Source: Candidatus Multivorans sp.
Lineage (GTDB): Bacteria; Acidobacteriota; Thermoanaerobaculia; Multivoradales; Multivoraceae
Length of the DNA: 64,000 nucleotides
Direction of reading: 5' to 3'
NCBI GenBank assembly: GCA_965224025.1
Contig: OZ245033.1
Span: forward strand, 1,120,001-1,184,000
Shown here: positions 1 to 64,000 of the stretch, piece after piece
How the letters are laid out: each line of letters begins with the position of its first letter
Position numbering within the stretch: position 1 is the first letter of the stretch
Translations under genes and position numbers: made by a program
The notes under the pieces: model-generated
The model's input: only the letters and a program-made list of their open reading frames with translations
Database searches by the model: none
Told to the model about the DNA's origin: nothing

Positions 1-1
1 A

Positions 2-628
2 GAGATCGAGACCGGCCTGGAGTGGGGCATGGTCGACGGCGTGACCACGAACCCGAGCCTGATCGCCAAGCAGGGCAAGCCGTATCTGCCCACGGTCCGC
101 GAGATCGCCGAACTGGTGCCCGGCCCGGTGAGCGGCGAGGTCCTCGCCACCGACCTCAAGGGCATGCTCGACCAGGGCCGCCGGCTCGCCGGACTCGGCG
201 ACAACGTGGTGGTCAAGGTGCCGCTCGGGCCTCCCGGGCTGACGGCGGTGCGTCGTTTGGCCGGAGAGGGCATCCGCTGCAACGTGACCCTGTGCTTCTC
301 GCCGTCTCAGGCTCTGCTGGCGGCAAAGGCGGGGGCCGCCTACATTTCACCCTTCGTCGGCCGGCTCGACGACATCGCCCAGGACGGCATGGACCTGATC
401 CGGCAGGTGATCTCGATGTACTCGCGGTATGACTTCGAAACCGAGGTCCTGGTCGCTTCCGCGCGCCATCCCGTTCACGTCGTCCTGTCGGCGGAGATGG
501 GTGCGGATGTCGTTACCCTGCCGTTCAGGACGTTGAGCCAACTCTACCGTCACCCATTGACGGACATCGGTCTGGAGAGATTCCTCGCCGACTGGGAGAA
601 GACCGGCCGCGGCTTCGACGACGAATGA
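2..628 (+). CDS. fsa: Transaldolase / fructose-6-phosphate aldolase family (5' end lies before the window)
   Basis: [15 protein letters not shown] (Schiff-base Lys), [18 protein letters not shown] and HPLTD motifs; frame is open from base 2. Confidence 0.9.
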
Positions 629-646
629 GCCGGAGGGAGTGTTGAC

Positions 647-2062
647 ATGAGCATTGCCGCCGTTCTTGAGCGCGTGGACCGGGAGACCGGCGCCAGCCTC
701 GAGCAGTTGAAGGAGTACCTCCGGATTCCGTCCGTCTCGACGGATCCCGCCTACGCCGGAGAGGTGCGACGCTGCGCGGGATTCGTCCAGGAGCGGCTTC
801 GGGCCGCCGGGCTGGACACGGAAATCGTCGACACCGCGGGGCATCCGCTGGTCTACGGCGAATGGCTTGGCGCTCCCGGGCGGCCCACGGTCCTCTTCTA
901 CGGCCACTACGACGTGCAGCCGGTGGACCCACTGAACGAGTGGCGTAACGACCCGTTCGAGCCGACCATCGAAACCAGCGAGCGCGGCGAGCAGATCGTG
1001 GCCCGCGGCGCCACGGACGACAAGGGCCAGTCCTTCACCCACATCAAGGCGGTCGAGGCGCTGATGGCGGAAACCGGCAGCTTGCCGGTCAACGTGAAGT
1101 TCCTGATCGAGGGCGAGGAGGAGTGCGGCGGCGAGGCGATCGAAGCGTACGTCCGGAGTTCAGAGGCCCGGCGGCTCGCCTGCGACCTGGCGGTGGTCTC
1201 GGACACGTCGATGTACGGACCGGGACAGCCGTCCGTTCTGTACGGCCTGAAGGGACTGCTCTACACCGAGGTCAGGGTCCGCGGGGCGGCGCGGGACCTG
1301 CACTCCGGCACCTTTGGCGGCGCGGTGGCGAATCCGCTGAATGCCCTGGCGACCATGCTGGCGGCGCTGCGCGACCCGGAGAACGGAAAGGTGCTGATCC
1401 CCGGCTTCTACGACGAGGTGCTGCCTCTGGGGTCCGGGGAGCGTTCCGCATTCGCCGCGCTGCCGTTCGACGAGGCGCGGTACGCCGACGAAATCGGCGC
1501 CAGCGCCCTGTGGGGCGAGGCCGGCTACACGACCCTGGAGAGGGTCTGGGCCCGACCGACCTGTGACGTGAACGGGGTCTGGGGCGGCTACCAGGGTCCG
1601 GGCGCCAAGACCGTGATCGCCAACCGCGCCGGCGCCAAGGTCTCCATGCGCCTGGTTCCCGACCAGGAACCGGAGCGCCTGTTCGGCGCCTTCGCGGAGT
1701 ACCTGCGTTCGCTGGCGCCGCCGGGCATCGAGGTCGAGGTCGAGACTCTGAACGGGGCGCCGCCGGTGCTCGTCGACCTCGAAGGTCCGCTCGTCGATGC
1801 GGCCCTGGAAGGCGTGCGGGAGGCCTGGGGCCGGGCACCCGTGCAGGTTCGGGAGGGAGGTTCGATTCCCATCGTCTCGACGCTGTCGGAGGTGCTGGGG
1901 GCGCCGGTGCTGCTGATCGGGTTCGGCCTCTCGGACGACCGTCTGCACGCGCCGAACGAGAAGATGGACCTGGCCAACTTCTACCAGGGCATCCGCACCG
2001 TGGTCCGGGTTCTTGGCCGCCTGGGAGGCTGTGCGGCGGGTGCGGTCCGTCCCGGCGCTTGA
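647..2062 (+). CDS. M20/M25/M40 family metallo-dipeptidase
   Basis: YGHYDVQP, ARGATDDKG, EGEEE, DLHSG, GGSIP and HAPNE motifs; GGAGGG RBS upstream. Confidence 0.92.
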   Translation: MSIAAVLERVDRETGASLEQLKEYLRIPSVSTDPAYAGEVRRCAGFVQERLRAAGLDTEIVDTAGHPLVYGEWLGAPGRPTVLFYGHYDVQPVDPLNEWRNDPFEPTIETSERGEQIVARGATDDKGQSFTHIKAVEALMAETGSLPVNVKFLIEGEEECGGEAIEAYVRSSEARRLACDLAVVSDTSMYGPGQPSVLYGLKGLLYTEVRVRGAARDLHSGTFGGAVANPLNALATMLAALRDPENGKVLIPGFYDEVLPLGSGERSAFAALPFDEARYADEIGASALWGEAGYTTLERVWARPTCDVNGVWGGYQGPGAKTVIANRAGAKVSMRLVPDQEPERLFGAFAEYLRSLAPPGIEVEVETLNGAPPVLVDLEGPLVDAALEGVREAWGRAPVQVREGGSIPIVSTLSEVLGAPVLLIGFGLSDDRLHAPNEKMDLANFYQGIRTVVRVLGRLGGCAAGAVRPGA

Positions 2063-2643
2063 AGGAACGCGAGATCAAGATTCCGGTGGCCGACCTGGAC
2101 GGGGTCCGGGATCGGTTGCTTGCGGCGGGCGCCGACCTCCACCGTCCTGCCTCTCTGGAGGCGAACCAGGTGTTCGATCGCGTCGACGCGCCGGTGGAGC
2201 AGCGTCTGCGGTCCCGCCGCGAGTTGCTGCGCCTGCGCTCCGATGGCGCCGGCAACCGGCTGACCTTCAAGTCGGCCCCGCGCTTCGTGGGCAGCGTGAA
2301 GGAGCGGCTGGAACACGAGTTCTCGGTCGACGACCCGGCAGCCGCGCGACTGCTGCTGGAGTCCTTGGGGTTCGGGGTCGCCGCGCGCTACGAGAAGGTC
2401 CGCGAGACGTGGTGCCTCAATGGCTGCGAAGTCTCGCTCGACCGGACCCCCATGGGCGACTTCGTGGAAGTCGAGGAACTGGGCAGCGAACTGCCGTCGA
2501 ATCGGATCGAGGAAGTATGCCGGCGCTGCGGCCTCGATCCCGCGCAGTCGGTGCCGGAGGACTACCTGGCGCTCTACCGGGCCTACCGCGGGGACAGGCC
2601 GGATCTGCCGCGGGACATGGTCTTTCATCCGTGCGCCCGATGA
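2059..2643 (+). CDS. CYTH domain protein (class IV adenylate cyclase-like)
   Basis: N-terminal ExExK (EREIK), LRLR, LTFK, YEKVRE and FVEVE; TTG start overlaps the upstream stop. Confidence 0.85.
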   Translation: MKEREIKIPVADLDGVRDRLLAAGADLHRPASLEANQVFDRVDAPVEQRLRSRRELLRLRSDGAGNRLTFKSAPRFVGSVKERLEHEFSVDDPAAARLLLESLGFGVAARYEKVRETWCLNGCEVSLDRTPMGDFVEVEELGSELPSNRIEEVCRRCGLDPAQSVPEDYLALYRAYRGDRPDLPRDMVFHPCAR

Positions 2644-2735
2644 CGGGCGCTCGGACTGGTTCGCGGGTGGCGCGGAGCGCGCCACCCGGGTTCGAGCATC
2701 GGCCCGGCGCTGGATCCATCCAGCGAGACCGAGGA

Positions 2736-3791
2736 GTGAAGCGCGAGAGCCGGCGGGTGCGGGCGCTCGTGCTCTGCGCCGGGCGCGCCGAACGGCTGCG
2801 GCCGCTGAGCAGCTTCCTGGCCAAACCGCTGCTGCCGGTCGCCGGCCGGCCGGTGGCGATGCGCACGATCGACATCCTCCACCGCGCCGGCTGCGAGACG
2901 GCGGTCAACCTGCACCACTTGGCGGGCGCCGTGCGGCGTGGATTGGGGTCACAAACCGGTGAACGCGGAGTCGACCTCGCCTTCACCGTCGAGACGAACC
3001 TGCTGGGGACGCTGGGGGCGGTGGTCAACCTCCGGGACTTCCTGGCCGGGGGTGACGAGATCGTGTTGGTGAACGGCGACTCGCTCTGCCGCTGGCCGAT
3101 TCGCGACGTGCTTGCCCGGCACCGCCGGAGCGGCGCCGACGTCACGCTGCAGCTTGGCCGCGAAGCGCCGGACGAGCGCCTGGGCGGCGGCGTGGAAGTC
3201 GACCGCCGGGGGCTCGTCACGGGGCTCCGCGACCTGCGCGTCGGTTCGGTTCGCGGCCGCGGGCGCACTTTCCAGGGGCTGCACGTCCTGTCGCGCCGGG
3301 TCCTGGATGCGATTCCGTCACCTTTGGTCTCCAACGACATCGTGGAAGGTCTCTACCAGCCCCTGCTGCGGGCTGGGGCCCGGATCGTCGGTTTCGGCTG
3401 CCGCCGCCGCTGGCACGACCTCGGGACACCGCGCCGCTACCTGGATGGGGCTCTCGATTGGGGCCGCACCGCCGGCGGCCGCAAGCGGCGCCGGCGCTTC
3501 GTGTCGCCGGGAGTCGCCGTGGGCAGCGGCGCGGCCATCGAACACAGCGTGGTCGAGAGCGGCAGCCGTCTCGGCGCCGGTGCGCTGGTGGAGCACAGTC
3601 TGCTGATGCCGGACGCCCGGGTCGGCGCGGGGGCCCGGCTTCGCGACACGGTCGTTGGGCCGGGCGTTCAGGTGCCGCCGGGGCTTGAGGTCGACGGCGA
3701 GCTCTTGACGCCGGCGGATTGGGGGAGCGCCCCGGACACCCGCTCCGAAGAGCGGGATGGGCTCGTCTACACGGCGCTGGACCCGACCTAG
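2736..3791 (+). CDS. NDP-sugar synthase / nucleotidyltransferase (mannose-1-P guanylyltransferase-like) with C-terminal hexapeptide repeats
   Basis: ALVLCAGRAERLRPL...KPLLPV, NGD and WHDLGTP motifs. GTG start at 2736 chosen; an in-frame ATG at 2640 is an alternative. Confidence 0.82.
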   Translation: MKRESRRVRALVLCAGRAERLRPLSSFLAKPLLPVAGRPVAMRTIDILHRAGCETAVNLHHLAGAVRRGLGSQTGERGVDLAFTVETNLLGTLGAVVNLRDFLAGGDEIVLVNGDSLCRWPIRDVLARHRRSGADVTLQLGREAPDERLGGGVEVDRRGLVTGLRDLRVGSVRGRGRTFQGLHVLSRRVLDAIPSPLVSNDIVEGLYQPLLRAGARIVGFGCRRRWHDLGTPRRYLDGALDWGRTAGGRKRRRRFVSPGVAVGSGAAIEHSVVESGSRLGAGALVEHSLLMPDARVGAGARLRDTVVGPGVQVPPGLEVDGELLTPADWGSAPDTRSEERDGLVYTALDPT

Positions 3792-3794
3792 GAG

Positions 3795-3853
3795 GCGAGT
3801 CGCGGCGTCCGCGCCGCGTTGATGCAGAGGAAAGAGGGCGTGTTCCATGCAAG
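3795..3853 (+). mobile_element. 59-bp non-autonomous IS110-related mini element
   Basis: Flanked by ctagg-AG and AG-cttgcgcggcagaa; contains hairpin cgcggcg-tccg-cgccgcg and ends in tgttccatgcaAG, identical to the IS110 right end at 60282-60294. Confidence 0.8.
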
Positions 3854-3894
3854 CTTGCGCGGCAGAACTCTCGGCGGCCGGCGCTTCGCGCCGG

Positions 3895-3920
3895 ATGCCG
3901 GCCAGAGGCCGGCGCACCCA
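3895..3920 (-). repeat. REP-like short palindrome (second repeat family)
   Basis: atgccggccagaggccggcgcaccca; related copies at 25951-25977, 60825-60850, 54988-55010, 14163-14186 and 41234-41257. Confidence 0.6.
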
Positions 3921-3934
3921 ATGATCCGCAGCCC

Positions 3935-5257
3935 TCAGGCCAGCAGAATCTCCCGCAGGGCTTCCTCATCCGCCGGAATCTCGACGATCCGCTCGGGCAG
4001 GTTTGCGCAACGCTCCAGGGCCGGCGGCGCCGGCGGCTCGATGCCGACGGCGTCACGGATCACGTTGGCGAACTTCGCCGGATGTGCCGTCGCCAGCACG
4101 ACGCCCCTGCCGTCGCCCCGGGCTTCGAGTTCATCCTTCAGGCCGAGGTAACCGACCGCGGTGTGGGGGTCCAGGAGGTAGCCGCGGCTCTCGTGCACGT
4201 CGCGCATCGCGCGCCGCGTGGCCCGGTCGTCGAAGGACCGGCCCGCCAGGTCGCGGCGGAGGTGGTTCAGGGGATCGCCCCGGTCCGAATACAGGTGGCG
4301 TATGCGGTCGAAGTTGCTCGGATCGCCCACATCCATCGCGTTCGAGATCGTGGCGGCCGAGGCGCGGGGCGCAAAGCGGCCGCTTCGCAGGTAGGCGGGC
4401 ACGACGTCGTTGACGTTGGTGGCCGCGACGAAGCGGGAAACGGGGAGGCCGATCCGCTTGGCGATCAGGCCCGCGGTCAGGTTGCCGAAGTTGCCGCTTG
4501 GGGTCGAGAAGACGAGCGGGGGATCGGCGTTCCCGAGAGGCGCCGACGGAAGCTGCGCCCAGGCGTGGAAGTAGTGGAAGACTTGGGGCAGCAGGCGGCC
4601 GATGTTGATCGAGTTGGCGGAGGCGAGAGGCCGTTGCCGGCGCAGTTCCCGATCGGCGAACGCGGCCCGGGCGAGGCGCTGGCAGTCGTCGAAGGCGCCC
4701 GCGACGGCAACCGCCTTCACATTGCCGCCCAGCGTCGTGAACAAGCGCCGCTGCGCCTCGGTGACGAATCCCCGCGGGTAGAGCACGCAGACACCAAAAC
4801 CGGCCACCCCGCCGAACGCATGAGCCGCGGCGCTGCCGGTGTCGCCGCTGGTGGCCACGAGTACCGTGGTCTCCGCCTGGCCGGCGGCGGTCGCGAACCG
4901 GGACATCAGGCGGGCCATGACCCGGGCCGCTATGTCCTTGAACGCCAGTGTCGGTCCGTGGAACAGCTCCAGGCAGTGGAGGCCCGGCTCGATCTCGACC
5001 AGGGGGATCGGGAAGTCGAGGGCGTCCTCGAGCAGCGAGGCGAGTTCGTCTTCCGGGACTTCCGAGCCGAACAGTCGGCGACCGAGGACGCTCGAGATGC
5101 CGGTCAGGGGCAACAGCCCCAGCAAGGCCAACTCCTCGGCCGTCAGTGGCGCCAGGCGCTCGGGAACGAACAGGCCGCCGTCGGGCGCCGGCCCTTCGAG
5201 CAGCGCCTCGCTCAGGGTCGCCGCCGGCGCTTTGCCGGCGGTGCTGACGAACCGCAC
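3935..5257 (-). CDS. thrC: Threonine synthase
   Basis: GPAPDGGLFVP, ELFHGPTLAFKD (PLP Lys), ATSGDTG, ANSINIGR, PSGNFGN and ATAHPAKF. Confidence 0.96.
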   Translation of the reverse strand: MRFVSTAGKAPAATLSEALLEGPAPDGGLFVPERLAPLTAEELALLGLLPLTGISSVLGRRLFGSEVPEDELASLLEDALDFPIPLVEIEPGLHCLELFHGPTLAFKDIAARVMARLMSRFATAAGQAETTVLVATSGDTGSAAAHAFGGVAGFGVCVLYPRGFVTEAQRRLFTTLGGNVKAVAVAGAFDDCQRLARAAFADRELRRQRPLASANSINIGRLLPQVFHYFHAWAQLPSAPLGNADPPLVFSTPSGNFGNLTAGLIAKRIGLPVSRFVAATNVNDVVPAYLRSGRFAPRASAATISNAMDVGDPSNFDRIRHLYSDRGDPLNHLRRDLAGRSFDDRATRRAMRDVHESRGYLLDPHTAVGYLGLKDELEARGDGRGVVLATAHPAKFANVIRDAVGIEPPAPPALERCANLPERIVEIPADEEALREILLA

Positions 5258-5258
5258 G

Positions 5259-6281
5259 TCAGGCCTCGCCGGGCGGTCCGGCGCCGCCGTCGATCACCCG
5301 CGCTCCCGGCGCCGGTAACGTCGAAACGAGTTGATCGCAGTCGACGCCCGCCGCGCCTTCGAGCGCCGCCGCCATCACCGCCGCCACCTGCCCGCCGCGG
5401 TCTGGGCCGTCGCACAGGGCGAACAGGGCCGGGCCGCTGCCCGACAGGCTGCAGCCCAGAGCGCCGGCCTCGATTGCGGCCGCCTTGGCGGCGTGGAATC
5501 CGGGCACGCTGGGCGCGCGGACCGGCTCGGCCACGACGTCGACCAGGGCCCGTGACAGCAGTTCCAGGTCGGCGCGGTAGAGCGCGGCCACCAGGGCCGC
5601 GGCGTTGCCCCACTGGGTCACCGCCCGCTCAAGCGGCAGATGGCGGTCGAGGCCGGCCCGGGACTCGCGCGTGTTCACCTTGGCGTGGGGGCGGACCAGC
5701 GCGCAGGTCAGGCCCTCGGGCACCGGCAGTTCGATCACGTCCGGGTGGGGCTCGAGGGAGCGGACAAGGACCAGACCGCCGAACATGGCCGGGGCGAGGT
5801 TGTCCGCGTGGGCGCCGCCGCTGGCCAGTATCTCCCCGGCCAGCGCGTACCGCAACAGAGCCGCCGGCGGCAGGTCGAGGCCCAGCAGCGCATCGACCGC
5901 GACGACCGCCGCCACCGCGCTGGCGGCGCTCGAGCCGAGGCCGCTTTCGAGCGGCATGCGTTTCTCGATCTCCAGGTCGACGGCGGCGTCGGGCGCCTCC
6001 GCCTGAAGCAGCGCTCCGGCCGCCACGGCCGCGGTGTTGCGGTCGACCTGGTGCGGGAGCCGGCCGTTGTCGCCGGCAATTGCCGTGATCCTGACCGGGC
6101 CGCACTGTCCGGCGCCGCCGTCCCGACCACGCTCGGTTGCCGTGACGAAGTCGCCCGGGCCGGGCGAGGCGCCGCCGCCATCGCCATCTCGATCGGACTG
6201 CAAGGCGAAGCCCAGGATGTCGAAACCGCAGGCAATGTTGGAAACCGACGCTGGAGCAAAGGCCCGCGCCAACCGTGTCAT
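5259..6281 (-). CDS. thrB: Homoserine kinase
   Basis: APASVSNIACGFDILG, PLESGLGSSAAS (GHMP motif), HADN and SGSGP. Confidence 0.95.
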   Translation of the reverse strand: MTRLARAFAPASVSNIACGFDILGFALQSDRDGDGGGASPGPGDFVTATERGRDGGAGQCGPVRITAIAGDNGRLPHQVDRNTAAVAAGALLQAEAPDAAVDLEIEKRMPLESGLGSSAASAVAAVVAVDALLGLDLPPAALLRYALAGEILASGGAHADNLAPAMFGGLVLVRSLEPHPDVIELPVPEGLTCALVRPHAKVNTRESRAGLDRHLPLERAVTQWGNAAALVAALYRADLELLSRALVDVVAEPVRAPSVPGFHAAKAAAIEAGALGCSLSGSGPALFALCDGPDRGGQVAAVMAAALEGAAGVDCDQLVSTLPAPGARVIDGGAGPPGEA

Positions 6282-6340
6282 GCGCAGCTCTTCTTGTTCG
6301 TGACCGACGCCGGGGCGAAGGCTCTCACCGAGCGGTTCAT
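6278..6340 (-). pseudogene. 20-codon diverged copy of the thrB N-terminus (MNRSVRAFAPASVTNKKSCA)
   Basis: Overlaps the asd stop and the thrB start by ATGA; shares RAFAPASV.N with ThrB. Confidence 0.75.
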
Positions 6341-7422
6341 TCGCCGCCGCGCCGGGCGCACCGGGCGACGGCGAGCTCCGCGGCCAGCAAGGCGCCGCCG
6401 GCGGCCCCCCGCAGGGTGTTGTGCGACAGGGCGACGAAGCGGAAATCGAGCACCGGGCACTCGCGCAACCGGCCGATCGAGACCGTCATGCCCTTGCCAA
6501 GGTCGCGGTGGATCCGAGCCTGGGGCGGTTCGTCGTCGCCAAGGTACATCGTCGGCAGCTCCGGCGCCGAAGGCAGGCCGTAGTCCTGCGGCTCGCCGCG
6601 AAAGGCCCGCCATGCCTCCCGCACATCATCCAGTTCGGGGTCGCTCTTCAGGCTGACCGAGACGCAGAGGGTATGGCCGTCGACGACGGGGACGCGGTTG
6701 CACTGGGCCGAGACCACGACCTCGGCCGGATCGATGGCGCCGCCGGCGAGGCGGCCCAGGATCTTCCCGGTCTCCATCTTGAGCTTCTCCTCTTCGCTGG
6801 AGATCCAGGGGATCACGTTGTCCATGATCTGGTAGCTCGAGATTCCGGGCAGACCCGCGCCGGAGACCGCCTGCAAGGTGACCACACAGAGCTGGTCGAT
6901 ACCGAACGCGTCGTGCAGGGGCTTGAGCGCCAGCACCAGGCCGATCGTCGAGCAGTTGGGGTTGGCGACGATCCCGGTGGGGAGCAGGGCGCCCTCCGCG
7001 GGCGGCGCCAGCAGGTCCAGGTGATCCGGGTTGACCTCGGGTACCAGCAGCGGGACACCGGCGTCCATGCGGTGGGCGCTGGCGTTCGTCACGACCAGGC
7101 AACGCTCGGCGAAGCCGGGTTCGACTTGCCTGGCCACACCGGAGTCCAGGGCGGAGAAGACAAGATCGAAGTCGCCGCCGTCGAGTTCGTCGCAGGTCTG
7201 CACGGTCAGCGCGGCGATCCGCTCGTCGAGCGGCTGGGTCTGCATCCAACTGACCGCGTCGCGATACGTCTTCCCGGCCGAGCGCTCGGAGGCGGCCACC
7301 ACCGCGATCTCGAACCACGGATGCGTGGACAGCAGAGTGAGGAACCGCTGGCCCACGGTGCCGGTCGCGCCCAGGACCGCGGTGCGAAGGGGTCGACTCC
7401 GGCTCAGGCTGTCAAGACTCAT
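6337..7422 (-). CDS. asd: Aspartate-semialdehyde dehydrogenase
   Basis: AVLGATGTVGQ, NASAHRM, PEVN, NPNCST (catalytic Cys), QAVSGAG and HNTLRGAAGG. Confidence 0.96.
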   Translation of the reverse strand: MSLDSLSRSRPLRTAVLGATGTVGQRFLTLLSTHPWFEIAVVAASERSAGKTYRDAVSWMQTQPLDERIAALTVQTCDELDGGDFDLVFSALDSGVARQVEPGFAERCLVVTNASAHRMDAGVPLLVPEVNPDHLDLLAPPAEGALLPTGIVANPNCSTIGLVLALKPLHDAFGIDQLCVVTLQAVSGAGLPGISSYQIMDNVIPWISSEEEKLKMETGKILGRLAGGAIDPAEVVVSAQCNRVPVVDGHTLCVSVSLKSDPELDDVREAWRAFRGEPQDYGLPSAPELPTMYLGDDEPPQARIHRDLGKGMTVSIGRLRECPVLDFRFVALSHNTLRGAAGGALLAAELAVARCARRGGE

Positions 7423-7505
7423 GACGGGTGCCCAGGTCGGCGCCGGCCAGGTCGCCGGCCGGCCGTCGATTCGTTTCTTCCGCTCCCGGCGGAGGGAGCG
7501 TTCAT
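7419..7505 (-). other. 28-codon spacer ORF bridging thrA and asd
   Basis: [28 protein letters not shown]; ATGA overlaps at both ends. Confidence 0.35.
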
Positions 7506-10045
7506 GGCGCGGATCCCCGCTCGGCCCAGGCGCGAAGGATGTCGGCGAAGACGCCGCCCGCTGTCAGGTCGGCGCCGGCGCCCGGGCCCTGGACGACCAG
7601 GGGGCGTTTCCGGTAGCGCCGGCTGCGGAACACGAACATGTTGTCCGAAGCGGGCATCCCCGCTACCGGATGGTCGGAGGGTACGGCTCGCAGTCCGACC
7701 CGGGCGGTGGCCGCCTCGTCGGAGGTGTCCAGCTCGGCCAGGTATGCGAGCTCGAGCCCCGCCGCCCCGGCTTCGGCGAAGCGCTCCGCCATCTCGTCGT
7801 CGGCTTCGGCAAGCTGCTGCCAGTAGGCGTCGAGCGGCAGGTCGGCGAGGTCGGTCCGGTCCAGCATGGGCTCGACTTCGATGTCGTTCAGGTCGAGATC
7901 GCAGCCGCAGATGCGCGCCAGGATCAGCAGCTTGCGGGCCACGTCCAGGCCGCCCAGATCGTCCCGGGGGTCCGGTTCCGTGTAGCCCAGGCGGTGGGCC
8001 TCCCGGACGGCTTCGCTCCACACTTTGCCGGTGCCCAGCTCTGCGGTCAGATAGGCGAGCGTGCCCGAGAACACGCCTGAAATCGAGTCGATGCGGTCGC
8101 CCGCGCCGAGCAGCATGTCGGCGGTGTGGAGCACCGGCAGCCCCGCGCCGACGGTCGCCTCGTGGAAGACGTTTCGCGCGCCCGCCGGGCGGAAGGCGCG
8201 AAAGTCCGCGACCGGTCCCGCGAAGGGGAGCTTGTTCGCGCTCGCGACCGCGGCGCCGGCGGCCAGCGCGCGGTGGTAGACGCCGCCCATCGAACCGTTG
8301 GCGGTGACATCGACGAGCACCGTGCGGCCGCCGCCGGCCGCCGTCTCGCCGAGATGGTCCAGCAGGCGGTCCAGGTCGGCCGCTTCGCCGCTCCGTTCGA
8401 GCGCGGACCGCCAACCCTCGGGATCCCGTGCGGCGCCGGGGTCGAGACTTCGGCCGCGGCGGGGCTGAAGGTGCATGGTGCGGGAGCTGGCCAGGCCCCG
8501 CAACTGCAGGTCGACTCCCTGTCGCGCGAGGGAGTCGCGTTCGGCGTCGACTTGTTGGAGGAGCGCCGAGCCGACGCCGCCGACGCCGAGGACGTAGACC
8601 GCGAGCCGGCCGGAAGCGGCGCGATGGAAGAACTCCCGGTGGATCCAGCGCACTGCCCGACCCTCGTCGGCCCGGGCCACGACCATTGAGATGTTCCGCT
8701 CGGACGACCCCTGGGCCACCGCCCGCACGTTCACCCCGCGCCGGCCCAGGATGCCGAAGACGCGTCCGGCGATGCCGGGCCGATCCCGCATTCCGTCGCC
8801 GACCACGGCGACGATCGACTGGTCCCGTTCAACCCTCAGGGGTCGCGCCGATCCGGCCTCGATCTCGGCCCGGAATTCGGAATCGACCGCCAGCCGCGCC
8901 GCCTCGGACACGCCGGGTTCGACCGCGAAGCAGATCGAGTGCTCGCTCGAGGCCTGGGAGATCAGGATCGCGCTCGCGCCGCTGGCCGCCAGGGCGTCGA
9001 AGAGACGGGCCGCTACTCCGGGAGTGCCGACCAGGTTGTCGCCGACCAGGAGCATCAGGTGGACGTCGTCGATCGAGGAAATGCCGGTGACCGCCGTGCC
9101 GCGGGCCCGCTCCCTGGCCTTGCCGTCGACGACGACGAGGGTTCCGGGGTGCTCGGGATCGAGGGTGTTGCGGACCAGCAGCGGAATGGCCCGGCGCCGC
9201 GCCGGCGTGACGGTCGGCGGATAGACCACCTTGGCGCCGAAGTGCGAGAGTTCGAGCATCTCTTCGTAACTCAGCCGCGGGATCGGCAGTGCGTCTTCCA
9301 CGCGCCGGGGGTCAGCCGTCATCACGCCCGGAACGTCGGTCCAGATCTCGATCCGGTCGGCATTGAGCGCGGCGCCGACGAGGGCGGCGGTGAGGTCGGA
9401 TCCGCTGCGTCCCAGGGTCGTCGTCCCACCCTCCGGGCTGCTGCCCAGGAAACCGGTGACGACCTGCAGCGGGGCGTCGGGCCCGAGGTTCGCGAAGTGG
9501 GAGGCGATCGCCTCGAGGGTCGGTTCCAGATCGACGGTCGCCGCCTGGAACGAGCGGTCCGTCGACACCAGGGGGCGCGCGTCGCAGGCCTCGGCGGGCA
9601 GGCCCTCGGCGCGCAGGGCGGCGGCCAGGAGCTGCGTCGACAGGAGCTCGCCGTGGCAGACGATCCGGTCGACCAGGGCCTTGCCCGATCGGCACTCGCC
9701 GTCGGCGGCGGGCTCGCAGTTGCTCACCGCCGCGGCAAGGTCGTCGCACAGGGCTTCGACCGTGGCCGCGATCGCCGGCCGATCGTCGTCGGTCGCTACC
9801 TGGGCGCCGATTCTTAGATGATGGACGCGCAGCGCCGCTGCCTCGCGCGCCGCTTCAGCCCGATTGCCGCCGGCCAGGACGGTTGCGGCCATCCCCAGCA
9901 ACCGGTCTGTGACCCCGCCCAGGGCGGACACCACCACCGCGCCGTTCGCAGCAGAGCCCTGGAGCCGTCGGCGCACGATCCGGGCGGCGGCCTGAAGCCG
10001 GGCTGCATCGGCCACCGAGGAGCCGCCGAACTTGAGAACCTTCAT
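7502..10045 (-). CDS. thrA: Bifunctional aspartate kinase / homoserine dehydrogenase
   Basis: [22 protein letters not shown], two ACT domains, [29 protein letters not shown] and GPGAG. Confidence 0.96.
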
Positions 10046-10171
10046 GGCGAGATAAGAAAGCGGTCACGTCGTGAGAGCGCGAGGGGCGCGAAGGGCGCAA
10101 TAGCGTATACGCCGCCGCGGGTTGGCGCTACGCCGTCGGCGGGCCCGGCGCGGCGCCGGCGCTGGCCGGGT

Positions 10172-11203
10172 TCAGAACAGGGCGCCTCGAACCGGCAGGC
10201 CCAGGTGTTCGAACGCTCGCCTGGTGGCCACGCGGCCGCGGCGGGTGCGCTGCAGGAAACCCTCCTGGATCAGGTACGGCTCGTAGATGTCTTCGATCGT
10301 CCCTTCGTCCTCGCCGACCGACGCGGCCAGGGCCTTGATGCCTGCCGGCCCGCCGTCGTACTGCTCGATCAGCAGGCTCATGATCTTGCGGTCGATCTCG
10401 TCCAGGCCGTACTCGTCGACTTCCAGTTGAGCCAGGGCCCGCTTCGCGGTGGAGCGGTCGACGCGACCGTCCGCCTCGATTTGTGCATAGTCGCGTACCC
10501 GGCGCAGCAGCCGGTTGGCAACTCTCGGTGTGCCGCGGCTGCGCGTCGCGACCTCGTTGGCGCCGCCCTGGTCGATCGGCACCTCGAGCACCTCGGCTGA
10601 GCGCTGGACGATGACCCTGAGCACGTCCGGACTGTAGAAGTCCAGCCGATGGACGATCCCGAAGCGTGCCTGGAGCGGCGGCGTAATCAGACCGGCTCTG
10701 GTGGTGGCCCCGACCAACGTGAAGCGGGGCAGATCGATCCTCACCGTTCTCGCCATGGGCCCCTGACCTATGACCAGATCGAGCTGGAAGTCCTCAAGCG
10801 CCGGGTAGAGGATCTCCTCGACCGTCGGACCGAGGCGATGGATTTCATCGATGAAGAGGACGTCTCCCGGCTCCAGGTTGGTCAGAATCGCCGCCAGATC
10901 GCCGGCGCGCTCGAGAACAGGACCTGACGTTGCGCGCAGAGTCGAGTCCATCTCCCGAGCGATGATGTGAGCGAGCGTCGTCTTACCGAGTCCTGGTGGA
11001 CCGAACAGAAGAACGTGGTCCAGGGCCTCGCCACGGCCCTTTGCCGCCTCGATGTAGATCCGGAGAAGATCGACTATCTTCTCTTGTCCCAGGTACTCGC
11101 GCAGGCGCCGGGGCCGAAGCGTCGGCTCTACCCGCCGATCGTCCGCGTCTTGCGAGGCCGAGAGCACACTGTGTTCACTGTCGGCGTCGCCCATGCCGGC
11201 CAT
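10172..11203 (-). CDS. ruvB: Holliday junction branch-migration helicase RuvB
   Basis: [38 protein letters not shown] and EPYLIQ. Confidence 0.97.
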
Positions 11204-11327
11204 GGGCGGATGCTATCGCGGCCAGTGGCAGTCAGTTCGCCCAGGGACCTGTGGGATCGCGGAGGCAGAAACAGGTCGGTGGCCCACCTCAAGGGTCGGC
11301 CGGTCGGCAGCGGCGTCCAGCCCGGTC

Positions 11328-11488
11328 GGGTCAGGAGGGGTCGGCTCCCAGGTGCCTCTGAACGAGCGACGCTCGACCACGTTGCCCTGACCGATGCCCA
11401 ACCGGAGCGAGTGAAGCGGAGTGAGCGCAACCCCCTCCCATCTCCTCTCAAGCGCTCACGTCACCTGGGAGCCGACCCCTCCTGACCC
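11328..11488. repeat. Perfect 27-bp inverted repeat pair (REPIN/MITE-like) between ruvA and ruvB
   Basis: gggtcaggaggggtcggctcccaggtg (11328-11354) and its exact reverse complement (11462-11488). Confidence 0.85.
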
Positions 11489-11524
11489 AAGACGGGCGAG
11501 TGAGTCCATGCGCGCTCCGCCTCC

Positions 11525-12142
11525 CTACAGTCGGGAAAGCAGGCGCAGGCTCCGGCGCAGGAGTTCCTGGAATTCGATATCGGGGTGCTCGCTGAGAACG
11601 CGGGAGACGGCACGCTGAGCTTCGTTCGAGCGGTAGCCGAGGTTGAGCAGGGCGCTGACTACCTGCTCCTGCTCGTCCTCCAACTGCTGCTCCGTTTGCG
11701 CGGTCGGCGGTTCGCGGCCGGACTCGGACAGCAGCCTCTTCGCTTTTTCCTTCAGCTCCAGGACCATTCGCTCGGCGGTCTTGCGGCCGATACCCGGGAT
11801 TCGGGTCAGAGCGGCGACATTGCCGCCGGCGATGGCCGTCAGCAGGTCGGTGGTCGAACCGCCGGAGAGAACGACCTGGGCCAGCCGGGGCCCGACGCCG
11901 CTGACGCCGAGGCAGTGCTCGAACAGGGTCCGCTCCGACTCGCTCCAGAAGCCGAAAAGTTCGATCGCGTCGGCGCGAACGTGGGTGTGGATGTGCAGGC
12001 CGAACTCGGCGTCGGCCTCGAGCCTGTCCAGTTCGTAGTAGGTCGAAAGCGGGATGCGCACCGAGTACCCGACGCCGCCCACGTCGAGCACCAGGAGTTC
12101 GGGCCCCAGGGCCTGACGACGCCCGCGCAGATAACCGATCAA
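11525..12142 (-). CDS. ruvA: Holliday junction DNA-binding protein RuvA
   Basis: (M)IGYLRG, DVGGVGY, LFGF, VSGVGP, IPGIGRKTAER and ALLNLGY; TTG start inferred. Confidence 0.93.
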   Translation of the reverse strand: MIGYLRGRRQALGPELLVLDVGGVGYSVRIPLSTYYELDRLEADAEFGLHIHTHVRADAIELFGFWSESERTLFEHCLGVSGVGPRLAQVVLSGGSTTDLLTAIAGGNVAALTRIPGIGRKTAERMVLELKEKAKRLLSESGREPPTAQTEQQLEDEQEQVVSALLNLGYRSNEAQRAVSRVLSEHPDIEFQELLRRSLRLLSRL

Positions 12143-12158
12143 GCGAGGTTCGCGGCGG

Positions 12159-14111
12159 TCAGGTTCCAGCCGCCGCGGTCTCGCCGAGACCGAAGTTCTC
12201 GATGAAGTCCTTCGTGTAGCTGACGCCAAGCTCTTCGCGCAGCCGCCCGAGCACGGACTGCAGCATGATCACGGTGCGTTCGGACAGGAGTTCGCTCCGC
12301 GTAGTCTCCGGGTCGAATTGGGCCGGGTCGAAGGACACCCGTTCGGTGACCTCGAACAGCACCCCGCCGAAGGGCGTGTCGACCGGGCCGCCGAACTGAC
12401 CCGCGGCGAGGGCGAAGATTGCCCGAGACAGGTCCGGCATGGCGCCCAGAGCGCCGATCGGCTGGCGCAGGCCGAAGCTGCCGCTCTCCTCGACCACTGC
12501 GTCGAACTCGTTCGCCGCATCGTCCAGGCTCAGCCCCACCTCCAGCCGCTGCTTCGTCTCGGTGAGTGCGGCGGTCAGCAGTTCGCCCTCCTTCTGCTGG
12601 CGCACAGCCTCCCGCACGCCGGTCTCGACCTCCGCGAACTCCGCGTCGCGGGGCGGCAGCGCCTCCAGCAGCGACAGCAGAGCCCACCCCGCCGCGATGC
12701 GAACCGGCTGCGACCAGGCGCCGGCTTCCAGGCCGAACGTTTCCGAGGAGAAGCTGAAGTTGCGGCCCACGCCGGGAACCGCATCATCCTCGCCGAACGG
12801 TTCGGTGACCTCGAAACCGAGGCCCTCGACGGCGGCCAGTTCCCGGGCTTCGGTTTCGCCCTCGAACGGCTGGTCTCCCAGTCTCTCGGCGAGGGCGTCT
12901 ATGCGGCGCCGGCCCTCCTCCTCCGCCTTGCTGGCGAGGAGCTGGACGCGGATCAGGTTGCTCACTTCCTCCAGCGTCTGCCGGCTGCCTTCGCGACGGT
13001 CGTGGACGAGGATCAGGTGATGGCCCGTGCGGGGTCCGAGCTGGTTCTCGATCGGGCCGACAAGGTCGCCGCTGCCGGCAGCGAAGGCCGCTTCCTCGAA
13101 GGGCCGTGTCATGGCGCCGCGGCCGAAGTAGCCGAGGTCGCCGCCGGACGCACTGGTCGCCTCGTCGTCCGAGTGCTCCGTGGCCAGTGCGGCGAAGTCC
13201 GCGCCGGCCTCGACGCGCCCGCGCAGATCGTTCAACTCGCTCCGCGCCTGCTCGCCGCCGCGACTCTCCGTCTCGAGCAGGAGTATGTGGCTGGCCCGCA
13301 CCTGTTCCGGTATCTCGAACTGCGCGGCGTTGTCGTCGTAGTGCTGCTGGACCTCTTCGTCGGTCACTTCGAGTTCCGCGCGGACCGTGTTCGTGTTGAC
13401 CAGGAGATAGCCGACCCGTCTGCGCTCGGGCAGCCGGAAGTCGTCCCGGTTCGCCTCGAAGAAGGCGGCGGTCTCGTCGCCCGAGGGCTCGGCCCCGGCG
13501 GCGTAGCGGCTGGCCGGTATGTGGATGTAGCGGATGGCCGCCCGCTCGGCGGCGTCGCGGGCGCGCTGTTCGACCTCGGCCTCGGAAACGTGGGCAACCT
13601 CGCTCAGCGCCGCCCGCAGCTTGGTCACCAGCAGGGAGGTGCGCAGCCCGGCCTCGAACTCATCCGGCGTGTACCGGTTCGCGCGCAGGAGATCCTGGTA
13701 CCGCCGCGCGCCGATGAAGTTCCCGGCGGCATCGGTCAGACCGGGTATGGAGAGGATCTTCTCCTGCAGCTCCTCGTTGCTGACGGTCAGTCCCATCCGC
13801 TCGGCCTCCCGGGTGAGGAGGCGGTCGTTGATCAGAGCTTCGAGCGCCTGCACGGGCAGTTGCAGTTGATCGGCGAGATCCGCGGTGAAGGCGTCGCCGT
13901 AGATCTCCCGGTAGCGGCTTTCGGCGTTGCGGTAGCTGCGCTCGAACTCGGCGAAGGTGATGTCCTCCCGGCCCACCTTGGCGGCTACCGTGTTGATCTG
14001 CGTGCCGTCGAGCGATTGGAAGTCGGTGAAGACCAGGAGCACGAACACACCCGCGAGCCCGATCGCCAGCGGATAGAAGCTCTTGATGTTCTTGCGGATG
14101 ACGTTGAGCAT
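12159..14111 (-). CDS. PpiD/SurA-like membrane-anchored parvulin peptidyl-prolyl isomerase chaperone
   Basis: N-terminal TM anchor, SurA_N-like region and rotamase motifs (RASHIL, FAALATEHS, GGDLGYF, FEEAAF). True start taken as MLNVIRK at 14111. Confidence 0.88.
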   Translation of the reverse strand: MLNVIRKNIKSFYPLAIGLAGVFVLLVFTDFQSLDGTQINTVAAKVGREDITFAEFERSYRNAESRYREIYGDAFTADLADQLQLPVQALEALINDRLLTREAERMGLTVSNEELQEKILSIPGLTDAAGNFIGARRYQDLLRANRYTPDEFEAGLRTSLLVTKLRAALSEVAHVSEAEVEQRARDAAERAAIRYIHIPASRYAAGAEPSGDETAAFFEANRDDFRLPERRRVGYLLVNTNTVRAELEVTDEEVQQHYDDNAAQFEIPEQVRASHILLLETESRGGEQARSELNDLRGRVEAGADFAALATEHSDDEATSASGGDLGYFGRGAMTRPFEEAAFAAGSGDLVGPIENQLGPRTGHHLILVHDRREGSRQTLEEVSNLIRVQLLASKAEEEGRRRIDALAERLGDQPFEGETEARELAAVEGLGFEVTEPFGEDDAVPGVGRNFSFSSETFGLEAGAWSQPVRIAAGWALLSLLEALPPRDAEFAEVETGVREAVRQQKEGELLTAALTETKQRLEVGLSLDDAANEFDAVVEESGSFGLRQPIGALGAMPDLSRAIFALAAGQFGGPVDTPFGGVLFEVTERVSFDPAQFDPETTRSELLSERTVIMLQSVLGRLREELGVSYTKDFIENFGLGETAAAGT

Positions 14112-14580
14112 GGGGGTGGCTCCGTGCCGGAGGCTCGGCGGCCAGTTTCGGAGTCCGGAAGCGCGGGTCAGAAGACCCGCGTCACCGCGGCGCCCTGCCG
14201 GATGCCCCGAAGGCGCGGGCGATCGTATCAGGATCGGCACGCTTCGTGGCGGTTCGGCGGCGCGGTCGTCAAGCCCCTGCCGGTCCCGCGCCGCGAGTCG
14301 GCCGTTGAGGCGAAACCCGTTCAGATACAGGAGCTTCCAATGGTCGAGGCGACTGCCTGTGGTATCTTTTCGGGGCGTTTCGCGGGTGCCGTTCGCCCGC
14401 GTCCGACGGTAGGAATCCGACTTGCCGATGACGAGTCCGCCTGTGACGACGACGACCCGAAGCCTGGCAGCCGGCGTCGCGGCCCGCGCCGCATTCGCGG
14501 CCCGCGCCTCCTCGCCTGGCGGCGGCTCGGAGTTCGGGCTCACACGACCCCGGCCGGTCCCGACCTAGAGGTTCGGTCCA

Positions 14581-15597
<1,017 letters not shown>

Positions 15598-15640
15598 AGC
15601 TGAACACCTCGCAGGTTCCTGACCGGAGAGAACATCCATC

Positions 15641-16477
15641 ATGAGCGAGCGTCGGGCTGCGGTGCTGTTCGCCGTCTTCTTGGCTGTCCTCCTTGCGCTC
15701 CTGACGCTTCAGGCGCCGCAGCGGGCGGGCGACATCGCGCTGTGGGTGGAAGGACCGATCAAGCGGTTTGTCGCCTCTGTTGCCGGCGCCGTCGACGCGT
15801 ACCGGGAGAGGCGGTCGACGATGACCGCGCTGGAGCGCGAGAACGAGGAGCTGCGGAATCGGCTGCGCGAGGTCGAGTCCGCCTATGCGGCCGCTGCGGG
15901 CGTACGCCTGGAGGCCGACCTGGTCGCGGAGCCGTTGCTCTACGAGCCATCGCCGGATACGGATCTGCTGAGGGTGGACATCGTCTATGTGGATCACCGC
16001 TCGTGGCGGCGAACGGCCATCCTGCACCTGCCTGGCGGCAGAGACCGGGACGACTGGGCGCGGAGGCCGGTGACCACCACTGACGGTCTGTTGGGCCGCG
16101 TCCTCTCAGTCAGCGGCAAGTATGCGCGGGTGCTCCTGGTCACCGACCGGGCGTCGTCCGTGGGCGCGATGATCGAGCGTACCCGCCGTCAAGGCATCGT
16201 CCGCGGCGCCGACGCCGGCGCCCTCGCGCTCATGTTCATGCCGCTGCAGGTCGACGCGCGGCCGGGCGATCGTGTGATCACAGCCGGCATCGACGGCGTG
16301 TTTCCCCGCGGTATCCCGATCGGCACGATCACGTCGGTGCAGTCGGACGGTGATCTGTTCCACGACATCCGGGTCGTCCCGAGTGTCGATCTGGCTTCGC
16401 TCGGCCATGCCTTCGTGTGGCGCCGTGAAGCGGTTCCCGAGGCGTTCATGGACGGCGGGGATGGTATCGGCCGCTAG
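15641..16477 (+). CDS. mreC: Rod shape-determining protein MreC
   Basis: TM helix, coiled coil, GLLGRV and TAGIDGVFPRGIPIG; follows mreB. Confidence 0.92.
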   Translation: MSERRAAVLFAVFLAVLLALLTLQAPQRAGDIALWVEGPIKRFVASVAGAVDAYRERRSTMTALERENEELRNRLREVESAYAAAAGVRLEADLVAEPLLYEPSPDTDLLRVDIVYVDHRSWRRTAILHLPGGRDRDDWARRPVTTTDGLLGRVLSVSGKYARVLLVTDRASSVGAMIERTRRQGIVRGADAGALALMFMPLQVDARPGDRVITAGIDGVFPRGIPIGTITSVQSDGDLFHDIRVVPSVDLASLGHAFVWRREAVPEAFMDGGDGIGR

Positions 16478-16988
16478 GTTTGCCAGCGTCCTGGCGGCCG
16501 TGGTCGTGGTCGAACTGCTTCTGGGCGGGTTCCTCCCGGCAGTTGCCGATCTCGTCGATCTCATCGTGCTCCTGGTCGTCTTGAACAGCCTGAGGGGCGA
16601 CTCGTTTCGCGGTCTCGCCGGCGGTCTGGTCGCGGGTCTGGTCCAGGACATGTTCACCTCCTCGATCTACGGCCTGCACAGTCTGGCGTGCTGCGTGGTC
16701 GGATACGGCGGGGCGCGTGTGTCGCAGCGGATCCTCACCAGCCAGCGCGTGGTTTCGGGGCTGCTGATCGCGGCCGGGGTGCTGGTTCACCAGGCGATCG
16801 TGATCGGCCTGCTCGCGACACTCGATATTGCCCAGTTCAATCCCGGGATGGTCGCGGTGCTGTTGCGTGCTCTCGTGACCACGGCGATCGGCCTGGTCGC
16901 TCTCTGGGTGGCCGGCCAGGTCCGAGGGTGGATGGAGAAGCGGACGAAGCGGCGTACACTGGAACCGGGACGAGCCCGATTGCGCTAA
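16461..16988 (+). CDS. mreD: Rod shape-determining protein MreD
   Basis: Hydrophobic multi-TM protein with GLVQD...G motif, between mreC and mrdA. Confidence 0.85.
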   Translation: MVSAARFASVLAAVVVVELLLGGFLPAVADLVDLIVLLVVLNSLRGDSFRGLAGGLVAGLVQDMFTSSIYGLHSLACCVVGYGGARVSQRILTSQRVVSGLLIAAGVLVHQAIVIGLLATLDIAQFNPGMVAVLLRALVTTAIGLVALWVAGQVRGWMEKRTKRRTLEPGRARLR

Positions 16989-17005
16989 ACGAAGGTCTTC
17001 GGTAG

Positions 17006-18805
17006 GTGAACCTGGAAACTCCTGGCCACGAGCACAGCGCGGACCGCGTGCTGCTCATCATGGCGACCCGCCTGAAGTGGCTCGCCGCATCGCTTGCGGT
17101 GGGGTTCTTCGTCGTTCTGAGTTCGTATTGGTACTTCCAGATCGTTCGCTCGGAGCACTACTTGCGGTTGGCCGAGAACAACCGGCTGCGGGTCGTCCGC
17201 CTGGAGGCGCCGCGAGGCCTGATCTACGATCGTTCCGGGCGGCTCCTGGTCGAGAATGCGCCCACTTTCCGTCTCTTGATCGACCGCAGCCTGAGCGCCG
17301 ATCTGGACGCCAGCATGACGTTTGCGGCGAAAATCGTGGAACGGGACCAGGAAGAACTGAGGGCTTCGCTCAAGCGCTACCGGGGCGTGGCCCGGGATGT
17401 CCCGGTGCTCCTTGCCGGGGACTTGCAGTTGAGCCAGGTCGCCCGGTTCGAGGTTGCGATTCCGGAGCACCCGGAGTTCGAGATCGCCGCTTCGCGTCGC
17501 CGCCTCTACCGGTACGGCGACCAGACCGCGCATCTTCTGGGGTACCTCAGCGAGCCAACGGCAGCCGAGCAGGATCGGGACCGGACACTGGTTGCCGCCG
17601 ACATGATCGGCCGCAGAGGCGTCGAGCAGTTGCGGGACCGCACGTTGCGCGGGACCGCCGGTGAGCGGACGGTGGTCGTCGACAGCCGCGGCCGCCTTGC
17701 GTCGAGCGAGGATGTCGAACGAACCGACGCCGTGCCGGGAGAGTCCGTCACCCTGACCATCGACCTCAGGTTGCAGCAGGAAGCGCAGAAGCTGCTCGAG
17801 GGCAAGGTCGGAGCGATCGTTGCTCTCGATCCGCGGGACGGTGCGGTTCGGGCGATGGTCTCCTCGCCGTCCTTCGATCCGAATGGCTTTGCCGGCCGTC
17901 TCAACCAGGAGGACTGGGAGCGGATCGTCGGCGCGCCCAACAAACCGCTTCAGAACCGGGCCATCCACAACACCTACCCACCGGGTTCGGTGTTCAAGAT
18001 CGCGATTGCGGTGGCGGCGCTGGCGGATGGACTGATCGATCCGGAGGAACGGATTTACTGCGGCGGCGTCGCCCGGTTGTACAACCGCCGTTGGCGTTGC
18101 TGGCAGTCGAGAGGTCACGGCCGTCTCAACCTCCGGGGCGCCCTCCAGCACTCCTGCGACATCTACTTCTACCGGCAGGGCAGGAAGATCGGGATCGAGA
18201 CGATTGCTCGCTACGCCCGCGTTCTGGGCCTCGGCGAGCGGACCGGCATCGAGTTTCCCGGCGAGCGCGAGGGACTGGTGCCTGATCCGGAGTGGAGTCT
18301 GACGAGCCGGGGGCTGCCCTGGTACCCGGGTGAAACGATCTCGGTTGCGATCGGTCAGGGACCGGTACTGACTTCGCCGCTTCAGATTGCCGCGATGACC
18401 GCGGCGGTGGCCAACGGAGGATCGCGGGTGTGGCCCTACGTGGTGGAGGGTGGAGCACAGCCGCGGGCGCCGATCGAAGTGGATGCCGAGGTGATCGCCT
18501 TTGTCAGGGAGGCATTGGCGAACGTGGTCGCGAATGGGACCGGACGCAGAGCCAAGAGCCCGATGGTGTCGATCGCGGGCAAGACCGGCACCGCCCAGGT
18601 CATCGCTCAGGCGACGTGGACCCGGTCCGAGGATCTCCCCTTCGAGCACGGGGACCACGCCTGGTTCACCTCCTATGCGCCGGTCGAGACGCCGGAGCTG
18701 GTCGTCGTCGTGTTCGTCGAGCACGGAGGACGGGGCGCCGAAGCCGCGGCGCCTCTGGCGAGGCGGATGCACGAGACGTACTTTGGTTCTCCCGTCCAGA
18801 CTTGA
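17006..18805 (+). CDS. mrdA: Penicillin-binding protein 2
   Basis: APRGLIYDR, YPPGSVFK (SxxK), SCD, IGQG and KTGTAQ. Confidence 0.95.
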   Translation: MNLETPGHEHSADRVLLIMATRLKWLAASLAVGFFVVLSSYWYFQIVRSEHYLRLAENNRLRVVRLEAPRGLIYDRSGRLLVENAPTFRLLIDRSLSADLDASMTFAAKIVERDQEELRASLKRYRGVARDVPVLLAGDLQLSQVARFEVAIPEHPEFEIAASRRRLYRYGDQTAHLLGYLSEPTAAEQDRDRTLVAADMIGRRGVEQLRDRTLRGTAGERTVVVDSRGRLASSEDVERTDAVPGESVTLTIDLRLQQEAQKLLEGKVGAIVALDPRDGAVRAMVSSPSFDPNGFAGRLNQEDWERIVGAPNKPLQNRAIHNTYPPGSVFKIAIAVAALADGLIDPEERIYCGGVARLYNRRWRCWQSRGHGRLNLRGALQHSCDIYFYRQGRKIGIETIARYARVLGLGERTGIEFPGEREGLVPDPEWSLTSRGLPWYPGETISVAIGQGPVLTSPLQIAAMTAAVANGGSRVWPYVVEGGAQPRAPIEVDAEVIAFVREALANVVANGTGRRAKSPMVSIAGKTGTAQVIAQATWTRSEDLPFEHGDHAWFTSYAPVETPELVVVVFVEHGGRGAEAAAPLARRMHETYFGSPVQT

Positions 18806-19901
18806 TCTGCGGACTCTGGCGCGCCAGGTCCGTTCCATCTCATGGCAAATCTTCGGCTCAGCGTTCGCTCTGTCCGTGATCGGCCTGCTCCTGATCTCGA
18901 GCGCTTCGTCTGAACTGTCGGCCAACTACGTATCCCGCCAGTCGGTGTGGATCGTCGCGGGCGTGCTGGTCCTGGTCACCGCGGCCTGGGTCGACTACTC
19001 CCTGCTGCTTCGGCACGCCTTCTGGATTTACCTGGTGGCGGTGGCGGCGTTGGCCGCGGTCACGTTCTACGGCCACGAGGCCGGCGGCGCCCGCAGTTGG
19101 ATCGGCATCGGCGGTTTTGGGGGCCAGCCGTCGGACTTCTGCAAGATCGCGACCGTTCTGTTGCTGGCCCGGCGTCTGGCCCTTTCCCAGTCACCGGTTC
19201 CCCCGCGCGGCGGGCTGTGGGCAACGGCGGCGATCGTCGCGGTTCCCGTGCTGCTCATCGCGAGGCAGCCGGACATGGGCGGCGCCCTGATGTTCGTGCC
19301 CGTGCTCGCCGCCATGTTGGCCACCACCGGAGTCAGCGTTCGGTCTGCGCTCGCCGCGGCCGCCGTGGCTTTGGCCCTGGCGGGCGCCCTGTGGGTCTTC
19401 GCGCTGCAGGACTACCAGAAGGAACGGGTCCTGAGCTACTTCCGGCCCCAGGCGGATCCCCTGGGGTCGGGATACCAGGTCCGTCAGAGCAGGATCGCGG
19501 TCGGTTCGGGCCAGGCTCTGGGCAAGGGCTACGGCGAGGGGACGCAGTCCAACCTGCGCTTCCTGCCGACGCCTCACACCGACTTCGTGTTCGCGGTGCT
19601 TGCCGAGGAGTATGGATTCGCCGGGGTCGCCCTCGTCATGGCCCTGTTCCTCCTCTACCTGGGGAACGGCGTCCGCATCGCACTGGCGGCGCGGGATCCG
19701 GCGGGTCTGCTGCTGGCGGTCGGGCTCTTGGCCTTCATCACCGGCCACGTTCTCTACAATACGGCGATGGTGGTCGGCCTGTTGCCGATCACCGGCATTC
19801 CAGTGCCGTTCCTGAGCTACGGCGGTTCCTTCATGCTCTTCTGCTGCGCGGCCACCGGCCTGTTGATCGGCCTCGACCTGCGGCGTTTCGTCAACGTCTG
19901 A
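18783..19901 (+). CDS. rodA: SEDS glycosyltransferase RodA
   Basis: GARSWI, QPSDFCK, QPDMG, GYQ...IAVGSG, HTDF and PFLSYGGS; start approximate. Confidence 0.93.
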   Translation: MVLPSRLDLRTLARQVRSISWQIFGSAFALSVIGLLLISSASSELSANYVSRQSVWIVAGVLVLVTAAWVDYSLLLRHAFWIYLVAVAALAAVTFYGHEAGGARSWIGIGGFGGQPSDFCKIATVLLLARRLALSQSPVPPRGGLWATAAIVAVPVLLIARQPDMGGALMFVPVLAAMLATTGVSVRSALAAAAVALALAGALWVFALQDYQKERVLSYFRPQADPLGSGYQVRQSRIAVGSGQALGKGYGEGTQSNLRFLPTPHTDFVFAVLAEEYGFAGVALVMALFLLYLGNGVRIALAARDPAGLLLAVGLLAFITGHVLYNTAMVVGLLPITGIPVPFLSYGGSFMLFCCAATGLLIGLDLRRFVNV

Positions 19902-19941
19902 TCAGCCTGCCCGCGCAGTCACAACAGGTCGCCCACGTCGC

Positions 19942-21504
19942 ATGAACAGAGAGCTTGCATGGAACAAGTTTCCTTTGCGTCAGCGCGGCGCGGACGCCGC
20001 GACTCGACTCCTGGTGGAGAGCGACGCGCTCCAGACTCGGGTAGCTCTAGTCGAGTCCGGCCGGTTGGTGGAGCTCTTCATCGAGCGCCGAGGGCGCCGG
20101 GGCCTGGTCGGCAACCTCTACAAGGGCCGGGTGCGCCGGGTGCTCCCCGGCATGAGAGCCGCCTTCGTCGATCTCGGACTGGAGCGGGACGGCTACCTCT
20201 GGGTCGAAGACGTGGTCGATGCCGGGCCAGGAGAGCGAGGCCCTGAGCGAAGCTCCGGCCGCGCGGCGGGCCGGGAGGCGTTGCCGCCGATCGACGGCAT
20301 GCTGCGCCGGGGCCAGGATCTGATCGTCCAGGTCACCAAGGACGGGCTCGCGGGGAAGGGAGCGCGCATCACCACCCAGATCACGCTTCCCGGCCGCTAC
20401 CTGGTGTTGACGCCGACCGGCGACCGGGTGGCCATCTCGAGGCGCATCGAGGACGCGGACGAACGGGATCGGCTGAAGGGACTGGTCCCGGCTGGTTGCG
20501 ACGACTCCGCCGCCCTGCCGGGCTGCATCGTGCGTACCGCCGCTGCGGGCGTGGGAGAAGAGCAGATCCAGGCGGAGTACGAGACGCTTGCGGCGACCTG
20601 GCGGCGGATCGAGGAGCGGACGGCGGCCGCGGCCGCGCCGGCTCTGCTCCACCGCGAGGACGAGCTGGATGTACGTGTGATCCGGGACCTTTTCTCCGCC
20701 GATTTCGGCTCTCTGCTCGTGGACGGCGCCGACGCCTACCGGCGGATCGGGGAGTACCTTGGGCGGGTGCAGCCGGAGCTCCTCGAACGGGTCGAGCGGA
20801 CCCGGAGAGGTCTGTTCCAGCGCTACCGGATCGACGACGCGATCGAAGCTGCGCTACGTGACCGCGTGCCGCTTCCGTCGGGTGGCTGCCTGGTGATCAA
20901 CCAGACCGAGGCTCTGGTCGCGATCGACGTCAATACCGGCCGCGACGTCGGCGCCGCGGACTTTGAAGAGACGGTTCTCCAGACCAACCTGGAGGCGGCC
21001 GCGGAGGCGGTACGCCAGATCCGGCTGCGCGATCTGTCCGGCATCCTGATCATCGATCTGATCGACATGGAGCGCGAGGATCATCGCGAGCAGGTGTTCG
21101 CCCGCTTGGAGGCGGAGCTCCAGAAGGACCGCGCCAGACACAGAGTGCTCGAGATCTCGGAATTCGGCCTGGTCCAACTGACCCGCCGGCGCAGCCACGC
21201 GAACCTGGAGAAGCTGCTCACCCGGGACTGCCCCTACTGTCAGGGGGCGGGCCGCATCAAGTCGGTTGCGACGATCTGTCTGGAGCTGCGACGAACCTGT
21301 CTGGCCCGGGCCGGGAGCGGCGCCCGTCAGTTGGCGGTGCGGGTCCACCCTGAGGTCCTGGACGGCCTGCGTGGCGCCGAGTCGGCGGTGCTGGACGGCC
21401 TGCAGGGGGCGTTCGAAGCACCGGTCCTGGTTCAGGGGGCCCCGGAGTTGCATCGCGAGCACTTCGTCGTCGCTGAAGTAGCTGAAGCAGGGGAGAGGAT
21501 CTGA
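19942..21504 (+). CDS. rng: Ribonuclease G (Rne/Rng family) carrying an 18-aa N-terminal insertion
   Basis: GNLYKGRV, AAFVDLG, QVTKD...KGAR, IDVNTG, LRDLSGILIID and CPYC motifs. Confidence 0.93.
   Translation: MNRELAWNKFPLRQRGADAATRLLVESDALQTRVALVESGRLVELFIERRGRRGLVGNLYKGRVRRVLPGMRAAFVDLGLERDGYLWVEDVVDAGPGERGPERSSGRAAGREALPPIDGMLRRGQDLIVQVTKDGLAGKGARITTQITLPGRYLVLTPTGDRVAISRRIEDADERDRLKGLVPAGCDDSAALPGCIVRTAAAGVGEEQIQAEYETLAATWRRIEERTAAAAAPALLHREDELDVRVIRDLFSADFGSLLVDGADAYRRIGEYLGRVQPELLERVERTRRGLFQRYRIDDAIEAALRDRVPLPSGGCLVINQTEALVAIDVNTGRDVGAADFEETVLQTNLEAAAEAVRQIRLRDLSGILIIDLIDMEREDHREQVFARLEAELQKDRARHRVLEISEFGLVQLTRRRSHANLEKLLTRDCPYCQGAGRIKSVATICLELRRTCLARAGSGARQLAVRVHPEVLDGLRGAESAVLDGLQGAFEAPVLVQGAPELHREHFVVAEVAEAGERI
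19956..20009 (-). mobile_element. 54-bp IS110-related mini element inserted in frame in rng
   Basis: Minus strand reads ccagg-AG-tcgagtcgcggcgtccgcgccgcgctgacgcaaaggaaacttgttccatgca-AG-ctctct. Removing it restores MNRELLVESD. Confidence 0.82.
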
Positions 21505-21560
21505 CACCTACGGGAGACGCGCCGGAGCGCCGGTTCGAATTCGACGGTCTGACCGGCGCC

Positions 21561-23726
21561 GTGGACCCGGCGGCCGCCTCCGGCGACCTGGACGCCGACT
21601 TCGAGGCGGCGCTTCGCCGCGTCCTCGATCCGGCGAACGCCGGCCGCGGCCTTCACTGGGGCCGGAGCTACCTGTACGAGACCGCGTGGCGGCGTGGCCG
21701 GGACAAAGGCGACGTCGCCGTTGTCGTCAAGCAGTTCCGCCACGACGATCTGCGGGCCAGGTTTCGCCGTCGCCGGCGGGGCACTCGGGCACGCCTGAGC
21801 TTCGATACCGCGCGCAGGCTGCGGCGGCTGGGTATCCCGACGCCGGAACCGGTGCTCCATGCCGAGTCGGAGAGCGTGGAGGGCCCCGCCTGGTTCGTGT
21901 GCCGGCGGGTGCCGGAGGCCCTGGAACTGCGCTACGTGCTCAGGGCTCTGAATGCAGGCGAGGCCACGGCGCGCTTCCCCGGGATCGACGGAGCGGTGCT
22001 GCTGCGGCGGGTCGGCGCCCTGGCCGCGGAACTGCACCGCCACGGCATCTGGTTCCGGGACCTGACCTCCGGCAACGTGCTGCTGTCGGAACCGACCACG
22101 GATGCCGAGCTGTACCTCGTGGACCTGAACCGCGCCCGCTTCCGGCGCCGGCTGTCGGTGAGTCAACGCCTGCGGGATCTCAGCCGGATGCCCGTGTCGC
22201 GGCCGGCGGACCGGGCGGAGTACCTGTGCGGCTACCGCCCCGGTGGGCTGCCCTGGTATCAGCGGCTCTGGTTTGAGGTCTACCACCACGGTTTTCGTCT
22301 CAGGATCCGCTCCAAGGAAGGCGCCCGCCGGGGGCTGCGCCGCATTGCCGATCTGCTGCTGCCCCGCCGCGGCGCTCATCCCCACATTCCGGCGGCGGAC
22401 CGCGGAGCGAGGGCCCAGGAGCGGGCGGTCTGGGATCCGCTCACCGACCAGCCGCACCAGCAGGCGACGCGCAGCCAGCGGTTGGGGGTCCGTCTGCGCG
22501 ACGTTGGCCACCATGCCCGTCCGCTGCTTCGCGCCGCCGGGCCGCTGATCGCATCGGTCGTCGAGGGGAAGCGCCTCCGCCGACGCATCGAACGGGCCGC
22601 GGAGAGGGTTCCCTTCCATGGCCTCGGCGTGGCGGTCGGTCCGGGCTCGGCGCCGGTCGGCGCCCTGGTCGAGGCGATCGACGATCTCCGGGTCGAAGGC
22701 GTGTTGCTGCGCTTCCATCTCTGGCGGGGCGTGGACGGCGACCTGTTGCAACTGGCGGAGATCCTCAGCCGGGCCAAAAGGAGGCCGGTCGACGTCCTGT
22801 TCCAACTCAGCCAGGATCGGTCGTTGGTGCGGGACAGCGGACTCTGGCGACGGCGCGTCGAGGAAGCCACTGCCTTGCTCTCGCCCTTCGGTCGCAGGTT
22901 CCTCATCGGACAGGCGCCCAACCGCAGCAAGTGGGGCGTGTGGCGCCCGGACGAGTACTGGAGTCTCCTGGCTGCCGGCGTCGAAGCCGTGCGGGCCGCG
23001 AATCGGGATGCGTGCGTACTCGCTCCGGCGGTCATCGACTTCGAGCCGCACGCGACGGCCGGACTGGTCCACTCCGGGTTGCCGGAGCACCGCTTCGATA
23101 TCCTGGCGAGTCAGCTCTACGTCGACCGGCGGGGGGCGCCCGAGAACCGCCAACTCGGCTTCGACCTCGCCGGCAAGCTGGCCGTGTTGCGGGCCGTTGC
23201 CCGCGGAGCTCCGGACTGTGCGTCGGATCGAAGCTGGGTCACCGAGTTCAACTGGCCGCTCAAGGAGGGTCCCCACGCCCCTGCCGGACGCGACGTTGCC
23301 GTGGACGAGGACACTCAGGCCAGCTACCTGGTCCGCTACTGCCTGGAGGCTCTGGGGACCGGCCTTGCCGAGCGCGTCTTCTGGTGGCAGTTGGCGGCGG
23401 CCGGCTACGGGCTGATCGATCCCCGGGCCGGCGCCTTGAGGCGGCGGCCGGCCTACCGTGCCCTGCGTCAACTCCAGCGGGAGTTGGCCGGCGCCGGGGT
23501 CGAACGCCTGCTGCTGCCGCCGGGAGTGCGCGGCTACCGGGCGCTCCGTCAGGGCCGGGAGGTCCAGGTGCTGTGGGCGCTGGATCGTCGCGGCCGGGCC
23601 TACCGTCCCCCCGTCGGCGTCCGCGCCGCGCGCGACCGCGACGGGGTTGAACTGGCTTCCGGCCCGGTGCGGCTCGGCGCCGCGCCGGTCTACTTCGAGA
23701 TCGCGAGAGACGGCGCCGCGACGTGA
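21561..23726 (+). CDS. Fusion of a Kdo/WaaP-type (LPS kinase-like) domain and a TIM-barrel glycoside hydrolase-like domain
   Basis: VVVKQF, HGIWFRDLTSGNVLL and LVDLNR in the kinase half; IGQAPNRSKWG, LYVDRRGAPEN, WVTEFNW and RVFWWQL in the GH-like half. Confidence 0.7.
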   Translation: MDPAAASGDLDADFEAALRRVLDPANAGRGLHWGRSYLYETAWRRGRDKGDVAVVVKQFRHDDLRARFRRRRRGTRARLSFDTARRLRRLGIPTPEPVLHAESESVEGPAWFVCRRVPEALELRYVLRALNAGEATARFPGIDGAVLLRRVGALAAELHRHGIWFRDLTSGNVLLSEPTTDAELYLVDLNRARFRRRLSVSQRLRDLSRMPVSRPADRAEYLCGYRPGGLPWYQRLWFEVYHHGFRLRIRSKEGARRGLRRIADLLLPRRGAHPHIPAADRGARAQERAVWDPLTDQPHQQATRSQRLGVRLRDVGHHARPLLRAAGPLIASVVEGKRLRRRIERAAERVPFHGLGVAVGPGSAPVGALVEAIDDLRVEGVLLRFHLWRGVDGDLLQLAEILSRAKRRPVDVLFQLSQDRSLVRDSGLWRRRVEEATALLSPFGRRFLIGQAPNRSKWGVWRPDEYWSLLAAGVEAVRAANRDACVLAPAVIDFEPHATAGLVHSGLPEHRFDILASQLYVDRRGAPENRQLGFDLAGKLAVLRAVARGAPDCASDRSWVTEFNWPLKEGPHAPAGRDVAVDEDTQASYLVRYCLEALGTGLAERVFWWQLAAAGYGLIDPRAGALRRRPAYRALRQLQRELAGAGVERLLLPPGVRGYRALRQGREVQVLWALDRRGRAYRPPVGVRAARDRDGVELASGPVRLGAAPVYFEIARDGAAT

Positions 23727-23740
23727 GATGATCGCTGGCG

Positions 23741-24541
23741 ATGTTCGAGGTGGCCCGATGTCTCATTCGCTACCGCGGCCTGCTGTGGACCCTGGTCCAG
23801 CGGGAGCTGCGAGCGCGTTACCGGGGCAGTGTGCTCGGGTTCTTCTGGTCCCTGGTCAACCCGCTGCTGCTGCTGGCCGTGTACTCCTTCGTCTTCGGCA
23901 TCATCCTGAAGCGAGGGGAAGTTGTTGAGGTCGAGCCCTACGGCGTCTTTCTCGTTACCGGCCTCTTCCCCTGGATCTGGGTCTCGACCTCGCTGCTCGA
24001 AGGCTGTTCGTCGCTGACCGGCAACAGCGCGTTGATCCGCAAGGCGGTCTTCCCGGTCGAGGTGCTGCCGGCGGTCGCGGTGGTGTCCAACCTGATGCAC
24101 TTTCTGCTCGCGCTGCCGATCGTCGCTCTGGCCCTGATCGTCGGCCGGCTGCTCGGCTATCCGATCGCCGGTTGGACCTTCGTGCTGCTGCCGCTCGTGC
24201 TTGTGATCGAGACGGTGATGGTCGCGGGCCTCGCCTTCGCCCTGTCGGCGCTCAACGTCCACTTCAAGGACGCGCGGGATCTGCTCGGCAACGTGCTCGT
24301 TCTGCTCTTCTTCCTGGCGCCGATCATCTACACCCTGAGCGATATCCCGCCCGAACTCGCCCGGTTGGTGCAACTGAACCCGATGACCTGGTTCACGGTG
24401 GCAATCCAGGATCTCCTGTTCGTCGGTCGCCTGCCCGAGGCCGAGGTCTGGCTGATCATGGCCGTGATCGCGGCGGCGTCCTGGGCGGTGGGCGCCAGCC
24501 TGTTCTCGCGCCTGAGCGACACGCTGGCCGAGGCGGTCTGA
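23741..24541 (+). CDS. ABC-2 polysaccharide export permease (Wzm-like)
   Basis: RELRARYRGSVLGFFWSL.NPL, LIRKAVFP, FKD, PIIY and LNPM. Confidence 0.92.
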   Translation: MFEVARCLIRYRGLLWTLVQRELRARYRGSVLGFFWSLVNPLLLLAVYSFVFGIILKRGEVVEVEPYGVFLVTGLFPWIWVSTSLLEGCSSLTGNSALIRKAVFPVEVLPAVAVVSNLMHFLLALPIVALALIVGRLLGYPIAGWTFVLLPLVLVIETVMVAGLAFALSALNVHFKDARDLLGNVLVLLFFLAPIIYTLSDIPPELARLVQLNPMTWFTVAIQDLLFVGRLPEAEVWLIMAVIAAASWAVGASLFSRLSDTLAEAV

Positions 24542-24542
24542 C

Positions 24543-26000
24543 TTGCCTCGGCCTGCGGTCGTTCTTCGCGGCGTCGGCAAACGCTACCGGCGCTCCGCCG
24601 GCGGCTATCGGCTGCGGACACTGAAGAGCGCGCTCCTCGAGCGCAGCCTGACCAGCGGACTGGCTACCGCCGACGTGGTCGAGGCCCTGACCGATGTCAG
24701 CTTCGAGGTCGCGGCCGGTGAGGCTGTGGGCGTCATCGGCGGCAACGGTTCGGGCAAGTCCACGCTGATCAAGCTGGTTGCGGGCCTGTTGCCGCCAACC
24801 TCCGGGGAACTTGCGGTCAATGGACGGGTCGCCGCCCTGATCGAGCTCGGCGCCGGCTTCCACCCCGAGATCTCTGGTCGGGAGAACATCTTCATCAACG
24901 GCGCGCTGCTCGGCCTCAGCCGCCGCCGGATCGAAGAGCGCTACGACGACATCGTGGAGTTCGCGGGGCTGGGCGACTTCGTCGAGGAGCCGATCAAGAA
25001 CTACTCCTCGGGCATGTACGTCCGCCTCGGCTTCTCGGTCGCCATCCATACCGACCCCGAGATCCTGCTGGTCGACGAAGTACTGGCGGTCGGCGACGAG
25101 GAGTTCGTTCACCGCTGCATCGCCCGTATCGAGGAGCACCTTGCCCACGGCGGCACGCTGCTCGTGGTGAGCCACTCGATGGGCCTGATCGACGAACTCT
25201 GCGACCGTGCGGTCTGGCTGGACCAGGGGCGGGCCCGGGCGATCGGTTCGACGCGGCGGGTGATCGACGCCTATTTCGAGGCCGTGGCCGCGCGCGAGGG
25301 CGAGGCCCACGATCGGCGCCGGGTCCGGGCCGCCGAACGCGGTGAGTCGCCGCCGGAGGGAGAAGAAACGGCCGCCGCGGCGGCGCCGGACGCGGAGGAG
25401 GAGATCCTGCGCTGGGGCTCCGGCCAGGCGAAGATCGTCGGCGCCCGCCTGCTGGCCGGCGCCTCGGGCGAGGAGCGCTATCACGTGCGCTGCGGAGAGG
25501 CGGTGGCGTTCGAGCTCGAGGTCGAGCCGCGGGAGGATCTCGACGACTTCGTCTTCGGGGTCGGTGTCAAGACGCCCCGCGGCGTCGACTGCTGGGGCAC
25601 GAACACCGATCTCGCCGGGTATGAACCGCGCCTGCTGCGCGCTCCGGTGCGCGTCCGGCTGGTCTGCCCGGAGCTGCGGCTGGCGCCGGGCGAATACACG
25701 GTCGATCTCGCGGTTCACGCCCGCGACGGCAGGGCTTACGACTACCGCCGCCGAGCGGTCCGTTTCACGGTGGCCGAGAGTTCGGCGCTCCGGAGCATCG
25801 GTTTCTACCTGCCCGACCATGAGTGGCGGGTGGAGGCGCTGGGCGGCGGCGCCGGCAACGGCGACGGGGCGGCCGACCCGCAAGCGGCGATCGATTGGCG
25901 TTCGCCCGCCCAACCAGATATCGCGCCCCCGCCCCGCGGCGGCGCCCGGAATGCCGGCCGGAAGGCCGGCGCAGCCAGTAACCCACGGAGAATGGAATGA
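24543..26000 (+). CDS. ABC polysaccharide export ATPase with C-terminal Wzt_C-like domain
   Basis: GGNGSGKST, ELGAGFHPE, YSSGMYVRL, LLVDEVLAVGD and an Ig-like C-terminal domain (LAPGEY). Confidence 0.92.
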   Translation: MPRPAVVLRGVGKRYRRSAGGYRLRTLKSALLERSLTSGLATADVVEALTDVSFEVAAGEAVGVIGGNGSGKSTLIKLVAGLLPPTSGELAVNGRVAALIELGAGFHPEISGRENIFINGALLGLSRRRIEERYDDIVEFAGLGDFVEEPIKNYSSGMYVRLGFSVAIHTDPEILLVDEVLAVGDEEFVHRCIARIEEHLAHGGTLLVVSHSMGLIDELCDRAVWLDQGRARAIGSTRRVIDAYFEAVAAREGEAHDRRRVRAAERGESPPEGEETAAAAAPDAEEEILRWGSGQAKIVGARLLAGASGEERYHVRCGEAVAFELEVEPREDLDDFVFGVGVKTPRGVDCWGTNTDLAGYEPRLLRAPVRVRLVCPELRLAPGEYTVDLAVHARDGRAYDYRRRAVRFTVAESSALRSIGFYLPDHEWRVEALGGGAGNGDGAADPQAAIDWRSPAQPDIAPPPRGGARNAGRKAGAASNPRRME

Positions 26001-26311
26001 GCGAGCGACCCAAGGAAGAACAGGCCGACCAGGATTCAGCTTCGTCGATCAACGTCAAGATCGGCGATGCCGAACTCAAGGGGGCCTACTCCAACCTGCT
26101 GCGCATCACGCACACCCGTGAGGAGTTCATCCTCGACTTCATCAACGTGGTGCCGCCCCAGGGCATCGTCAGCGCCCGCATCGTGACCAGCCCCGGCCAC
26201 CTGAAGCGGATCATCAGGGCGCTCGGCACCAACCTGCGCCGCTACGAGGAAGTCCACGGCGTCATCGAAGAGGCCCCGGACCCGACCGATCTGCACGGCC
26301 GCGTGAATTGA
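25997..26311 (+). CDS. DUF3467-like small protein
   Basis: GAYSN...HTREEFILDF...ARIVTSPGHLKR...YEEVHG pattern. Confidence 0.8.
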   Translation: MSERPKEEQADQDSASSINVKIGDAELKGAYSNLLRITHTREEFILDFINVVPPQGIVSARIVTSPGHLKRIIRALGTNLRRYEEVHGVIEEAPDPTDLHGRVN

Positions 26312-26314
26312 AGC

Positions 26315-28087
<1,773 letters not shown>

Positions 28088-28146
28088 GGGTGAAACGCTA
28101 CCAGCCCGCCGTGAGAATGGACGCTTCCGCGGTCTGGAATCTCAGG

Positions 28147-28893
28147 TCAGCGCGGCGGCCGCGGGCCGAACAGGGCGGAACCGATCCGCACGTGGGTGGC
28201 GCCCTCGAGCACGGCGGCCTCGAAGTCCGCGCTCATCCCCATCGACAGCCACCCTTCGCGCTCTCCGAACAGGCCGCGGCGACCCAGTTCGTCGCGCAGG
28301 CGCCGCAGGGCGGCGAAGTCGCGGCGCGCTTCCCGAGCGTCGCGACGACGGGGCGGGATCGCCATCAGACCGCGGATCGGCAGGTGCTGCAGGCCGGCGA
28401 GTCCGAGCATCGTTCCGACCTCCTCGGGCAGGAAGCCGTGCTTGTTGGGTTCTCGCCCGATGTTGACCTCGAGCAGACAGGTCCGGTTCACTCCCTGCCG
28501 GTTCCGCAGCACCCGATCGAGCCGCTGTGCGACCTTCACCCGGTCAACGGCCTCGAAGACGTCGAAGACACCGCACGCCCGCGGCGCCTTGTTCGTCTGC
28601 AGGGGCCCGATCAGGCGCCACTCGACGTGGTCGTAGCCGGCCTCGAGCAGCGCCGCGCGATGCGCCTCGCCCTCCTGGACCTGGTTCTCGCCCAGGACCT
28701 GGAGGCCGGCGTCGACGGCCTTGGCGATGCGCTCCAGGGACTGACGCTTGCAGGCGCCGACCAGGGTGACGTCGCCCGCGGCTCGGCCGGCGCGCCGGCC
28801 CGCCTCCGACAGCCGCTCCCTCAACTCCGCGTAGCGTTCTGCCGTGGACGTCCCTTGACCTCGGAGCTCACTCCGCCATGTTCCGCGGTTCAA
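28147..28893 (-). CDS. yggS: PLP homeostasis protein YggS
   Basis: LVGACK, GENQVQE, IGPLQTNK, GLMAIP, LSMGMS.DF and GATHVRIGSALFG; start uncertain. Confidence 0.92.
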   Translation of the reverse strand: MNRGTWRSELRGQGTSTAERYAELRERLSEAGRRAGRAAGDVTLVGACKRQSLERIAKAVDAGLQVLGENQVQEGEAHRAALLEAGYDHVEWRLIGPLQTNKAPRACGVFDVFEAVDRVKVAQRLDRVLRNRQGVNRTCLLEVNIGREPNKHGFLPEEVGTMLGLAGLQHLPIRGLMAIPPRRRDAREARRDFAALRRLRDELGRRGLFGEREGWLSMGMSADFEAAVLEGATHVRIGSALFGPRPPR

Positions 28894-28972
28894 GGTCCAG
28901 CGCCGCCAAACGCCTCGCAGGCTCGGCGTTTGGTTCCAGCCCCCGCCTCCTCTGGGGCTTGAACCTCAGAAC

Positions 28973-29722
28973 TCACTCCGTCTCGTTCTTCGGTTCAAGC
29001 TCCAGAAAGAGAATCCGTTGGCAGGAGTCGCAGGGAACGATGGCGCCCTGGGTCTGGATTTGCAGCACGACCTGGGGCCGGATGCGGTAGTTGCAGAACG
29101 AGCAGTGCCGGATTGGAGCCTTGGGGCTTTCGATGACCCGGATGACGGCCAGTGGGGTACCGCCATGGCGCTCGAACAGGCGCTTGTACTGGTTCAGGGC
29201 GGCGGGGGGCAGGCGTTCGCGAAAGACCTCGATCCGGCCCTCCAGCACTTCGACCCGCTTCCGCATCGCGGGCTTCTGCTCCTCCCAGGCGGCCAGAGCC
29301 TCCTGGTACTGCTGGTCCACGCTCTGGAAAGCCTCGCGGAGCTCGTCGAGCTGCGTCGACGCCTGGTCCTGGCGCTCGAGCGCCAGCAGCGCCTTCTCGT
29401 CGGCCTCCCGCATCTGGGCGCGGACGGTGTCGATCTCGCTCAGCAGGGCGCCGTACTCGCGCTGCGTGGTGACGCGGGAGATCTGCTCCTGATAGCGCTC
29501 GATGCTCTGCTTGCCCGCTGCGGACTCCGCTTCGGCCGCGCGCCGCTCCAACTCCGCCTGCTGGTGCCCCTCCTCTAGCTCTTCGATCTCGCTGCGCCTC
29601 ATCTCGTACTGGTCGTGAAGTTCCTGCATCGACTCGGGAACCCCGTCGAGCAGGGTGAGGCTGCGCTCGAGTTCTACGCTTGCCTCCTGTAGCTCTACGA
29701 TCGTGTCAAGGACTCTTTCCAT
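28973..29722 (-). CDS. Coiled-coil protein with C4-type zinc ribbon (DUF164 family)
   Basis: Long coiled coil, REYGALLSEI, and CSFC...CDSCQRIL. Confidence 0.88.
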   Translation of the reverse strand: MERVLDTIVELQEASVELERSLTLLDGVPESMQELHDQYEMRRSEIEELEEGHQQAELERRAAEAESAAGKQSIERYQEQISRVTTQREYGALLSEIDTVRAQMREADEKALLALERQDQASTQLDELREAFQSVDQQYQEALAAWEEQKPAMRKRVEVLEGRIEVFRERLPPAALNQYKRLFERHGGTPLAVIRVIESPKAPIRHCSFCNYRIRPQVVLQIQTQGAIVPCDSCQRILFLELEPKNETE

Positions 29723-29854
29723 TCAAATCCGTTCTTAAGCTGCCACGGTGACCGCGTTGTCGACCTGCCCGTCTCTTGCCGTCCACCGGCGAAAACACCG
29801 TTCTGTGAGGGGTTGCTGGGAGTTTGCAATCGCTGGATCCGCCGCTGCACGGTG

Positions 29855-29927
29855 TGGGTCCACCTGGATTCGAACCAGGGACCTGCCGGTTATGAGCCGG
29901 ATGCTCTAACCGCTGAGCTATGGACCC
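29855..29927 (-). tRNA. tRNA with CAT anticodon, most likely tRNA-Ile2 (lysidine); elongator Met not excluded
   Basis: GGGTCCA acceptor stem paired with TGGACCC, TAGCTCAG D-arm, CT-CAT-AA loop and GGTTCGAATCC T-arm. G1-C72 pairing argues against initiator tRNA; CCA not encoded. Confidence 0.9.
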
Positions 29928-30023
29928 TTGGACCCCAAGCGCAGTGCCGCAGTATAGCCCCAAGGAGGCCGCCCATGGGGTATAGTTGCCGGCACGCGAA
30001 CAGCGATCCAAGGAGGCGCCAGA

Positions 30024-30818
30024 ATGTCGAGATCCACTCCTGTCAGGCGGCCGGGTCGGGCGGTTCCAACTGCCGGCGCCGCGGCCATTCTTCTACTCGG
30101 CTTTCTGGCCGCGTGCGGACCCTCCGAGGAGGAGCGGACCTCTACGGCAAGGGCGGAGGCCTGGGCCGAACTGGAGGAAGCTCAGGCTTCCCTGAACGCC
30201 AAGCGCACCGACCTGGACCAGCTCCGTGCACGGGCGGTGGCGCCCGGCGAAGGGGAGGATGCCGACGCTCTCGCCGCTGAGACCGCTGCACTGGACGAGG
30301 AGATCGGCGCCGACGGCGAGGCTTTCTCGCAGAAGCTGGTCAACTACATCAACGAAGCCGAGTGGGAACTCGGCGGGGAGATGAACGAAGAGCAGCGGGC
30401 GGCCTTCGCGATGAAGTCCGGCGAGGACATGTACCTTGCCCAGGAATACGCGGTGAAGGGCGGCGACTACCGGCGGGCGATCGAAATCCTGCAGCGGGCT
30501 CAGGGAGTCGATCCGGACAACCCCGACCTCGCGGCGAGGATCGCCGAGTACGAAGCAGCACGCTATGTCTCGGTTGAACAGCTTGCGGAGGTCAAGCGGG
30601 GAATGACCGAGGCCGAGGTCGAGAGCGTCCTGGGCAAGGTCTTCCACAGCTACGTGCGGAACTTCCCGGATGAGAACGTGTTCGCCTGGTTCTACCCCAA
30701 GGACCCCGAACAGCACGGGGCCGGCGCCGCTGTCGGCGTCTTCTTCAACGAGAGCGACCGGAAGGTGTACCGCACCGATCCCAACGCGGTCGAGGGGAAG
30801 AACGAAGAAGAGGAGTAG
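30024..30818 (+). CDS. Lipoprotein with coiled coil, TPR-like repeat and SmpA/BamE-like C-terminal domain
   Basis: Lipobox LAAC; GDYRRAIEILQRA...DPDN; VKRGMTEAEVESVLG. Confidence 0.65.
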   Translation: MSRSTPVRRPGRAVPTAGAAAILLLGFLAACGPSEEERTSTARAEAWAELEEAQASLNAKRTDLDQLRARAVAPGEGEDADALAAETAALDEEIGADGEAFSQKLVNYINEAEWELGGEMNEEQRAAFAMKSGEDMYLAQEYAVKGGDYRRAIEILQRAQGVDPDNPDLAARIAEYEAARYVSVEQLAEVKRGMTEAEVESVLGKVFHSYVRNFPDENVFAWFYPKDPEQHGAGAAVGVFFNESDRKVYRTDPNAVEGKNEEEE

Positions 30819-30898
30819 CAGCCCGTGGCCGCCCCTGCGTGGCACGGAGGCTTGTGTCGAATGCAGCAGGGAGCGCCGAAGGGAGCGCCGCCCCGTCC

Positions 30899-30928
30899 TT
30901 GACGGCGGTAGGTCGCTTGGTGCAAAAT
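30899..30928 (+). promoter_or_regulatory. Putative sigma70 promoter of rpsU
   Basis: TTGACG-N18-CAAAAT upstream of rpsU. Confidence 0.4.
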
Positions 30929-31021
30929 GCGCTCTTCTTGTGGGTTGTCGTGCGTCGGCGGCCCCGGTGAGTCGGGTTCAGACCCAGGTCTGAGTTCACA
31001 AAGAGAGGACGAGTTCTGGCT

Positions 31022-31231
31022 ATGCCGGTTGTGCAGGTACGCGACGACGAGAGCTTCGAGAATGCGCTTCGCCGCTTCAAGCGGAAGTGCGAGAAGGAGG
31101 GCATTCTGACCGAGCTCAAGAAGCGCCAGCACTTCGAGAAGCCGTCGGTCAAGCGCAAGCGCAAGGTGATGCAGGCGCGCAAGAAGATGCTGCGCAAGCT
31201 GGCCGAGGAGCGCCGCGCCGGTCTGGCCTGA
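31022..31231 (+). CDS. rpsU: 30S ribosomal protein S21
   Basis: [20 protein letters not shown]...FEKPSVKRK. Confidence 0.97.
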
Positions 31232-31293
31232 CCGACTGCCGGGCGAGGTTCCCCACGCCCACCGGATCCGGACCCCGCGGATCGGCAACGGAG

Positions 31294-33795
31294 ATGAGTT
31301 GCTGCAGCAGCGCGACGTCCGAGGCGCTTGAGTTCCCGGCACTGCTCCGCGTGGTCGCCGGGCTTGCGGTGACCGACGCCGGCACGCGGCTGGTCCACGC
31401 CATCTCGCCGCGCACGGACCCTGACGAGATCGAGCTTCGCCGGGTCCGTTACGCCGAGATCGCCCGGGAACGGGGGGAGGGTGGCGCCCTCGTACCGGTG
31501 CTCGATCAGGAGCTTCTGGATCTGCGGCGCCAGTTGCAGACCGGCGGCCGGCGGTTGGCCGGCGCTGCACTGCGGGGCCTCGCGGCCGTGATCGAGGCCG
31601 GCGAGGAAGTCCTCGAGCGGCTGGGCGACCACGAAGAGACGCCGCGGCTCGCGGCGGAAGTCGAGTCGCTGCGCGCCCTGGAGGTCGGCGCCACGGACAG
31701 CGCCGTAACAGGCGAACCGATCGGTTGCGCCGCCCTGGCGGCGCGCCTGCGCCGCGCCCTGGATCGTCGCGGCGCGGTGCGGGACGATGCGTCGCCCCGG
31801 CTCAGAGCGCTGGTGCAAGACGCTCGCCGTACCTTGGCCTCGGTTGAGACACAGGTACAGGCGTACGTCAGGGAGCACGGTCACAGGCTGGCCGACGACT
31901 CGACACCGATGCGCGGCGGCCGGTTCTCCGTGTTGCTGCCCTCCGGTAGCCGGGGTCGTCTCTCCGGTCTCGTGAGGGGTCGCTCCGCCTCGGGCCGCAG
32001 CTTCTACTTCGAGCCCTCGGAGGTGGTGGAAGGCAACGACGAGCTGGAGCGGCTCGCCGCCGACAAGGAGATCGAGCGGGCCCGCATCCTCGCCGAGCTG
32101 GTTCGGCAGGTGCTGGAGTTGACTCCGGCGATCCTTGCCAGGATCGACTTCCTTGCCGCGGTCGACGCGCTGCAGGCCGTGGCGCGCTTCGCGGCCCACG
32201 TCGACGCCGGGCTGGCGGGCGTTGCACCGCCGGCGCCGAACGGTTCGGCGGCGGCGGTGGAACTCCGCGGCGCCCGCCATCCGCTTCTCGATCCGCGGCT
32301 GGCCGAGTACCGGGAGCAGACCCTTGGCGCCGCCGGCAACCGCGGCGAGGTGGTGCCGCTCGACCTGGCCCTGGAGGACCATCGGATTCTGGTTCTGACC
32401 GGACCCAATGCCGGCGGCAAGACGGTGGCCCTCAAGACCGTCGGACTGCTCTGCCTGATGACCCAGGCGGGCCTGCCGGTGCCGGCCGCGCCCGGCAGCC
32501 GGTTTCCGATCTTCGATCACCTCGTCGCGGTGGTCGGCGACGACCAGAGCGTTCTGGACGAACAGTCGACCTTCAGCGCCCGCCTGCTGCGTCTGCGGGA
32601 GGTGTGGCGCCGCGCCGGACCGCGCACCCTCGTGCTGCTCGATGAAGTCGGCGCCGGAACCAATCCGGAAGAAGGCGCCGCGCTCGGGATCGCGTTGATC
32701 GAGGGGCTCGTCGAGAGCGCCTCGATGGGCGTCCTCACCACTCACCTGACCCAGCTCGCCGCCGCCGCCCTCGAGTCCCAGGCGGCCTCCTGCGCCGCGA
32801 TGAGCTTCGACCCGGAGAGCGGGCTGCCGACCTACCGGCTCGTGATCGGGCCGCCCGGAGGCAGCCGTGCCCTCGCGCTGGCGCGGCGCCTCGGCCTGCC
32901 GGCGGCCTGGCTGGAGCGCGCGGAGCACTTTCTCGGCTCCGAGCACCAGCAGTTGAGACGCGTCCTGGAGCGCAACGAGCGGCACCGGGAACGGTTGCTC
33001 GAACGGGAAGCGGAACTTGCCCGGTTGACCGCCGAGACCGAGGTGGAGCGCAACCGCTTCGAGGCCCGCCAGACGTCGCTGCGGGCGGCTCAGAAGCGGC
33101 TGAGCCAAGCGGTCCGGCGCGAAGTGGATGCCTTGCGCAGGGCGAACCGCCGCCGGCTGGATCAGGCTCTGGCCGAGTTGGCCGCGCTGCCCCGGCCGGG
33201 CAAGAAGGCCTTCGCGCGGGCCGCCCGCGGCCTGCACCAGGAACTCGGCCGCGATGCGTCGGCCGCGGTCGATCGCGCGGCCGACGCGAACCCTGAACCC
33301 GGCATCCGCGAGGAGCAGGATCCTGGGTGCGCAGCGGCCGCGGAGCGGCCACGCCCGCTCGTGGCGGGCGCGCCGGTGCGCCACCGATCGCTCGGCTGGA
33401 TCGGCGAACTCCAGGAAGTGAGCGGCGACCGGGCCACGGTGCTGGTGCGGGGGAAACGGGTGCGGGCGGCGTCCGCGGCGCTGGAGGCCATCCGGGTGGT
33501 GGAGCGAGCCGCGCCATCCCGGGTACGGGTCCAGGCGTCTTCGGCGCCGGCGGTCGAGGCGGAGTTGATGCTGATCGGCCAGATGGTCGAACCGGCGCTC
33601 GATTCCCTGGACGCCTATCTCGACCGGGCCCTGGCCTCGGGCCGCGAACGGGTGCGGGTGGTCCACGGTCACGGCAGCGGACGGCTGCGCCGGGCCGTCC
33701 GTGAGCATCTGCGGGGACATCCGGCGGTAGCCGGGTTCGATCCCGCGCCACCCTCGGCGGGCGGTGACGGGGCCACTGAGGTCGTGTTGCGCTAG
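31294..33795 (+). CDS. mutS2: Endonuclease MutS2 with C-terminal Smr domain
   Basis: LEFP N-terminus, SASGRSFYFEP, TGPNAGGKT, STFS, DEVGAGTNPEEG and VHGHGSGRLR. Confidence 0.92.
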   Translation: MSCCSSATSEALEFPALLRVVAGLAVTDAGTRLVHAISPRTDPDEIELRRVRYAEIARERGEGGALVPVLDQELLDLRRQLQTGGRRLAGAALRGLAAVIEAGEEVLERLGDHEETPRLAAEVESLRALEVGATDSAVTGEPIGCAALAARLRRALDRRGAVRDDASPRLRALVQDARRTLASVETQVQAYVREHGHRLADDSTPMRGGRFSVLLPSGSRGRLSGLVRGRSASGRSFYFEPSEVVEGNDELERLAADKEIERARILAELVRQVLELTPAILARIDFLAAVDALQAVARFAAHVDAGLAGVAPPAPNGSAAAVELRGARHPLLDPRLAEYREQTLGAAGNRGEVVPLDLALEDHRILVLTGPNAGGKTVALKTVGLLCLMTQAGLPVPAAPGSRFPIFDHLVAVVGDDQSVLDEQSTFSARLLRLREVWRRAGPRTLVLLDEVGAGTNPEEGAALGIALIEGLVESASMGVLTTHLTQLAAAALESQAASCAAMSFDPESGLPTYRLVIGPPGGSRALALARRLGLPAAWLERAEHFLGSEHQQLRRVLERNERHRERLLEREAELARLTAETEVERNRFEARQTSLRAAQKRLSQAVRREVDALRRANRRRLDQALAELAALPRPGKKAFARAARGLHQELGRDASAAVDRAADANPEPGIREEQDPGCAAAAERPRPLVAGAPVRHRSLGWIGELQEVSGDRATVLVRGKRVRAASAALEAIRVVERAAPSRVRVQASSAPAVEAELMLIGQMVEPALDSLDAYLDRALASGRERVRVVHGHGSGRLRRAVREHLRGHPAVAGFDPAPPSAGGDGATEVVLR

Positions 33796-33841
33796 CGTCA
33801 AACGCTGCGGGAGGCTCGGATCCGCAGTAGGATGAGCGGTC

Positions 33842-35638
33842 GTGCCACGGCGTTCGAGGCTTACCGACGAGGCGTTGGACGCCGTGCGCGAGGCGATCGA
33901 CATCGTCGACATCGCGAGCGAGCACACGAAGGTCGAGCGCCGAGGCCGGCGCTTCGTTGCGCTCTGCCCGTTCCACAAGGAGAAGACGCCGTCCCTGTCG
34001 CTGGACCCCGAGCGGAAGCTCTACTACTGCTTCGGCTGCGGCGCCGGCGGCGATGCCCTCGGTCTGCACATGGAACTGACGGGAGACGACTTCGCCACCG
34101 CGATCGAACACTTCGCCGACCGCTACGGTGTCCCGTTGCCGAGGGCGGCGCCGGCCCCGGGCGAGGACGCGCGGGCGGACCGGTCCGAGCGCATCCAGGC
34201 CGCGCTCGATGCCGCCTACGATTTCTTTCGCGGCAAACTGCGCACCGAGGCGATGCCGCAGGACTACCTGCGCCGGCGCAAGGTGCCGCCTGCGTTGATC
34301 GCGCGGTTCGGTGTCGGCTTTGCGCCGGATGGATGGCAGGCTCTGGTGCAGGGCCTGGGCCGCCGCATGGAGGTGCCCGACCTGGAGGCCGCGGGTCTGG
34401 TCGCGCGCAGTCCCAAGAACCCGGACCGCCCCTACGACCGGTTCCGTAACCGGCTGATGTTCCCCATCCGGTCGCCGTCAGGCCGTCTGCTGGCGTTCGG
34501 CGGCCGGACCCTGGACGACGACCAGGCGAAGTACGTCAACACGAACGAGACCGACCACTTCCGCAAGGGCACCCTGCTCTACGGTCTCGACGCGGCCCGC
34601 CGCGGCATCCGCGAGCAGGGCCGTGTCCTCCTGGTGGAGGGCTACTTCGACGTGATCGGCGCGGTCGCGTCCGGCATCGACTGGGCGGTGGCGAGCATGG
34701 GGACGTCGTTGACCGCGCAACAGGTGCGGCTGCTGTCCCGGTACACGGATGAGGTCGTACTGGGCTACGACGGCGACCGGGCCGGCATCGAGGCGGCGCA
34801 GAAGGCCGCCGCCCTGATGCTCGGCGCCGGACTCGTGGTCCGTCGCGCCCGTTTTCCCGCCGGCCAGGACCCGGACTCGCTGCGGCTCGACGAGGGGCCC
34901 GAGGCGGTCCGGAGCGTCATAGGCGGGGCCCGGGACGCGGTGGCGCTGGAGATCGACGATCTGCCGAGCCGGGGCGAGCTCGATCCCCGCCTGAGGGCCC
35001 GGGAAGCCGCGCGGGTGCGGGTGCTGATCGACCGGGTCCAGGATCCGATTGCGCGCAGAGGCTACTTCGAGCATGCGGCGGACCGCCTGGGAGTCAAGGT
35101 GGAGGTGCTGCTGCGCGAGTCGGGCGCCGTCGCGGAGCGGCCTGGGGGCGCCGTCGCGGCGGCGGCGCCGGCGGGCCGGAGGCCCCCGGCCACATCCTCG
35201 ATCGAAGAGCAAGTGTTGCGGCTGATCATCGCCGCCCCGTCGCTGGCCGGTATCGACTGGCCGGACTCGGACGCCTTTTTCGATCCGGCCTTGCGCGCCA
35301 TCTACCGAGCCATGGGAAAGCAGGTCAAGGCGGGTATTGACTCCATCGACTCGCCGGCGCTGGTCGCGGCCCTTGGGCGGCGCTCCGGCGCCGGTGACGA
35401 GGCCGGCATACCTGTTGACCGCATCGCCGGCCTTTTGTTACAACGGTCGTCTGCCTTCTCTGCACGGGAACTCCGAATCAGTCTCGCCGAGTTGGGCCGG
35501 CGCTTCGCCAGACAGCGACTCCACTTGCTCGCCCGGGAAATCAATCTCGCCCAGCGCGAGGGCGACATGGAGACCCTGCATCGCAAGATCGAAGAGAAGC
35601 AGAAGCTCAGCCATGACCTGTACCAACCCAGAGATTGA
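33842..35638 (+). CDS. dnaG: DNA primase
   Basis: CPFHKEKTPS...CFGC zinc finger, DRFRNRLMFPI, EGYFD, YDGDRAG and DPD. Confidence 0.96.
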   Translation: MPRRSRLTDEALDAVREAIDIVDIASEHTKVERRGRRFVALCPFHKEKTPSLSLDPERKLYYCFGCGAGGDALGLHMELTGDDFATAIEHFADRYGVPLPRAAPAPGEDARADRSERIQAALDAAYDFFRGKLRTEAMPQDYLRRRKVPPALIARFGVGFAPDGWQALVQGLGRRMEVPDLEAAGLVARSPKNPDRPYDRFRNRLMFPIRSPSGRLLAFGGRTLDDDQAKYVNTNETDHFRKGTLLYGLDAARRGIREQGRVLLVEGYFDVIGAVASGIDWAVASMGTSLTAQQVRLLSRYTDEVVLGYDGDRAGIEAAQKAAALMLGAGLVVRRARFPAGQDPDSLRLDEGPEAVRSVIGGARDAVALEIDDLPSRGELDPRLRAREAARVRVLIDRVQDPIARRGYFEHAADRLGVKVEVLLRESGAVAERPGGAVAAAAPAGRRPPATSSIEEQVLRLIIAAPSLAGIDWPDSDAFFDPALRAIYRAMGKQVKAGIDSIDSPALVAALGRRSGAGDEAGIPVDRIAGLLLQRSSAFSARELRISLAELGRRFARQRLHLLAREINLAQREGDMETLHRKIEEKQKLSHDLYQPRD

Positions 35639-35647
35639 GGGCGTGGC

Positions 35648-37372
<1,725 letters not shown>

Positions 37373-37394
37373 CGCTCTGGCGATCCGTGGTCGA

Positions 37395-37424
37395 TTGACA
37401 GTCGGCTCGGAGCCTCCCTAAGAT
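37395..37424 (+). promoter_or_regulatory. Sigma70 promoter of tRNA-Asn
   Basis: TTGACA-N18-TAAGAT. Confidence 0.65.
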
Positions 37425-37469
37425 CACCCCCATGTCACCCGCCGCTGTTGCCTGGAGCCGGCGGATTCT

Positions 37470-37544
37470 TCCTCGGTAGCTCAACGGTAGAGCGTTCGGC
37501 TGTTAACCGAAATGTTGGGGGTTCGAATCCCTCCCGAGGAGCCA
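37470..37544 (+). tRNA. tRNA-Asn (GTT)
   Basis: TCCTCGG/CCGAGGA acceptor stem, CT-GTT-AA anticodon loop, GGTTCGAATCC T-arm and encoded CCA. Confidence 0.96.
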
Positions 37545-37608
37545 TGGCTCGCGGCTTTGACGGGGACGCGGGATAGCCTCTCGCGCCGGGTCGCGTGAGG
37601 TAGAAGAG

Positions 37609-39207
37609 ATGGCCGACGTTTCGCGGGAGTTCCTGACAGCCGGTTGGGGCACTGGCTATTCGCGCTATTCGCGCCTGAGCGTGGCTCGGCTCTACGAGGA
37701 GGCGGTGCGTCGCGACGAAGCGGCCATCGCCGCCGAGGGGCCCCTGGTGGCCTCGACCGGCGAGCACACGGGACGGTCGCCGAAAGACCGGTTCCTGGTG
37801 CACCGGTCGCCGTCGTCGGACGCCGTAGACTGGGGGCCGATCAACCAGGCGCTCGAGCCCGAGCACTTCGACCGCCTGTTCCGCAAGATGCTGGCCGCTG
37901 CCGCGGAGCGGGATCTGTTCGTGTTCGACGGTTTCGTCGGCGCCGATCCCGATTGCCGCTTGAGCGTGCGTGTGATCACGGAGAGGGCGTGGCACAGCCT
38001 GTTCGCGCGCAATATGTTCCTGCGCGCGGCCGACCCTTCGGCTCTCGAAGGTTTCGTACCCGACCACACCGTCGTCGACATCCCCAGTGTTCTGGCCGAT
38101 CCGGAGGCGGACGGCACGAACAGCACCACGTTCATCGCCCTCGACCTGGAGCGGCATCTGACCCTGATCGGCGGTAGCGAGTACGCCGGCGAGATCAAGA
38201 AATCGATGTTCAGCGTGATGAACTACCTGATGCCGCGCCGCGGCGTTCTGAGCATGCACTGCAGTGCGAACTACGGCGCGGACCGCTCGGACTCGGCCCT
38301 GTTCTTCGGTCTCTCCGGCACCGGCAAGACGACCCTCTCGGCCGATCCGGAGCGCACCCTGATCGGTGACGACGAGCACTGCTGGTGCGACGACGGCATC
38401 TTCAATATCGAGGGCGGCTGCTACGCCAAGGCGATCCGTCTCGATCCCGAGGGCGAACCGGAGATCCATGCCACGACCCGGCGCTTCGGGACGGTGCTCG
38501 AGAACGTCGTCTTCGACGAGGAATCGCGCGAACTCGACCTCGACGACGATTCCCGCACCGAGAACACCCGCGCCAGCTACCCGCTGAGCCACCTGGAGCA
38601 CGTCGACGTCGGCGGCGTCGCCGGGCATCCCCGCGCGGTCGTCTTCCTGACCTGCGACGCGTTCGGCGTCCTGCCGCCGATCAGCCGGCTCACCGAGGCG
38701 CAGGCGATGTACCACTTCCTGTCCGGCTACACCGCCAAGGTGGGCGGCACGGAACGCGGAGTCACCGAGCCGACGGCGACCTTCAGCGCCTGCTTCGGCG
38801 CCCCCTTCATGCCGCTGCCGCCGTCCGCCTACGCCCGGCTGCTGGGCGAGAAGGTGCGGCGCCACGGAGCCGCCGTCTGGCTCGTGAACACGGGCTGGAC
38901 CGGCGGGCCGTACGGCGAGGGCCGGCGCATCGAGTTGGCCTACACCCGGCGGATGATCCACGCCGCGCTCGACGGCAGCCTCGACAACGCGCCGATGTGC
39001 ACCCACCCCGTCTTCGGCCTCGCCTACCCCACCTTGCTCGACGGCGTGCCGGCGGAGGTGCTCGATGCGCGCAGGAGCTGGGCCGACCCGCGGGCCTACG
39101 ATCGGTACGCGCGCCGGCTGGCGCAGATGTTCACCGACAACTTCGCGAGTCTGTCGGGCGCCGCCGCGCAGGAAGTGGTGGCGGCCGCGCCGCGGGCTGC
39201 GGTCTAG
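37609..39207 (+). CDS. pckA: Phosphoenolpyruvate carboxykinase (ATP)
   Basis: [39 protein letters not shown] and FSACFGAPF. Confidence 0.97.
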
Positions 39208-39236
39208 CTGTTGCGAGGACCGGTAAGGAGAACCGA

Positions 39237-41180
<1,944 letters not shown>

Positions 41181-41183
41181 GAG

Positions 41184-41330
41184 TCAGCGCTGCGTCCGCG
41201 CAGCGCTGACTTGCAGGGAACTGGTCGCCGACTGGGTGCGCGGGTCTTCTGACCCGCTGCCGCCGGAGGCGGCCAGAGATACGTGCCGGCCGTCAGGCCG
41301 GCTCCGCTTTGGCGGCCAGTTCCCTGCAAG
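41184..41330 (+). mobile_element. 147-bp IS110-related MITE
   Basis: ctagg-AG left junction; hairpin gtcagcgctgcg-tccg-cgcagcgctgac; 20-bp inverted repeat (41210-41229 vs 41311-41330, one mismatch); ends gttccctgcaAG followed by cctgcgcggcag. Confidence 0.82.
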
Positions 41331-41402
41331 CCTGCGCGGCAGTCTCATTCGGCGCCCGCTGCGGCCCGTGAGCCCCCCGGCGGCTACACTCGGAGTCGGA
41401 CC

Positions 41403-42620
41403 ATGGCAGCGAAGTCAAACGAGCCGCTCCGTGATTTCGGGACGCCGATCCGGGTCCTGGTCGTCGCCGCGTGCGTGGTCGTGCTGGTGGCGGGTCTCCG
41501 GGCCGCGTCGTCGGTCATCGAGCCCTTCCTGATCGCGCTGTTCGTCGTCACGCTCAGCCTGCCGGTCCTGTTCTGGCTCAAGCAGCGCCTGCCAGCGATG
41601 CTGGCGGTGCTCGGCACGATCCTGCTGGATATCGCCGTTCTGGCGGCGGCCGGCTCACTGGTCGGGACGACCGCCAACCAGCTCGCGGGCGACATGGACA
41701 AGTACCAGGACAGCCTGATGGCCCTGGTCGACGACGGTGTCACCTGGCTGGAGGAACGCGGCCTGCAGCCCGATTGGCTCGCTTCATCGGATGCGGAGAG
41801 AGCCGGCGCCGGCGACACCGGCGCGGGCACGGAGTCCGGGAGCAACGGTGGTGCGGTTGCGGTTACGGACGGCCAGCCGGTTCCGGACGGCGTCGGCGAG
41901 GCATCGGAACGGCTGGGGCTGCTGTCACGCCTGGATTCCAGCCTCCTCTTCGACTTCGCGAACCAGGCGCTGCGCTACACGGCGACGGCGTTCTCGTCGC
42001 TGCTGATCATCTCCCTCATCGTGATCTTCATGCTGTTCGAGGCCGCCACCTTTCGCGGCAAGGTGCGGATGGCCTTCACCGGCGACGGCGCCGAAGAACG
42101 ATTCTCTCGCGTCATGCACGAGATTCAGCACTACATCGGCATCAAGACCGTGGTCAGCGCGGCTACCGGCTTGCTGATCGGAGTCTGGGCCTGGGTTCTC
42201 GGCGTCGACTTCGCGATCTTCTGGGGCCTGGTCGCCTTCGTCCTGAACTTCATCCCGAACCTGGGTTCGATCATCGCCGCCGTGCCGACCACCCTGCTGG
42301 CGATGGTTCAGATCGGCGTCGGCCGCGGACTCCTCGTAGCGCTCGGCTACCTGGTCGTGAACATGGTCATCGGCAACCTCATCGAGCCGCACCTGATGGG
42401 CCGCCGTCTGGGTCTCTCCACCCTGGTCGTCGTCCTGTCCCTGGTGTTCTGGGGCTGGGTCTGGGGCCCGATCGGGATGCTGCTATCCGTGCCGCTGACC
42501 ATGGTGCTCAAGATCATGCTCGAGAACACGGAGGAGTTCCGCTGGGTCGCGGTGCTTCTTGGCGACAGCCGGGCGGCTGAACGTCTGGCGCCCGTGTCCG
42601 GCGGGGAGAAGGAGGCGTGA
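41403..42620 (+). CDS. AI-2E family transporter
   Basis: Multi-TM; YIGIKT, LNFIPNLGS, EPHLMG..LGLS and WGWVWGPIGMLLSVPLT. Confidence 0.92.
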   Translation: MAAKSNEPLRDFGTPIRVLVVAACVVVLVAGLRAASSVIEPFLIALFVVTLSLPVLFWLKQRLPAMLAVLGTILLDIAVLAAAGSLVGTTANQLAGDMDKYQDSLMALVDDGVTWLEERGLQPDWLASSDAERAGAGDTGAGTESGSNGGAVAVTDGQPVPDGVGEASERLGLLSRLDSSLLFDFANQALRYTATAFSSLLIISLIVIFMLFEAATFRGKVRMAFTGDGAEERFSRVMHEIQHYIGIKTVVSAATGLLIGVWAWVLGVDFAIFWGLVAFVLNFIPNLGSIIAAVPTTLLAMVQIGVGRGLLVALGYLVVNMVIGNLIEPHLMGRRLGLSTLVVVLSLVFWGWVWGPIGMLLSVPLTMVLKIMLENTEEFRWVAVLLGDSRAAERLAPVSGGEKEA

Positions 42621-43336
42621 GGGCGATCGTCCATGGCGTTGGAGTCGCTGCTTTCGTTGGGCTCCCGCTTGCGACGGCCGCCTTCGCGCAAGGTGAAGTC
42701 CTCGACAATGCGGACATCGTCAACCTCACCGAGGCGGGCCTGCCAGCCGAGGTCATCGTGGCCAAGATCGAATCGACCGCGACGGTCTTCGATACGAGCG
42801 CGGAGAAGCTGGTTGCGCTCGTCCAGGCCGGCGTCCACGCCGAAGTCCTGGCAGCGATGGCGAAGGCCTCGGCGGCTTCGACTTCCGCGGCAAGTGAACC
42901 GCCGGACGACGAGCCGGTCAGGGACCCGGAGCCGGCGGAGCAGCCGCGTGCTGAGCCGGAGCCGGTCCGCGACGTGTCCATGGCGCGACCGTTCGCGGTG
43001 TCGATCCACGAGGTGACGCTGGACGAGTACGACCGCTTCACCGCTGCTGCCGACCGCCCGCCGGTGGACGACGGGGGTTGGGGGGCCGCCGTCCTGCAGT
43101 GAACGTGTCCTGGTCGGACGCGCGGGAGTACGCGGCCTGGCTGTCGCGGGAGACGGGCGGCGCCTACCGGTTGCTGGGCGAGGCGGAGTGGGAGTACGTG
43201 ACGCGTGCCGGATCGACCACACAATTCCACTTCGGCGACCATCCCATGGACCTCTGCCGCGGGCCGGGACGGTATTGCCGTGGACGAGCGCGGCCTGAAC
43301 ATCGGCTTTCGCGTTGCGCGGACGCTGGCTCCCTGA
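42617..43336 (+). pseudogene. Degraded secreted FGE-sulfatase (SUMF1-like) domain gene
   Basis: Signal peptide and PFAVSIHEVT in frame 1; PAVNVSW...YRLLGEAEWEY in frame 2 after a G-run; NIGFRVART-stop in a further shifted frame. The central part is missing. Confidence 0.8.
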
Positions 43337-43405
43337 CGGCTACACAGGACGGAAGTCGGTCTTCGCCCGAGTCACCTGTGCAGGAGGCAGGCGCCGGGTC
43401 CTGCG

Positions 43406-44152
43406 TTACAGCAGCCGTGGAATGACCGCGCGGCGCTTCGCGGCGTACTCGGGGAAGCTCTCTCGATACCAGCGGTGACGCCAGAGTGCTCGAGGAATCA
43501 GGTTAGCCGCGGTCCACAGAGCGAACGCGAGACCCGGCAGAGACCAGCTCATCAGGGCGAAGCCGGTCCACTCGACGATCTCTCCGGCCAGGTTGGGGCA
43601 GGAGACGAGGTTGAAGGGGCCGCCCCGCGGCAGCACGGCGCCGCCTGAAGCCCTGGCGCGTAGCCACGACAGGCGGTAGTCGGAGTATATGTTCAGGGCG
43701 GCCCCGGCGACGAACAGGGCGGCGCCGACGAGAAACCGCGGGTCCGTGAACCAACCACCCGGATAGTCGGCGATCCGGGCCGTGAACCAGCCCAGGAGCG
43801 CGCCGTTGACGAGGTTGAAACAGAAACCGGAGGCGGCCGTGATGGCGGGTAGCGGGCGCGCCTGACGCTGGACGAACCATGGCCACACGAGGGTGCGGTG
43901 GATGTAGTGGGCAAACCACAGGGCGACCAGGACGTCGCCGACCGCGTGACGCTCGCCGGCCGCGAGGTAGACGACGGGGAACACGGCCAGGGCCGACAGT
44001 TCCATGAGGACCCAGCCCCAGCGCGCGTCGAGAGTCGGCCCCCGGGCACGACCGCCCAGGCGTCCGGTCGGGTCCTTTCCCAGCAGAGCGTAGACCAGCA
44101 CGGGAACGGTCAGCCCGCACCAGATCAGGACGGCGGGCGTGAACCAGGACAT
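43406..44152 (-). CDS. 3-oxo-5-alpha-steroid 4-dehydrogenase (steroid 5-alpha-reductase family)
   Basis: WVLME, HYIHR, NIYSD, PRGG.F..VSCPN..GEIVEW.GFA, NLIPRA..HRWY and RRAVIP. Confidence 0.88.
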   Translation of the reverse strand: MSWFTPAVLIWCGLTVPVLVYALLGKDPTGRLGGRARGPTLDARWGWVLMELSALAVFPVVYLAAGERHAVGDVLVALWFAHYIHRTLVWPWFVQRQARPLPAITAASGFCFNLVNGALLGWFTARIADYPGGWFTDPRFLVGAALFVAGAALNIYSDYRLSWLRARASGGAVLPRGGPFNLVSCPNLAGEIVEWTGFALMSWSLPGLAFALWTAANLIPRALWRHRWYRESFPEYAAKRRAVIPRLL

Positions 44153-44170
44153 GTTGGAACGGTTGAACGC

Positions 44171-44560
44171 TCAGGCCGGAGACGCAACCGTGAGACCGGC
44201 GTCGGCGGCGGCGTCTGCGAGGCGCCGGTCGTAGGTCACGACGGCGTCGAGCCGGTCGATCGAAAGGGCTGTAGCCAGGTGGATGGCGTCCAGGCTTTGA
44301 AGAGCGGGCGGATCCAGCGCCGCCGCCCGGGCCAGGGTTGGCTCGTCCAGGGGTATCAGGGCGATGCGTTCAAGAGTCCGCTCCGCTCGCCGGAGTGTTG
44401 TCTCGGGTCGGTTGGCGCGACGCACGGCCCGAAGGACCTCGACCCGCGTCAGTTGGCTCGATACGCGACCTGCTTGCCCGGCCAGGTAGGCGCGGAGTGC
44501 GCTCGATTCCGGTTCTGCAACGACCAGCTTGACGAGTGCTGACGACTCCAGGTAGATCAC
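44171..44560 (-). CDS. vapC: VapC PIN-domain toxin
   Basis: IYLESSALVKL, SLDAIHLATA and TYDRRL. Confidence 0.9.
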   Translation of the reverse strand: MIYLESSALVKLVVAEPESSALRAYLAGQAGRVSSQLTRVEVLRAVRRANRPETTLRRAERTLERIALIPLDEPTLARAAALDPPALQSLDAIHLATALSIDRLDAVVTYDRRLADAAADAGLTVASPA

Positions 44561-44570
44561 CGTCGCTTGC

Positions 44571-44864
44571 TTAGAGCCGGTCCTCCCGGTCGGCGATCAG
44601 CAGGTCGCTTACTTCGGTCGAGACTTCGCCCTCTGGCGGCGGCAGATCCAGGAGATCCCCCACCGGTCTCGTTGCCCGCCCCTCGGCGATGAGGCGCTCC
44701 AGCGGCGACATCTCCTTGGGGAACGGCAGGAGCAGGCCCACCGGCCGGTCCCGGTCCGTGACCTCGAAGCGCTCGCCCTGGCGGATCCGGCGGACATACA
44801 CGCTGAGGTTCTGCCGCAGTTCGCGGATGCCGATCCTGGTTGTCTTCGCGGCTGGCTCGGTCAT
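44571..44864 (-). CDS. Phd/YefM-type antitoxin (VapB role)
   Basis: IGIRELRQNLS...GERFEVTDRDRPVGLLLP; directly upstream of vapC. Confidence 0.88.
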   Translation of the reverse strand: MTEPAAKTTRIGIRELRQNLSVYVRRIRQGERFEVTDRDRPVGLLLPFPKEMSPLERLIAEGRATRPVGDLLDLPPPEGEVSTEVSDLLIADREDRL

Positions 44865-44934
44865 GATGACGCACACGGTAGCACATTGGCGGGCGAAGGC
44901 TCGCTGGCCCTTTGAGAAACTCGTCTCTTCACGA

Positions 44935-44990
44935 TTGACACTTGGCCCTCCCGTGCTAGTCTCCAAATCGGGACTATGCAGGTCCCGGTT
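44935..44990 (+). promoter_or_regulatory. suf operon promoter and putative Rrf2 operator
   Basis: TTGACA-N16-TAGTCT with TG extension, followed by inverted repeat aatcgggac-N7-gtcccggtt (44966-44990). Confidence 0.6.
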
Positions 44991-45078
44991 CCACAGGCGT
45001 CGGGCGCCGGGACTCAAGCGGAGGCGACCAGGTCCCGCTTGCCGCGCCGTCCACACGACGCATCGACGACACACCGTC

Positions 45079-45540
45079 ATGATCCGACTGACCAAGCAAG
45101 CCGACTACGGCATCGTGCTGATGACCCAACTCGCACAGACCGGTCAGGCCCCCGCCGCCGAACTGGCGGTGCAGACGCACCTGCCGTCGCCCATGGTCAG
45201 CAAGATCCTCAAGTTGCTGGCGAAGTCCGGGCTGCTGACCTCGCACCGCGGCGTGCATGGCGGTTACGAACTGGCGCGCTCGGCGGCCGAGATCAGCATC
45301 GCCGACGTGATTCTCGCACTCGAAGGGCCGATCGCCCTGACCGAGTGCAGCGAGCACTCCGACCACGAGTGCTCCTACGAGGCGTTCTGCCGCGTCCGGG
45401 AGAACTGGCAGCGGATCAACCTGGCGGTGCGGGGAGCGCTCGAGGAGATCACGATCGCCGACATGGCGCGGCCGAACTTCATGGCCGGGACGGCCGTCCC
45501 GTCCGCGGAACCCCTGATTTCGCTGAGGAGCAATTCCTGA
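45079..45540 (+). CDS. Rrf2-family SUF system Fe-S cluster assembly regulator
   Basis: [26 protein letters not shown] and three Cys ([16 protein letters not shown]). Confidence 0.92.
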
Positions 45541-46988
45541 TGGCCACCGCCACGGACACGATCGAAGCACTCGCGCAGCGCGACTACGAGTACGGCTTCG
45601 TCACCGACGTCGAGCAGGACACCGCCCCGCCGGGACTGAGCGAGGAGATCATCGCCTTCATCTCGGCCAAGAAGAACGAGCCCCAGTGGTTGCTCGACTG
45701 GCGGTTGGAGGCCTACCGGGGCTGGCTGAAGATGGTCGAGCCGCGGTGGGCGAACGTGCGCTACGCGCCGATCGACTACCAGTCGATCTGTTACTACGCC
45801 GCGCCGAAGAGCGACGACGACCGGCCGAAGAGCCTCGACGAGATCGATCCCGAGATCCTCGCCACCTACGAGAAGCTGGGCATTCCGCTCAAGGAGCAGG
45901 AAATGCTCGCTGGCGTGGCGGTGGACGCCGTGTTCGACAGCGTCTCCGTGGCGACGACCTTCCGCGAGAAACTGGCGGAACTGGGCGTCATCTTCTGCTC
46001 CTTCTCCGAGGCGGTGCAAGACCACCCCGACCTGGTGCGCAGGTACCTGGGCACCGTCGTGCCGCGGCGGGACAACTTCTTCGCCGCCCTGAACTCGGCC
46101 GTGTTCTCGGACGGCTCCTTCGTCTATATCCCGAAGGGCGTGCGATGCCCGATGGAGCTGTCCACCTACTTCCGCATCAACGCGATGAACACCGGCCAGT
46201 TCGAGCGCACGCTGATCATTGCCGACGAGGGCAGCCACGTCAGTTACCTCGAAGGTTGCACGGCGCCCATGCGGGACGAGAACCAGTTGCACGCGGCGGT
46301 CGTCGAACTGGTGGCGCACGAGGACGCGAGGATCAAGTATTCCACGGTCCAGAACTGGTATCCGGGCGACAAGGAAGGCGTGGGCGGCATCTACAACTTC
46401 GTCACCAAACGCGGCCTGTGCGAGGGCCGGCGGAGCAAGATCTCCTGGACCCAGGTCGAGACCGGCTCGGCCGTGACCTGGAAGTACCCGAGCTGCATCC
46501 TCAAGGGCGACGACTCGGTGGGCGAGTTCTACTCGGTGGCGGTGTCCAACAACCGCCAGCAGGCCGACACCGGGACCAAGATGATCCATGTCGGCAAGCG
46601 CACCACGAGCACGATCGTCTCCAAGGGGATCTCAGCGGGCGAGGGCCAGAACACGTACCGCGGATCGGTGCGGATCCTGCGCTCGGCCGAAGATGCCAGG
46701 AACTTCTCGCAGTGCGACTCGATGCTGATCGGGGATCGCTGCGGAGCACACACGTTCCCCTACATCGACGTCGCCAATCCGAGCGCCCAGATGGAGCACG
46801 AAGCGTCGACATCGAAGATCGGCGAGGACCAGATCTTCTACTGCAATCAACGGGGCATCGAGACCGAGGATGCCGTTTCCATGATCGTCAACGGGTTCTG
46901 CAAGGAAGTGTTTCGCGAACTGCCGATGGAGTTCGCGGTGGAGGCACAGAAGCTGCTCGAGGTCAGCCTCGAGGGCAGCGTCGGCTGA
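45540..46988 (+). CDS. sufB: Fe-S cluster assembly protein SufB
   Basis: [37 protein letters not shown] and [10 protein letters not shown]. Confidence 0.97.
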
Positions 46989-47040
46989 TCGACGCCGACG
47001 TTGCCGGAACCGGAAGCGGCCGCTTGGCGCCGCACGGAGA

Positions 47041-47805
47041 GTGACAGCAATGCTGAGGGTGACGGACCTTCACGCGAGGGTCGAAGAACAGGAAATCCTG
47101 CGGGGAGTCAACCTGGAGGTCAAGGCAGGCGAAGTCCATGCCGTGATGGGGCCGAACGGCTCCGGCAAGAGCACGCTGGCGCTGGTGCTCGCGGGCCGGG
47201 AGGACTACGAGATCACCGCCGGCGCCCTCGAACTGGACGGCGAGGACCTGCGGGAGATGGCGCCCGAAGAGCGTGCCCATGCCGGACTCTTCCTGGCCTT
47301 CCAGTACCCGGTCGAGATCCCGGGCGTCGGCAACAGCTACTTCCTCAAGGCGGCGCTCAACGCGATCCGCAAGGCGAGGGGCGAACAGGAACTCGACGCG
47401 ATGGACTTCCTCCAACTGCTGCGCGAGCGGGCGAAGCTGGTGGACGTGGACGAGGCGCTGCTGCGGCGTCCGGTGAACGAGGGCTTTTCCGGCGGCGAGA
47501 AGAAACGGAACGAGATCCTCCAGATGGCCGTGCTAGAGCCCCGGCTCGGGGTGCTCGACGAGACGGACTCCGGGCTCGACATCGACGCTCTGAAGACCGT
47601 GGCGGCGGGCGTGAACGCGCTGCGGCGCGAGGACCGGGCGTTCGTCGTGATCACCCACTACCAGCGGCTCCTGAACTACATCATCCCGGACCACGTGCAC
47701 GTGCTGCTGGACGGGCGGATCGTGCGCTCGGGCGGCAGCGAGCTCGCGCACGAACTCGAAGCGAAAGGCTATGCCGGCTTGAACGGCGGCTCGGCGGGGG
47801 CTTGA
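47041..47805 (+). CDS. sufC: Fe-S cluster assembly ATPase SufC
   Basis: GPNGSGKSTL, FQYPVEIPGV, FSGGEKKRNE, LDETDSGLD and ITHYQRLL. Confidence 0.97.
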   Translation: MTAMLRVTDLHARVEEQEILRGVNLEVKAGEVHAVMGPNGSGKSTLALVLAGREDYEITAGALELDGEDLREMAPEERAHAGLFLAFQYPVEIPGVGNSYFLKAALNAIRKARGEQELDAMDFLQLLRERAKLVDVDEALLRRPVNEGFSGGEKKRNEILQMAVLEPRLGVLDETDSGLDIDALKTVAAGVNALRREDRAFVVITHYQRLLNYIIPDHVHVLLDGRIVRSGGSELAHELEAKGYAGLNGGSAGA

Positions 47806-47818
47806 ACGGGAGCCGTCC

Positions 47819-49204
47819 ATGACCGCCGCCGACACGCCCGCCGCGCCCTACCTGGACCTCTTCGCCCGCCGCGGTGAACGGTCCGGCGAGGCGGAGTCCG
47901 TCCGGACGAGACGCCGGGAGGCGATCGAGCGCTTCAAGGCGGCCGGTTTCCCGGGCCGGGGCGACGAAGAGTGGCGGCAGACGAACATCGGACCTCTGCT
48001 GCGCGCGGCAGTGAGCGAAGCCCCGTCGCGGGCGCTCGAAGGGGCGCGGGCGAAACCATTCCTCTACCCGGGATGCGACCGGCTGGTGTTCGTGAACGGC
48101 CGCTTCGCGCCGGAGTTCTCCTCGGCGCCGGAGAAGGTCGTCGCGGCCTCCCTGGCCGACCTCGATGCCGCGGACCGCGCTTCCGAGGCGGTGGCCGAGC
48201 ATCTCGGCGCAACCGTCGATGGTCGCGCTTCCTGCAGTGCGGACGCCGGCGTCCACCCGTTTGCCGCGTTGAACACAGCCCTGTTCGAGGACGGCGCGGT
48301 GATCGCAATCCCTGCCGGCGTGGTGCTGGAGAGGCCCGTGCAGGTGCTCTGGCTCAGTGCTCCCGCCGCGAACAACGGTGCGGAGGGCAGTGCCTCGCCC
48401 GAGACCGTCGAGGTCAGTTTTCCGCGCCTGCTGGTCGTCGCCGGCGAGAACAGTCAGGGGTCGATCATCGAGACCTTCGCCTCGACCGGCGCGGATGGAG
48501 GAGCCTACTTCGTCTGCCCGGCGGCGGAGTTCGTCTGCCAGTCGGGGGCCGTCCTGCACCACACGCGCCTGCAGGCCGATGCGACGGACGCCTTTCACCT
48601 CGGCTTCCAGCACGCCCGTCTCGAGCGTTCCGCGTTCTTCGACTCCTCGTCCCTGGCCTTCGGCGGCGGTCTGGTGCGGAACGATGCAGTCGCCCTGCTG
48701 GACGGCCAGGGCGCCCACTGCACCCTCGACGGCCTCTACGTCGTCGCCGGCGCCCAGTTCGTGGACAACCACATGCGGGTCGAGCACCGGCAACCGCACA
48801 CCACGAGCCATCAGCTCTACAAGGGCGTCCTGGACGACCGTGCGCGCTCAGTGTTCAACGGCCGCATCTACGTGCATCAGGCGGCGCAGAAAACGGACGC
48901 CAAGCAGACGAACCGCAACCTGCTGCTGTCCAAGTCGGCCCTAGCCAACAGCAATCCGCAGCTCGAGATCTTCGCCGACGACGTGCGCTGCACCCACGGT
49001 TCGACGATCGGCCGCCTGGACGAGGACGCGCTCTTCTACCTGCGCGCCCGCGGCATCCCTCGCGACGAGGCCCACGGCATGCTCGTCTACGCCTTCGCCC
49101 GGGAGCTGGTCGAGAAGGCGTCTTTCGAGCCGCTACGGCAGGACCTGGAGGGTCGGCTGCTCGCCAGTCTCAACGGCGGCGCGGGCAACGGCCGGGGCGG
49201 ATAG
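47819..49204 (+). CDS. sufD: Fe-S cluster assembly protein SufD
   Basis: EEWRQT, QLYKGVL, VFNGRI, PQLEIFADDVRCTHG and FYLRARGI. Confidence 0.94.
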   Translation: MTAADTPAAPYLDLFARRGERSGEAESVRTRRREAIERFKAAGFPGRGDEEWRQTNIGPLLRAAVSEAPSRALEGARAKPFLYPGCDRLVFVNGRFAPEFSSAPEKVVAASLADLDAADRASEAVAEHLGATVDGRASCSADAGVHPFAALNTALFEDGAVIAIPAGVVLERPVQVLWLSAPAANNGAEGSASPETVEVSFPRLLVVAGENSQGSIIETFASTGADGGAYFVCPAAEFVCQSGAVLHHTRLQADATDAFHLGFQHARLERSAFFDSSSLAFGGGLVRNDAVALLDGQGAHCTLDGLYVVAGAQFVDNHMRVEHRQPHTTSHQLYKGVLDDRARSVFNGRIYVHQAAQKTDAKQTNRNLLLSKSALANSNPQLEIFADDVRCTHGSTIGRLDEDALFYLRARGIPRDEAHGMLVYAFARELVEKASFEPLRQDLEGRLLASLNGGAGNGRGG

Positions 49205-49208
49205 ACCG

Positions 49209-50492
49209 ATGACGGCGCCGGCGCCCTTGCCAGAGCGGGAGCGGCCGGCGGCGGCCGGGACCCTCGATGTCGACCGCCTGCGCGCCTCGTTCCCCATCCT
49301 CGATCAGGAAGTGCACGGCCACCCGCTGGTCTACCTCGACAACGCGGCCAGCTCCCAGCGTCCGGAGGCGGTGATCGACGCGGTGAGCGACTGCTACCGC
49401 ACCTACTACGCGAACGCTCACCGCGGCGTCCACGCGCTGTCCGAGCGGTCCACCGACGCCTACGAGGCGGCCCGCGGCAAGGTCGCTCGCTTCATCGGCG
49501 CCGCGAGCAGCGCCGAGCTGATCTTCACCCGGGGCACCACGGAGAGCCTGAACCTGGTCGCTCAAAGCTACGCCCGGCCGCGGCTCAGGCCCGGTGACGA
49601 GGTGCTGCTGACCGAGATGGAGCACCACTCGAACATCGTCCCCTGGCAGCTCGTCTGCGAGCAGACCGGCGCCCGGGTTCGGGCGACGCCGATCACGAAC
49701 GGCGGCGACGTCGACCTGGACGCGATGGCCGAGCTGATCGGCGAACGCACCAGGGTGGTCGCGCTGGCCCACGTCTCGAACGCCCTGGGCACGGTGAACG
49801 ATGTGTCGGCCGTGGGCAAGCTTGTTCGGGACCGCTCGGATGCTGCCGTCGTCGTCGACGGCGCCCAGGGCGTGCCGCACATGGAGGTCGACGTGTCCGC
49901 GCTTGGCTGCGACTTCTACGCCTTTTCCGGCCACAAGATGTACGGCCCCGGCGGAATCGGCGGGCTGTGGGGTCGTGGCGAACTCCTTGCGTCGATGCCG
50001 CCCTACCACGGCGGCGGCGCGATGATCACGCACGTGAGCTTCGAGCGCACGGAGTACACCGTGCCGCCCCACCGGTTCGAAGCCGGCACGCCGAGCATCG
50101 CGCCGGCCATCGGGCTCGGCGTCGCGGTCGACTTCCTCGAGTCGATCGGACTGGAGCGGATCGAGCAACACGAGCAGGAGCTTCTTTCCCACACTTTGGA
50201 AAGACTTGACGATCTTCCCTGGGTGTGGGTGTTGGGGCAGGCCCCCGGCGCCGTGCAGTCGCGGGCCGCCGTTGTGTCGCTGGTGATCGACGGCGCCCAC
50301 CCCCACGATGTGGCAACCATCCTCGACGAGCAGGGAATCGCCATCCGGGCGGGCCACCACTGCGCCCAGCCGCTGATGGAGCGGCTCGGCGTCCCGGCCA
50401 CCGTGCGCGCCTCGTTCGGGATGTACAACACCCACGAAGAAGTCGACCAGCTCGTCCTCGGCCTGCACGAAGTGCGGCGGATCTTCGGCTGA
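49209..50492 (+). CDS. sufS: Cysteine desulfurase SufS
   Basis: YLDNAAS, EHHSN, DGAQ, SGHK and RAGHHCAQP. Confidence 0.96.
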   Translation: MTAPAPLPERERPAAAGTLDVDRLRASFPILDQEVHGHPLVYLDNAASSQRPEAVIDAVSDCYRTYYANAHRGVHALSERSTDAYEAARGKVARFIGAASSAELIFTRGTTESLNLVAQSYARPRLRPGDEVLLTEMEHHSNIVPWQLVCEQTGARVRATPITNGGDVDLDAMAELIGERTRVVALAHVSNALGTVNDVSAVGKLVRDRSDAAVVVDGAQGVPHMEVDVSALGCDFYAFSGHKMYGPGGIGGLWGRGELLASMPPYHGGGAMITHVSFERTEYTVPPHRFEAGTPSIAPAIGLGVAVDFLESIGLERIEQHEQELLSHTLERLDDLPWVWVLGQAPGAVQSRAAVVSLVIDGAHPHDVATILDEQGIAIRAGHHCAQPLMERLGVPATVRASFGMYNTHEEVDQLVLGLHEVRRIFG

Positions 50493-50516
50493 GGGACGTA
50501 GTCTCGGGCCAACGCA

Positions 50517-50969
50517 ATGTCGGACCTCCGCGATCTCTACCAGCAGGTCATCCTCGACCACTACCGCGCGCCGCGCAACTTCGGTGCGTTGGAGCCGGTG
50601 TCGAGTTGCGCCGAGGGCTACAACCCGCTGTGCGGCGACAGGGTCAAGGTCTACTTGCGGACTGACGGCGACCGCGTCGAGGGCTTGAGCTTCGAAGGCG
50701 TGGGGTGTGCGATCTCGACCGCCTCGGCGTCGTTGATGACGGAGGCGGTGCGCGGACTGGAACGCGGGCAGGCGGAGGCGCTGCTCTCAACCTTCCTGGC
50801 CCTGATGACCGGCGAGGGCGAACCGGGCGAGGGCGTCGAACTCGGCAAGCTGGAGGTTCTGAGCGGCGTCCGCGACTATCCGGTCCGGATCAAGTGCGCG
50901 ACCCTGGCGTGGCATGCTCTACACGCCGCGCTGGAAGGCGGCGACGCGGCGGCGGTATCCACCGAATGA
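50517..50969 (+). CDS. sufU: SufU / NifU-N sulfur transfer protein
   Basis: LYQQVILDH, NPLCGD, GCAISTASAS and RIKCATL. Confidence 0.94.
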   Translation: MSDLRDLYQQVILDHYRAPRNFGALEPVSSCAEGYNPLCGDRVKVYLRTDGDRVEGLSFEGVGCAISTASASLMTEAVRGLERGQAEALLSTFLALMTGEGEPGEGVELGKLEVLSGVRDYPVRIKCATLAWHALHAALEGGDAAAVSTE

Positions 50970-51004
50970 AGTGGCCGCGCCGGGGCAGAACGGAGGAACC
51001 TGCA

Positions 51005-51346
51005 ATGGACAAGGCGGCAGCAACCATGACGCCCTCGACGGCGGTTGATCTGGAGGCCAGGATCGTCGAGGCCCTCAAGACCGTCTACGACCCGGAAATC
51101 CCGGTCGACATCTATGAACTCGGCCTGATCTACGACGTGAGCATCGATGCGAGCGCCCATGTTCAAGTGCGGATGACCCTGACCTCGCCGCACTGTCCGG
51201 TCGCCGAGTCGCTCCCCGGCGATGTCGAACGCACGGTGCGCGGCGTCGAGGGCGTCGATGACGCCGAGGTCGAGGTGGTCTGGGACCCGACCTGGAATCC
51301 GGCCATGATGAGCGAGGCGGCCAAACTCGAATTGGGGTTCTTCTGA
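51005..51346 (+). CDS. sufT: SufT / DUF59 Fe-S assembly protein
   Basis: [24 protein letters not shown] and [10 protein letters not shown]; alternative start 50966. Confidence 0.9.
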
Positions 51347-51867
51347 TGAGACGACGATCCACAGTGACCGTGGTGGCTGTCGTAGGCCTGATTCTCGTGG
51401 CGTCGATGGCCGGCGCCGAGGAGAAGGACCACGGCCTGCGGGGCGCGAAGTTCCCGCAGCCGGGCGTCCTCTTCGGCGGCCAGCCGACGCAAGCGCAGCT
51501 CGAAGCGATGGCGGCGGACGGCCTGGGCTTGGTCCTAGACCTCCGTGCGAAGGGCGAAAACCGCGGCTTCGACGAGTCCGCGGCCCTGCAGAGCCTGGAC
51601 ATTGCGTACCTGAACCTGCCGGTGGACGCGGAACGGCTCACGCAGCCCGAGACCTTCGAGCGTTTCATCGACGCGATGAAGAAGCTCGATGGTCCGACCC
51701 TCGTTCACTGCGCCTCCGGCAACCGCGTCGGCGCCTTGTACTACGCCTACCTGGTCGCTGGAAAGGGCGTCGACCGGGAAGAGGCCCGCGCCCTCGCCAA
51801 GGAGAACGGTCTCCGGAGTTCGACGCTCGAGAAAGCCGTCGACCGCTACCTGGATTCGAAGCCCTGA
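51346..51867 (+). CDS. Exported phosphatase-fold / sulfur-transferase-like protein (DUF442-like)
   Basis: Signal peptide; GGQP, VLDLR and HCASGNR (CX5R-like loop). Confidence 0.75.
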
Positions 51868-51908
51868 CTCGCGTCGGTGCACGAGGTTGGCGGCGTCCCG
51901 CCCTGGAC

Positions 51909-53885
51909 GTGGCGACGGACACACTGCGCTTCCTCGCCGTCGACATGGTGGAACGGGCGAACAGCGGCCATCCGGGCGCGCCGATGGGCCAGGCGGCGAT
52001 GGCGGCCCTGCTGTGGACCCGCTATCTGCGCTTCGCGCCCCAGGATCCGCGGTGGCCGAACCGGGACCGCTTCGTGCTCTCCTGCGGCCACGCCTCGGCG
52101 CTGATCTACGGCCTCCTGCACCTGGCCGGCTACGACCTGAGCATCGAGGAGATCCGCAACTTCCGGCAGTACGGTTCGCTGACGCCGGGACACCCGGAGC
52201 ACGGCCTGACACCCGGCGTCGAGGTGACGACCGGCCCGCTTGGCCAAGGCATCTCGGCCGCCGTCGGCATGGCGATGGCCGAGCAACTGCTCGCGGCGCG
52301 CTTCAACCGTCCCGGCTACACCCTGTTCGAACATCGCACCTGGGTGCTGGCCAGCGACGGCGACCTGATGGAGGGCGTCGTCTCCGAGTCCTGCTCCATG
52401 GCCGGCCACCTCGGGCTCGGCAAGTTGAACGTGCTCTACGACGCGAACCGGATCACCATCGACGGCCCGACCGATCTGAGCTTCAGCGAGGACGTGGTCG
52501 GCCGCTACCAGGCCTACGGTTGGCACACTCTCTCGGTCGACGACGGCAACGACGTCGAGATCCTGGCCGCCGCGTTCGACGCGGCTCTGACGGAGACCGG
52601 CCGCCCGACCCTGATCAAGGTCAGCACCCACATCGGCTACGGCAGTCCGAACAAGCAGGACACGGCGGCGTCCCACGGCGCGCCCCTGGGCGCCGGCGAA
52701 GTGGTCGCAACCAAGGAGGCCCTGGGCTGGCCGCTCGAGCCCGAGTTCCTGGTGCCCGACGCCGCCCGCGAGGCCTTCGCGCCGGCGGCCGACTTCGGCC
52801 GCGACGCCGCGGCGGAGTGGCGTAGGTTGCTCGACGCCTACCGCCGCGAGCACCCGGAAGCGGCCGCCGAACTCGACCGTCGACTGACCGTGGCGCTGCC
52901 CGACGGCTGGCGCGAGGCCCTGCCCCGCTTCGACCCGGCATCCGGCCCGATCGCCACCCGCTCCGCCTCCGGCGTCACGCTCAACGCGCTGAAGGACCTG
53001 GTGCCGGAACTCGCCGGCGGCTCGGCGGACCTGACCGGCTCGAACAACACGCTGCTCGAAGGCGAAGGCGACTACGCCGCCGGCGCGCCGACGCGTCACT
53101 TCCGTTTCGGCGTGCGCGAGCACGCGATGGCCGCGGCGATGAACGGTCTGGCGCTCTCGGATCTGTTCCGCCCCTACGGCGGCACCTTCCTCTGCTTCCT
53201 CGACTACCTCAAGCCCAGTCTCCGCCTCGCGGCGCTGATGGAACTCCGGGCCATCTACGTGTTCACCCACGACTCCGTGTTCCTGGGCGAGGACGGACCG
53301 ACGCACCAGCCGATCGAGCACCTCGCGCACCTGCGCGCGGTGCCGGGCCTCGTCGTTGTCCGTCCGGCCGACGCGAACGAGACCGCCGCCGCCTGGGCGC
53401 TGGCGCTCGAGACCCCGGGCCCGTGCGCTCTGATCCTCACGCGCCAGAAGCTGCCCGTGCTCGAAGCGGCAGCGGACCGCGCGCTCGAGGGCGTCGCCCG
53501 GGGCGCCTACGTACTGGAAGAGGGCGGCGCCGAGCCCGACCTGATCCTGATCGCCACCGGCTCCGAGGTCGCGCCTGCAGTTGCTGCGGCCGCCGAACTC
53601 ACGGCCGAAGGCCACGGGGTCCGCGTCGTCAGCATGCCCTCCTGGGAAGCCTTCGCGGCTCAGCCGCAGTCTTACCGCGATGAGGTGCTGCCCCCAAACG
53701 CCCGCCGCCGACTGGCCGTCGAGGCCGCGGCGACCCTCGGCTGGGAACGGTGGACCGGCACCGACGGCGACGTGCTCGGCCTCGACCGCTTCGGCGCCTC
53801 CGCGCCGTACGGGGCTCTGGTCGAGAACCTGGGGCTGAACGCGACCGCGATCGCGGCGCGTGCGCGGCGGCTCCTCGGAGGTTGA
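51909..53885 (+). CDS. tkt: Transketolase
   Basis: [35 protein letters not shown] and GEDGPTHQP. Confidence 0.97.
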
Positions 53886-53976
53886 GGATCAGCCGCTCTT
53901 CGTGGCGGTCGGCACGGCATGGCGCCATGAGCCGAGACGCGGTCGGGACGCGCGCTGAAGACTGGGTGGGTGCTGG

Positions 53977-54005
53977 TTGACGGACTATTCAGAGGTCCGT
54001 AGCAT
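53977..54005 (+). promoter_or_regulatory. Promoter with overlapping inverted repeat upstream of the hicBA-like pair
   Basis: TTGACG-N17-TAGCAT; ACGGAC-N9-GTCCGT at 53980-54000. Confidence 0.55.
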
Positions 54006-54071
54006 GTCCGGTTACCCTTAGGGTCGACAGCATCAAGAATGATGCTGTGGCTGAACAATGGAGCAGACTCC

Positions 54072-54575
54072 ATGAATGCACCGGAGAAGTCAGAGGATGT
54101 GGCCGCCGTCTACCCGATCGTCTTCAAGATTCAGGTGGTCGTCCAGGGAACCGACTACAGCGCCGGTGTCGAGTTCCGGGGCGGAGCCGTAGTTACGTCA
54201 GAAGAGGACGGCTACCTGGCTCACGGACTCAAGCCCGGAGGGGTTGCAGGCATCGGGACGACATTGGTCGAGGCGTACTTCGACTTGAAGGCGAACATGG
54301 AACTCGTACTCTACGAGCTTGCAGCAAAGGCCTCGAACTACAGCGAGTTCCGCAGTTCCGTATCCCACTTCTTCCGCGACACCGATGGCTGGGCGGAGGA
54401 AGCGTTCGCGGAGGCGAGGACGCAAGTCGCCGCTGGACAAGTGACCTCTGACCTTCCCGTGAGGACGAATCCTGCACTTCGTCATCGCGTCGTTCTATTC
54501 GAGGAGCTGTTGCCAGAGAACAATCCGGAGCCCCATGGCTTGGGTTTGGCGGGCCGTGCAGAAGAAGCCGCGTAG
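54072..54575 (+). CDS. Hypothetical protein with a HicB-like antitoxin core
   Basis: EEDGYLA...PGG..GIGTTLVEAYFDLKANMELVL resembles the HicB partial RNase H fold; lower GC than neighbours. Confidence 0.55.
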   Translation: MNAPEKSEDVAAVYPIVFKIQVVVQGTDYSAGVEFRGGAVVTSEEDGYLAHGLKPGGVAGIGTTLVEAYFDLKANMELVLYELAAKASNYSEFRSSVSHFFRDTDGWAEEAFAEARTQVAAGQVTSDLPVRTNPALRHRVVLFEELLPENNPEPHGLGLAGRAEEAA

Positions 54576-54578
54576 TCC

Positions 54579-54827
54579 TTGGCGGAGATTCAGCTCAACA
54601 AGGTCTTCAAGATGCTGAACCGATGCGCCTTGGGCCACACCAAGGAACTCGGCCAGCACAGATGGATCATCGACTACCGCGGCCGCAGGTTCTATCTGCC
54701 GACAGGACAACACGGCAGGAGGCGTTCAGGACGAGGAGAGGTCCAGCGTCGTTTCGTCAAGGCCCTCTGCCGACGTTTCGACATCTTCGATTGTGCTCTT
54801 GAGGTGCTTCCTCAGCTCCGCCAGTAG
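54579..54827 (+). CDS. Small basic protein, divergent HicA-like toxin candidate
   Basis: 82 aa and basic; helix - GQH - beta hairpin - P..xH - helix pattern; 3 nt after the HicB-like gene. Confidence 0.5.
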   Translation: MAEIQLNKVFKMLNRCALGHTKELGQHRWIIDYRGRRFYLPTGQHGRRRSGRGEVQRRFVKALCRRFDIFDCALEVLPQLRQ

Positions 54828-55030
54828 ACCCGCGACCGCTCGATTCGTCTGATGACACGTCGTCGCCGCGTTGGGGGGCTTCGGGCCAGAGAATCGGGCG
54901 AACACCCGGGTAAAGTGGCCGCGTTTCTGCCCATGAGCAGTAGACTTCTTCCGGGATCAGACTGGACGGCCGATGCGGCGGAACCCCGGGAACGCGGGCA
55001 TCCTGCCCGCATCCGGCTGTTCCGGGGAAG

Positions 55031-57067
55031 CTACTCCGGCAGGCTGAACGCGACGTACTCGCCCCCCGAGGGCCCTCCCGTCCTACCGCCGCCCGCGGCG
55101 ATCACGACGTACTGCTTGCCGTCCACGCTGTAGACGGCCGGTGTCGCGTACGCCGCGGCCGACAGCTTGGTCTCCCACGGGATCTCGCCGTTCCGCGTGT
55201 CGTAGGCGCGGAACTTCTCGTCCGGCGTCGCGGCGATGAAGATGAGGCCGGAGGCCGTCACCACCGGGCCGCCGTAGTTCACGGCGCCGAAGCCGAGATC
55301 GGGGTGCGAGGGATAGTCGCCGAACGGCACCTTCCAGGCGATCTCGCCGGTCGAAAGATCGATCGAGTTCAGCGTGCCCCAGGGCGGGGAGTTGCCGGGC
55401 AGGTTCTCATGGTCGCGCAGGTAGACGTAGCCGCCGAGGACGTAGGCGACCTCGCCTCTGGGCTCGTCGACCTCGGGTTCGGGATCGAGGATGTACGCCT
55501 CGATGGCGCCGAGCTCGACCCGGTTGAGATGGTCGAAGCCCTCCATGCGGCCGCTGCCCTCGCGGACAATGCGGCGAATCTCGGCAAGCTCCATGCGATC
55601 GCCGACGCCGAGCAGGGGGGCCGCCATGTCGGTGCCCTCGAGTTTCAGCCCGTGACACCGGCCGCAGTGCCGCGCATAGGTGCCGTACCGGCTGAAGCCG
55701 ACGGGCACTTCGGTGAGATTCAGAATGCCGGCGACATCGTTCGCATTGACGATCAGATGGTTGGTGTTCGGGTCGAACGCCGAGCCGCCCCACTCGCCGC
55801 CGCCGTCGTACCACGGCATGAAGAGCACGGTGCCGACCTTGGGCGGCGCCCAGGGGCGCAGATCCCAGTCCTTGATCCGCTCCTCGACGAATTCGCGCGC
55901 CGCCGGGGTGCGGTTCGTGATCTCGACGTCCTGCCGACTGATGACCACGGCCGAAAGCGGCTGCGTCGGCGCCGTCACCTCGCCAGGGAGCGTGCTTGGA
56001 ATCGGCGTTTCGATCTCGTGGATGGGGTACATCGACTCGCCGGTCTCCCGGTCGAAGACGTAGAGCTGCCCCGTCTTCGTCGTGATGGCCACGGCATCGA
56101 TCGTCTGGCCGTCGCGTTCGAGCTGAACCAGGGTCGGCGGCGAGGGGTTGTCCTTGTCCCAGAGGTCGTGGCGGACGACCTGAAAGTGCCACGTCAGTTC
56201 GCCGGTGCGCGCGTCGACCGCCACCAGGGAGTCCGAGAACAGGTTGCCGCCCAGGCGGTTCGCGCCGTAGAAGTCGGGGGTCGCCGACCCGGTCGGCGCG
56301 AACAGGATGCCGCGCTCCTCGTCGAGCGCCATGCCGGACCAGACGTTGGCGCCGCCGGCCCGCTCGAGCGATCCTTCGGCCCAGGTCTCGGAACCGAAAT
56401 CGCCCGGCGCCGGAATGGTGTCGAACTGCCAGACCAGGCTGCCGTCCACCGCGCTGAAGGCCCGAATCGAACCTGGGTACGCGTTGGCGTCCTCGTTGGT
56501 TGAGAAGCCCAAGATCAGCTTGTCCTCGAAGACGACGCCGGGCACGGTGATGTAGATGCGACCGTCTCGGTCCACGTCGGGCGTGAGGTCGAGTCCGCCG
56601 CCGTCGCCGAAGCTCTCGACCGGCGTGCCGTCGTCTGCGTTGAGCGCGATCAGGTCCTTGCCGTGAGTGAAGAAGAGGCGCCTGTCGTCGCCCTTCTCCC
56701 ACCACATCAGTCCCCGCTGGGCGTTGCCCGGCAGGCCCAGGTCGGAGCGCCAGATCTCCTCGCCCGTGGCCGCGTTCAGGGCGAACGCCTCGAGCTGGGG
56801 CGACAGCGCGTAGAGCACCCCGTCGATGACCAGGGGGCTCGTGTACATCGTGGCGCCCGCTCCCCGGGGCTCGCCCGAGTCATAGACCCAGGCGACTTCG
56901 AGCTGGCTCACGTTGTCCCGGTTGATCTCGGTCAGCGGGCTGTAGTGCTGGCGGCCCGAGTCGCCGAGGTAGACGGGCCAGTCTTCATCGGTGGGACCGC
57001 AAGCAGTGATCAGAAACGCCACCACGAGGGGCGCGGCGCGGTTCGAGGCCGGTCGAGCGGATCGCAT
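55031..57067 (-). CDS. PQQ-dependent (glucose/quinate-type) dehydrogenase lipoprotein with internal c-type heme domain
   Basis: Lipobox ITAC; YSPL.EIN..NV..L..AW, GGANVWSG, HDLWD.D, CGRCH, PPWGTL and ATPAVY..DGKQY. Confidence 0.88.
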   Translation of the reverse strand: MRSARPASNRAAPLVVAFLITACGPTDEDWPVYLGDSGRQHYSPLTEINRDNVSQLEVAWVYDSGEPRGAGATMYTSPLVIDGVLYALSPQLEAFALNAATGEEIWRSDLGLPGNAQRGLMWWEKGDDRRLFFTHGKDLIALNADDGTPVESFGDGGGLDLTPDVDRDGRIYITVPGVVFEDKLILGFSTNEDANAYPGSIRAFSAVDGSLVWQFDTIPAPGDFGSETWAEGSLERAGGANVWSGMALDEERGILFAPTGSATPDFYGANRLGGNLFSDSLVAVDARTGELTWHFQVVRHDLWDKDNPSPPTLVQLERDGQTIDAVAITTKTGQLYVFDRETGESMYPIHEIETPIPSTLPGEVTAPTQPLSAVVISRQDVEITNRTPAAREFVEERIKDWDLRPWAPPKVGTVLFMPWYDGGGEWGGSAFDPNTNHLIVNANDVAGILNLTEVPVGFSRYGTYARHCGRCHGLKLEGTDMAAPLLGVGDRMELAEIRRIVREGSGRMEGFDHLNRVELGAIEAYILDPEPEVDEPRGEVAYVLGGYVYLRDHENLPGNSPPWGTLNSIDLSTGEIAWKVPFGDYPSHPDLGFGAVNYGGPVVTASGLIFIAATPDEKFRAYDTRNGEIPWETKLSAAAYATPAVYSVDGKQYVVIAAGGGRTGGPSGGEYVAFSLPE

Positions 57068-57169
57068 GGCGAGCAATCGTACTTGCTCGTCGGAGACTGC
57101 TTCTTCCTCGGAGTCGCGTGTATCCTGAGCGGTACAAGTCCAAACGCGGTTCGAAAGGGGAACGACCCG

Positions 57170-58639
57170 ATGAAGAGGCTCACCCTGTCATCCATGCGTC
57201 CGATGACGGACGCATGGACTGCTTCACGAGTGGCGCGGATCGCGCCACTCGGGTTCGTTTTCTCGAGCTTCCTGCTGGCGGCGACGGCTGCCGCGCAGGA
57301 GCCACCGAACATCGTCCTGCTGTTCGCCGACGACCTCGGCTACGGCGCCATCTCCGCTTACGGAGGCGCCGGGATCCCGACGCCGAACATCGACTCGCTC
57401 GGCGAGGACGGAGTGCGCTTCGTGTCCGGCTACATGACCGCGCCGGTCTGCAACCCGTCGCGCAACGGCCTGATCACCGGCCGCTACCAGCAGCGCTGGG
57501 GCAAGGAGCTGAACTCCCAGACCGTACCGCCGATCGGCGCTGCCAGGGGGACTCTCGGCATCCACCACCAAACGATCGGCGACGCGCTCCAGACCGCCGG
57601 CTACACGAACGCTGCGGTCGGCAAGTGGCAATTGGGGATGCGGCGGCTCCTCCACCCGCTCGACCGCGGCTTCGACTACTTCTACGGCATGCCGTCGGGC
57701 ATGAACTACGTCGACCCGAGCTGGCCCGGCGCTCACGCGCTGGAGATGAAGCCGGTCACCCGAGGAAGTCCGGACCGCATCGTCGCGATGTTCAAGGGCC
57801 GCGAGGAGGACGAGCTCAAGGAGTACCAGACCACCCAGCTCGCCCGCGAGGGAACCGACTTCATCGACCGCAACAAGGACAACCCCTTCTTCCTCTACCT
57901 CGCCTTCTACGCGGTGCATGCTCCGATGCAGGTGATGGACGAGCACTACCAGCGCTTCCCGGACTTCGACGACCAGTACCGGCGCGTGTACGCCGGCATG
58001 GTCAGCGCGCTGGACGACGCCGTCGGCATGGTCCTGGCCAAGCTCGAGGAACACGGTTTGGCCGACAACACGCTGGTCATCTTCACCGCCGACAACGGCG
58101 CCATGTCCACGCAGGACACCGAGCGGATTCACAACAGCCCGCTGATCGGCCACAAGCGGAACCTGTACGAGGGCGGCATCCGGGTGCCCTTCCTGATGCG
58201 CTTCCCCGGCCGCATTCCCGCGGGCACGGTCTACGAGCACCCGATCAGCTCGCTGGACATCTTCGCCACTTCGGTGAGCCTGGCGGCGGTGCCGGACGTG
58301 GAGCGCTACCAGCTCGACGGCGTCGATCTGTTGCCGTACCTCGCCGGCGAGCAGGAGGGCGCGCCGCACGAGTACCTGTTCTGGCGCTCGGGGCCGAACG
58401 CCGCGGTCCGCCACGGTTCCTGGAAGCTCCTGATGGCTGGAGGCCTGGAGCGGCTCTACGACGTCGACCGGGATTCGAGCGAATCAGAGGACCTGGCCGC
58501 CGCGAACCCGGATATCGTCGCGAAGCTGAAGGAGGCGTTCGCGCGCTGGAACGAGGAGATGGAGGACGGCCGGATGTCACCGCCCGCCCGGCGCGCGACG
58601 ACGACCTACAACGGCGACACCATCGAGTGGCACATCTAG
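57170..58639 (+). CDS. Secreted Cys-type arylsulfatase-family sulfatase
   Basis: Signal peptide; PNIVLLFADDLGYG, CNPSR (CxPxR), GKW, DNG and YEGGIRVP. Confidence 0.92.
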   Translation: MKRLTLSSMRPMTDAWTASRVARIAPLGFVFSSFLLAATAAAQEPPNIVLLFADDLGYGAISAYGGAGIPTPNIDSLGEDGVRFVSGYMTAPVCNPSRNGLITGRYQQRWGKELNSQTVPPIGAARGTLGIHHQTIGDALQTAGYTNAAVGKWQLGMRRLLHPLDRGFDYFYGMPSGMNYVDPSWPGAHALEMKPVTRGSPDRIVAMFKGREEDELKEYQTTQLAREGTDFIDRNKDNPFFLYLAFYAVHAPMQVMDEHYQRFPDFDDQYRRVYAGMVSALDDAVGMVLAKLEEHGLADNTLVIFTADNGAMSTQDTERIHNSPLIGHKRNLYEGGIRVPFLMRFPGRIPAGTVYEHPISSLDIFATSVSLAAVPDVERYQLDGVDLLPYLAGEQEGAPHEYLFWRSGPNAAVRHGSWKLLMAGGLERLYDVDRDSSESEDLAAANPDIVAKLKEAFARWNEEMEDGRMSPPARRATTTYNGDTIEWHI

Positions 58640-58731
58640 GAGTGTCCGCAGCGTTGTCGCTGCGCTGTCGCGCAGGGAACAGGCAGCGAGTAGCCAACGT
58701 TACAGCGGCGTCGTGGGTTCATAGAGTTGGC

Positions 58732-58887
58732 CGCGCTGGGCAGCGAGGCCGCGCAGGCACTGGTGTGTTGGCGCCCGACTAGGAGTTTGGCCCGGACCGT
58801 GATCGGCGCTCTGACGCTGGCGGCGCGGCTTGTGTCGCGACCCCGTATGCAAGATTGAGCTTTTCGCCGCGGTCTCTGCCCAGCGCG
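58732..58887 (+). ncRNA. Candidate IS110 bridge/seek RNA
   Basis: Long stem (58732-58753 with 58868-58887) enclosing ctaggagt (58779-58786, target-left plus core) and atgcaag (58847-58853, right end plus core). Confidence 0.65.
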
Positions 58888-58920
58888 ACGATTGGATTCC
58901 ACATCTACGGGAGGCAGGGG

Positions 58921-60240
58921 ATGGCAAAGCGGAAGGCGGAGCGTCTGGAAGTCGTTCACCCGGATTGCGCCGGTGTGGACGTAGGCAAGCGCAAGCACTA
59001 CGTGGCGGTGGCCCCGTCGCGTTTCGAGCGGCCGGTGCGCAATTTCTCGTCGTTCACGGAGGACCTCGAGGTGATGGCCTCGTGGCTTCAGGAGTGCGGC
59101 GTGCGTGAGGTGGCGCTGGAGTCGACGGGGGTGTACTGGATTCCGGTGTTCGAGGTGCTGGACCGGGCGGGGTTCGAGGTGCATCTGGTGAATCCTCGGG
59201 CGACCAAGCAGGTGAGTGGCCGCAAGAGTGACGTTCTGGACTGCCAGTGGATCCGGCAGTTGATGAGCTACGGGCTCCTGCGCGGTGCGTTTCGCGCGCC
59301 GGACGAGTTGTGTCCGCTGCGTTCGTACACGCGGCAGCGCGCCCAGTTGGTCCGCGACCGCAGCCGCGCGGTGCAGCACATCCAGAAGGCTCTGGTGCAG
59401 ATGAACGTGCAGTTGGACAACGTGCTGAGCGACATCATGGGCAAGACCGGCCAGTTGATCGTGCGCGCGATCGTCGCCGGCGAGCGCGACGGCGCGGCGC
59501 TGGCCCGTCACCGGGACGGTCGCTGCAAGGCTGGTCCGGCTGTGATCGCGGCGAGTTTGCAAGGCAACTGGCGAGACGAGCACCTGTTCGCTCTGGGCCA
59601 GGCGCTGGCCCGCTACGACATGCTGCAAGGCCAGATCGAGATGTGCGAGAAGCGCATCGACGCCGAGCTCGACGGCCTGGCCCAAGACGGCGTCGAGGAC
59701 GCGCCGCCGCCCGGTTCGAAGGCGCGCGAGCGCGCCCTGCGGAAGCGGCTGCATCGCATGCTCGGCGTGGACCTGGTCGCCATTCCGACGGTCGGCGTCG
59801 AAACCGCGCTGACCTTCGCCGCTGAGATCGGCCCGGACCTGTCCCGGTTTCCCTCGCAGGGCAACTTCTGCTCGTGGCTGTGTCTGGCTCCACCGACCAA
59901 CATCAGCGGCGACAAACGGCTGAACGGCCCTCCCGTGAAGCAGACCAACCGGGTCGGCCAGACGCTGCGCCAAGCCGCCACCACAGCCCGCAACAGCAAG
60001 ACCGCCATCGGAGCCTCTCACCGCCGGCGTCTCCAGCACATGGAGAAGGCGAAGGCCATCAAGGCCACCGCTCATCAACTCGGCCGACTGATCTACGCCA
60101 TGCTGACCCACGGCGAAGAGTACGTCGAGCGCGACCTCGCCGAAATGGAGGCCGTCCGACGCGAACGACAAATCAGAAACCTGCAGCGTCAGGCCCGCCG
60201 CCTGAATCTGGCTCTCGTGCCGACCGAACATGCCGCCTGA
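58921..60240 (+). CDS. IS110 family DEDD recombinase/transposase
   Basis: GVDVG, ALESTGVYW, KSDVLD, IPTVG, RFPS and PPTNISG; GGGAGG RBS upstream. Confidence 0.95.
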   Translation: MAKRKAERLEVVHPDCAGVDVGKRKHYVAVAPSRFERPVRNFSSFTEDLEVMASWLQECGVREVALESTGVYWIPVFEVLDRAGFEVHLVNPRATKQVSGRKSDVLDCQWIRQLMSYGLLRGAFRAPDELCPLRSYTRQRAQLVRDRSRAVQHIQKALVQMNVQLDNVLSDIMGKTGQLIVRAIVAGERDGAALARHRDGRCKAGPAVIAASLQGNWRDEHLFALGQALARYDMLQGQIEMCEKRIDAELDGLAQDGVEDAPPPGSKARERALRKRLHRMLGVDLVAIPTVGVETALTFAAEIGPDLSRFPSQGNFCSWLCLAPPTNISGDKRLNGPPVKQTNRVGQTLRQAATTARNSKTAIGASHRRRLQHMEKAKAIKATAHQLGRLIYAMLTHGEEYVERDLAEMEAVRRERQIRNLQRQARRLNLALVPTEHAA

Positions 60241-60294
60241 ATCGCGCAACCTGCGCTGCCAACAAGGAACCCCTACCCGTTTGTTCCATGCAAG

Positions 60295-60344
60295 TCTGCG
60301 CGGCAGAAACGCAACATGGTGAGTTCTGGCGCGCAGACTCCTGG
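60295..60344. repeat. Remainder of the palindromic (REP-like) IS110 target, including an unoccupied inverted copy
   Basis: tctgcgcggcagaa and ttctggcgcgcagactcctgg (reverse complement ccaggAGtctgcgcgccagaa). Confidence 0.75.
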
Positions 60345-60681
60345 CGAGGCTTCGCCTCAGACCGACGAGCATGTCCTTGCGGGCTACGCGAGCCGACGTA
60401 TCGATGCATGGCTCTGGCTGAAACTTGCCTCAACTGTAAAGACCACGCTCGTTCAAGGAGTCTAGTGAGGTGGGGGCTGGGGCCAAACACGGAGCTGCGA
60501 CGGGTTGGCGGCTCTAGCCCGCATGCCTCGCCGATCCTCTTGGTGTGGATCCTCGTTCGGCGGGGATAGACTTCAGTCCCTTGCCGGGGCTCTGCAGTGC
60601 CGTGAGATGGCCTGCCCTCGCTCCGTAAAGCGGACGCCTCCGACCGGAGACGTTCCCTGAAGCAGGGAGAACAAGATCGAG

Positions 60682-60804
60682 ATGACGACCCACGACACAA
60701 CCGCGGCGCTTGCCGGGCCCGGCGGCTTTGCCGACATCCGGGCGACCGGCAGCAGTGCCTGCATCGTCAACGCGCCGGACTTCAAGCCGCACGCCTTCTC
60801 CTGA
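60682..60804 (+). CDS. Possible 40-aa small protein or gene remnant
   Basis: MTTHDTTAALAGPGGFADIRATGSSACIVNAPDFKPHAFS; AGGGAG upstream and GC-rich third codon positions. Confidence 0.25.
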   Translation: MTTHDTTAALAGPGGFADIRATGSSACIVNAPDFKPHAFS

Positions 60805-60944
60805 TCGCGGGTGACTCCGGCGACACCGGCCGGAAGGCCGGCGTACCGGGAGCTGCGGCGCCGGCGTGCAGGGGGCGTATTGCTGCGGTTCGGAAGCCGC
60901 GGCGCCTAGCGCCTCCGGTAGAGTGAGCCGCTTAGGAGGCCACG

Positions 60945-62063
60945 TTGACCACAGAGAATTCCACACCGACGAACCGATCCGTTTGGGGCGTCCACGCGGC
61001 CGTCTACGCGGTCCTGCTTGCAGTCATCGCGTTCCTGGTCCTGCGCCCCGAGCCCGGGGCCTCGGCCCAGGAGGCGAGCGCTCAGGACCAGGCGGCCGCG
61101 CGGCTCGACGGCGTGGACATCGGCCACGGCGAGGCGCTTGATCGGGCGGCCGCGCAGTTGGACGAGTTGGAGCAGCAGCGCGTCCAGTGCGACCTGCAGG
61201 TCAACTCCGAGCGGCATGGCCTGATCGAGCGGACGCTCGAGGGGATCGTCCGCGACCGCCTGGTCATTGCTGCTGCCGGGGAGGCGGGTCTGGCGCCCGA
61301 GGTCTGGCGGGAGGCGGAGATGGAGCGTCTCCAGGCCGAGCTTTCGGACGAGGACATCGACGCCTTCTTCACCGAGAACGAGGGCCGCATCCGGGGTGAG
61401 CGGGAGGAACTCGAGCCTCAGGTCCGGGTGTACCTGGCCCAGCAGCGGTTCGTGGAGTTTCTCGAGGACGGGCACGAGATCGAGTATCTGGTCGAGCCGT
61501 ACCGTCTCTCGGTCGATCCCGCGACCGGGCCGGCACGAGGCGGGGCCGAGGCGCTGGTGACGATCGTGGAGTGGTCGGACTTCGAGTGCCCGTACTGCAA
61601 GCGGATCCTGCCGACCCTGGAACAGCTCTTCGAGGAGTACCCGACGGAGGTGCGCCTGGTGTTCCGTCACTTCCCGCTGCACGCGATCCATCCCAACGCC
61701 CAGGCCGCGGCCGAGGCCGCGGTGTGCGCCCAGGACCAGGGCGCCTTCTGGGCGCTGCACGACCTGATGTTCGAGGAGCAGGACACGCTTGGCGTGGACG
61801 ACCTGAAAGACAAGGCGGAGAGGGCCGGCCTCGACGCGGAGGCCTTCGCGGCTTGCATGGAGGCCGAGGACACGCCGGGTCGCGTGGAGGCCGACCGGCG
61901 GGCCGGGATCGAGGTCGGGGTCAACGGGACGCCGGCGCTGTTCGTGAACGGCCGGCCGCTCGCGGGGGCGGTCGCCTACGAAGAGTTGGCCGGGGTGGTC
62001 GAGGACGAGCTCGTTCGGACCGCGGCGGGAGGGCAGTCGTCGGACTCGGGGAAGGGGCTTTGA
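60945..62063 (+). CDS. Membrane-anchored DsbA/thioredoxin-fold disulfide oxidoreductase
   Basis: VTIVEWSDFECPYC, RHFPL..H and GVNGTP (cis-Pro loop); N-terminal TM helix. Confidence 0.9.
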   Translation: MTTENSTPTNRSVWGVHAAVYAVLLAVIAFLVLRPEPGASAQEASAQDQAAARLDGVDIGHGEALDRAAAQLDELEQQRVQCDLQVNSERHGLIERTLEGIVRDRLVIAAAGEAGLAPEVWREAEMERLQAELSDEDIDAFFTENEGRIRGEREELEPQVRVYLAQQRFVEFLEDGHEIEYLVEPYRLSVDPATGPARGGAEALVTIVEWSDFECPYCKRILPTLEQLFEEYPTEVRLVFRHFPLHAIHPNAQAAAEAAVCAQDQGAFWALHDLMFEEQDTLGVDDLKDKAERAGLDAEAFAACMEAEDTPGRVEADRRAGIEVGVNGTPALFVNGRPLAGAVAYEELAGVVEDELVRTAAGGQSSDSGKGL

Positions 62064-62172
62064 TGCTGGATGAGCGGGCGGGTGGCTGACGGCACAGCTT
62101 CGTGGTCGCGGGCGCCGTACCGGCCGCCGGCCGAGTTTCCGAGAGGCTGGTCGTCGAGATGCGAGCGGGAGC

Positions 62173-62889
62173 GTGACTGATACCGGCGCTCCCGTCTTCG
62201 TCCCGTACCGGCCCCCGCGCGTCGAACCGGCGGAGATGGAGCGACGGGCGGACCGGATCTTCAAGGAGTTCGACAGCCGGCGGAGCGTGCGTTTCTTCAC
62301 CGACGAGCCGGTGTCCCGCCGGCTGATCGAACGGGCGATCGAGGCCGCGTCGACCGCGCCGTCGGGAGCGCATCGCCAGCCGTGGCGGTTCGTGGCGGTC
62401 AGCGACCCCGGGATCAAGGCGCGGATCCGGGAGGCGGCGGAGGCCGAAGAGAAGCACGGCTATCTCGGTGGGCGCATGCCCGACGAGTGGCTGGAGGCGC
62501 TCAAGCCGCTGGGCACGGACTGGCGGAAGCCGTTCCTGACCACCGTGCCCTGGATCGTCGTCGTGTTCGCCGAGCTCTTCGGCTTTGACGAGCAGGGGGC
62601 GAAGCGGAAGAACTACTACGTCAAGGAGAGCGTCGGCATCGCCTGCGGGCTGTTCATCGCCGCCCTGCACGGGATGGGACTCGCCACCCTGACCCACACG
62701 CCGAGCCCGATGGCCTTCCTGAGCGAGATCCTCGAGCGGCCGCCGAACGAGAAGCCGTACATTTTGTTCCCGGTCGGCTACCCGGCGCCGGACTGCGAGG
62801 TGCCCGACCTGCGGCGCAAGACGCTGTCCGAGGTGACAGTGTGGCGCCCGGGGCGCACGGATGGCGCCCGCGGCGCGGCCGGCGACTGA
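62173..62889 (+). CDS. Nitroreductase-superfamily flavoprotein, iodotyrosine deiodinase-like
   Basis: RRSVRFF, TAPSGAHRQPW, AEAEE..Y, LGTDWRKPFL, YYVKESVGIACG, TLTHTP and RPPNEKP...PVGYPA. Confidence 0.85.
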   Translation: MTDTGAPVFVPYRPPRVEPAEMERRADRIFKEFDSRRSVRFFTDEPVSRRLIERAIEAASTAPSGAHRQPWRFVAVSDPGIKARIREAAEAEEKHGYLGGRMPDEWLEALKPLGTDWRKPFLTTVPWIVVVFAELFGFDEQGAKRKNYYVKESVGIACGLFIAALHGMGLATLTHTPSPMAFLSEILERPPNEKPYILFPVGYPAPDCEVPDLRRKTLSEVTVWRPGRTDGARGAAGD

Positions 62890-62900
62890 GCCGCGACAGC

Positions 62901-62963
62901 ATGGTGGTCTTCAACCTGGCCGGCGGAGTCGGCCCGCGGTTCTGGCCGGTGAGCAGGGCATGA
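62901..62963 (+). pseudogene. 20-codon diverged copy of the manC N-terminus (MVVFNLAGGVGPRFWPVSRA)
   Basis: Tandem copy with a 59-bp offset and about 49/59 identical nt; its stop overlaps the manC ATG (ATGA). Confidence 0.8.
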
Positions 62964-64000
62964 TCGGCCTCATCCTGGCCGGCGGTGTCGGCTCGCGGTT
63001 CTGGCCGGTGAGCAGAAGGCGCCGCCCGAAGCAGTTGCTCGATCTGGTCGGGGGCGGCGCCCTGGTGGCCGCCACCGCACGCCGGATCGAACCGCTCTGC
63101 GGCGCGGACGGGACCTGGGTCTGCACGACCGAGGAACTGGCGCCCGCGGTCGCGGCCGAGCTGCCGGGGCTCGCGGCGTCGCGCATCCTGGGCGAGCCGA
63201 GCGGTCGCAACACGGCGCCGGCGATCGGTTGGGCGGTGCGTTCGATGCCGGAGGACATACGGGAGGACGTGATTGCAGTGTTTCCTTCCGACCACTGGGT
63301 CGCCGACGAGGAGGCGTTTCGCCTGGTGCTTCGCCGCGGCGCGGAGTCGATCGAGCGCGGCGATCACGAGGTGGTCACCGTCGGCGTGGCGCCCACCCGG
63401 CCCGAGACCGGCTACGGCTACCTGGAACTTTCGGCGCCCGCCGCCGCGGGCAGCGTGGAGCGTGTGGTGCGGTTCACCGAGAAGCCGGATCCGGAGACGG
63501 CGGCCCACTTCAAAGCCTCTGGTCGCCACTTCTGGAACGCCGGGATCTTCCTGTTCCGGGGTTCCGTTCTACTCGATCTCTACGGCCGGCACCTGCCCGA
63601 ACTGGCCGCTGGCCTCGAGCGTGTGGCGGAAGAAGGCGGCGACCCGGAGCGCCGGCATTCGATCTACGCCGGGTTGGAGTCGGTGTCGATCGACTACGGA
63701 CTGATGGAGCGGCTGTCCTCGATCGGCTCTGTTGTCGCCGACTGCGGTTGGAATGATCTCGGCTCCTGGGCGTCTCTGGCGGAGGCGTTGCCGGCGGACG
63801 GCGACGGCAACCGGACGGTGGGCTCTGCTTTCGCCGTCGATGCCCGCGACAACCTCCTGTTCGCCGACGCCGGCGCCGTGGCGGTGATCGGCGTCGACGG
63901 TCTGGCCATAGTCAGGACCGGCGACGCCGTGCTCGTCGTGCCGCGGGAGCGGGCGCAGGACGTGCGGAAGGTCGTGGAGCAGTTGCGGGCCATGGGCCGC
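62960..64000 (+). CDS. manC: Mannose-1-phosphate guanylyltransferase (runs off the window end; absent from the ORF track)
   Basis: LAGGVGSRFWPVSR...PKQLL, EPSGRNTAPA, PSDH, PETGYGY, FTEKP, WNAGIF, SIDYGLME and WNDLGSW. Confidence 0.93.
   Translation, partial: MIGLILAGGVGSRFWPVSRRRRPKQLLDLVGGGALVAATARRIEPLCGADGTWVCTTEELAPAVAAELPGLAASRILGEPSGRNTAPAIGWAVRSMPEDIREDVIAVFPSDHWVADEEAFRLVLRRGAESIERGDHEVVTVGVAPTRPETGYGYLELSAPAAAGSVERVVRFTEKPDPETAAHFKASGRHFWNAGIFLFRGSVLLDLYGRHLPELAAGLERVAEEGGDPERRHSIYAGLESVSIDYGLMERLSSIGSVVADCGWNDLGSWASLAEALPADGDGNRTVGSAFAVDARDNLLFADAGAVAVIGVDGLAIVRTGDAVLVVPRERAQDVRKVVEQLRAMGR

Follow-up and report, generated by a model that had tools for sequence, protein, structure and literature searches.

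The 59-bp unit at 3795-3853 of the 64,000-nt stretch of DNA analyzed here (the window; features lie on its plus strand unless noted) is probably a miniature, non-autonomous derivative of a clade of IS110-group insertion sequences (ISs), moved by the recombinase and bridge RNA of the IS. The unit, which we term X1, was found within 3788-3867 with the letters originally quoted for it and consists of lead bases (GCGAGT), a hairpin (CGCGGCG / TCCG / CGCCGCG; 3801-3818), a degenerate left-end block (3819-3834) and the right end GTTCCATGCAAG (3842-3853), in which the core AG stands last. On its left lies CTAGGAG (3788-3794), i.e., the left target half-site CTAGG plus the core AG, which equals a guide 7-mer of a full element of the window, IS-A (58779-58785). 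On its right, X1 is adjoined by cttgcgcggcagaa, the terminus of a REP-like unit (3854-3919) that forms the right half of the X1 target and belongs to a repeat family present across the genus, with many matches in genus genomes. The TAG within CTAGGAG terminates the nucleotidyl-transferase-like ORF that lies upstream (2013-3791). The 12-nt right-end motif, allowing ≤1 mismatch, occurred five times in the window versus 0.25 expected, and none of 100 shuffles attained five.

Comparison of genomic copies delimited IS-A at 58643-60294 (1,652 bp after the core AG), from TGTCC... at 58643 to ...GTTCCATGCAAG at 60294. The genome contains 14 copies with 99.0-100% identity, all of which follow CTAGGAG (58636-58642 in the window) and end in ..CAAG, and nothing to the left of CTAGGAG is conserved among them. 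The insertion point of the window's copy is the left terminus of a palindromic REP-like unit, "H" (60295-60344), whose end CTCCTGG is the inverse of CCAGGAG. The element encodes a 439-aa transposase/recombinase (58921-60240) with a DEDD_Tnp_IS110 domain (PF01548, E = 6.2e-25) and a Transposase_20 domain (PF02371, E = 3e-11), consistent with the DEDD N-terminus, IS116/IS110/IS902 C-terminus and length of roughly 300-460 aa of the IS110 group. Also as in that group, IS-A is site-specific and lacks terminal inverted repeats; its one inverted repeat is subterminal, on the left side and about 30 nt in. This repeat is part of a left-end module (58647-58680) that is common to IS-A and the miniature units and is composed of the hairpin CGCAGCG/TTGT/CGCTGCG (58647-58664) followed by CTGTCGCGCAGGGAAC (58665-58680). 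The original observation that both flanks of X1 match those of the full IS was borne out: across the 54.8 kb separating them, the left 7-mers are identical and the IS right flank, tctgcgcggcagaa, differs at two of 14 positions. The compensatory change originally noted in the hairpin was likewise seen, an A-T pair of the IS stem being replaced by G-C in X1, and the loops also differ. Since the left module of X1 aligns with IS left ends and its last 12 nt are those of the IS right end, its designation as a non-autonomous IS110 element is supported. A second CTAGGAG (58779-58785) is internal to IS-A and is not a flank; an IS-A start behind it at 58783 was rejected because the 14 copies align from 58636. 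We also rejected a composite structure, in which a captured miniature unit precedes an inner IS, because throughout the clade the 7-mer at the place of the internal CTAGGAG changes in step with the flank, as expected of a guide.

In order to assign the 7-mers in the IS left end, we compared IS-A with 27 related IS loci, which are related to one another and not independent. The left-target 7-mer of IS-A (CTAGGAG, 58779-58785) equals its left flank plus core, and among 26 assessable elements of the clade this 7-mer was identical to the element's own junction in 22 and within one mismatch in 24; foreign guides matched in 21 of 474 pairings. The left-donor 7-mer (ATGCAAG, 58847-58853) equals the element's own right end plus core (left donor plus core AG, at 60283-60294 on the evidence of the copies and of the donor-guide match), and of the 28 rows, 26 had the corresponding 7-mer again 23-69 nt past the ORF. 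Seven types of target guide and six variants of donor guide were represented. Because each 7-mer matches the element's own flank or own right end, CTAGG-AG can be assigned as a guide-specified target half-site and ATGCA-AG as a donor half-site, and on this comparative evidence the 7-mers are the predicted bridge-RNA target and donor guides; IS-A thus has the matching left guides that characterize IS110-group bridge RNAs. Both half-sites are carried by the miniature units. The bridge-RNA region was placed at 58724-58897 by guide covariation and a consensus fold of 50 pairs, 23 of which show compensatory changes, with an outer closing stem at about 58729-58743 with 58877-58893. A candidate right-target guide, GCGCAGGC (58751-58758), is partly supported. 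The covariation scan found no antiparallel run of ≥4 columns indicative of a right-donor guide, which counts against derivation of the units from the IS. A conserved GACGC before the second hairpin could, as judged by eye, pair with the core G and one or two more bases; it is not claimed as that guide. A global RNA fold of the 290-nt IS-A left end was no better than shuffles (z = 0.35), Rfam returned no family at or near threshold in 58500-60500, and a scan of 58600-58960 for sigma-70 promoters and terminators found nothing; a weak, promoter-like 8-of-12 match seen by eye in the left end is not claimed.

X1 had been taken for a singular element, which it is not. In silico analysis of this genome identified 24 mini-element cores of 54-59 bp, 22 of them with the right end, as well as related classes of about 100 bp and 147 bp. 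Ten of the 22 were 59 bp long, five were 57 bp and four were 54 bp. A loose regular expression for the left module gave 899 matches, mostly by chance in a genome of 67.6% GC, and only the 24 three-part matches were used; X1 itself fails the three-part filter. As a rule, the minis consist of lead bases, a 7-bp hairpin and a conserved 16-18-nt block that closes with ..CAGGrAAC; a spacer of 3-8 nt separates this left part from the final 12 nt of the IS, and one left-to-right internal join is common to the 22 copies. Their left module resembles the first ~40 nt of the IS left end, with identity to IS-A of 24/40 for X1, 28/40 for X2 (a second copy in the window), 29/40 for Z (a longer copy) and 33/40 for a mini of another genome, G034; as a benchmark, the left modules of IS-A and its sibling IS-B agree at 35/41 positions. 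The right end is identical to that of the IS over 12 nt. Among the ten 59-mers, X1 has diverged furthest, departing from the column majority at six of 59 positions, and is on this ground probably an old, possibly inactive copy. The remaining nine lie a median of three positions apart from one another. Two features of the family count against its derivation from the IS: the bases after the core are TCGAGT in X units, TGTCCG in IS-A and TACCCA in IS-B, and the right flank fits the candidate right-target guide in only five of 22 X copies. Placement at the cognate IS target is accordingly borne out, for the majority of copies only as regards the left half; C[CT]AGGAG is the left 7-mer of 13 of the 22 copies. 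ATGCAAG occupies that position in two copies, and the remaining seven also end in AG.

Insertion of the minis is precise. X2 (54 bp; 19954-20007, minus strand) is inserted at CCAGG-AG (20008-20014, minus strand), in codon 4/5 of a gene of the RNase E/G family, where it adds 18 codons in frame; the site is non-REP and inside a gene. It is empty in genomes G048, G016, G051 and G043, reading CCAGGAG|CTCTCTG in the first two, and is filled in G034 by a mini of a different subtype. Z (147 bp; 41184-41330) follows CTAGGAG at 41177-41183 and comprises a hairpin followed by the right-end motif in inverse orientation, ~100 nt of structured spacer and the right end GTTCCCTGCAAG, with a strong predicted fold over 41185-41330 (z = -9.87). 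It was absent from the orthologous site in five of five relatives, and copies 96-98% identical to it were found at other loci in G016 and G048. The upstream gene uses the TAG of the CTAGGAG at 41177-41183 as its stop and ends in TAA or TGA in relatives, and stop codons lie directly upstream of many mini copies. X was missing from the X1 site in 12 of 12 relatives, G034 having a different, inverted mini there, and G010 and G012 the REP-like repeat without X. Empty and filled alleles differed by the unit plus one AG, a single AG in the empty site being matched by an AG at either end of the filled one, with no duplication beyond AG, so the empty/filled alleles sought for the minis do occur, as precise pairs between sister species. 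At least 34 uninterrupted REP termini of the form C[CT]AGGAG-nn-TGCGCGGCAGAA were found, which by their sequence would be natural empty targets for minis. That CTAGGAG belongs to the target and not to the element follows from tandem X-X and IS-X joins, which lack it. Contig joints that skip X1 and X2 in two runs of one sample have the sequence of a co-occurring, G048-like relative and are therefore no evidence of polymorphism within the strain. Neither a circle junction nor a transcript was seen in these contig-level data, which counts against the IS-derivative reading.

One mini is inserted in guide-coding DNA of an IS. Conversely, both intact copies of IS-B directly follow the ...ATGCAAG end of a mini, and the target-guide position of IS-B reads ATGCAAG.

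Across 42 genomes of the genus, the mini core was present in 28 (a reversed-pattern control gave none in all 42), the IS clade in four. The predicted association of the motif with this IS110 clade is consequently only partial: all four clade-bearing genomes possess the unit (23, 18, 9 and 31 core matches), and the unit also occurs in 24 genomes that lack the clade, several of which are draft assemblies where ISs may have been missed. Ten of these 24 have no PF01548 match at all, and in two closed genomes without such a match the unit is present in 11 (G043) and nine (G049) copies. No autonomous IS with an X-type left end was found in any of the 42. These observations count against the IS-derivative reading and favor, in its place, an old, genus-wide, REP-like host repeat whose ends an IS captured or came to resemble, e.g., by landing beside it; the interspersion of minis with other REP-like families, with which they form mosaics, fits as well. 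We nevertheless regard such an origin as improbable. The hairpin with ..GCGCAGGGAAC and the ..GTTCC-ATGxxAG end are conserved in IS relatives of other genera with 51-86% protein identity, and these end modules vary together with each relative's own donor guide, which makes them features of the IS. The units were also inserted at a single AG next to a guide-specified 7-mer, including the site inside a gene, and this genome gave no match to the Y1/RAYT transposase family PF01797 in a search that was positive in six of 14 control genomes. Among 151 genomes of the order, seven matched the pattern of short minis with this right end, every one of them from the genus of the window, and seven, from five genera, had the IS clade (E ≤ 1e-60); the relatives outside the genus are 44-52% identical and their ends would not match the mini pattern, so this search is no independent test of association.

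Equally doubtful, in our estimate, is that the units began as IS110 minis and are now immobile, being kept for a host function such as stabilization of transcript ends or protein binding. Many species share a 28-nt core with no mismatches, and this exact conservation spans species whose genes are 75-93% identical, as retention for function might produce; the position of many copies directly after stop codons and their stable folds on both strands point the same way. Copies at non-orthologous sites in sister species, together with the one site filled independently twice, suggest recent movement rather than mere retention, and no T-run terminator signature was present in the scanned IS left end (58600-58960). 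Least credible of all is the suggestion, already made for X1, that each unit arose on its own by internal deletion from a full IS formerly at the site: IS left-end relics do exist in this genome (C1:909026 and C1:4134219), and an A'-69 bp-B' remnant in the ISPpu9 host was interpreted by its authors as a deletion in the available part of their report (PMC12288879), but 22 copies share one left-to-right join in few length classes, the nine other 59-mers differ by so little, the 28-nt core is identical in many species and no full IS with an X-type left end was found in the 42 genomes of the genus.

Taken as a derivative of the IS, the mini would presumably be mobilized in trans by the IS machinery, as judged from its end sequences and junctions. 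The resident recombinase-bridge-RNA complex would recognize the mini right end via the donor guide and place the unit at sites matching the target guide, often by the left half only. Movement would most likely be single-stranded, since a length of 54-59 bp does not suffice for a double-stranded circle, and could proceed by a single-stranded circle or by direct top-strand transfer, by analogy with published biochemistry of other IS110 elements: one preprint reports single-strand excision with sufficiency of the donor half-site and another reports direct top-strand transfer. On the moved strand, the conserved hairpin of the left end may serve as a structural signal in cis. Among the clade and minis, 89.5% of cells in this hairpin are paired versus 73.6% in shuffles, with both sides changed in four of seven pairs, and the minis fold as two-hairpin single-stranded DNA with z of about -3.1 to -3.5 (-3.10 for X1). 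A bolder and more tentative proposal is that the minis are the smallest natural donors for a bridge-RNA-guided recombinase, that they travel as single strands, that the hairpin rather than a right-donor guide marks their left end, and that they serve as landing pads.

In their IS end modules, their use of the core and target of the IS, their precise insertion and their multiple dispersed copies, the minis correspond to a MITE-like, non-autonomous derivative of an IS110-family element such as MITEPpu9. They depart from classical MITEs, which have inverted repeats at both tips and a flanking direct duplication: the two tips of a mini are not inverse to each other (the left one reads TCGAGT..), an inverse copy of the right-end motif lies within the unit, and AG alone is duplicated. 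REP/REPIN elements, associated with RAYT, and the palindrome-associated elements of IS200/IS605 are very short, hairpin-forming intergenic repeats that are thought to move as single strands with a transposase supplied in trans, and they depend on Y1 (HUH) transposases. The minis are likewise very short, hairpin-forming, intergenic repeats, but their junctions follow the core-dinucleotide rule of IS110, and the PF01797 result places this genome outside the REP/REPIN-with-RAYT arrangement.

The closest published likeness is MITEPpu9 of Pseudomonas putida KT2440, the ssr9 module of ISPpu9, a tnp-less element that circularizes with crossover at AG, and only when the transposase is there, according to the available text (PMC12288879). 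As compared by description in that text, MITEPpu9, like the minis, lacks tnp and lies between copies of the left (A') and right (B') boxes of the IS, has an inverted repeat in the left box and occurs in tandem with the IS with an AG in common; ISPpu9, like IS-A, crosses over at AG and inserts into REP sequences (PMC12288879). In the same portion of the report, MITEPpu9 is far longer than the minis and includes a gene for an sRNA (PMC12288879), whereas the minis, at 52-62 bp, are end modules only, occur in three or more length classes, dozens of copies and many genomes without the IS, and are known from sequence alone. An IS110-family MITE-like element has thus been published, and the ultra-short variant is new: we found no paper describing 50-60-bp IS110 minis in the limited set of literature searched.

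The account of IS621 describes a left-end RNA with guides to the left target plus core and to the left donor plus core (Durrant et al. 2024, PMC11208160, as far as the available sections go). IS-A resembles it in having a core dinucleotide common to target and donor and guides that vary with the flank and the end, and the core is AG in IS-A versus CT in IS621 (PMC11208160). In the IS-A consensus fold, the 3' side of the hairpins holds both left guides and the 5' side holds the candidate right-target guide, an order opposite to that described for IS621 in these sections, and unlike there no right-donor guide was found by covariation (PMC11208160). ISPpu10 and other REP-targeting IS110 elements are described, in the accessible part of a preprint, as landing in one conserved intergenic repeat with a nearby DNA stem-loop aiding recognition (10.64898/2026.03.19.712850). 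IS-A similarly inserts into a conserved intergenic repeat; the stem-loop lies in the target for ISPpu10, as given there, and in the left end of the element and the minis here (10.64898/2026.03.19.712850).

Bridge recombinases are under development as programmable genome-insertion tools, and preprints of 2025-2026 debate whether a single or a double strand is transferred and which cis sequence a donor minimally needs. A precisely spread mini family would offer a ready-made minimal donor, composed of ~40 nt from the left end, including a covarying hairpin, and 12 nt from the right end, whose size alone argues for a single-strand route. For annotation, the minis explain stop codons supplied by repeats and the in-frame insertion of 18 codons in the RNase E/G family gene. 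The IS clade, for its part, constitutes a natural series of re-programmed guides and includes siblings aimed at the ends of their own relatives. If the tentative proposal above is true, the repeated, precise spread of minis would be natural evidence for single-strand travel of IS110-type elements, and sibling ISs would have re-programmed their target guide to ATGCA-AG, the right end of the minis. In that case the minis would also serve as landing pads, and arrays of mini plus IS at REP termini would represent a safe-haven strategy.

The 59-bp unit (X1) occupies positions 3795-3853 of the window, between the 7-mer CTAGGAG (3788-3794) and cttgcgcggcagaa; the letters quoted in the original prediction are all present there. 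As claimed, its flanks resemble those of a full IS110-family element in the window (IS-A, 58643-60294), with an identical left 7-mer and 2 differences among the 14 positions of the right flank, and its hairpin is one compensatory pair apart from the IS left-end hairpin (58647-58664). The right-end 12-mer GTTCCATGCAAG (≤1 mismatch) was found at five sites in the window versus 0.25 expected, a number reached by 0/100 shuffles. The remaining four sites belong to a 54-bp unit on the minus strand (X2, 19954-20007), both ends of a 147-bp unit (Z, 41184-41330) and the right end of the full IS.

A whole-genome BLAST search (G000; 5.14 Mb, 67.6% GC) found 14 copies of IS-A with 99.0-100% identity and a diverged one with 85%. 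The limits of the element were set by copy-to-copy comparison: CTAGGAG precedes every copy (58636-58642 in the window) with nothing conserved further left, and all copies begin with TGTCCGCAGCGTTGT and finish with GTTCCATGCAAG. The product carries the Pfam domain pair of IS110-family recombinases. Besides IS-A, the genome has ~15 copies of an unrelated IS110-family element with open frames of ~525 aa (e.g., C1:35079-35555 and C1:289454-289930), and PF01548 matches in the genome number 32 in all. A different repeat at 60344-60470 (starting ..CTAGCGAGGCTTCGCCTCAGACCGA..) has at least 8 copies with 96-100% identity, its start always at a CTAG.

The genome-wide search and length table proposed in the original prediction revealed a multi-copy unit with 24 X-type cores, 22 of which have a recognisable right end. 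Lengths were 59 bp (10 copies), 57 bp (5), 54 bp (4) and 58, 56 and 55 bp (one each). Among the ten 59-mers, X1 has diverged furthest: it departs from the column majority at 6 positions, the others at 1-3. The left 7-mer was CTAGGAG in 8 copies, CCAGGAG in 5, ATGCAAG in 2 and a near-variant ending in AG in 7. Both copies preceded by ATGCAAG lie directly behind another unit or an IS, and because such tandem X-X and IS-X joins lack CTAGGAG, this 7-mer represents the target and lies outside the unit. A stricter three-part test yielded 24 minis, of 54-62 bp (16), 95-102 bp (4), 147 bp (3) and 165 bp (1). Every unit joins a left-end module through a short spacer to the right-end 12-mer. Left-module identity to IS-A was 24/40 for X1, 28/40 for X2, 29/40 for Z and 33/40 for a 52-bp mini of a relative (G034) that has 24 consecutive nt in common with IS-A; as a benchmark, IS-A and a sibling IS of the same clade (IS-B) agree at 35/41. 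In the IS clade and the minis alike, the left-module hairpin is conserved as a structure: 89.5% of cells are paired versus 73.6% in shuffles (0/500 reach this value), and both sides have changed in 4 of 7 pairs, with slid controls at 20-62%. As single-stranded DNA, each strand of the units folds into a pair of adjacent hairpins (z, -3.1 to -3.5; -9.9 for Z).

IS110 bridge RNAs are described by Durrant et al. (2024; PMC11208160) as carrying one guide with the sequence of the left target plus core and another with that of the left donor plus core. The 287-nt left end of IS-A has exactly this two-guide arrangement, with a second CTAGGAG at 58779-58785 and, 68 nt beyond, ATGCAAG (58847-58853), a copy of the last 7 nt of the element. 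A search for relatives gave 59 loci (Gammaproteobacteria; 44-86% protein identity), and the guides were assessed in an alignment of the left ends of 27 of these with that of IS-A. In 22 of the 26 elements that could be assessed, the target-guide 7-mer was identical to the left junction of the same element (24 of 26 at ≤1 mismatch), while foreign guides matched junctions in 21 of 474 pairings. Seven target-guide types were seen (CTAGGAG, CCAGGAG, ATGCAAG, ATGAAAG, ATGCGAG, ATTGTAG and ATTCTAG). In 26 of 28 rows the donor-guide 7-mer, which has six variants, reappears 23-69 nt past the ORF, at the right end of the same element. The consensus RNA fold consists of an outer closing stem and two hairpins, with a guide after each, and 23 of its 50 pairs have compensatory changes. 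With moderate support, GCGCAGGC at 58751-58758, complementary to the core G and the REP terminus, is a candidate right-target guide; it fits at ≥7/8 positions in 11 of 14 IS-A copies, which are not independent, and in 17 of 39 cases overall versus 12.6% of foreign pairings. A covariation scan of the IS clade found no right-donor guide, and no Rfam family matched the region. These comparisons show that IS-A encodes a bridge RNA, and by its guide logic CTAGG-AG is the left target half, AG the core and ATGCA-AG the donor right end.

Empty and filled alleles were expected between strains; precise empty sites were found between species. The X2 site is empty in G048 and G016 (...CCAGGAG/CTCTCTG...) and in G051 and G043 (CCAGAAG/CTCTCTG), and is filled between AG and CTCTCTG by the 54-bp unit in G000 and by a 58-bp unit of another subtype in G034, both ending in AG. 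This non-REP site was struck twice and bears the signature of core-dinucleotide recombination. The gene that holds X2 (19942-21504, plus strand) belongs to the RNase E/G family (PF10150, E = 1e-92); the unit sits between codons 4 and 5 and contributes 18 in-frame codons (MNRE-LAWNKFPLRQRGADAATR-LLVES... versus MDRELLVES... in relatives). The G034 unit breaks the ATG-initiated frame (MDTELA-stop), so that this gene would need a downstream start, and in G016 (L088, 1985-2195) the 5′ region of the gene, including CCAGGAG/CTCTCTG, is tandemly duplicated. The Z site is empty in 5/5 relatives, and Z-like copies (96-98% identical) occur elsewhere in G016 and G048, with flanking genes 83-93% identical to those of G000. 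At the X1 site, X is absent in 12/12 relatives; G010 and G012 have a REP-like unit alone, immediately after the TAG stop, and in G034 the site holds a different mini, oppositely oriented.

The proposed association of the unit with this IS110 clade held in part: all four clade genomes are unit-rich (23, 18, 9 and 31), but the clade occurs in only 4 of 42 genus genomes and the X core in 28 of 42 (a reversed-pattern control gave 0). Any IS110-family recombinase was present in 23 of 42; ten genomes that bear the unit lack one, among them the closed G043 (11 copies) and G049 (9). No IS led by an X-type hairpin was found in the 42 genomes, the first bases after the core in X differ from those of IS-A and IS-B, and the right flank fits the candidate right-target guide in only 5 of 22 X copies. 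This distribution, without an X-type parent, speaks against a simple partner story. For units in clade-free genomes, the simplest interpretation is the usual course of MITEs, in which the partner IS is lost once a burst is over.

To the right, the IS copies abut termini of several REP-like repeat families, the usual targets of REP-targeting IS110 elements. Where no element intervenes, such a terminus reads C[CT]AGGAG-nn-TGCGCGGCAGAA, as in 34 exact cases; in 11 further cases an element's ...GCAAG is interposed. If the units were plain REPs, they would be left with no enzyme in G000, since no Y1/RAYT transposase was found in that genome. At 3789-3791 and 41178-41180, the TAG of CTAGGAG ends the upstream gene as its stop codon; at the Z site, relatives (L092-L095) use TAA or TGA, and the TAG of G000 came with a REP-like unit. 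REP-like units (termini CTAG.. or CTAGGAG..) thus appear to come and go between species and can take the place of a gene's stop codon.

Taken together, the ends, the guide logic and the AG junctions support the original prediction of a non-autonomous IS110 element at its cognate target, and X1 is probably an IS110-clade mini placed by bridge-RNA-guided AG-core recombination. A resident recombinase-bridge-RNA complex would read the mini's ATGCA-AG end through the donor guide and place the unit at C[CT]AGG-AG, often matching the left half only. The difficulty of circularising 59 bp is eased by recent results on other IS110 elements: IS621 reportedly excises mainly as a single-stranded circle, donor half-sites being sufficient (preprint); a Caloranaerobacter IS110 reportedly uses copy-out and also direct top-strand transfer without a circle (preprint); and ISPpu9 depends on the bases adjoining AG at each end but not on the flanking REP (PMC12288879). 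The minis may likewise follow a single-strand route in which the hairpin could play a role. A MITE-like IS110-family derivative is already on record in the same article: MITEPpu9, the ssr9 module of ISPpu9. It has A′/B′ boxes and an AG crossover, uses REP targets, stands in tandem with the IS and forms circles that depend on the transposase. The present units would operate similarly, but they are ultra-short, made of end modules only, of several length classes, in many copies, widespread without the IS, and landing sites for re-programmed siblings. A literature search of limited reach found no description of 50-60-bp IS110 minis.

Among these siblings, IS-B (85-86% protein identity) is intact in two copies in G051 and survives as relics in G000. 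Its target-guide position reads ATGCAAG, and both intact copies follow immediately on an X or Y unit that ends in ...ATGCAAG; other relatives likewise lie behind ATGAAAG or ATGCGAG ends. IS-B-type left-end relics occur in G000 at C1:908850-909330, C1:4134100-4134420 and C1:2130500-2131000 (minus strand); one IS-B relic in this genome lies behind a Y unit and has ATGCAAG at both guide positions, and another inserted element has cut two of the relics, and also the diverged IS copy, at ..CATTTGAAT. In another genus (L080, 1266-1360), a ~88-bp mini lies within an IS's own left-target-guide DNA (CTAGG/.../AGTTTGG); such guide DNA imitates the target half-site and so exposes the IS to insertion by its own family. 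Some relatives (L049, L051 and L052) target right ends of a type other than their own, as in L049, with target guide ATGAAAG and right end ATGCGAG, and different members of the clade therefore appear to nest behind one another.

Follow-up and report, generated by a model that had tools for sequence, protein, structure and literature searches.

The question raised by this locus is whether the 18 codons that set the start of its RNase E/G-family gene apart from those of related organisms were donated by a mobile element and, if so, whether they are translated. The gene (rng-like; 19942..21504 on the plus strand of the window, which is the whole 64,000-nucleotide stretch of DNA that was analysed) comprises 520 codons counted from the ancestral ATG and lies downstream of mrdA (17006..18805) and a rodA-like open reading frame ending at 19901. 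It matches the Pfam family RNase_E_G (E = 1e-92) and RNase E in the PDB (E = 4e-79), the latter alignment beginning at query residue 22 (RLLVES). Its size, the neighbouring mrdA and rodA genes and the presence of a second, longer paralogue at C1:4080449 make it a putative RNase G. In Escherichia coli, rng is described as non-essential, and overproduced RNase G or its derivatives can rescue rne mutants. An AlphaFold2 model computed from a 9-sequence alignment (mean pLDDT 45, pTM 0.28) was unusable.

The original prediction was of a 54-bp insertion at 19956-20009, in frame, free of stop codons and 18 codons long, and the locus has exactly this structure. On the plus strand the sequence reads ATG AAC AGA GAG CT, then the 54 bp (beginning T GCA TGG and ending ACT CGA CT), then C CTG GTG GAG; the insertion, which consists of a 52-bp element and a duplicated 2-bp core, falls between codons 5 and 6, and its 18 codons specify AWNKFPLRQRGADAATRL and a regenerated leucine. 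The mini element proper occupies 19956..20007 on the minus strand, with a left arm, TCGAGTCGCGGCGTCCGCGCCGCGCTGACGCAAAGGAAAC, that includes a G+C hairpin, and a right arm, TTGTTCCATGCA. The left copy of the core (20008..20009; AG on the minus strand, CT on the plus strand) has the left target CCAGG (20010-20014) on its 5′ side on the minus strand, and the right copy (19954..19955, minus strand) is followed on that strand by CTCTCTGTTCAT, which is the rng start read backwards. The boundary between element and core was set by tandem joins among family copies (tandem copies lie at C1:3516473-3516589), in which CATGCAAG is followed directly by TCGAG; the interval 19956-20009 is an equivalent notation for the same 54 bp. 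The lack of a stop codon was read correctly, but it is weak evidence for anything further, as five of the six frames of this copy are open (3/3 antisense to the element and 2/3 sense) and an open frame through it is thus expected by chance. Similarly, the hairpin is visible by eye but gives no energetic signal: folded as RNA, the element region did no better than shuffled sequences on either strand (z = -0.75 and z = +0.46). A promoter and terminator scan of 19600-20200 found nothing.

Relative to the orthologues inspected, the 54 bp are an insertion. Alignment of orthologues, the check proposed with the original prediction, gave the expected gap: all 17 same-genus orthologues inspected start with M[N/H/D/R]RELLVE directly, without the insert, and the position of the ancestral ATG is conserved in every one of them. 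The insert is likewise absent from the 8 database homologues found that cover residues 1-60 (8/8), named orthologues with 91% identity match this protein from residue 23 only, and the aligned rng genes of G052 and G046 are both empty. Precise removal of the insert yields MNRELLVESDALQTRVALVE, and the closest orthologue inspected (L002, G016), with ATGAACAGAGAGCTCCTGGTGGAA, has precisely this empty site. The empty site is also read through in a relative from the same sample that is about 6% diverged, and in organism B in X3. For the filled form, the junction at 19955/19956 is spanned by an own-strain contig that shows 0 differences (X1 record 2, 19881-19997); at 20009/20010 an own-strain contig reaches 25 letters into the element, below the threshold of at least 31 letters inside the element at which a contig was counted as bridging a junction.

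The inserted sequence is one member of a dispersed family. It is no chance sequence: a blastn search of the genome returned a second occurrence of the stretch (98% over 64 bp, E = 7e-28) and about two dozen further places, and a census of this genome gave 23 mini copies with recognisable ends, 54-61 bp long as counted there, the units proper being given here as 52-57 bp. These copies have no transposase of their own, and filled and empty sites are available for two of them: the rng copy and a 57-bp copy at C1:2351306, where the whole unit is missing from the empty site and only the AG core is duplicated in the filled form. Of the 41 same-genus genomes searched, 26 carry the mini arm, the genome studied here included, with up to 31 arm matches in one relative. 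The left flank of the 23 copies is CTAGGAG in 10, CCAGGAG in 5 and a single variant of these in 6, the other 2 being tandem joins, and comparison of the right flanks of copies outside REP-like sites found no common sequence. The rng copy belongs to a 54-bp subfamily without AGGGC, and the same deletion occurs at C1:704045 and C1:527086; its presence at three unrelated loci argues that the variant itself has moved. The window contains one further mini copy (57 bp proper, 3795..3851 on the plus strand, cores at 3793-3794 and 3852-3853), which occupies a full REP-like target (CCTAGG-AG ... AG-CTTGCGCGGCAGAAC). Terminal inverted repeats and a target duplication of the DDE type, which define a MITE in the strict sense, are lacking (the mini ends are 5/20 identical in register), so ‘mini element’ is the better term, although the authors of the ISPpu9 description use ‘MITE-like’.

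A full-length IS110-family element lies in the same window at 58643..60292 on the plus strand, spans 1650 bp from core to core (58641-58642 and 60293-60294), and is one of 14 full-length copies in the genome (at least 99.3% identity). Its assignment to IS110 rests on DEDD-type transposase domains (gene at 58921..60240, plus strand; DEDD_Tnp_IS110, 6.2e-25, and Transposase_20, 3e-11, both above curated cut-offs), a core instead of a conventional target duplication and a sequence-specific REP-like target; terminal inverted repeats are absent (ends 15/40 identical in register), and AG stands at both junctions in 14/14 copies. The minis and this insertion sequence (IS) have in common the AG core, the left flank C[T/C]AGG and the right end, the last 12 nt of the rng copy before the core being identical to the right end of the IS in the window, as had been claimed of the family at large. 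The name IS110 mini element thus appears apt insofar as the family is non-autonomous and its core, target and ends link it to an IS110-family element, but the mini did not arise by simple deletion from the IS in the window. Over 37 aligned positions its left arm agrees with that of the IS at only 25, and directly inside the core the mini has TCGAG where the resident IS has TGTCC, which suggests that the resident IS may not be the mobiliser of the minis. No full-length element with the left arm of the mini was found in this genome. Among the sequences considered as parents, a 15th IS copy (84% identical, C1:2129243-2130580) has the family right end but an unrelated left side, and the sequences that follow the minis at C1:2780522 and C1:5031465 turned out to be further mini-like units and not full elements.

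The choice of landing site can be compared with the habits of the full-length element. It usually inserts into a REP-like repeat, C[T/C]AGG-AG-nyTGCGC, or C[T/C]AGGAGnyTGCGCsGCAGAAC in longer form; all 14 IS copies sit in CTAGG-AG, with nnTGCGC directly after it in 10 of them under exact scoring, and about 40 REP-like sites in the genome stand without an element. The rng site was predicted to be a near-cognate target, and it does correspond to the left half and core of the usual one, the match being limited to CCAGG-AG-CT. Since CCAGGAG occurs 2077 times in the genome, a 7-nt match alone explains neither the rng hit nor hits in two species.

Two 7-mers in the left non-coding end of the IS are candidate left guides of a bridge RNA, and would represent two of the four guide segments expected: CTAGGAG (58779..58785, plus strand), identical to left target plus core, and ATGCAAG (58847..58853, plus strand), identical to left donor plus core. 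They fit the published rule, described by Durrant et al. (2024), that left guides read like the top strand of the left target or left donor together with the core. They lie in the same sense 68 nt apart; among 20,000 shuffles CTAGGAG appeared in 286, ATGCAAG in 164 and both in this order in 0. The corresponding right guides (the reverse complement of core plus right target or donor) were ambiguous, with GGCT at 58827-30, GAGCT at 58857-61 and CGACT at 58776-80 as candidates. The IS left end folded as a whole gave no stable consensus (z = +0.61), and an Rfam search of 58500-60500 returned nothing with E below 0.06.

Taken together, we favour, with a probability of about 0.7, the reading that a non-autonomous, IS110-type element of 52 bp entered rng by a half-match event in trans and that the gene still starts at 19942 with an 18-amino-acid extension. 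A unit consisting of little more than two donor arms around a core was inserted between codons 5 and 6 of rng with duplication of the core; the transposase and bridge RNA would have been supplied in trans by a full-length member of the family. Recognition would have involved CCAGG-AG, which matches the guide-like CUAGGAG with one G-U wobble, and the event would count as a ‘half-match’ off-target insertion, that is, one at left half plus core. The trans-mobilisation and the RNA guidance at the rng site are what we infer from these matches; a preprint on IS621 reports insertion at half-match sites.

On the protein side, the 54-bp length, the open frame and the untouched ATG and upstream region indicate that the start is most likely still at 19942, and translation of the 18 residues from the ancestral ATG is, as judged from the gene sequence, probable. 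No RNA dataset carrying the sequence was among the public runs listed. RNase G made from 19942 would have its first four residues (MNRE) replaced by MNRELAWNKFPLRQRGADAATR. As the junction regenerates the conserved LLVES strand, the insert would behave as an N-terminal extension and be tolerated. N-terminally extended E. coli RNase G reportedly behaves differently.

The strongest competitor, which we consider unlikely, accepts the insertion but has the protein made without it, from a GTG in frame just past the insert (20014..20016, plus strand), a start that the original prediction itself had named as refuting, or from a TTG in frame inside it as read from the sequence (19975-19977, plus strand), with the element serving as a 5′ leader and the ATG frame unused or minor. 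Consistent with such a start, no ribosome-binding motif favours the ATG, there being no Shine-Dalgarno-like sequence at any of the three candidates (ATG 19942, TTG 19975, GTG 20014), and orthologues in L020, which belongs to another genus, and in P0007 may begin at a methionine right before L[V/I]ES, which suggests that residues ahead of that strand are dispensable. Some weight is added by another species, G031, which carries the only other filled rng site found among the relatives compared: a different, 58-bp variant at the same position, with a degenerate right end. There the ancestral ATG is out of frame (MDTELA, then a stop) and the gene is nevertheless intact, open for 493 codons, so translation of this gene need not depend on the ancestral ATG. 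However, the only canonical in-frame start found before LLVES in G031 is a TTG at the element junction, from which element residues would also be encoded. In the genome studied here, moreover, the ATG and the region upstream are the same as in relatives, and a ribosome starting there reads through the in-frame insert, whereas a start at the GTG would give M-ESDALQ and delete the two leucines of ELLVE that are present in all 17 same-genus orthologues inspected. Translation from 19942 thus remains the preferred reading.

That one species pair shares the exact position of an element in rng could also be read as one old insertion in a common ancestor, precisely lost in most lineages, with a site that is reversible; IS110 recombination between two cores would, as a general property to which the excision assays of Durrant et al. 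(2024) relate, restore the target exactly. We regard this as quite improbable. The two variants are not the same: the copy here has 54 bp and lacks AGGGC, and that of G031 has 58 bp and a degenerate right end. The rng copy looks recent, as it differs from the copy at C1:704045 at 1 of 64 aligned bases (98.4%, shared flanks included). G016 (86%), G010 (83%) and the named orthologues with 91% identity, all at least as close as G031 (82%), are empty. The related proposal that scarless excision toggles two isoforms of the protein found no support: two preprints describe IS110 elements as keeping the donor copy when they move, and no own-strain contig without the 54 bp was among those listed from public runs, with the limit that contigs drop rare variants. 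Finally, that the 54 bp are a host REP-like repeat unrelated to the IS, the common ‘ends’ being merely the target of the latter, is barely credible, since, although IS110-family elements are described as inserting into REP sequences and this IS has a REP-like target, that target is a different sequence with its many unoccupied copies, the whole unit including both ‘ends’ is missing from the empty sites at rng and C1:2351306, where only AG is duplicated on filling, and the common right end falls within the IS, whose limits follow from 14 differently flanked copies.

The remaining copies bear on whether such sequences become part of proteins. The copy at C1:2351306, which is common to G012, sits in frame within the middle part of a conserved protein of about 1000 amino acids, and the intact frame, the coding signature on both sides and the occurrence in two species leave almost no reading of the sequence other than that its residues are part of the protein. 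The host protein has no family in NCBIfam, and its Pfam match to LolA_like (E = 0.009) is below the cut-off. A gene scan found 19 long frames through mini copies, of which 3 have Pfam domains (MFS_1, Calx-beta and epoxide hydrolase), all downstream of the element; among those frames, codon-position G+C gave a coding signature on both sides at the C1:2351362 copy only. Element-encoded peptide inside proteins is, on this evidence, apparently real for this mini family, and clearest in the mid-gene copy.

Several known systems resemble parts of this case. Small hairpin repeats that lie in frame in conserved genes, such as the Rickettsia palindromic elements, are one of them. Like the insert here, such repeats (Ogata 2000 and others, as cited in Delihas 2011) are absent from orthologues and add peptide. 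They are not known to have an RNA-guided transposase as partner, whereas the insert here can be assigned a parent family, a core and a target rule. An IS110 parallel is MITEPpu9 of Pseudomonas putida, which likewise is a non-autonomous unit with left and right ends like those of a REP-targeting IS, ISPpu9, is thought to be moved by the transposase in trans, and has copies both beside the IS and alone. MITEPpu9 carries a small-RNA gene, ssr9, as cargo, whereas the 52-57 bp units here are arms only, and in-frame insertion into genes, found for the units here, does not figure in the parts of the MITEPpu9 description consulted.

IS621, in the account of Durrant et al. (2024), shares with the present system a DEDD transposase, a 2-bp core common to donor and target, a natural target of the REP type and, as far as the present readings of guidance and mobilisation hold, left guides that read like the top strand and use of a donor of ~22 bp with guide RNA in trans (22 bp in the experiment described); the half-match preprint adds off-target insertion at sites that match half of the guide. 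Its core is CT, in contrast to AG here, and guidance here is inferred from the two 7-mers alone; what this locus adds relative to IS621 is natural minimal donors and a hit inside a gene. A preprint on CazIS110 describes, besides a copy-out pathway, direct transfer of the top strand without a circle, the donor copy staying in place, for a full-length element in another organism. Transfer of this type could, by extension, move units that are too short for a double-stranded circle.

In-frame repeats and IS110-linked mini elements are already in print, and the rng case is a variant of these. The 58-bp variant at rng in G031 and the in-frame mid-gene copy common to G012 are new observations, and a literature search of paper listings and selected passages found no description of an IS110-derived mini element lying in frame in a gene. 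A wider reading, possible but in our view doubtful, is that the 52-57 bp units serve a bridge recombinase as natural minimal donors, spread through the genus by strand transfer without a double-stranded circle; that the first codons of rng (GAG CTC CTG GTG; CACCAGG-AG-CTC on the other strand) form a secondary landing site that is used repeatedly, with independent hits in two or more species; and that copies with a length divisible by three are kept in genes as peptide, an RNA-guided element thereby repeatedly editing the N terminus of a housekeeping RNase or its choice of start codon.

For work on IS110 and bridge recombinases, to which the topic is relevant, the rng hit would be a clean natural case of an RNA-guided element at a site that agrees with its usual target over one half only. 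Arm-only donors appear to have arisen and been amplified in nature, in parallel to the laboratory donor of 22 bp with its guide RNA in trans, and such units raise the question of how they move when they are too short for a double-stranded circle. Where these enzymes are considered as genome editors, off-target insertion at half-targets is now discussed as their main specificity problem, and the two copies in conserved genes, of which one persists in two species, suggest that proteins can gain peptide from such events and need not be destroyed by them.

Within the window (C1:1120001-1184000), the RNase E/G-family gene rng occupies 19942..21504 on the plus strand (520 codons; Pfam RNase_E_G, E = 1e-92); it is preceded by a PBP2-like gene (17006..18805) and by a RodA-like open reading frame that ends at 19901. 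From its ancestral ATG past the fifth codon it reads ATG AAC AGA GAG CT[T GCA TGG ... ACT CGA CT]C CTG GTG GAG, and the bracketed stretch, a gene-less mini element related to the IS110 family (19956-20009) that itself reads on the minus strand, is 54 bp long, in frame and without a stop codon, as the original prediction had it. The junction at 19955/19956 is bridged with zero differences by a public contig of this strain. An rng ortholog was present in 31/31 genomes searched, this one included, and 5′ ends were inspected in 17 orthologs from the genus plus a single ortholog from a different one, the split ortholog of genome G008 being left out. The 18-residue gap expected from such an alignment was borne out: the start M[N/H/D/R]RELLVE[S/G]D is uninterrupted in all 17 from the genus, and the closest of those inspected (in genome G016) reads ATGAACAGAGAG-CT-CCTGGTGGAA, exactly the sequence predicted on removing the 54 bp. 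A search of a large protein collection with Rng residues 1-60 gave eight matches, all without the 18 residues, including those that are 97% identical over the aligned part; 91%-identical orthologs of named relatives (‘Candidatus Multivorans sp.’, Thermoanaerobaculia and Acidobacteria MAGs) align only from residue 23. The empty site, in which ATGGACAGAGAG runs straight into CTCCTGGTG or CTTCTGGTG, was found in a ~6% diverged relative from the same sample and in another organism (public run X3). That sample (runs X1 and X2) contains the relative, whose ~6% divergence applies to window 19700-20300, at a higher summed contig depth than this strain.

Judging from sequence, we put the probability that Rng is made in its long form, with the 18 inserted residues, from the ancestral ATG (19942) at about 0.7. 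The ATG and its upstream region are the same as in relatives and the frame is kept, the new junction (...ATR-LLVES) rebuilds the conserved first strand, the alignment with solved RNase E structures begins precisely there (query residue 22), and a start at the rival in-frame GTG just past the insert (20014) would remove two leucines present in 17/17 same-genus orthologs inspected. Against the long form, G031, a genome of another species in the genus, shows that a different start can serve rng, none of the start candidates is singled out by a ribosome-binding motif, and chance alone would be expected to leave the frame open, since 5/6 frames through the rng copy are.

In a DNA search with 19902-20101 of 42 same-genus genomes, our own included, G031 alone matched straight through the insert; 16 others matched only from the far insert edge onward, and in two of these (G052 and G046) the near side could also be seen next to it. 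Alignment places a different variant of the mini at exactly the same rng position in G031 (C83:8433-8611), 58 bp long, with AGGG kept and a degenerate right end. There the ancestral ATG frame meets TGA after six codons, and 493 codons, 82% identical to our rng, are open from the GTG. Empty rng sites occur in G016 (86% identical) and G010 (83%). One old insertion followed by precise losses could also have produced this distribution, but the copy described here barely differs from the others in its own genome, which argues that the two elements very probably arose by independent insertions. The rng site is either favoured or among the few in-gene places where a hit survives. The G016 ortholog carries a ~57-bp tandem duplication over the rng 5′ end, with a second atgaacagagagctcctggtggaaagcgat... 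directly upstream of the real start; the site seems liable to rearrange by more than one route.

About two dozen copies of the rng insert region were found in this genome by blastn, and a left-arm census gave 29 matches; a right end could be recognised in 24. One of these is a hybrid variant, and the other 23 have lengths (element plus one core) of 54 bp (4 copies), 55 (1), 57 (4), 58 (3), 59 (10) and 61 (1), with the consensus, in element orientation, C[T/C]AGG-AG-TCGAGTCGCGGCGTCCGCGCCGCGCTGACGCACAGGAAAC(AGGGC)TTGTTCCATGCA-AG. In tandems (mini-mini at C1:3516473-3516589; full-length element-mini at C1:5044164/5044166), ...CATGCAAG abuts TCGAG... directly, which fixes the element boundary with a 2-bp AG core on either side. 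AGGGC is absent alike from the rng copy and those at C1:704045 and C1:527086, and the same loss at three unrelated loci argues that the 54-bp variant has itself moved. A 28-nt arm (≤2 mismatches) occurred in 26/41 same-genus genomes searched, our own included, with up to 31 matches in one genome and none for a reversed control. A MITE-like unit linked to IS110 is already in the literature, MITEPpu9 of ISPpu9. Longer mini-like units (C1:2780581-2780690, C1:3111600 and C1:1429045), one of them in tandem with a 59-bp mini, share the right end of the minis and have a left arm closer to the full-length element and another internal hairpin (GGCGTCCGGATGCGGGC...).

The full-length IS110-family element in the window (IS; 58643-60292, cores at 58641-42 and 60293-94; DEDD_Tnp_IS110 and Transposase_20 domains), with its transposase gene at 58921..60240, has 14 copies in the genome at ≥99.3% identity and a fifteenth at 84%. 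The latter (C1:2129243-2130580), with an 85% identical transposase, the family right end and an unrelated left side, may be defective or a different family member. All 14 are preceded by CTAGG-AG and terminate in ...TTTGTTCCATGCA-AG, followed in 10/14 by nnTGCGC (exact scoring), usually continuing sGCAGAAC; the genome has 50 occurrences of the downstream motif, and ~40 C[T/C]AGGAGnnTGCGC sites are unoccupied. The IS thus targets a REP-like repeat, and the ISPpu9 paper and Delihas (2011) describe other IS110-family members that likewise target REP sequences. This repeat, C[T/C]AGGAGnyTGCGCsGCAGAAC..., is found genome-wide (in the window, for example, at 3854-3868 and 60295-60309), and its CTAG often holds the TAG stop of the preceding gene, as at 58637-58639, the end of ORF 56663..58639. 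Mini and IS have the core, left target and last 12 nt in common, and end comparison found terminal inverted repeats in neither. Since only 25/37 aligned left-arm positions are identical (counted on the alignment) and the first five bases differ (TCGAG versus TGTCC), derivation of the mini from the resident IS by deletion is rejected, and by these comparisons the mini is a relative of it; no parent element was found in this genome.

On the element strand the rng site reads CTCCACCAGG-AG-CTCTCTGTTC, so the near-cognate IS110 target originally proposed there stands as a match to the usual target through CCAGG-AG-CT and no further. Among the 23 minis, left target plus core is CTAGGAG in ten, CCAGGAG (2077 occurrences in the genome) in five, a single variant in six and a tandem join in two; in copies lying outside REP-like sites the right flanks show no shared sequence. 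The left non-coding end of the IS contains CTAGGAG (58779-85), identical to left target plus core, and, 68 nt after it, ATGCAAG (58847-53), identical to left donor plus core; 20,000 dinucleotide shuffles of this end gave the former in 286, the latter in 164 and both in order in 0. According to Durrant et al., left guides base-pair to the bottom strand and therefore have the sequence of the top strand, including the core, and a 22-bp donor supports recombination with bridge RNA in trans. CUAGGAG also fits CCAGGAG, with U opposite G. Right guides were not located in the IS left end. A 2026 preprint describes insertion at sites matching half of the guide only, a description that the rng hit would fit.

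Nothing was found in favour of excision toggling two isoforms: in two preprints IS110 elements are reported to retain the donor copy when they move, and the public-run contigs, a weak test, included none from this strain with an empty rng site. Direct top-strand transfer with no circle, described for IS110 in one preprint, would also account for the mobility of units of only 52-57 bp.

Nine minis, rng included and both units of the C1:3516473-3516589 tandem counted, sit right at the 5′ edge of a coding region, in open frame, 8/9 antisense to the gene (C1:690781, 1123795 (window 3795), 1504053, 3516473, 4516181, 4541739 and 4862549, besides rng). Further N-terminal extensions or 5′ leaders may be among them; in the MFS and epoxide-hydrolase cases the mini precedes the likely start. 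Delihas (2011) reviews repeats that have become fused to genes in frame; we found in the literature, whose supplements may hold such cases, no IS110-derived unit in frame in a gene and no units this small. A second in-gene mini, outside the window (C1:2351306-2351362), is 57 bp long, lies in sense orientation and is the most diverged copy. It lies mid-protein in a conserved ~1000-aa secreted protein, to which no family was assigned, in a frame stop-free over 1077 codons with a coding signature on either side. Our genome reads FFFRQE-SSRGVCAALTHGKRPAQCK-AGFDW there, and the insert is missing from eight orthologs of the genus and from a contig C2 paralog, all of which read FFFRQ[G/E/A]AGFDW; the paralog has retained CGCCAGG-AG-GCCGG, once more a site of the CCAGG-AG type. 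Genome G012 shares the insert in a diverged form. On this comparison the copy is an old, inherited one that two species have kept in frame, and it would be a stronger case of peptide donation than rng.

Follow-up and report, generated by a model that had tools for sequence, protein, structure and literature searches.

A multi-copy IS110-family element behind a sulfatase gene

Directly behind a sulfatase gene, the window (the whole 64,000-nucleotide stretch of DNA analysed here) carries an intact, multi-copy IS110-family insertion sequence at positions 58643-60294. The element and its immediate surroundings comprise the following features:

58636-58642, plus strand: left half of the target (CTAGG and the AG core), the same beside 14/14 copies and also found at unoccupied repeat sites
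58637-58639: TAG stop codon of the upstream sulfatase gene, inside the left target half
58643-60294, plus strand: insertion sequence of 1652 bp, the right-hand AG included, 14 copies with the same limits
58647-58664, plus strand: left-end hairpin CGCAGCG-TTGT-CGCTGCG, with an equivalent hairpin in relatives and mini-elements
58672-58681, plus strand: left arm of the subterminal inverted repeat, GCAGGGAACA, 9/10 complementary to 60282-60291
58910-58914: GGAGG ahead of the transposase gene
58921-60240, plus strand: transposase/recombinase of 439 aa with Pfam and NCBIfam matches
60282-60291, plus strand: subterminal inverted repeat, right arm, TGTTCCATGC; a 3-bp extension (AAG) comes after it
60293-60294, plus strand: right-hand copy of the AG core, seen at all copies

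A blastn search with the 1652-bp stretch returned 14 full-length matches in the genome at 99.8-100% identity. All 14 copies have the left flank CTAGGAG followed directly by TGTCCGC, and all end on the right in CATGCAAG, after which an N-CTGCGC-like sequence begins. In the window, the left junction reads ctagg (58636-58640), AG (58641-58642) and tgtccg (58643-58648), and the right junction reads ttgttccatgca (60281-60292), AG (60293-60294) and tctgcgcggcagaa (60295-60308). AG alone is common to both junctions, and none of the 14 copies shows duplication beyond this core. Within the element, the transposase gene is preceded by 278 nt and followed by 54 nt of non-coding sequence.

The reading frame at 58921-60240 matched PF01548 (E 6.2e-25) and PF02371 (E 3e-11), and it scored 267.8 bits with NF033542 ('IS110 family RNA-guided transposase'; cut-off 140). 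In an alignment with chain 8wt6_A of IS621, its predicted catalytic residues fall opposite those of that chain, D20, E67, D104 and D107 on the D, E, D and D and S329-G330 on the Ser-Gly, the IS621 residues being those named in the excerpted text of PMC11208158. Both protein traits of the IS110 family in the ISfinder sense are present, namely an N-terminal RuvC-like DEDD domain and a C-terminal Tnp domain with the Ser of the SG motif. The transposase frames of all 14 copies are full-length and open, with 99.3-100% amino-acid identity. Against plasmids, tblastn returned 502 records with identities below 60% throughout; their annotations say 'IS110 family transposase' and name no type. The family assignment, the exact ends and the 2-bp AG core of the first-pass annotation are borne out by these matches and by the alignment of all 14 copies. 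So is its imperfect subterminal inverted repeat, in which 9 of 10 positions are complementary and whose left arm is found at left-end positions +30 to +36 in 43 of 44 loci of relatives.

The target is a motif at the terminus of REP-like repeats

The right flank of the element contains the second half of the target and a local palindrome, both read from the sequence:

60295-60308, plus strand: right half of the target, TCTGCGCGGCAGAA, and first palindrome arm
60324-60344, minus strand: second arm ttctggcgcgcagactcctgg, which reads CCAGG-AG-TCTGCGCGCCAG on the minus strand and is an unoccupied target-like site with 2 mismatches

The genome also has unoccupied CTAGGAG-N-CTGCGCGGCAG sites, of which 4 match exactly and 5 differ at one position, so CTAGGAG belongs to the target and not to the element. 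The motif occurs in multiple copies and forms the end of several repeat families in the genome. The proposal in the first-pass annotation of site-specific insertion into a REP-like repeat agrees with the position of 14/14 copies at CTAGG-AG sites followed by N-CTGCGC-like sequence. At the orthologous 3' end of the sulfatase gene in 9 congeneric genomes, where the gene ends in TGA (7) or TAG (2), both the element and the repeat are absent. Because these orthologous sites lack the repeat, empty alleles were judged only at paralogous sites within the genome, and the absence neither supports nor refutes the target reading.

When 58643-60294 is deleted, the reverse complement of the 19-nt rebuilt target is found 31 nt downstream with 2 mismatches. 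The long hairpin described earlier, whose second arm is an unoccupied target copy, is therefore present at this site. However, its partner arm accompanies only 3/14 occupied sites (this one and two others) and is absent from the remaining 11, which argues that the long palindrome is incidental. The determinant of insertion is CTAGG-AG with about 7 nt to its right (N-C/T-T-G-C-G-C), not the palindrome. Accordingly, the target CYAGG-AG with a rightward sequence, as first proposed, stands as a site-specific, REP-like target, but its specificity is amended to a guide RNA acting on CTAGG-AG plus about 7 nt.

The left end is predicted to encode a bridge/seek RNA

The 278-nt left end very probably encodes a bridge/seek RNA that runs in the direction of the transposase gene and has two internal loops. 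The first-pass annotation made no mention of a guide RNA; the insertion specificity is explained by the RNA predicted here, which has the following parts:

58727-58891, plus strand: predicted bridge/seek RNA gene (covariance model R1, 158.4 bits)
58730-58741 with 58878-58889: outer stem of the RNA
58751-58758, plus strand: target-binding loop, 5' side, GCGCAGGC, pairing with the top strand (core G and right target +1 to +7)
58779-58785, plus strand: target-binding loop, 3' side, CUAGGAG, equal to the left target plus core
58809-58817, plus strand: donor-binding loop, 5' side, CUCUGACGC, in which the supported pairs are only C58815 with the core G and A58814 with the first left-end T
58847-58853, plus strand: donor-binding loop, 3' side, AUGCAAG, equal to the right end plus core

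All 14 copies of the RNA gene reach the same score of 158.4 bits, and the covariance model places the RNA upstream of a transposase gene, and upstream only, at 90 places in 98 sources. From 17 relatives, RNAalifold predicted 44 pairs, and 22 of these show compensatory change. In an alignment fitted to the covariance model, whose pair counts therefore favour the structure, 95.1% of cells were paired, compared with 38-44% when the partners were slid; 30/44 pairs change on both sides, and the observed values were reached by 0/500 shuffles. In this alignment helix 6, a predicted 4-bp helix of the donor loop, is without compensatory change. The RNA was assigned to the plus strand because of conserved G-U pairs, and its 3' end lies 30 nt ahead of the transposase start codon. 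An Rfam search of 58000-61000 returned no family above threshold (sole match AS-traI, E 0.57), and a single-sequence fold of the left end was not more stable than shuffles (z = 0.43). The motif CCGGAC (58792-58797) was considered as a left-end guide and ruled out, since its stem with 58871-58876 covaries in relatives. Some relatives have an A/T-rich, TATAAAG-like patch just ahead of the RNA; it is degenerate in the window element and fits a loose pattern in only 30/73 loci.

Target-loop guides follow the junctions of their own loci

CUAGGAG is identical to the left target plus core and is therefore expected to pair with the bottom strand. Among 69 non-redundant loci, the left junction carries the target-loop 3' 7-mer of its own locus at 57, versus 53/4276 with swapped guides; an exact match is lacking at the other 12/69. 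The relatives have 28 distinct 7-mers at this position, all with AG at the end. The base after CUAGGAG (58786) matches the first left-end base in a handshake-like manner, as it does in 77% of 61 loci.

On the 5' side of the target loop, a conserved C pairs with the core G in 96% of loci, and across 56 relatives covariation with +1 to +4 is seen at the four positions that follow (Z = 3.0, 4.3, 4.5 and 2.4), a moderate signal in that some off-diagonal cells also have Z of about 3. An alternative register, with CU (58760-58761) on the core and CA bulged, is unsupported, as the covariation diagonal begins with C58758 opposite the core G. Pairing with this guide at at least 5/7 positions was found for 13/14 occupied sites, 254/2743 random AG sites and 49/122 unoccupied CTAGGAG sites. 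About 26 good free targets remain in the genome.

Donor loop, element ends and mini-elements

The right end carries the donor-loop 3' 7-mer of its own locus at 61/71 loci, versus 46/4122 with swapped guides. On the 5' side of the donor loop, examined at 50 loci, a C faces the core G in 90%, the base after it pairs with +1 in 42%, and no further pairing diagonal with the left end appeared beyond 2 nt. A comparison of all RNA columns with the donor ends was too noisy and confounded by shared descent, and only the match between 58786 and the first left-end base was kept from it.

Mini-elements of 53-59 bp have ends in common with the full element. They share with it only the first T, a hairpin, the repeat arms and the terminal CCATGCAAG, and are located after (C/T)(T/C)AGGAG, including CCAGGAG.

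The layout is a hybrid of IS110 and IS1111 types

The element combines the upstream non-coding region of the IS110 type with the guide order, subterminal repeat and 3-bp right extension of the IS1111 type. The longer non-coding region lies upstream (278 nt, against 54 nt downstream) and is where the RNA model matches, as in the IS110 type (IS621, ISEc21, ISPpu10) and unlike the downstream region of the IS1111 type. As in the IS110 family at large, this long non-coding end holds a structured RNA, with loops that correspond to target and donor. The guide order is that of the IS1111 type: the guide complementary to the top strand, GCGCAGGC at 58751-58758, precedes CUAGGAG at 58779-58785, the reverse of the IS110-type order with the bottom-strand guide first. 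The subterminal repeat, an IS1111-like trait, has 10 bp with 9/10 matching, whereas in the IS110 type it is absent or 2-3 bp; IS1111-type repeats are described as 7-17 bp in excerpts of PMC11208160 and usually have 11-13 bp, so the present one falls inside the range and below the usual length. As for the extensions beyond the repeat, the right one has the 3 bp of the IS1111 type, and the left one has 29 bp against 6-7 bp.

Compared with IS621 of E. coli, an IS110-type element described in the excerpted text of PMC11208160 and PMC11208158, the window element likewise has a DEDD RuvC-like domain and a Tnp domain with a catalytic Ser, a non-coding region upstream of the gene, an RNA whose target and donor loops each hold one guide per DNA strand, and a 2-bp core within the pairing with a handshake-like base after the 3' target guide. 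In contrast, its transposase is only distantly related (E 1.4e-8, mainly over the N-terminal domain), its guide order is reversed and its core reads AG. Moreover, in the same excerpts the left donor guide of IS621 pairs over 8 nt and its subterminal repeat is only 2-3 bp, as opposed to about 2 pairs on the 5' donor side and a 10-bp repeat here.

ISPpu10 of Pseudomonas putida, in the excerpted text of bioRxiv 10.64898/2026.03.19.712850, is also multi-copy, RNA-guided and directed to one conserved REP-type intergenic repeat, and it can mobilise cargo that lies between its ends, a trait that the window element would share. In contrast, ISPpu10 has a CT core and the pairing logic of IS621, and a target stem-loop is reported as its second determinant, whereas 11/14 sites of the window element are without the long palindrome. 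The IS1111-type seekRNA elements ISEc11, ISKpn4 and ISPa11, in excerpts of PMC11187229, also have the top-strand-complementary guide before the bottom-strand guide, subterminal inverted repeats and a 3-bp extension past the right repeat arm, and ISPa11 targets REP sequences too. They differ in a non-coding region downstream of the transposase gene, a left extension of 6-7 bp in place of 29 bp containing a hairpin, and a repeat of usually 11-13 bp in place of 10 bp with one mismatch. ISMtsp17, in the same excerpts, is an IS1111 relative with an upstream non-coding region and resembles the window element by that description only. No description of an upstream RNA with the top-strand guide first was found in the excerpted literature searched, supplementary guide maps being outside this scope.

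It is possible, rather than probable, that the element belongs with about 90 relatives to a lineage standing between the IS110 and IS1111 types. Taken as a whole, this tentative proposal comprises an upstream RNA, IS1111 polarity (the top-strand guide leading and a core that reads AG in the RNA sense) and a subterminal repeat; a left end known by its hairpin and repeat arm with about 2 RNA-DNA pairs; mini-elements of 53-59 bp mobilised in trans; and, in some branches, target loops reprogrammed to family right ends. The target loops of several branches equal the family right ends ATGCAAG, ATGAAAG, ATGCGAG and ATGGAAG, and such reprogramming would lead to stacking behind resident copies or to tandem copies.

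Proposed mechanism and alternative explanations

From the observed ends, copies, target, RNA structure and guide-junction correspondence, we consider it likely (probability roughly 0.85) that the element is active or recently active and moves by RNA-guided, serine-mediated site-specific recombination at the AG core. An RNA of about 165 nt would be transcribed from the left non-coding end. Its target loop would select the insertion site, and the 3' side of its donor loop would match the right end. On the 5' side of that loop, contact with the left end would be limited to about 2 pairs, at the core G and the first T. The left end is probably recognised via the hairpin and the subterminal inverted repeat. 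A circle with the junction ...CATGCA-AG-TGTCCG... would then recombine with CTAGG-AG-NCTGCGC sites, the terminus common to several REP-like repeat families.

The assembled contigs of four sequencing runs contained no right-end-to-left-end joint and no empty-site contig, and a simple scan of 58560-58960 for promoters and terminators found nothing; in the contigs of the best run, the word depth of the element was about 10x that of the flank. The missing circle and empty-site contigs and the missing promoter-like site would suit copies that are inert relics of an older burst, or of recombination between repeats, and an element that is immobile now. We regard this as unlikely given 14 copies at 99.8-100% identity with full-length frames, RNA genes that all score the same, the catalytic residues of the transposase and the free targets left.

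Even less probable is that protein recognition of the REP hairpin mainly chooses the target and that the left-end structure serves as a leader for translation or transcription of the transposase gene. The copy at 58643-60294 does sit in a 19/21 palindrome, the target-encoded stem-loop of ISPpu10 adds specificity beyond RNA pairing according to excerpts of bioRxiv 10.64898/2026.03.19.712850, and the RNA stops 30 nt short of the start codon. However, the partner arm is found at so few of the sites, and loop 7-mers track junctions across 28 different targets, unlike a leader. Local target structure may contribute to insertion efficiency under the RNA-guided reading. That the element starts at 58636, with CTAGGAG as its own terminus, and inserts beside N-CTGCGC without a left sequence requirement is scarcely credible: CTAGGAG is unvarying beside 14/14 copies and the repeat's assembly unitigs begin at 58636-58637 in three runs, but that limit merely reflects sequence common to all copies, unoccupied sites have CTAGGAG directly before the right target, relatives with other left 7-mers carry exactly those in the RNA loop, and mini-elements adjoin CCAGGAG and other variants.

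Implications

As a mobile element it is of a common kind, but its layout is unusual. The predicted guide RNA explains why 14 insertions are confined to one repeat terminus, and predicts about 26 more sites that pair equally well. RNA-guided IS110/IS1111 recombinases are under development as programmable DNA-insertion tools, for which the relatives offer a natural reprogramming series, with 28 target 7-mers, matching junctions and a compact RNA, and natural mini-donors that mark minimal cis requirements. The mixed layout, in which an upstream RNA occurs with a subterminal repeat and the guide order of the IS1111 type, is also relevant to the evolutionary movement of the guide RNA between element ends and to the recognition of donor ends where RNA pairing is minimal.

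Junctions, copies and target of the element

Both junctions of the element and the partner arm of the palindrome read from the sequence as the first-pass annotation had written them:

58636-58653, left junction, ...cacatCTAGG-AG-TGTCCGCAGCG...
60281-60308, right junction, ...TTGTTCCATGCA-AG-TCTGCGCGGCAGAA
60324-60344, partner arm of the palindrome

The ends had been called exact from this single site, and comparison of the genomic copies gave the same boundaries in 14 of 14. The stretch 58643-60294 (1652 bp) occurs 14 times in the 5.14-Mb genome with 99.8-100% identity; every copy is preceded by CTAGGAG and followed, after ...CATGCAAG, by sequence of the type N-C/T-T-G-C-G-C-G/C-G-C-A-G, and the flanks diverge farther out. 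AG alone is common to both junctions, which indicates that crossover takes place at a 2-bp core with nothing else duplicated, in agreement with the AG core proposed previously. CTAGGAG is part of the target, not of the element. This motif was found 136 times on both strands, compared with 571 expected from base composition; the element follows 14 of these occurrences, and N[CTG][TCG]GCGC follows 26 of the other 122.

The first-pass annotation had also described the target as palindromic and predicted how empty alleles would read. Indeed, the reverse complement of the reconstructed 19-nt target at this site recurs 31 nt downstream with two mismatches, forming the long hairpin described, but a partner arm (≤5 mismatches) is present at only 3 of the 14 occupied sites, the remainder being other repeat families with the same terminal motif. 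The palindrome thus characterises a single repeat family and is not the determinant shared by all sites. Unoccupied CTAGGAG-N-CTGCGCGGCAG sites are present in the genome (four exact and five with one mismatch). At the orthologous position in nine congeneric genomes, whose sulfatase gene is 86-93% identical, neither the element nor the repeat was found, so that the empty-allele test rests on these paralogous sites. The sulfatase (PF00884, E 3.1e-61) is encoded directly upstream of the element, and the repeat terminus supplies its stop codon TAG (58637-58639), which falls within the left target half. In 7 of the 9 congeners (loci L158-L166) the orthologue uses TGA for this codon and lacks the repeat, and in congener L163 CTAGGAG stands at the sulfatase end, followed by unrelated sequence. 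Directly right of the palindrome, a repeat of ~60 bp (60341-60400) recurs at seven other genomic places with 97-98% identity.

In contigs of four sequencing runs, element unitigs start at 58636-58637 and one reaches 60294, with a word depth of the element ~10-fold that of the flank in the run concerned; no joint of the right to the left end, as in a circle, was found in these contigs. A scan of 58560-58960 found no promoter-like site.

The transposase

A single long open frame lies between the junctions (58921-60240, +; 439 aa), and is full length in all 14 copies with 99.3-100% amino-acid identity. It matches PF01548 (DEDD_Tnp_IS110, E 6.2e-25), PF02371 (Transposase_20, E 3e-11) and NCBIfam NF033542, 'IS110 family RNA-guided transposase' (267.8 bits; cut-off 140). 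Among solved structures, its sole relative is the IS621 transposase (8wt6_A, E 1.4e-8), in which D11, E60, D102, D105 and S241 are given as catalytic in the available text of PMC11208158; allowing for the shift of two in the numbering of the 8wt6_A chain relative to these residue names, they align with D20, E67, D104, D107 and S329. These matches confirm the earlier assignment to the IS110 family. The nearest annotated plasmid genes are 45-52% identical and labelled merely 'IS110 family transposase', and the RNA model described below also matches upstream of two of them.

A conserved, predicted guide RNA in the left end

The element has a left end of 278 nt and a right end of 54 nt. Related loci were gathered from genome records (59) and metagenome contigs (67), and relatives align well immediately upstream of the transposase start codon. 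There, RNAalifold analysis of 17 sequences predicted 44 pairs, with compensatory change in 22. The layout of the RNA is:

58727-58891 (+), bridge/seek (guide) RNA gene
58730-58741 with 58878-58889, outer stem
58747-58750 (GGCC) with 58789-58792 (GGCC), closing the first, target-binding loop
58751-58758, GCGCAGGC, 5' side of the first loop, complement of core G and positions +1 to +7 on the top strand
58779-58785, CUAGGAG, 3' side of the first loop, identical to left target plus core
58805-58808 (GGCG) with ~58865-58868 (CGCC), closing the second, donor-binding loop
58847-58853, AUGCAAG, 3' side of the second loop, identical to right end plus core

A covariance model built from the 17-sequence alignment matched 90 places within 98 sources, all upstream of the transposase gene and on the same strand; in this genome it matched the 14 copies, each at 158.4 bits, and two fragments. 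In the resulting 90-row alignment, which was fitted to the model and is thus biased toward the predicted structure, 95.1% of cells are paired, compared with 38-44% after the partners are shifted by 1-3 columns, and 30 of the 44 pairs change on both sides, values attained in 0 of 500 shuffles. A 4-bp helix in the second loop showed no compensatory change in this alignment. The RNA is assigned to the plus strand by G-U pairs that are invariant or frequent. A search of 58000-61000 against Rfam gave no family match, and a single-sequence fold of the left end was no better than shuffles.

Guide loops match the junctions

The match between loops and junctions extends across the family. Of 69 non-redundant loci, 57 carry an exact copy of their own first-loop 7-mer 45-90 nt upstream of the RNA, and guides swapped from other loci matched in 53 of 4276 trials; the 28 distinct 7-mers all end in AG. 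Likewise, 61 of 71 loci carry their own second-loop 7-mer at the right end, compared with 46 of 4122 with swapped guides. The misses (12 and 10, respectively) are chiefly one-mismatch cases or truncated or nested copies.

On the 5' side of the first loop, a conserved C pairs with the core G in 96% of 56 loci, and the four positions that follow show covariation with +1 to +4 (Z = 3.0, 4.3, 4.5 and 2.4 against shuffling of loci), a signal that is only moderate because some off-diagonal cells also reach Z ~3. Pairing with GCGCAGG at ≥5 of 7 positions was observed at 13 of the 14 occupied sites in this genome, the exception being a copy with a mini-element directly after it; the controls gave 254 of 2743 random AG sites and 49 of 122 unoccupied CTAGGAG sites. 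In 77% of 61 loci, the base following CUAGGAG (here 58786) is the same as the one that opens the left end, which resembles the handshake positions of IS621 in the available text of PMC11208158. On the 5' side of the second loop (50 loci), C pairs with the core G in 90% and the next base with +1 in 42%, and no diagonal with the left end was detected beyond +1.

Mini-elements and proposed left-end recognition

The imperfect subterminal inverted repeat noticed previously (58672-58681 with 60282-60291, 9/10) is conserved in relatives. Among 44 relatives, 43 have the best counterpart of the right arm at positions +30 to +36 of the left end. This counterpart has ≤2 mismatches in 26 of 44 loci, compared with 192 of 1708 with arms of other loci, and the arms covary (GGAACA/TGTTCC, CAAACA/TGTTTG, CTAACA/TGTTAG, GAAACA/TGTTTC).

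The genome also holds at least 15 copies of mini-elements (53-59 bp) consisting of the first T, a hairpin, the left arm, the right arm and ...CCATGCAAG, for example:

3795-3853 (+), mini-element in the window
19954-20007 (-), mini-element in the window
G000 C1 ~1070799-1070856, mini-element elsewhere in this genome

They are inserted after CTAGGAG or CCAGGAG beside REP-like sequence; AG precedes 15 of 15, and TAGGAG or CAGGAG 10 of 15. This element probably acts in trans to mobilise them. Apart from T, their first six bases differ from those of the element, in agreement with the absence of RNA pairing beyond +1. The donor would thus be defined by the hairpin and repeat arms, together with AUGCAAG pairing on the right.

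Two inverted GTTCCCTGCAAG ends ~100 bp apart (41210-41221, -; 41319-41330, +) are part of a longer repeat, likewise found beside the element copies at C1:4161482 and C1:111519, and may be a further non-autonomous derivative.

Other family members

A second family member in this genome is seemingly split. L016 (C1:909031-909270) consists of a left end whose guide RNA is intact (161.8 bits) and has AUGCAAG as its target guide, with no transposase gene; at L015 (C1:2129247-2130563, minus) there is a transposase gene, 84.7% identical to that of the element, but no guide RNA. In both, the break falls at the same ...ATTTGAAT point, beside a GGGGATTATA-type terminus of another element. L016 belongs to a family branch whose target-loop 7-mer equals a family right end plus core (ATGCAAG, ATGAAAG, ATGCGAG, ATGGAAG), as seen at the left junctions of L031, L032, L016, L050, L053, L055, L056, L140 and L094; in some cases this guide matches a family right end other than that of the copy itself. 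Such copies lie directly behind right ends of mini-elements or other copies, with two tandem copies in L055 and two stacked mini-elements plus a full element at a single CTAGG-type site in L031. At L017 (G000 C1:4134160-4134336), a right end (...GTTCCATGCAAG) abuts the middle of a guide RNA gene exactly after the 3' target guide position, which looks as if ATGCAAG inside the variant's RNA gene itself had been used as a recombination site.

Relation to known systems

Compared with IS621, the guide order of the element is reversed and its core, in the RNA sense, is AG; on the opposite strand, its geometry is that of IS621. In the available text of bioRxiv 10.64898/2026.03.19.712850, the REP-targeting ISPpu10 follows the same logic as IS621 with a CT core. 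For IS1111-type elements, the available text of PMC11187229 describes seekRNAs in which the top-strand complement typically comes first; these elements also carry subterminal repeats with a left extension of 6-7 bp and a right one of 3 bp, and their non-coding region lies downstream, or upstream in a few relatives such as ISMtsp17. The element shares the guide order, a 10-bp repeat and the 3-bp right extension with this type; unlike it, the RNA lies upstream and the left extension is 29 bp. Given these mixed traits, the element is placed in the IS110 family, broadly defined, as a variant fully fitting neither the IS110 nor the IS1111 type. The earlier finding is confirmed. In kind, the element is an ordinary member of the IS110 family, RNA-guided, intact and multi-copy. 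As judged from sequence, its predicted guide RNA is clearly readable, and the layout of the element mixes traits of the IS110 and IS1111 types.

Follow-up and report, generated by a model that had tools for sequence, protein, structure and literature searches.

The DNA stretch analysed here (the window, 64,000 nucleotides) contains an IS110-family insertion sequence with a non-coding leader upstream of its transposase gene. The question raised by this locus was whether the leader encodes a bridge RNA, in which one loop binds the target and the other binds the donor, and which of its bases act as guides. A first-pass annotation had proposed such an RNA, with the guides ctaggagt and atgcaag enclosed in one long stem. 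All of the strings that it quoted were found where it had placed them. The proposal was examined against the copies of the element in the source genome and against homologous elements.

The element, its copies and its gene

The features of the element and of its target site were as follows.

58643..60294, + strand: IS110-family insertion sequence, 1652 bp with the right-hand AG counted in; limits common to 14 copies
58636..58642, + strand: left target flank CTAGG plus core AG; CTAGGAG in all 14 genomic copies
58647..58664: left-end hairpin CGCAGCG-TTGT-CGCTGCG; by eye, relatives keep a hairpin and its sequences differ
58672..58680: left copy GCAGGGAAC of a subterminal inverted repeat, found by eye; partner GTTCCATGC at 60283-60291, 8/9 complementary
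58921..60240, + strand: transposase gene (putative bridge recombinase), 439 aa, with Pfam and NCBIfam matches
60288..60294, + strand: right end ATGCA plus core AG
60295..60306, + strand: right target flank TCTGCGCGGCAG, lying within a REP-like palindrome

A DNA search of the source genome found 14 copies of the element at 99–100% identity and one further copy at 84%. In the copy alignment, similarity began directly after CTAGGAG on the left and ended at ...TTCCATGCAAG on the right. CTAGGAG was present on the left in 14/14 copies, the sequence further left was unrelated, and the right flanks were variable. Since AG stood at both junctions in the 14 copies, the element was delimited as 58643-60294 with an AG core. 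Its non-coding ends are 278 nt long on the left and 54 nt long on the right.

Joining both flanks gave the predicted empty site CTAGGAGYYTGCGCGGCAG. This site had 51 genomic matches at no more than 2 mismatches, compared with 7 for the reversed control, so the target was identified as a REP-like repeat. The TAG at 58637-39, within the left flank, is the stop codon of the upstream ORF 56663..58639. The 14 copies of the insertion sequence and 12 mini-elements were positioned directly behind stop codons in the REP-like repeat.

The 439-aa protein matched PF01548 (6.2e-25, 88.2 bits) and PF02371 (3e-11, 44 bits) in Pfam. The NCBIfam model NF033542, 'IS110 family RNA-guided transposase', matched at 267.8 bits (1.3e-79; cut-off 140). 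D20, D104, S329 and G330 were invariant in the alignment of 10 homologs (A2), and E67 and D107 were nearly so. Its sequence places the protein among the IS110-family DEDD transposases: the DEDD (RuvC-like) domain is N-terminal, and the C-terminal Tnp domain carries the SG motif. At 439 aa it differs in size from the IS621 protein, which has about 326 aa. Relatives were collected by a protein-guided scan of species genomes (59 loci, 44–86% identity, mostly in gammaproteobacterial MAGs) and by a scan of metagenome contigs with the 10-protein alignment A2 (80 further loci, 44–63% identity). The leaders of the relatives aligned well.

Fold of the predicted leader RNA

The folding energy of the leader as a single sequence was no better than that of shuffles (z 0.52, -1.16). 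An Rfam scan of 58000-61000 with E up to 10 gave 4 matches, all far under threshold (best E 0.57). CTAGGAG occurred 4 times in the 64-kb window (3.15 expected) and ATGCAAG 5 times (2.98 expected), so that neither was rare. Since the 7-mers, the single fold and Rfam are all uninformative alone, the case rests on the comparison of homologs. No sigma-70-like site passed the promoter scan, and the sole terminator-like site in the terminator scan was on the minus strand, inside the gene. A -10-like TATAAA/TAGAGT may be present just 5' of P1 in the leader alignment.

The predicted RNA and its helices were as follows.

58729..58890 (approximate), + strand: predicted bridge RNA transcript, bounded by stem P1; covariance model R1
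58730..58741, + strand: 5' strand of P1, paired with 58878-58889; compensatory changes at 10/12 pairs in alignment A1 and 12/12 in A4
58747..58750, + strand: 5' strand of P5, GGCC, paired with 58789-58792 and closing the target-binding loop
58761..58777, + strand: hairpin P2 between both target guides; 97% paired in A1; U-G at its base invariant
58795..58808, + strand: 5' strand of P4 (GACCG, bulge TGAT, CGGCG), paired with CGCCGCGGTC at 58865-58874 and closing the donor-binding loop
58818..58845, + strand: hairpin P3 immediately 5' of the donor guide; 94.4% paired in A1

Alignment A1 contained 34 leaders. There were 41 unique leaders, of which 7 (L054, L077, L084, L092, L069, L052 and L062) were dropped as truncated or rearranged. 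RNAalifold on the 34 leaders gave an outer stem, an AGGCC/GGCC helix, two UGG...CCG hairpins and a GGCG/CGCC helix; unaided, it recovered P1, P5, P2, P3 and part of P4. The rest of P4, the GACCG/CGGUC helix, was added by eye. The final structure was 90.4% paired in A1, and 27/43 pairs had changed on both sides. None of the 500 shuffles (0/500) reached any of five measures, and sliding the partners by 1–3 columns lowered pairing to 36–44%. P5 was paired in 99.3% (A1) and 99.8% (A4), with compensatory changes present. The two parts of P4 had compensatory changes at 4/5 and 1/5 pairs in A1 and at 5/5 and 5/5 pairs in A4. One P3 pair was G-C in 21/34 leaders, A-U in 13/34 and broken in 0. The U-G pairs at the bases of P2 and P3 are invariant and are compatible with the + strand alone.

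Covariance model R1 was built from the final structure; a model of homologous leaders had been named by the first-pass annotation as a check of its proposal. R1 matched upstream of the gene and on the gene's strand in 74/80 metagenome loci, and each of the 6/80 loci with no match had at most 163 nt of upstream sequence. The R1 search found no match in L081, L063, L078 and L079. In the source genome R1 matched 16 places: the 14 copies (150.2 bits each), a sister leader and a rearranged fragment. The model search took 100 sources, with the near-duplicates L032, L059, L061 and L076 and the weak matches L111, L147, L159 and L171 left out. The 103 model-aligned rows of A4 were 91.8% paired, with 39/43 pairs compensated, in an alignment that was fitted to the model and so favours the structure. 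The rows of all homolog tests are phylogenetically related. By this comparison, the leader is a member of a family of conserved, structured RNAs that precede about 100 homologous transposase genes. Inspection by eye alone suggested an additional helix that may close the donor loop, GACG/CGUC in relatives and GCUC/GAGC here.

This structure differs from the one first drawn. There, cgcgctgggcagcgaggccgcg (58732-58753) and cgcggtctctgcccagcgcg (58868-58887) formed a continuous stem of about 20 bp (58732-53/58868-87), the target loop was held by ggcgcc/ggcgct, and a further guide lay near tgat. The quoted stem has 12 perfect pairs, a 2-nt asymmetry and then GAGGCCGCG/CGCGGTCTC; alternative arms at 58732-46/58873-87 are 15 nt long and match at 93%. 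All of these pairings are present in this one sequence, and its minimum-energy fold uses the long stem. GAGGCC/GGTCTC is conserved in close relatives, and columns 17-21/177-181 are mostly kept. However, covariation upheld the outer 12 bp and did not extend to the inner part, where the pairs had no compensatory change and 15–22 of 34 leaders were unpaired at columns 22-26. Pairing of ggcgcc (58770-75) with ggcgct (58805-10) is possible, but it was lost in 13–16/34 homologs, with almost no compensation. The same bases belong to the covarying helices P5 (58747-50/58789-92), P4 (58795-99,58804-08/58865-74) and P2. The tgat at 58800-58803, once guessed to be the right guide, is a conserved bulge in covarying P4 and has no relation to the flanks. 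The fold exactly as first drawn is hardly credible. The idea that one stem encloses both loops did hold, with P1 as that stem.

Guides, core and handshake

The candidate pairing segments of the RNA were as follows.

58751..58758, + strand: 5'-side target guide GCGCAGG plus a conserved C, complementary to the top-strand core G and the right flank
58779..58785, + strand: target guide CTAGGAG on the 3' side, with the sequence of the left flank and core
58786..58787, + strand: handshake position(s); T58786 equals element base 1 (58643), and the second base is mismatched in this copy
58847..58853, + strand: donor guide ATGCAAG on the 3' side, with the sequence of the element's right end and core

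The first-pass annotation had noted that ctaggagt is present both at 58779-58786 and at the left junction (58636-58643), and that atgcaag is present 68 nt further on, at 58847-58853, and at the right end (60288-60294). Both observations were correct. In the fold, CTAGGAG and ATGCAAG occupy equivalent positions, one base past the CCG that ends P2 or P3.

The relation between guides and DNA was investigated in 100 rows, which were the 103 rows of A4 after removal of L156, which matched on the minus strand, and of the second match in each of L055 and L138. An exact match of the target-loop 7-mer within the 260 nt that precede the RNA in the same row was present in 73/100 rows, and 84/100 rows offered 150 nt or more of sequence there; the permuted mean was 1.8 and the maximum 7 (1000 trials). 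The donor-loop 7-mer had an exact match shortly downstream of the transposase ORF of its row in 82 of the 89 rows with an ORF above 900 nt; the permuted mean was 0.9 and the maximum 5 (1000 trials). There were 63 distinct target 7-mers and 30 distinct donor 7-mers across the rows. The covariation between guides and DNA that the first-pass annotation had asked of homologs was thus found. The comparison indicates that both 7-mers are guides: across about 100 homologs, they change in step with the left flank and the right end, respectively.

Both loops had the core AG in 96/100 rows; the other 4 rows had AA in each loop and may stem from one event. Its A was constant in 100/100 rows and its G was variable (AG 96, AA 4). 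As read from the loops and the junctions, the recombination core is AG, in agreement with the first-pass annotation.

In the 71 rows with the left junction placed, the column after the target-loop core equalled element base 1 in 93% (46% expected, z 9.8), and the next column equalled element base 2 in 55% (29% expected, z 5.0). Because of the 93% match to element base 1, the trailing t of ctaggagt is read as copying the donor, and it belongs neither to the target nor to the core. The original description of ctaggagt as target flank plus core was therefore right for ctaggag and wrong for the final t. The column-by-position matrices also gave scattered z values of 3–5 at many unrelated columns, which were read as shared ancestry, and the handshake signal alone was used. 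The homolog junctions were placed via the guide match, which the permutation controls for in the guide test; the tests of flank and handshake depend on the same placements. In the donor loop, no handshake column of this kind topped the identity matrix against the right flank.

The strand on the 5' side of P2 was compared with the right flank. GCGCAGG is the reverse complement of the consensus right flank CCTGCGC. The 5' strand of the target loop had 10 nt in 90/103 rows, with a near-invariant C-A-N end; here it reads GCGCAGG-C-A-C (58751-58760). In the right flanks of the 14 copies, positions 2–7 fitted the guide in 13, 12, 13, 13, 11 and 12 of 14 copies when wobble was counted; these sites do not count as independent, as most insertion sites in the source genome are copies of a single repeat. 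In 56 homologs, the longest complementary run between the 5' strand and the core plus flank had a mean of 4.54, compared with 3.89 in 500 permutations (sd 0.13, maximum 4.30). One register recurred in the 56 homologs with a right junction: the conserved C was opposite the core G, and C-G was paired in 96% of rows. Flank positions 1–3 paired at 0.61, 0.59 and 0.62, compared with 0.44, 0.40 and 0.36 when permuted (z 2.8–4.5), and the signal faded past position 3. The C-A of the 5' strand became U-U in the 4 AA-core rows. These comparisons suggested that the right target guide is 58751-58758, located 5' of CTAGGAG, with a signal weaker than that of the 3' guide.

The donor-binding loop carries a guide for the right end (LD) by the same comparison, and the feature of a guide for the left end (RD) was not seen in it. 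Six registers of the donor-loop 5' strand were compared with the first bases of the element, and none was consistently above permutation. The sole signal in the donor loop was weak and lay at element base 1 (0.34, z 3.3). The donor-loop 5' strand was only 4 nt long in 23/103 rows. No second donor guide was found, and the guides thus account for only part of donor recognition. Two candidates for such a guide, picked out by eye, were rejected: cgccgcggtctct (58865-77; 10/13 complementary to the left end), whose bases are in the covarying helix P4, and gcuggcgg (58816-23), whose bases are in the covarying helix P3.

The target loop of some elements carried a donor sequence. ATGCAAG was found there in the sister leader of the source genome (C1:909107-909269) and in L031, L032 and L050, and all four leaders were directly behind the ...TTCCATGCAAG of a mini-element or sibling. 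In 14/100 rows the target 7-mer equalled the donor 7-mer of some row. L055 had two tandem copies. The stretch of DNA encoding the target guide is at the same time a half-site. A mini-element was inserted in this DNA in L084, the right flank of a copy in L042 began there, and L077 and the source genome's own C1:4134162-4134335 were joined at it.

The leader could instead be a structured 5' UTR that controls translation of the transposase, with CTAGGAG and ATGCAAG acting as DNA sites and not as RNA guides. The 5' UTR of ISPpu9 has been reported as a translation inhibitor in the text covered from that work (PMC12288879), and the target-guide DNA is itself struck by insertion or recombination in L084, L042, L077 and C1:4134162-4134335. 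However, the 7-mers are single-stranded in a strongly covarying fold, right behind hairpins with an invariant U-G. Towards the other flank, the 5'-side strand shows complementarity and not identity, which is what pairing of one RNA with both strands predicts. The published portions consulted also show relatives of this protein family using such RNAs. Control of translation would in any case be compatible with a guide role. A leader acting solely as a 5' UTR is considered very improbable. The leader (about 58729-58890, + strand) very probably encodes a bridge RNA that programs the 439-aa DEDD recombinase; the guide matches and the covarying fold point to the target guide and donor guide that had been proposed.

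Proposed mechanism and known systems

The RNA would be transcribed from the leader and processed, would bind the recombinase and would direct its chemistry. P1 encloses two similar modules, each composed of a closing helix, a 5' strand, a UGG...CCG hairpin, one linker base and an AG-ending 3' strand. On the 3' strand of the target module, CUAGG-AG is a copy of the left flank and core and would pair with the bottom strand. The base after the core copies element base 1 and would serve as the handshake. The 5' strand GCGCAGG-C would pair with the top-strand core G and the right flank, to which it is complementary. On the 3' strand of the donor module, AUGCA-AG repeats the right end and core and may read them; the left end has a DNA hairpin, with no RNA partner found. 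By analogy with IS621 and ISPpu9, the element would excise as a circle, joining ...ATGCA-AG-TGTCC.... The RNA would then bridge the circle joint and the REP-like site CTAGG-AG-YYTGCGC, whose start often coincides with a stop codon, and recombination would occur at AG.

A wider reading is put forward tentatively. The clade with large transposases (AG core, ISPpu9-like) may have a polarity inverted relative to IS621. Its donor may be read by one guide and a DNA hairpin. Natural retargeting of the target loop may be frequent enough for about 1/7 of the elements to aim at a sibling's right end and so build tandem and nested arrays, and the RNA gene, with its copy of the target half-site, may be a recurrent recombination site. 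For the source genome, a bridge RNA of this kind would explain the placement of copies and mini-elements at stop codons in the REP-like repeat, the head-to-tail pile-ups and the leader DNA as a rearrangement hot spot.

Bridge recombinases are under development as programmable DNA insertion tools, and their mechanism is known mostly from IS621 and a few close kin. The clade offers about 100 natural triplets of RNA, target and donor, in which the 63 target and 30 donor 7-mers show the programmable positions. In its layout the long, specific guide occupies the 3' side, and a single guide apparently suffices in the donor loop. If confirmed, this layout would widen the design space and would indicate recognition of one donor arm by protein or by DNA structure.

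IS621 was compared as far as the covered parts of its two reports extend (PMC11208160, PMC11208158). Both systems have a DEDD plus Tnp recombinase and a non-coding RNA in the left end, upstream of the gene. Both RNAs have two pseudo-symmetric loops, for target and donor, a shared 2-nt core and guides that pair with opposite strands around the core. Handshake bases behind the AG-ending target guide and a REP-like repeat as the target are also common to both. In the loops of IS621, a stem is followed by the left guide (on the 5' side, copying the top strand and ending in CU), a stem loop, the right guide (on the 3' side, ending in AG) and the handshake bases. The latter are two bases past the core-binding end of the RTG and pair with the donor after strand exchange (PMC11208160, PMC11208158). 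The core T of IS621 is near-invariant and its C is variable (PMC11208160, PMC11208158).

The differences from IS621 concern the core, the order of the guides, the stems and the donor loop. The core is CT there and AG here in the element frame. The left flank is copied by a guide on the 5' side there and by one on the 3' side here, so that the order is reversed in the element frame. P1 encloses both loops here, with no separate 5' stem-loop. The published text describes a second donor guide for IS621, whereas none was detected here. By analogy, we infer that the RNA fits IS621 if AG is taken as CT on the opposite strand; the element would then be inverted relative to the core.

The AG-ending guides might alternatively be the true counterparts of the IS621 left guides, with circularly permuted modules, the polarity of IS621 and a genuinely different AG core. 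In the element frame, the guides do reproduce top-strand sequence, one from the left flank and one from the right end, like the LTG and LDG of IS621. They are also longer and better matched, as the left guides of IS621 are. However, a 3' position, AG ends and a target guide followed by bases that match the non-cognate DNA are the signature of the IS621 RTG with its handshake. The constant A and variable G mirror the near-invariant T and variable C of IS621 with the strands swapped. In addition, both guide orders are reported among families in the covered part of the seekRNA paper (PMC11187229). True counterparts of the left guides, in permuted modules, are therefore regarded as unlikely, though not negligible, and the inverted polarity is preferred.

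According to the covered part of the seekRNA paper (PMC11187229), the complement of the top strand comes first in IS1111-type RNAs, and the order is reversed in its IS110-type example. The present RNA resembles the IS1111-type seekRNAs of ISEc11 and ISPa11, in which the top-strand-complementary segment precedes the matching segment (PMC11187229). Subterminal inverted repeats are a further likeness, as is the targeting of REP sequences by some members (ISPa11) (PMC11187229). [quoted passage not shown] Its repeats are 11–13 bp long and lie 7 and 3 bp from the ends (PMC11187229), whereas the element's own repeat is 9 bp long, matches at 8/9 and lies 29 nt (left) and 3 nt (right) from the ends. 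In RNA position and in repeat size and spacing, the element thus lacks the features of the IS1111 group.

ISPpu10 is likewise an IS110 element that targets REP, and a stem-loop in its target adds to base pairing, by the partial text covered (bioRxiv 10.64898/2026.03.19.712850). ISPpu10 mobilises LE-cargo-RE substrates in trans (bioRxiv 10.64898/2026.03.19.712850). Its core is CT and its guides were mapped by the logic of IS621, which differs from the present element (bioRxiv 10.64898/2026.03.19.712850).

A literature search, supplements aside, found no paper with 'AG core' beside bridge RNA or IS110; the ISPpu9 paper uses 'AG dinucleotide'. By its published description, as far as covered, ISPpu9 of Pseudomonas putida KT2440 is the closest described element (PMC12288879). 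It belongs to the IS110 group, recombines at an AG dinucleotide at both ends and inserts in REP (PMC12288879). The left-end box of ISPpu9 contains a palindrome (A-box) that resembles one in the target (PMC12288879). The left-end hairpin of the present element (58647-58664) is reminiscent of this palindrome. Short non-autonomous modules with the same ends are found in tandem with the IS; these ssr9 modules are flanked by the same end boxes (PMC12288879). The two differ in that the covered text on ISPpu9 gives no mapping of the guide loops (PMC12288879). Its long structured leader, a further likeness, is presumed to contain a bridge RNA (PMC12288879). RNA-guided DNA insertion of this kind is already known, and the layout found here is unusual.

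Target sites and mini-elements

The IS110-family element (window 58643-60294) and two mini-elements were inserted at CTAGGAG sites. Each of these three sites supplied a stop codon: the TAG within CTAGGAG terminated a long ORF lying upstream.

Occupied CTAGGAG sites in the window
3788-3853: mini-element of 59 bp, ending in TTCCATGCAAG; TAG at 3789-3791 ends a 592-aa ORF
41177-41330: mini-element of 147 bp, ending in TTCCCTGCAAG; TAG at 41178-41180 ends a 931-aa ORF
58637-58639: TAG at the site of the IS110 element, ending a 658-aa ORF

At each of them, the gene ended where the target repeat started, and the insertion point was 3 nt past the stop codon. In the right flank of the IS (60295-60344), CTCCTGG came next after an imperfect palindrome, TCTGCGCGGCAGAA...TTCTGGCGCGCAGA. 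Since CTCCTGG is the reverse complement of CCAGGAG, every repeat unit has a second near-target on the opposite strand; it scored 2 mismatches in the own-genome search for the predicted empty site.

Both window mini-elements lacked a gene but retained the subterminal repeat and the hairpin of the left end. They therefore resemble non-autonomous relatives, which the IS could mobilise in trans. Across the genome, 12 such elements of 54-299 bp were picked up by a pattern scan.

Probable recombination at guide-coding DNA, and a split sister element

In the same genome, at C1:4134162-4134335, a right end ...TTCCATGCAAG ran straight into sister-type leader DNA (the leader encodes the inferred bridge RNA), starting just after its target guide. 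Such a fusion is the expected product if an element end recombined with the guide-coding half-site. Events at the guide-coding DNA CTAGG/AG-TTTGG were also found at three loci in other genomes.

Guide-coding DNA CTAGG/AG-TTTGG in other genomes
L084:1291-1476: broken by a mini-element
L042, right flank: borders a full copy on its right side
L077:1292-1477: point at which the leader is cut off

On these events, self-targeting of the RNA gene seems recurrent. A sister element, with a transposase 84% identical, was divided between C1:908850-909400 and C1:2129000-2131000. Its leader stopped at ...CATTTGAATGGGGATTATA near position 909,300, and its gene lay near 2,130,500, preceded by TATAATCCCCATTTGAAT. 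These two ends suggest insertion of another IS into the leader, and after it an inversion of about 1.2 Mb bounded by two copies of this other IS.

Guide changes in homologs

Both guides ended in AA, not AG, in four metagenome homologs (L145, L152, L158, and L160), and the 5' target strand ended in U-U in place of C-A. This looks like a natural core change with the RNA changed to match; the four are possibly a single lineage. At another homologous locus (L055:1289-3325), two copies, separated by 1881 nt, were arranged head to tail. Target guide and donor guide there were both ATGAAAG; the element is therefore aimed at its own right end, building tandem arrays.

Candidate promoter of the bridge RNA

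Directly upstream of P1, the outer stem of the bridge RNA, a weak sigma-70-like pair (GTTACA, 17 nt, TAGAGT) was located at window 58700-58728. It fitted at 8/12 positions, under the promoter-scan threshold, and relatives had TATAAA or TGTAAG at its position. [quoted passage not shown]
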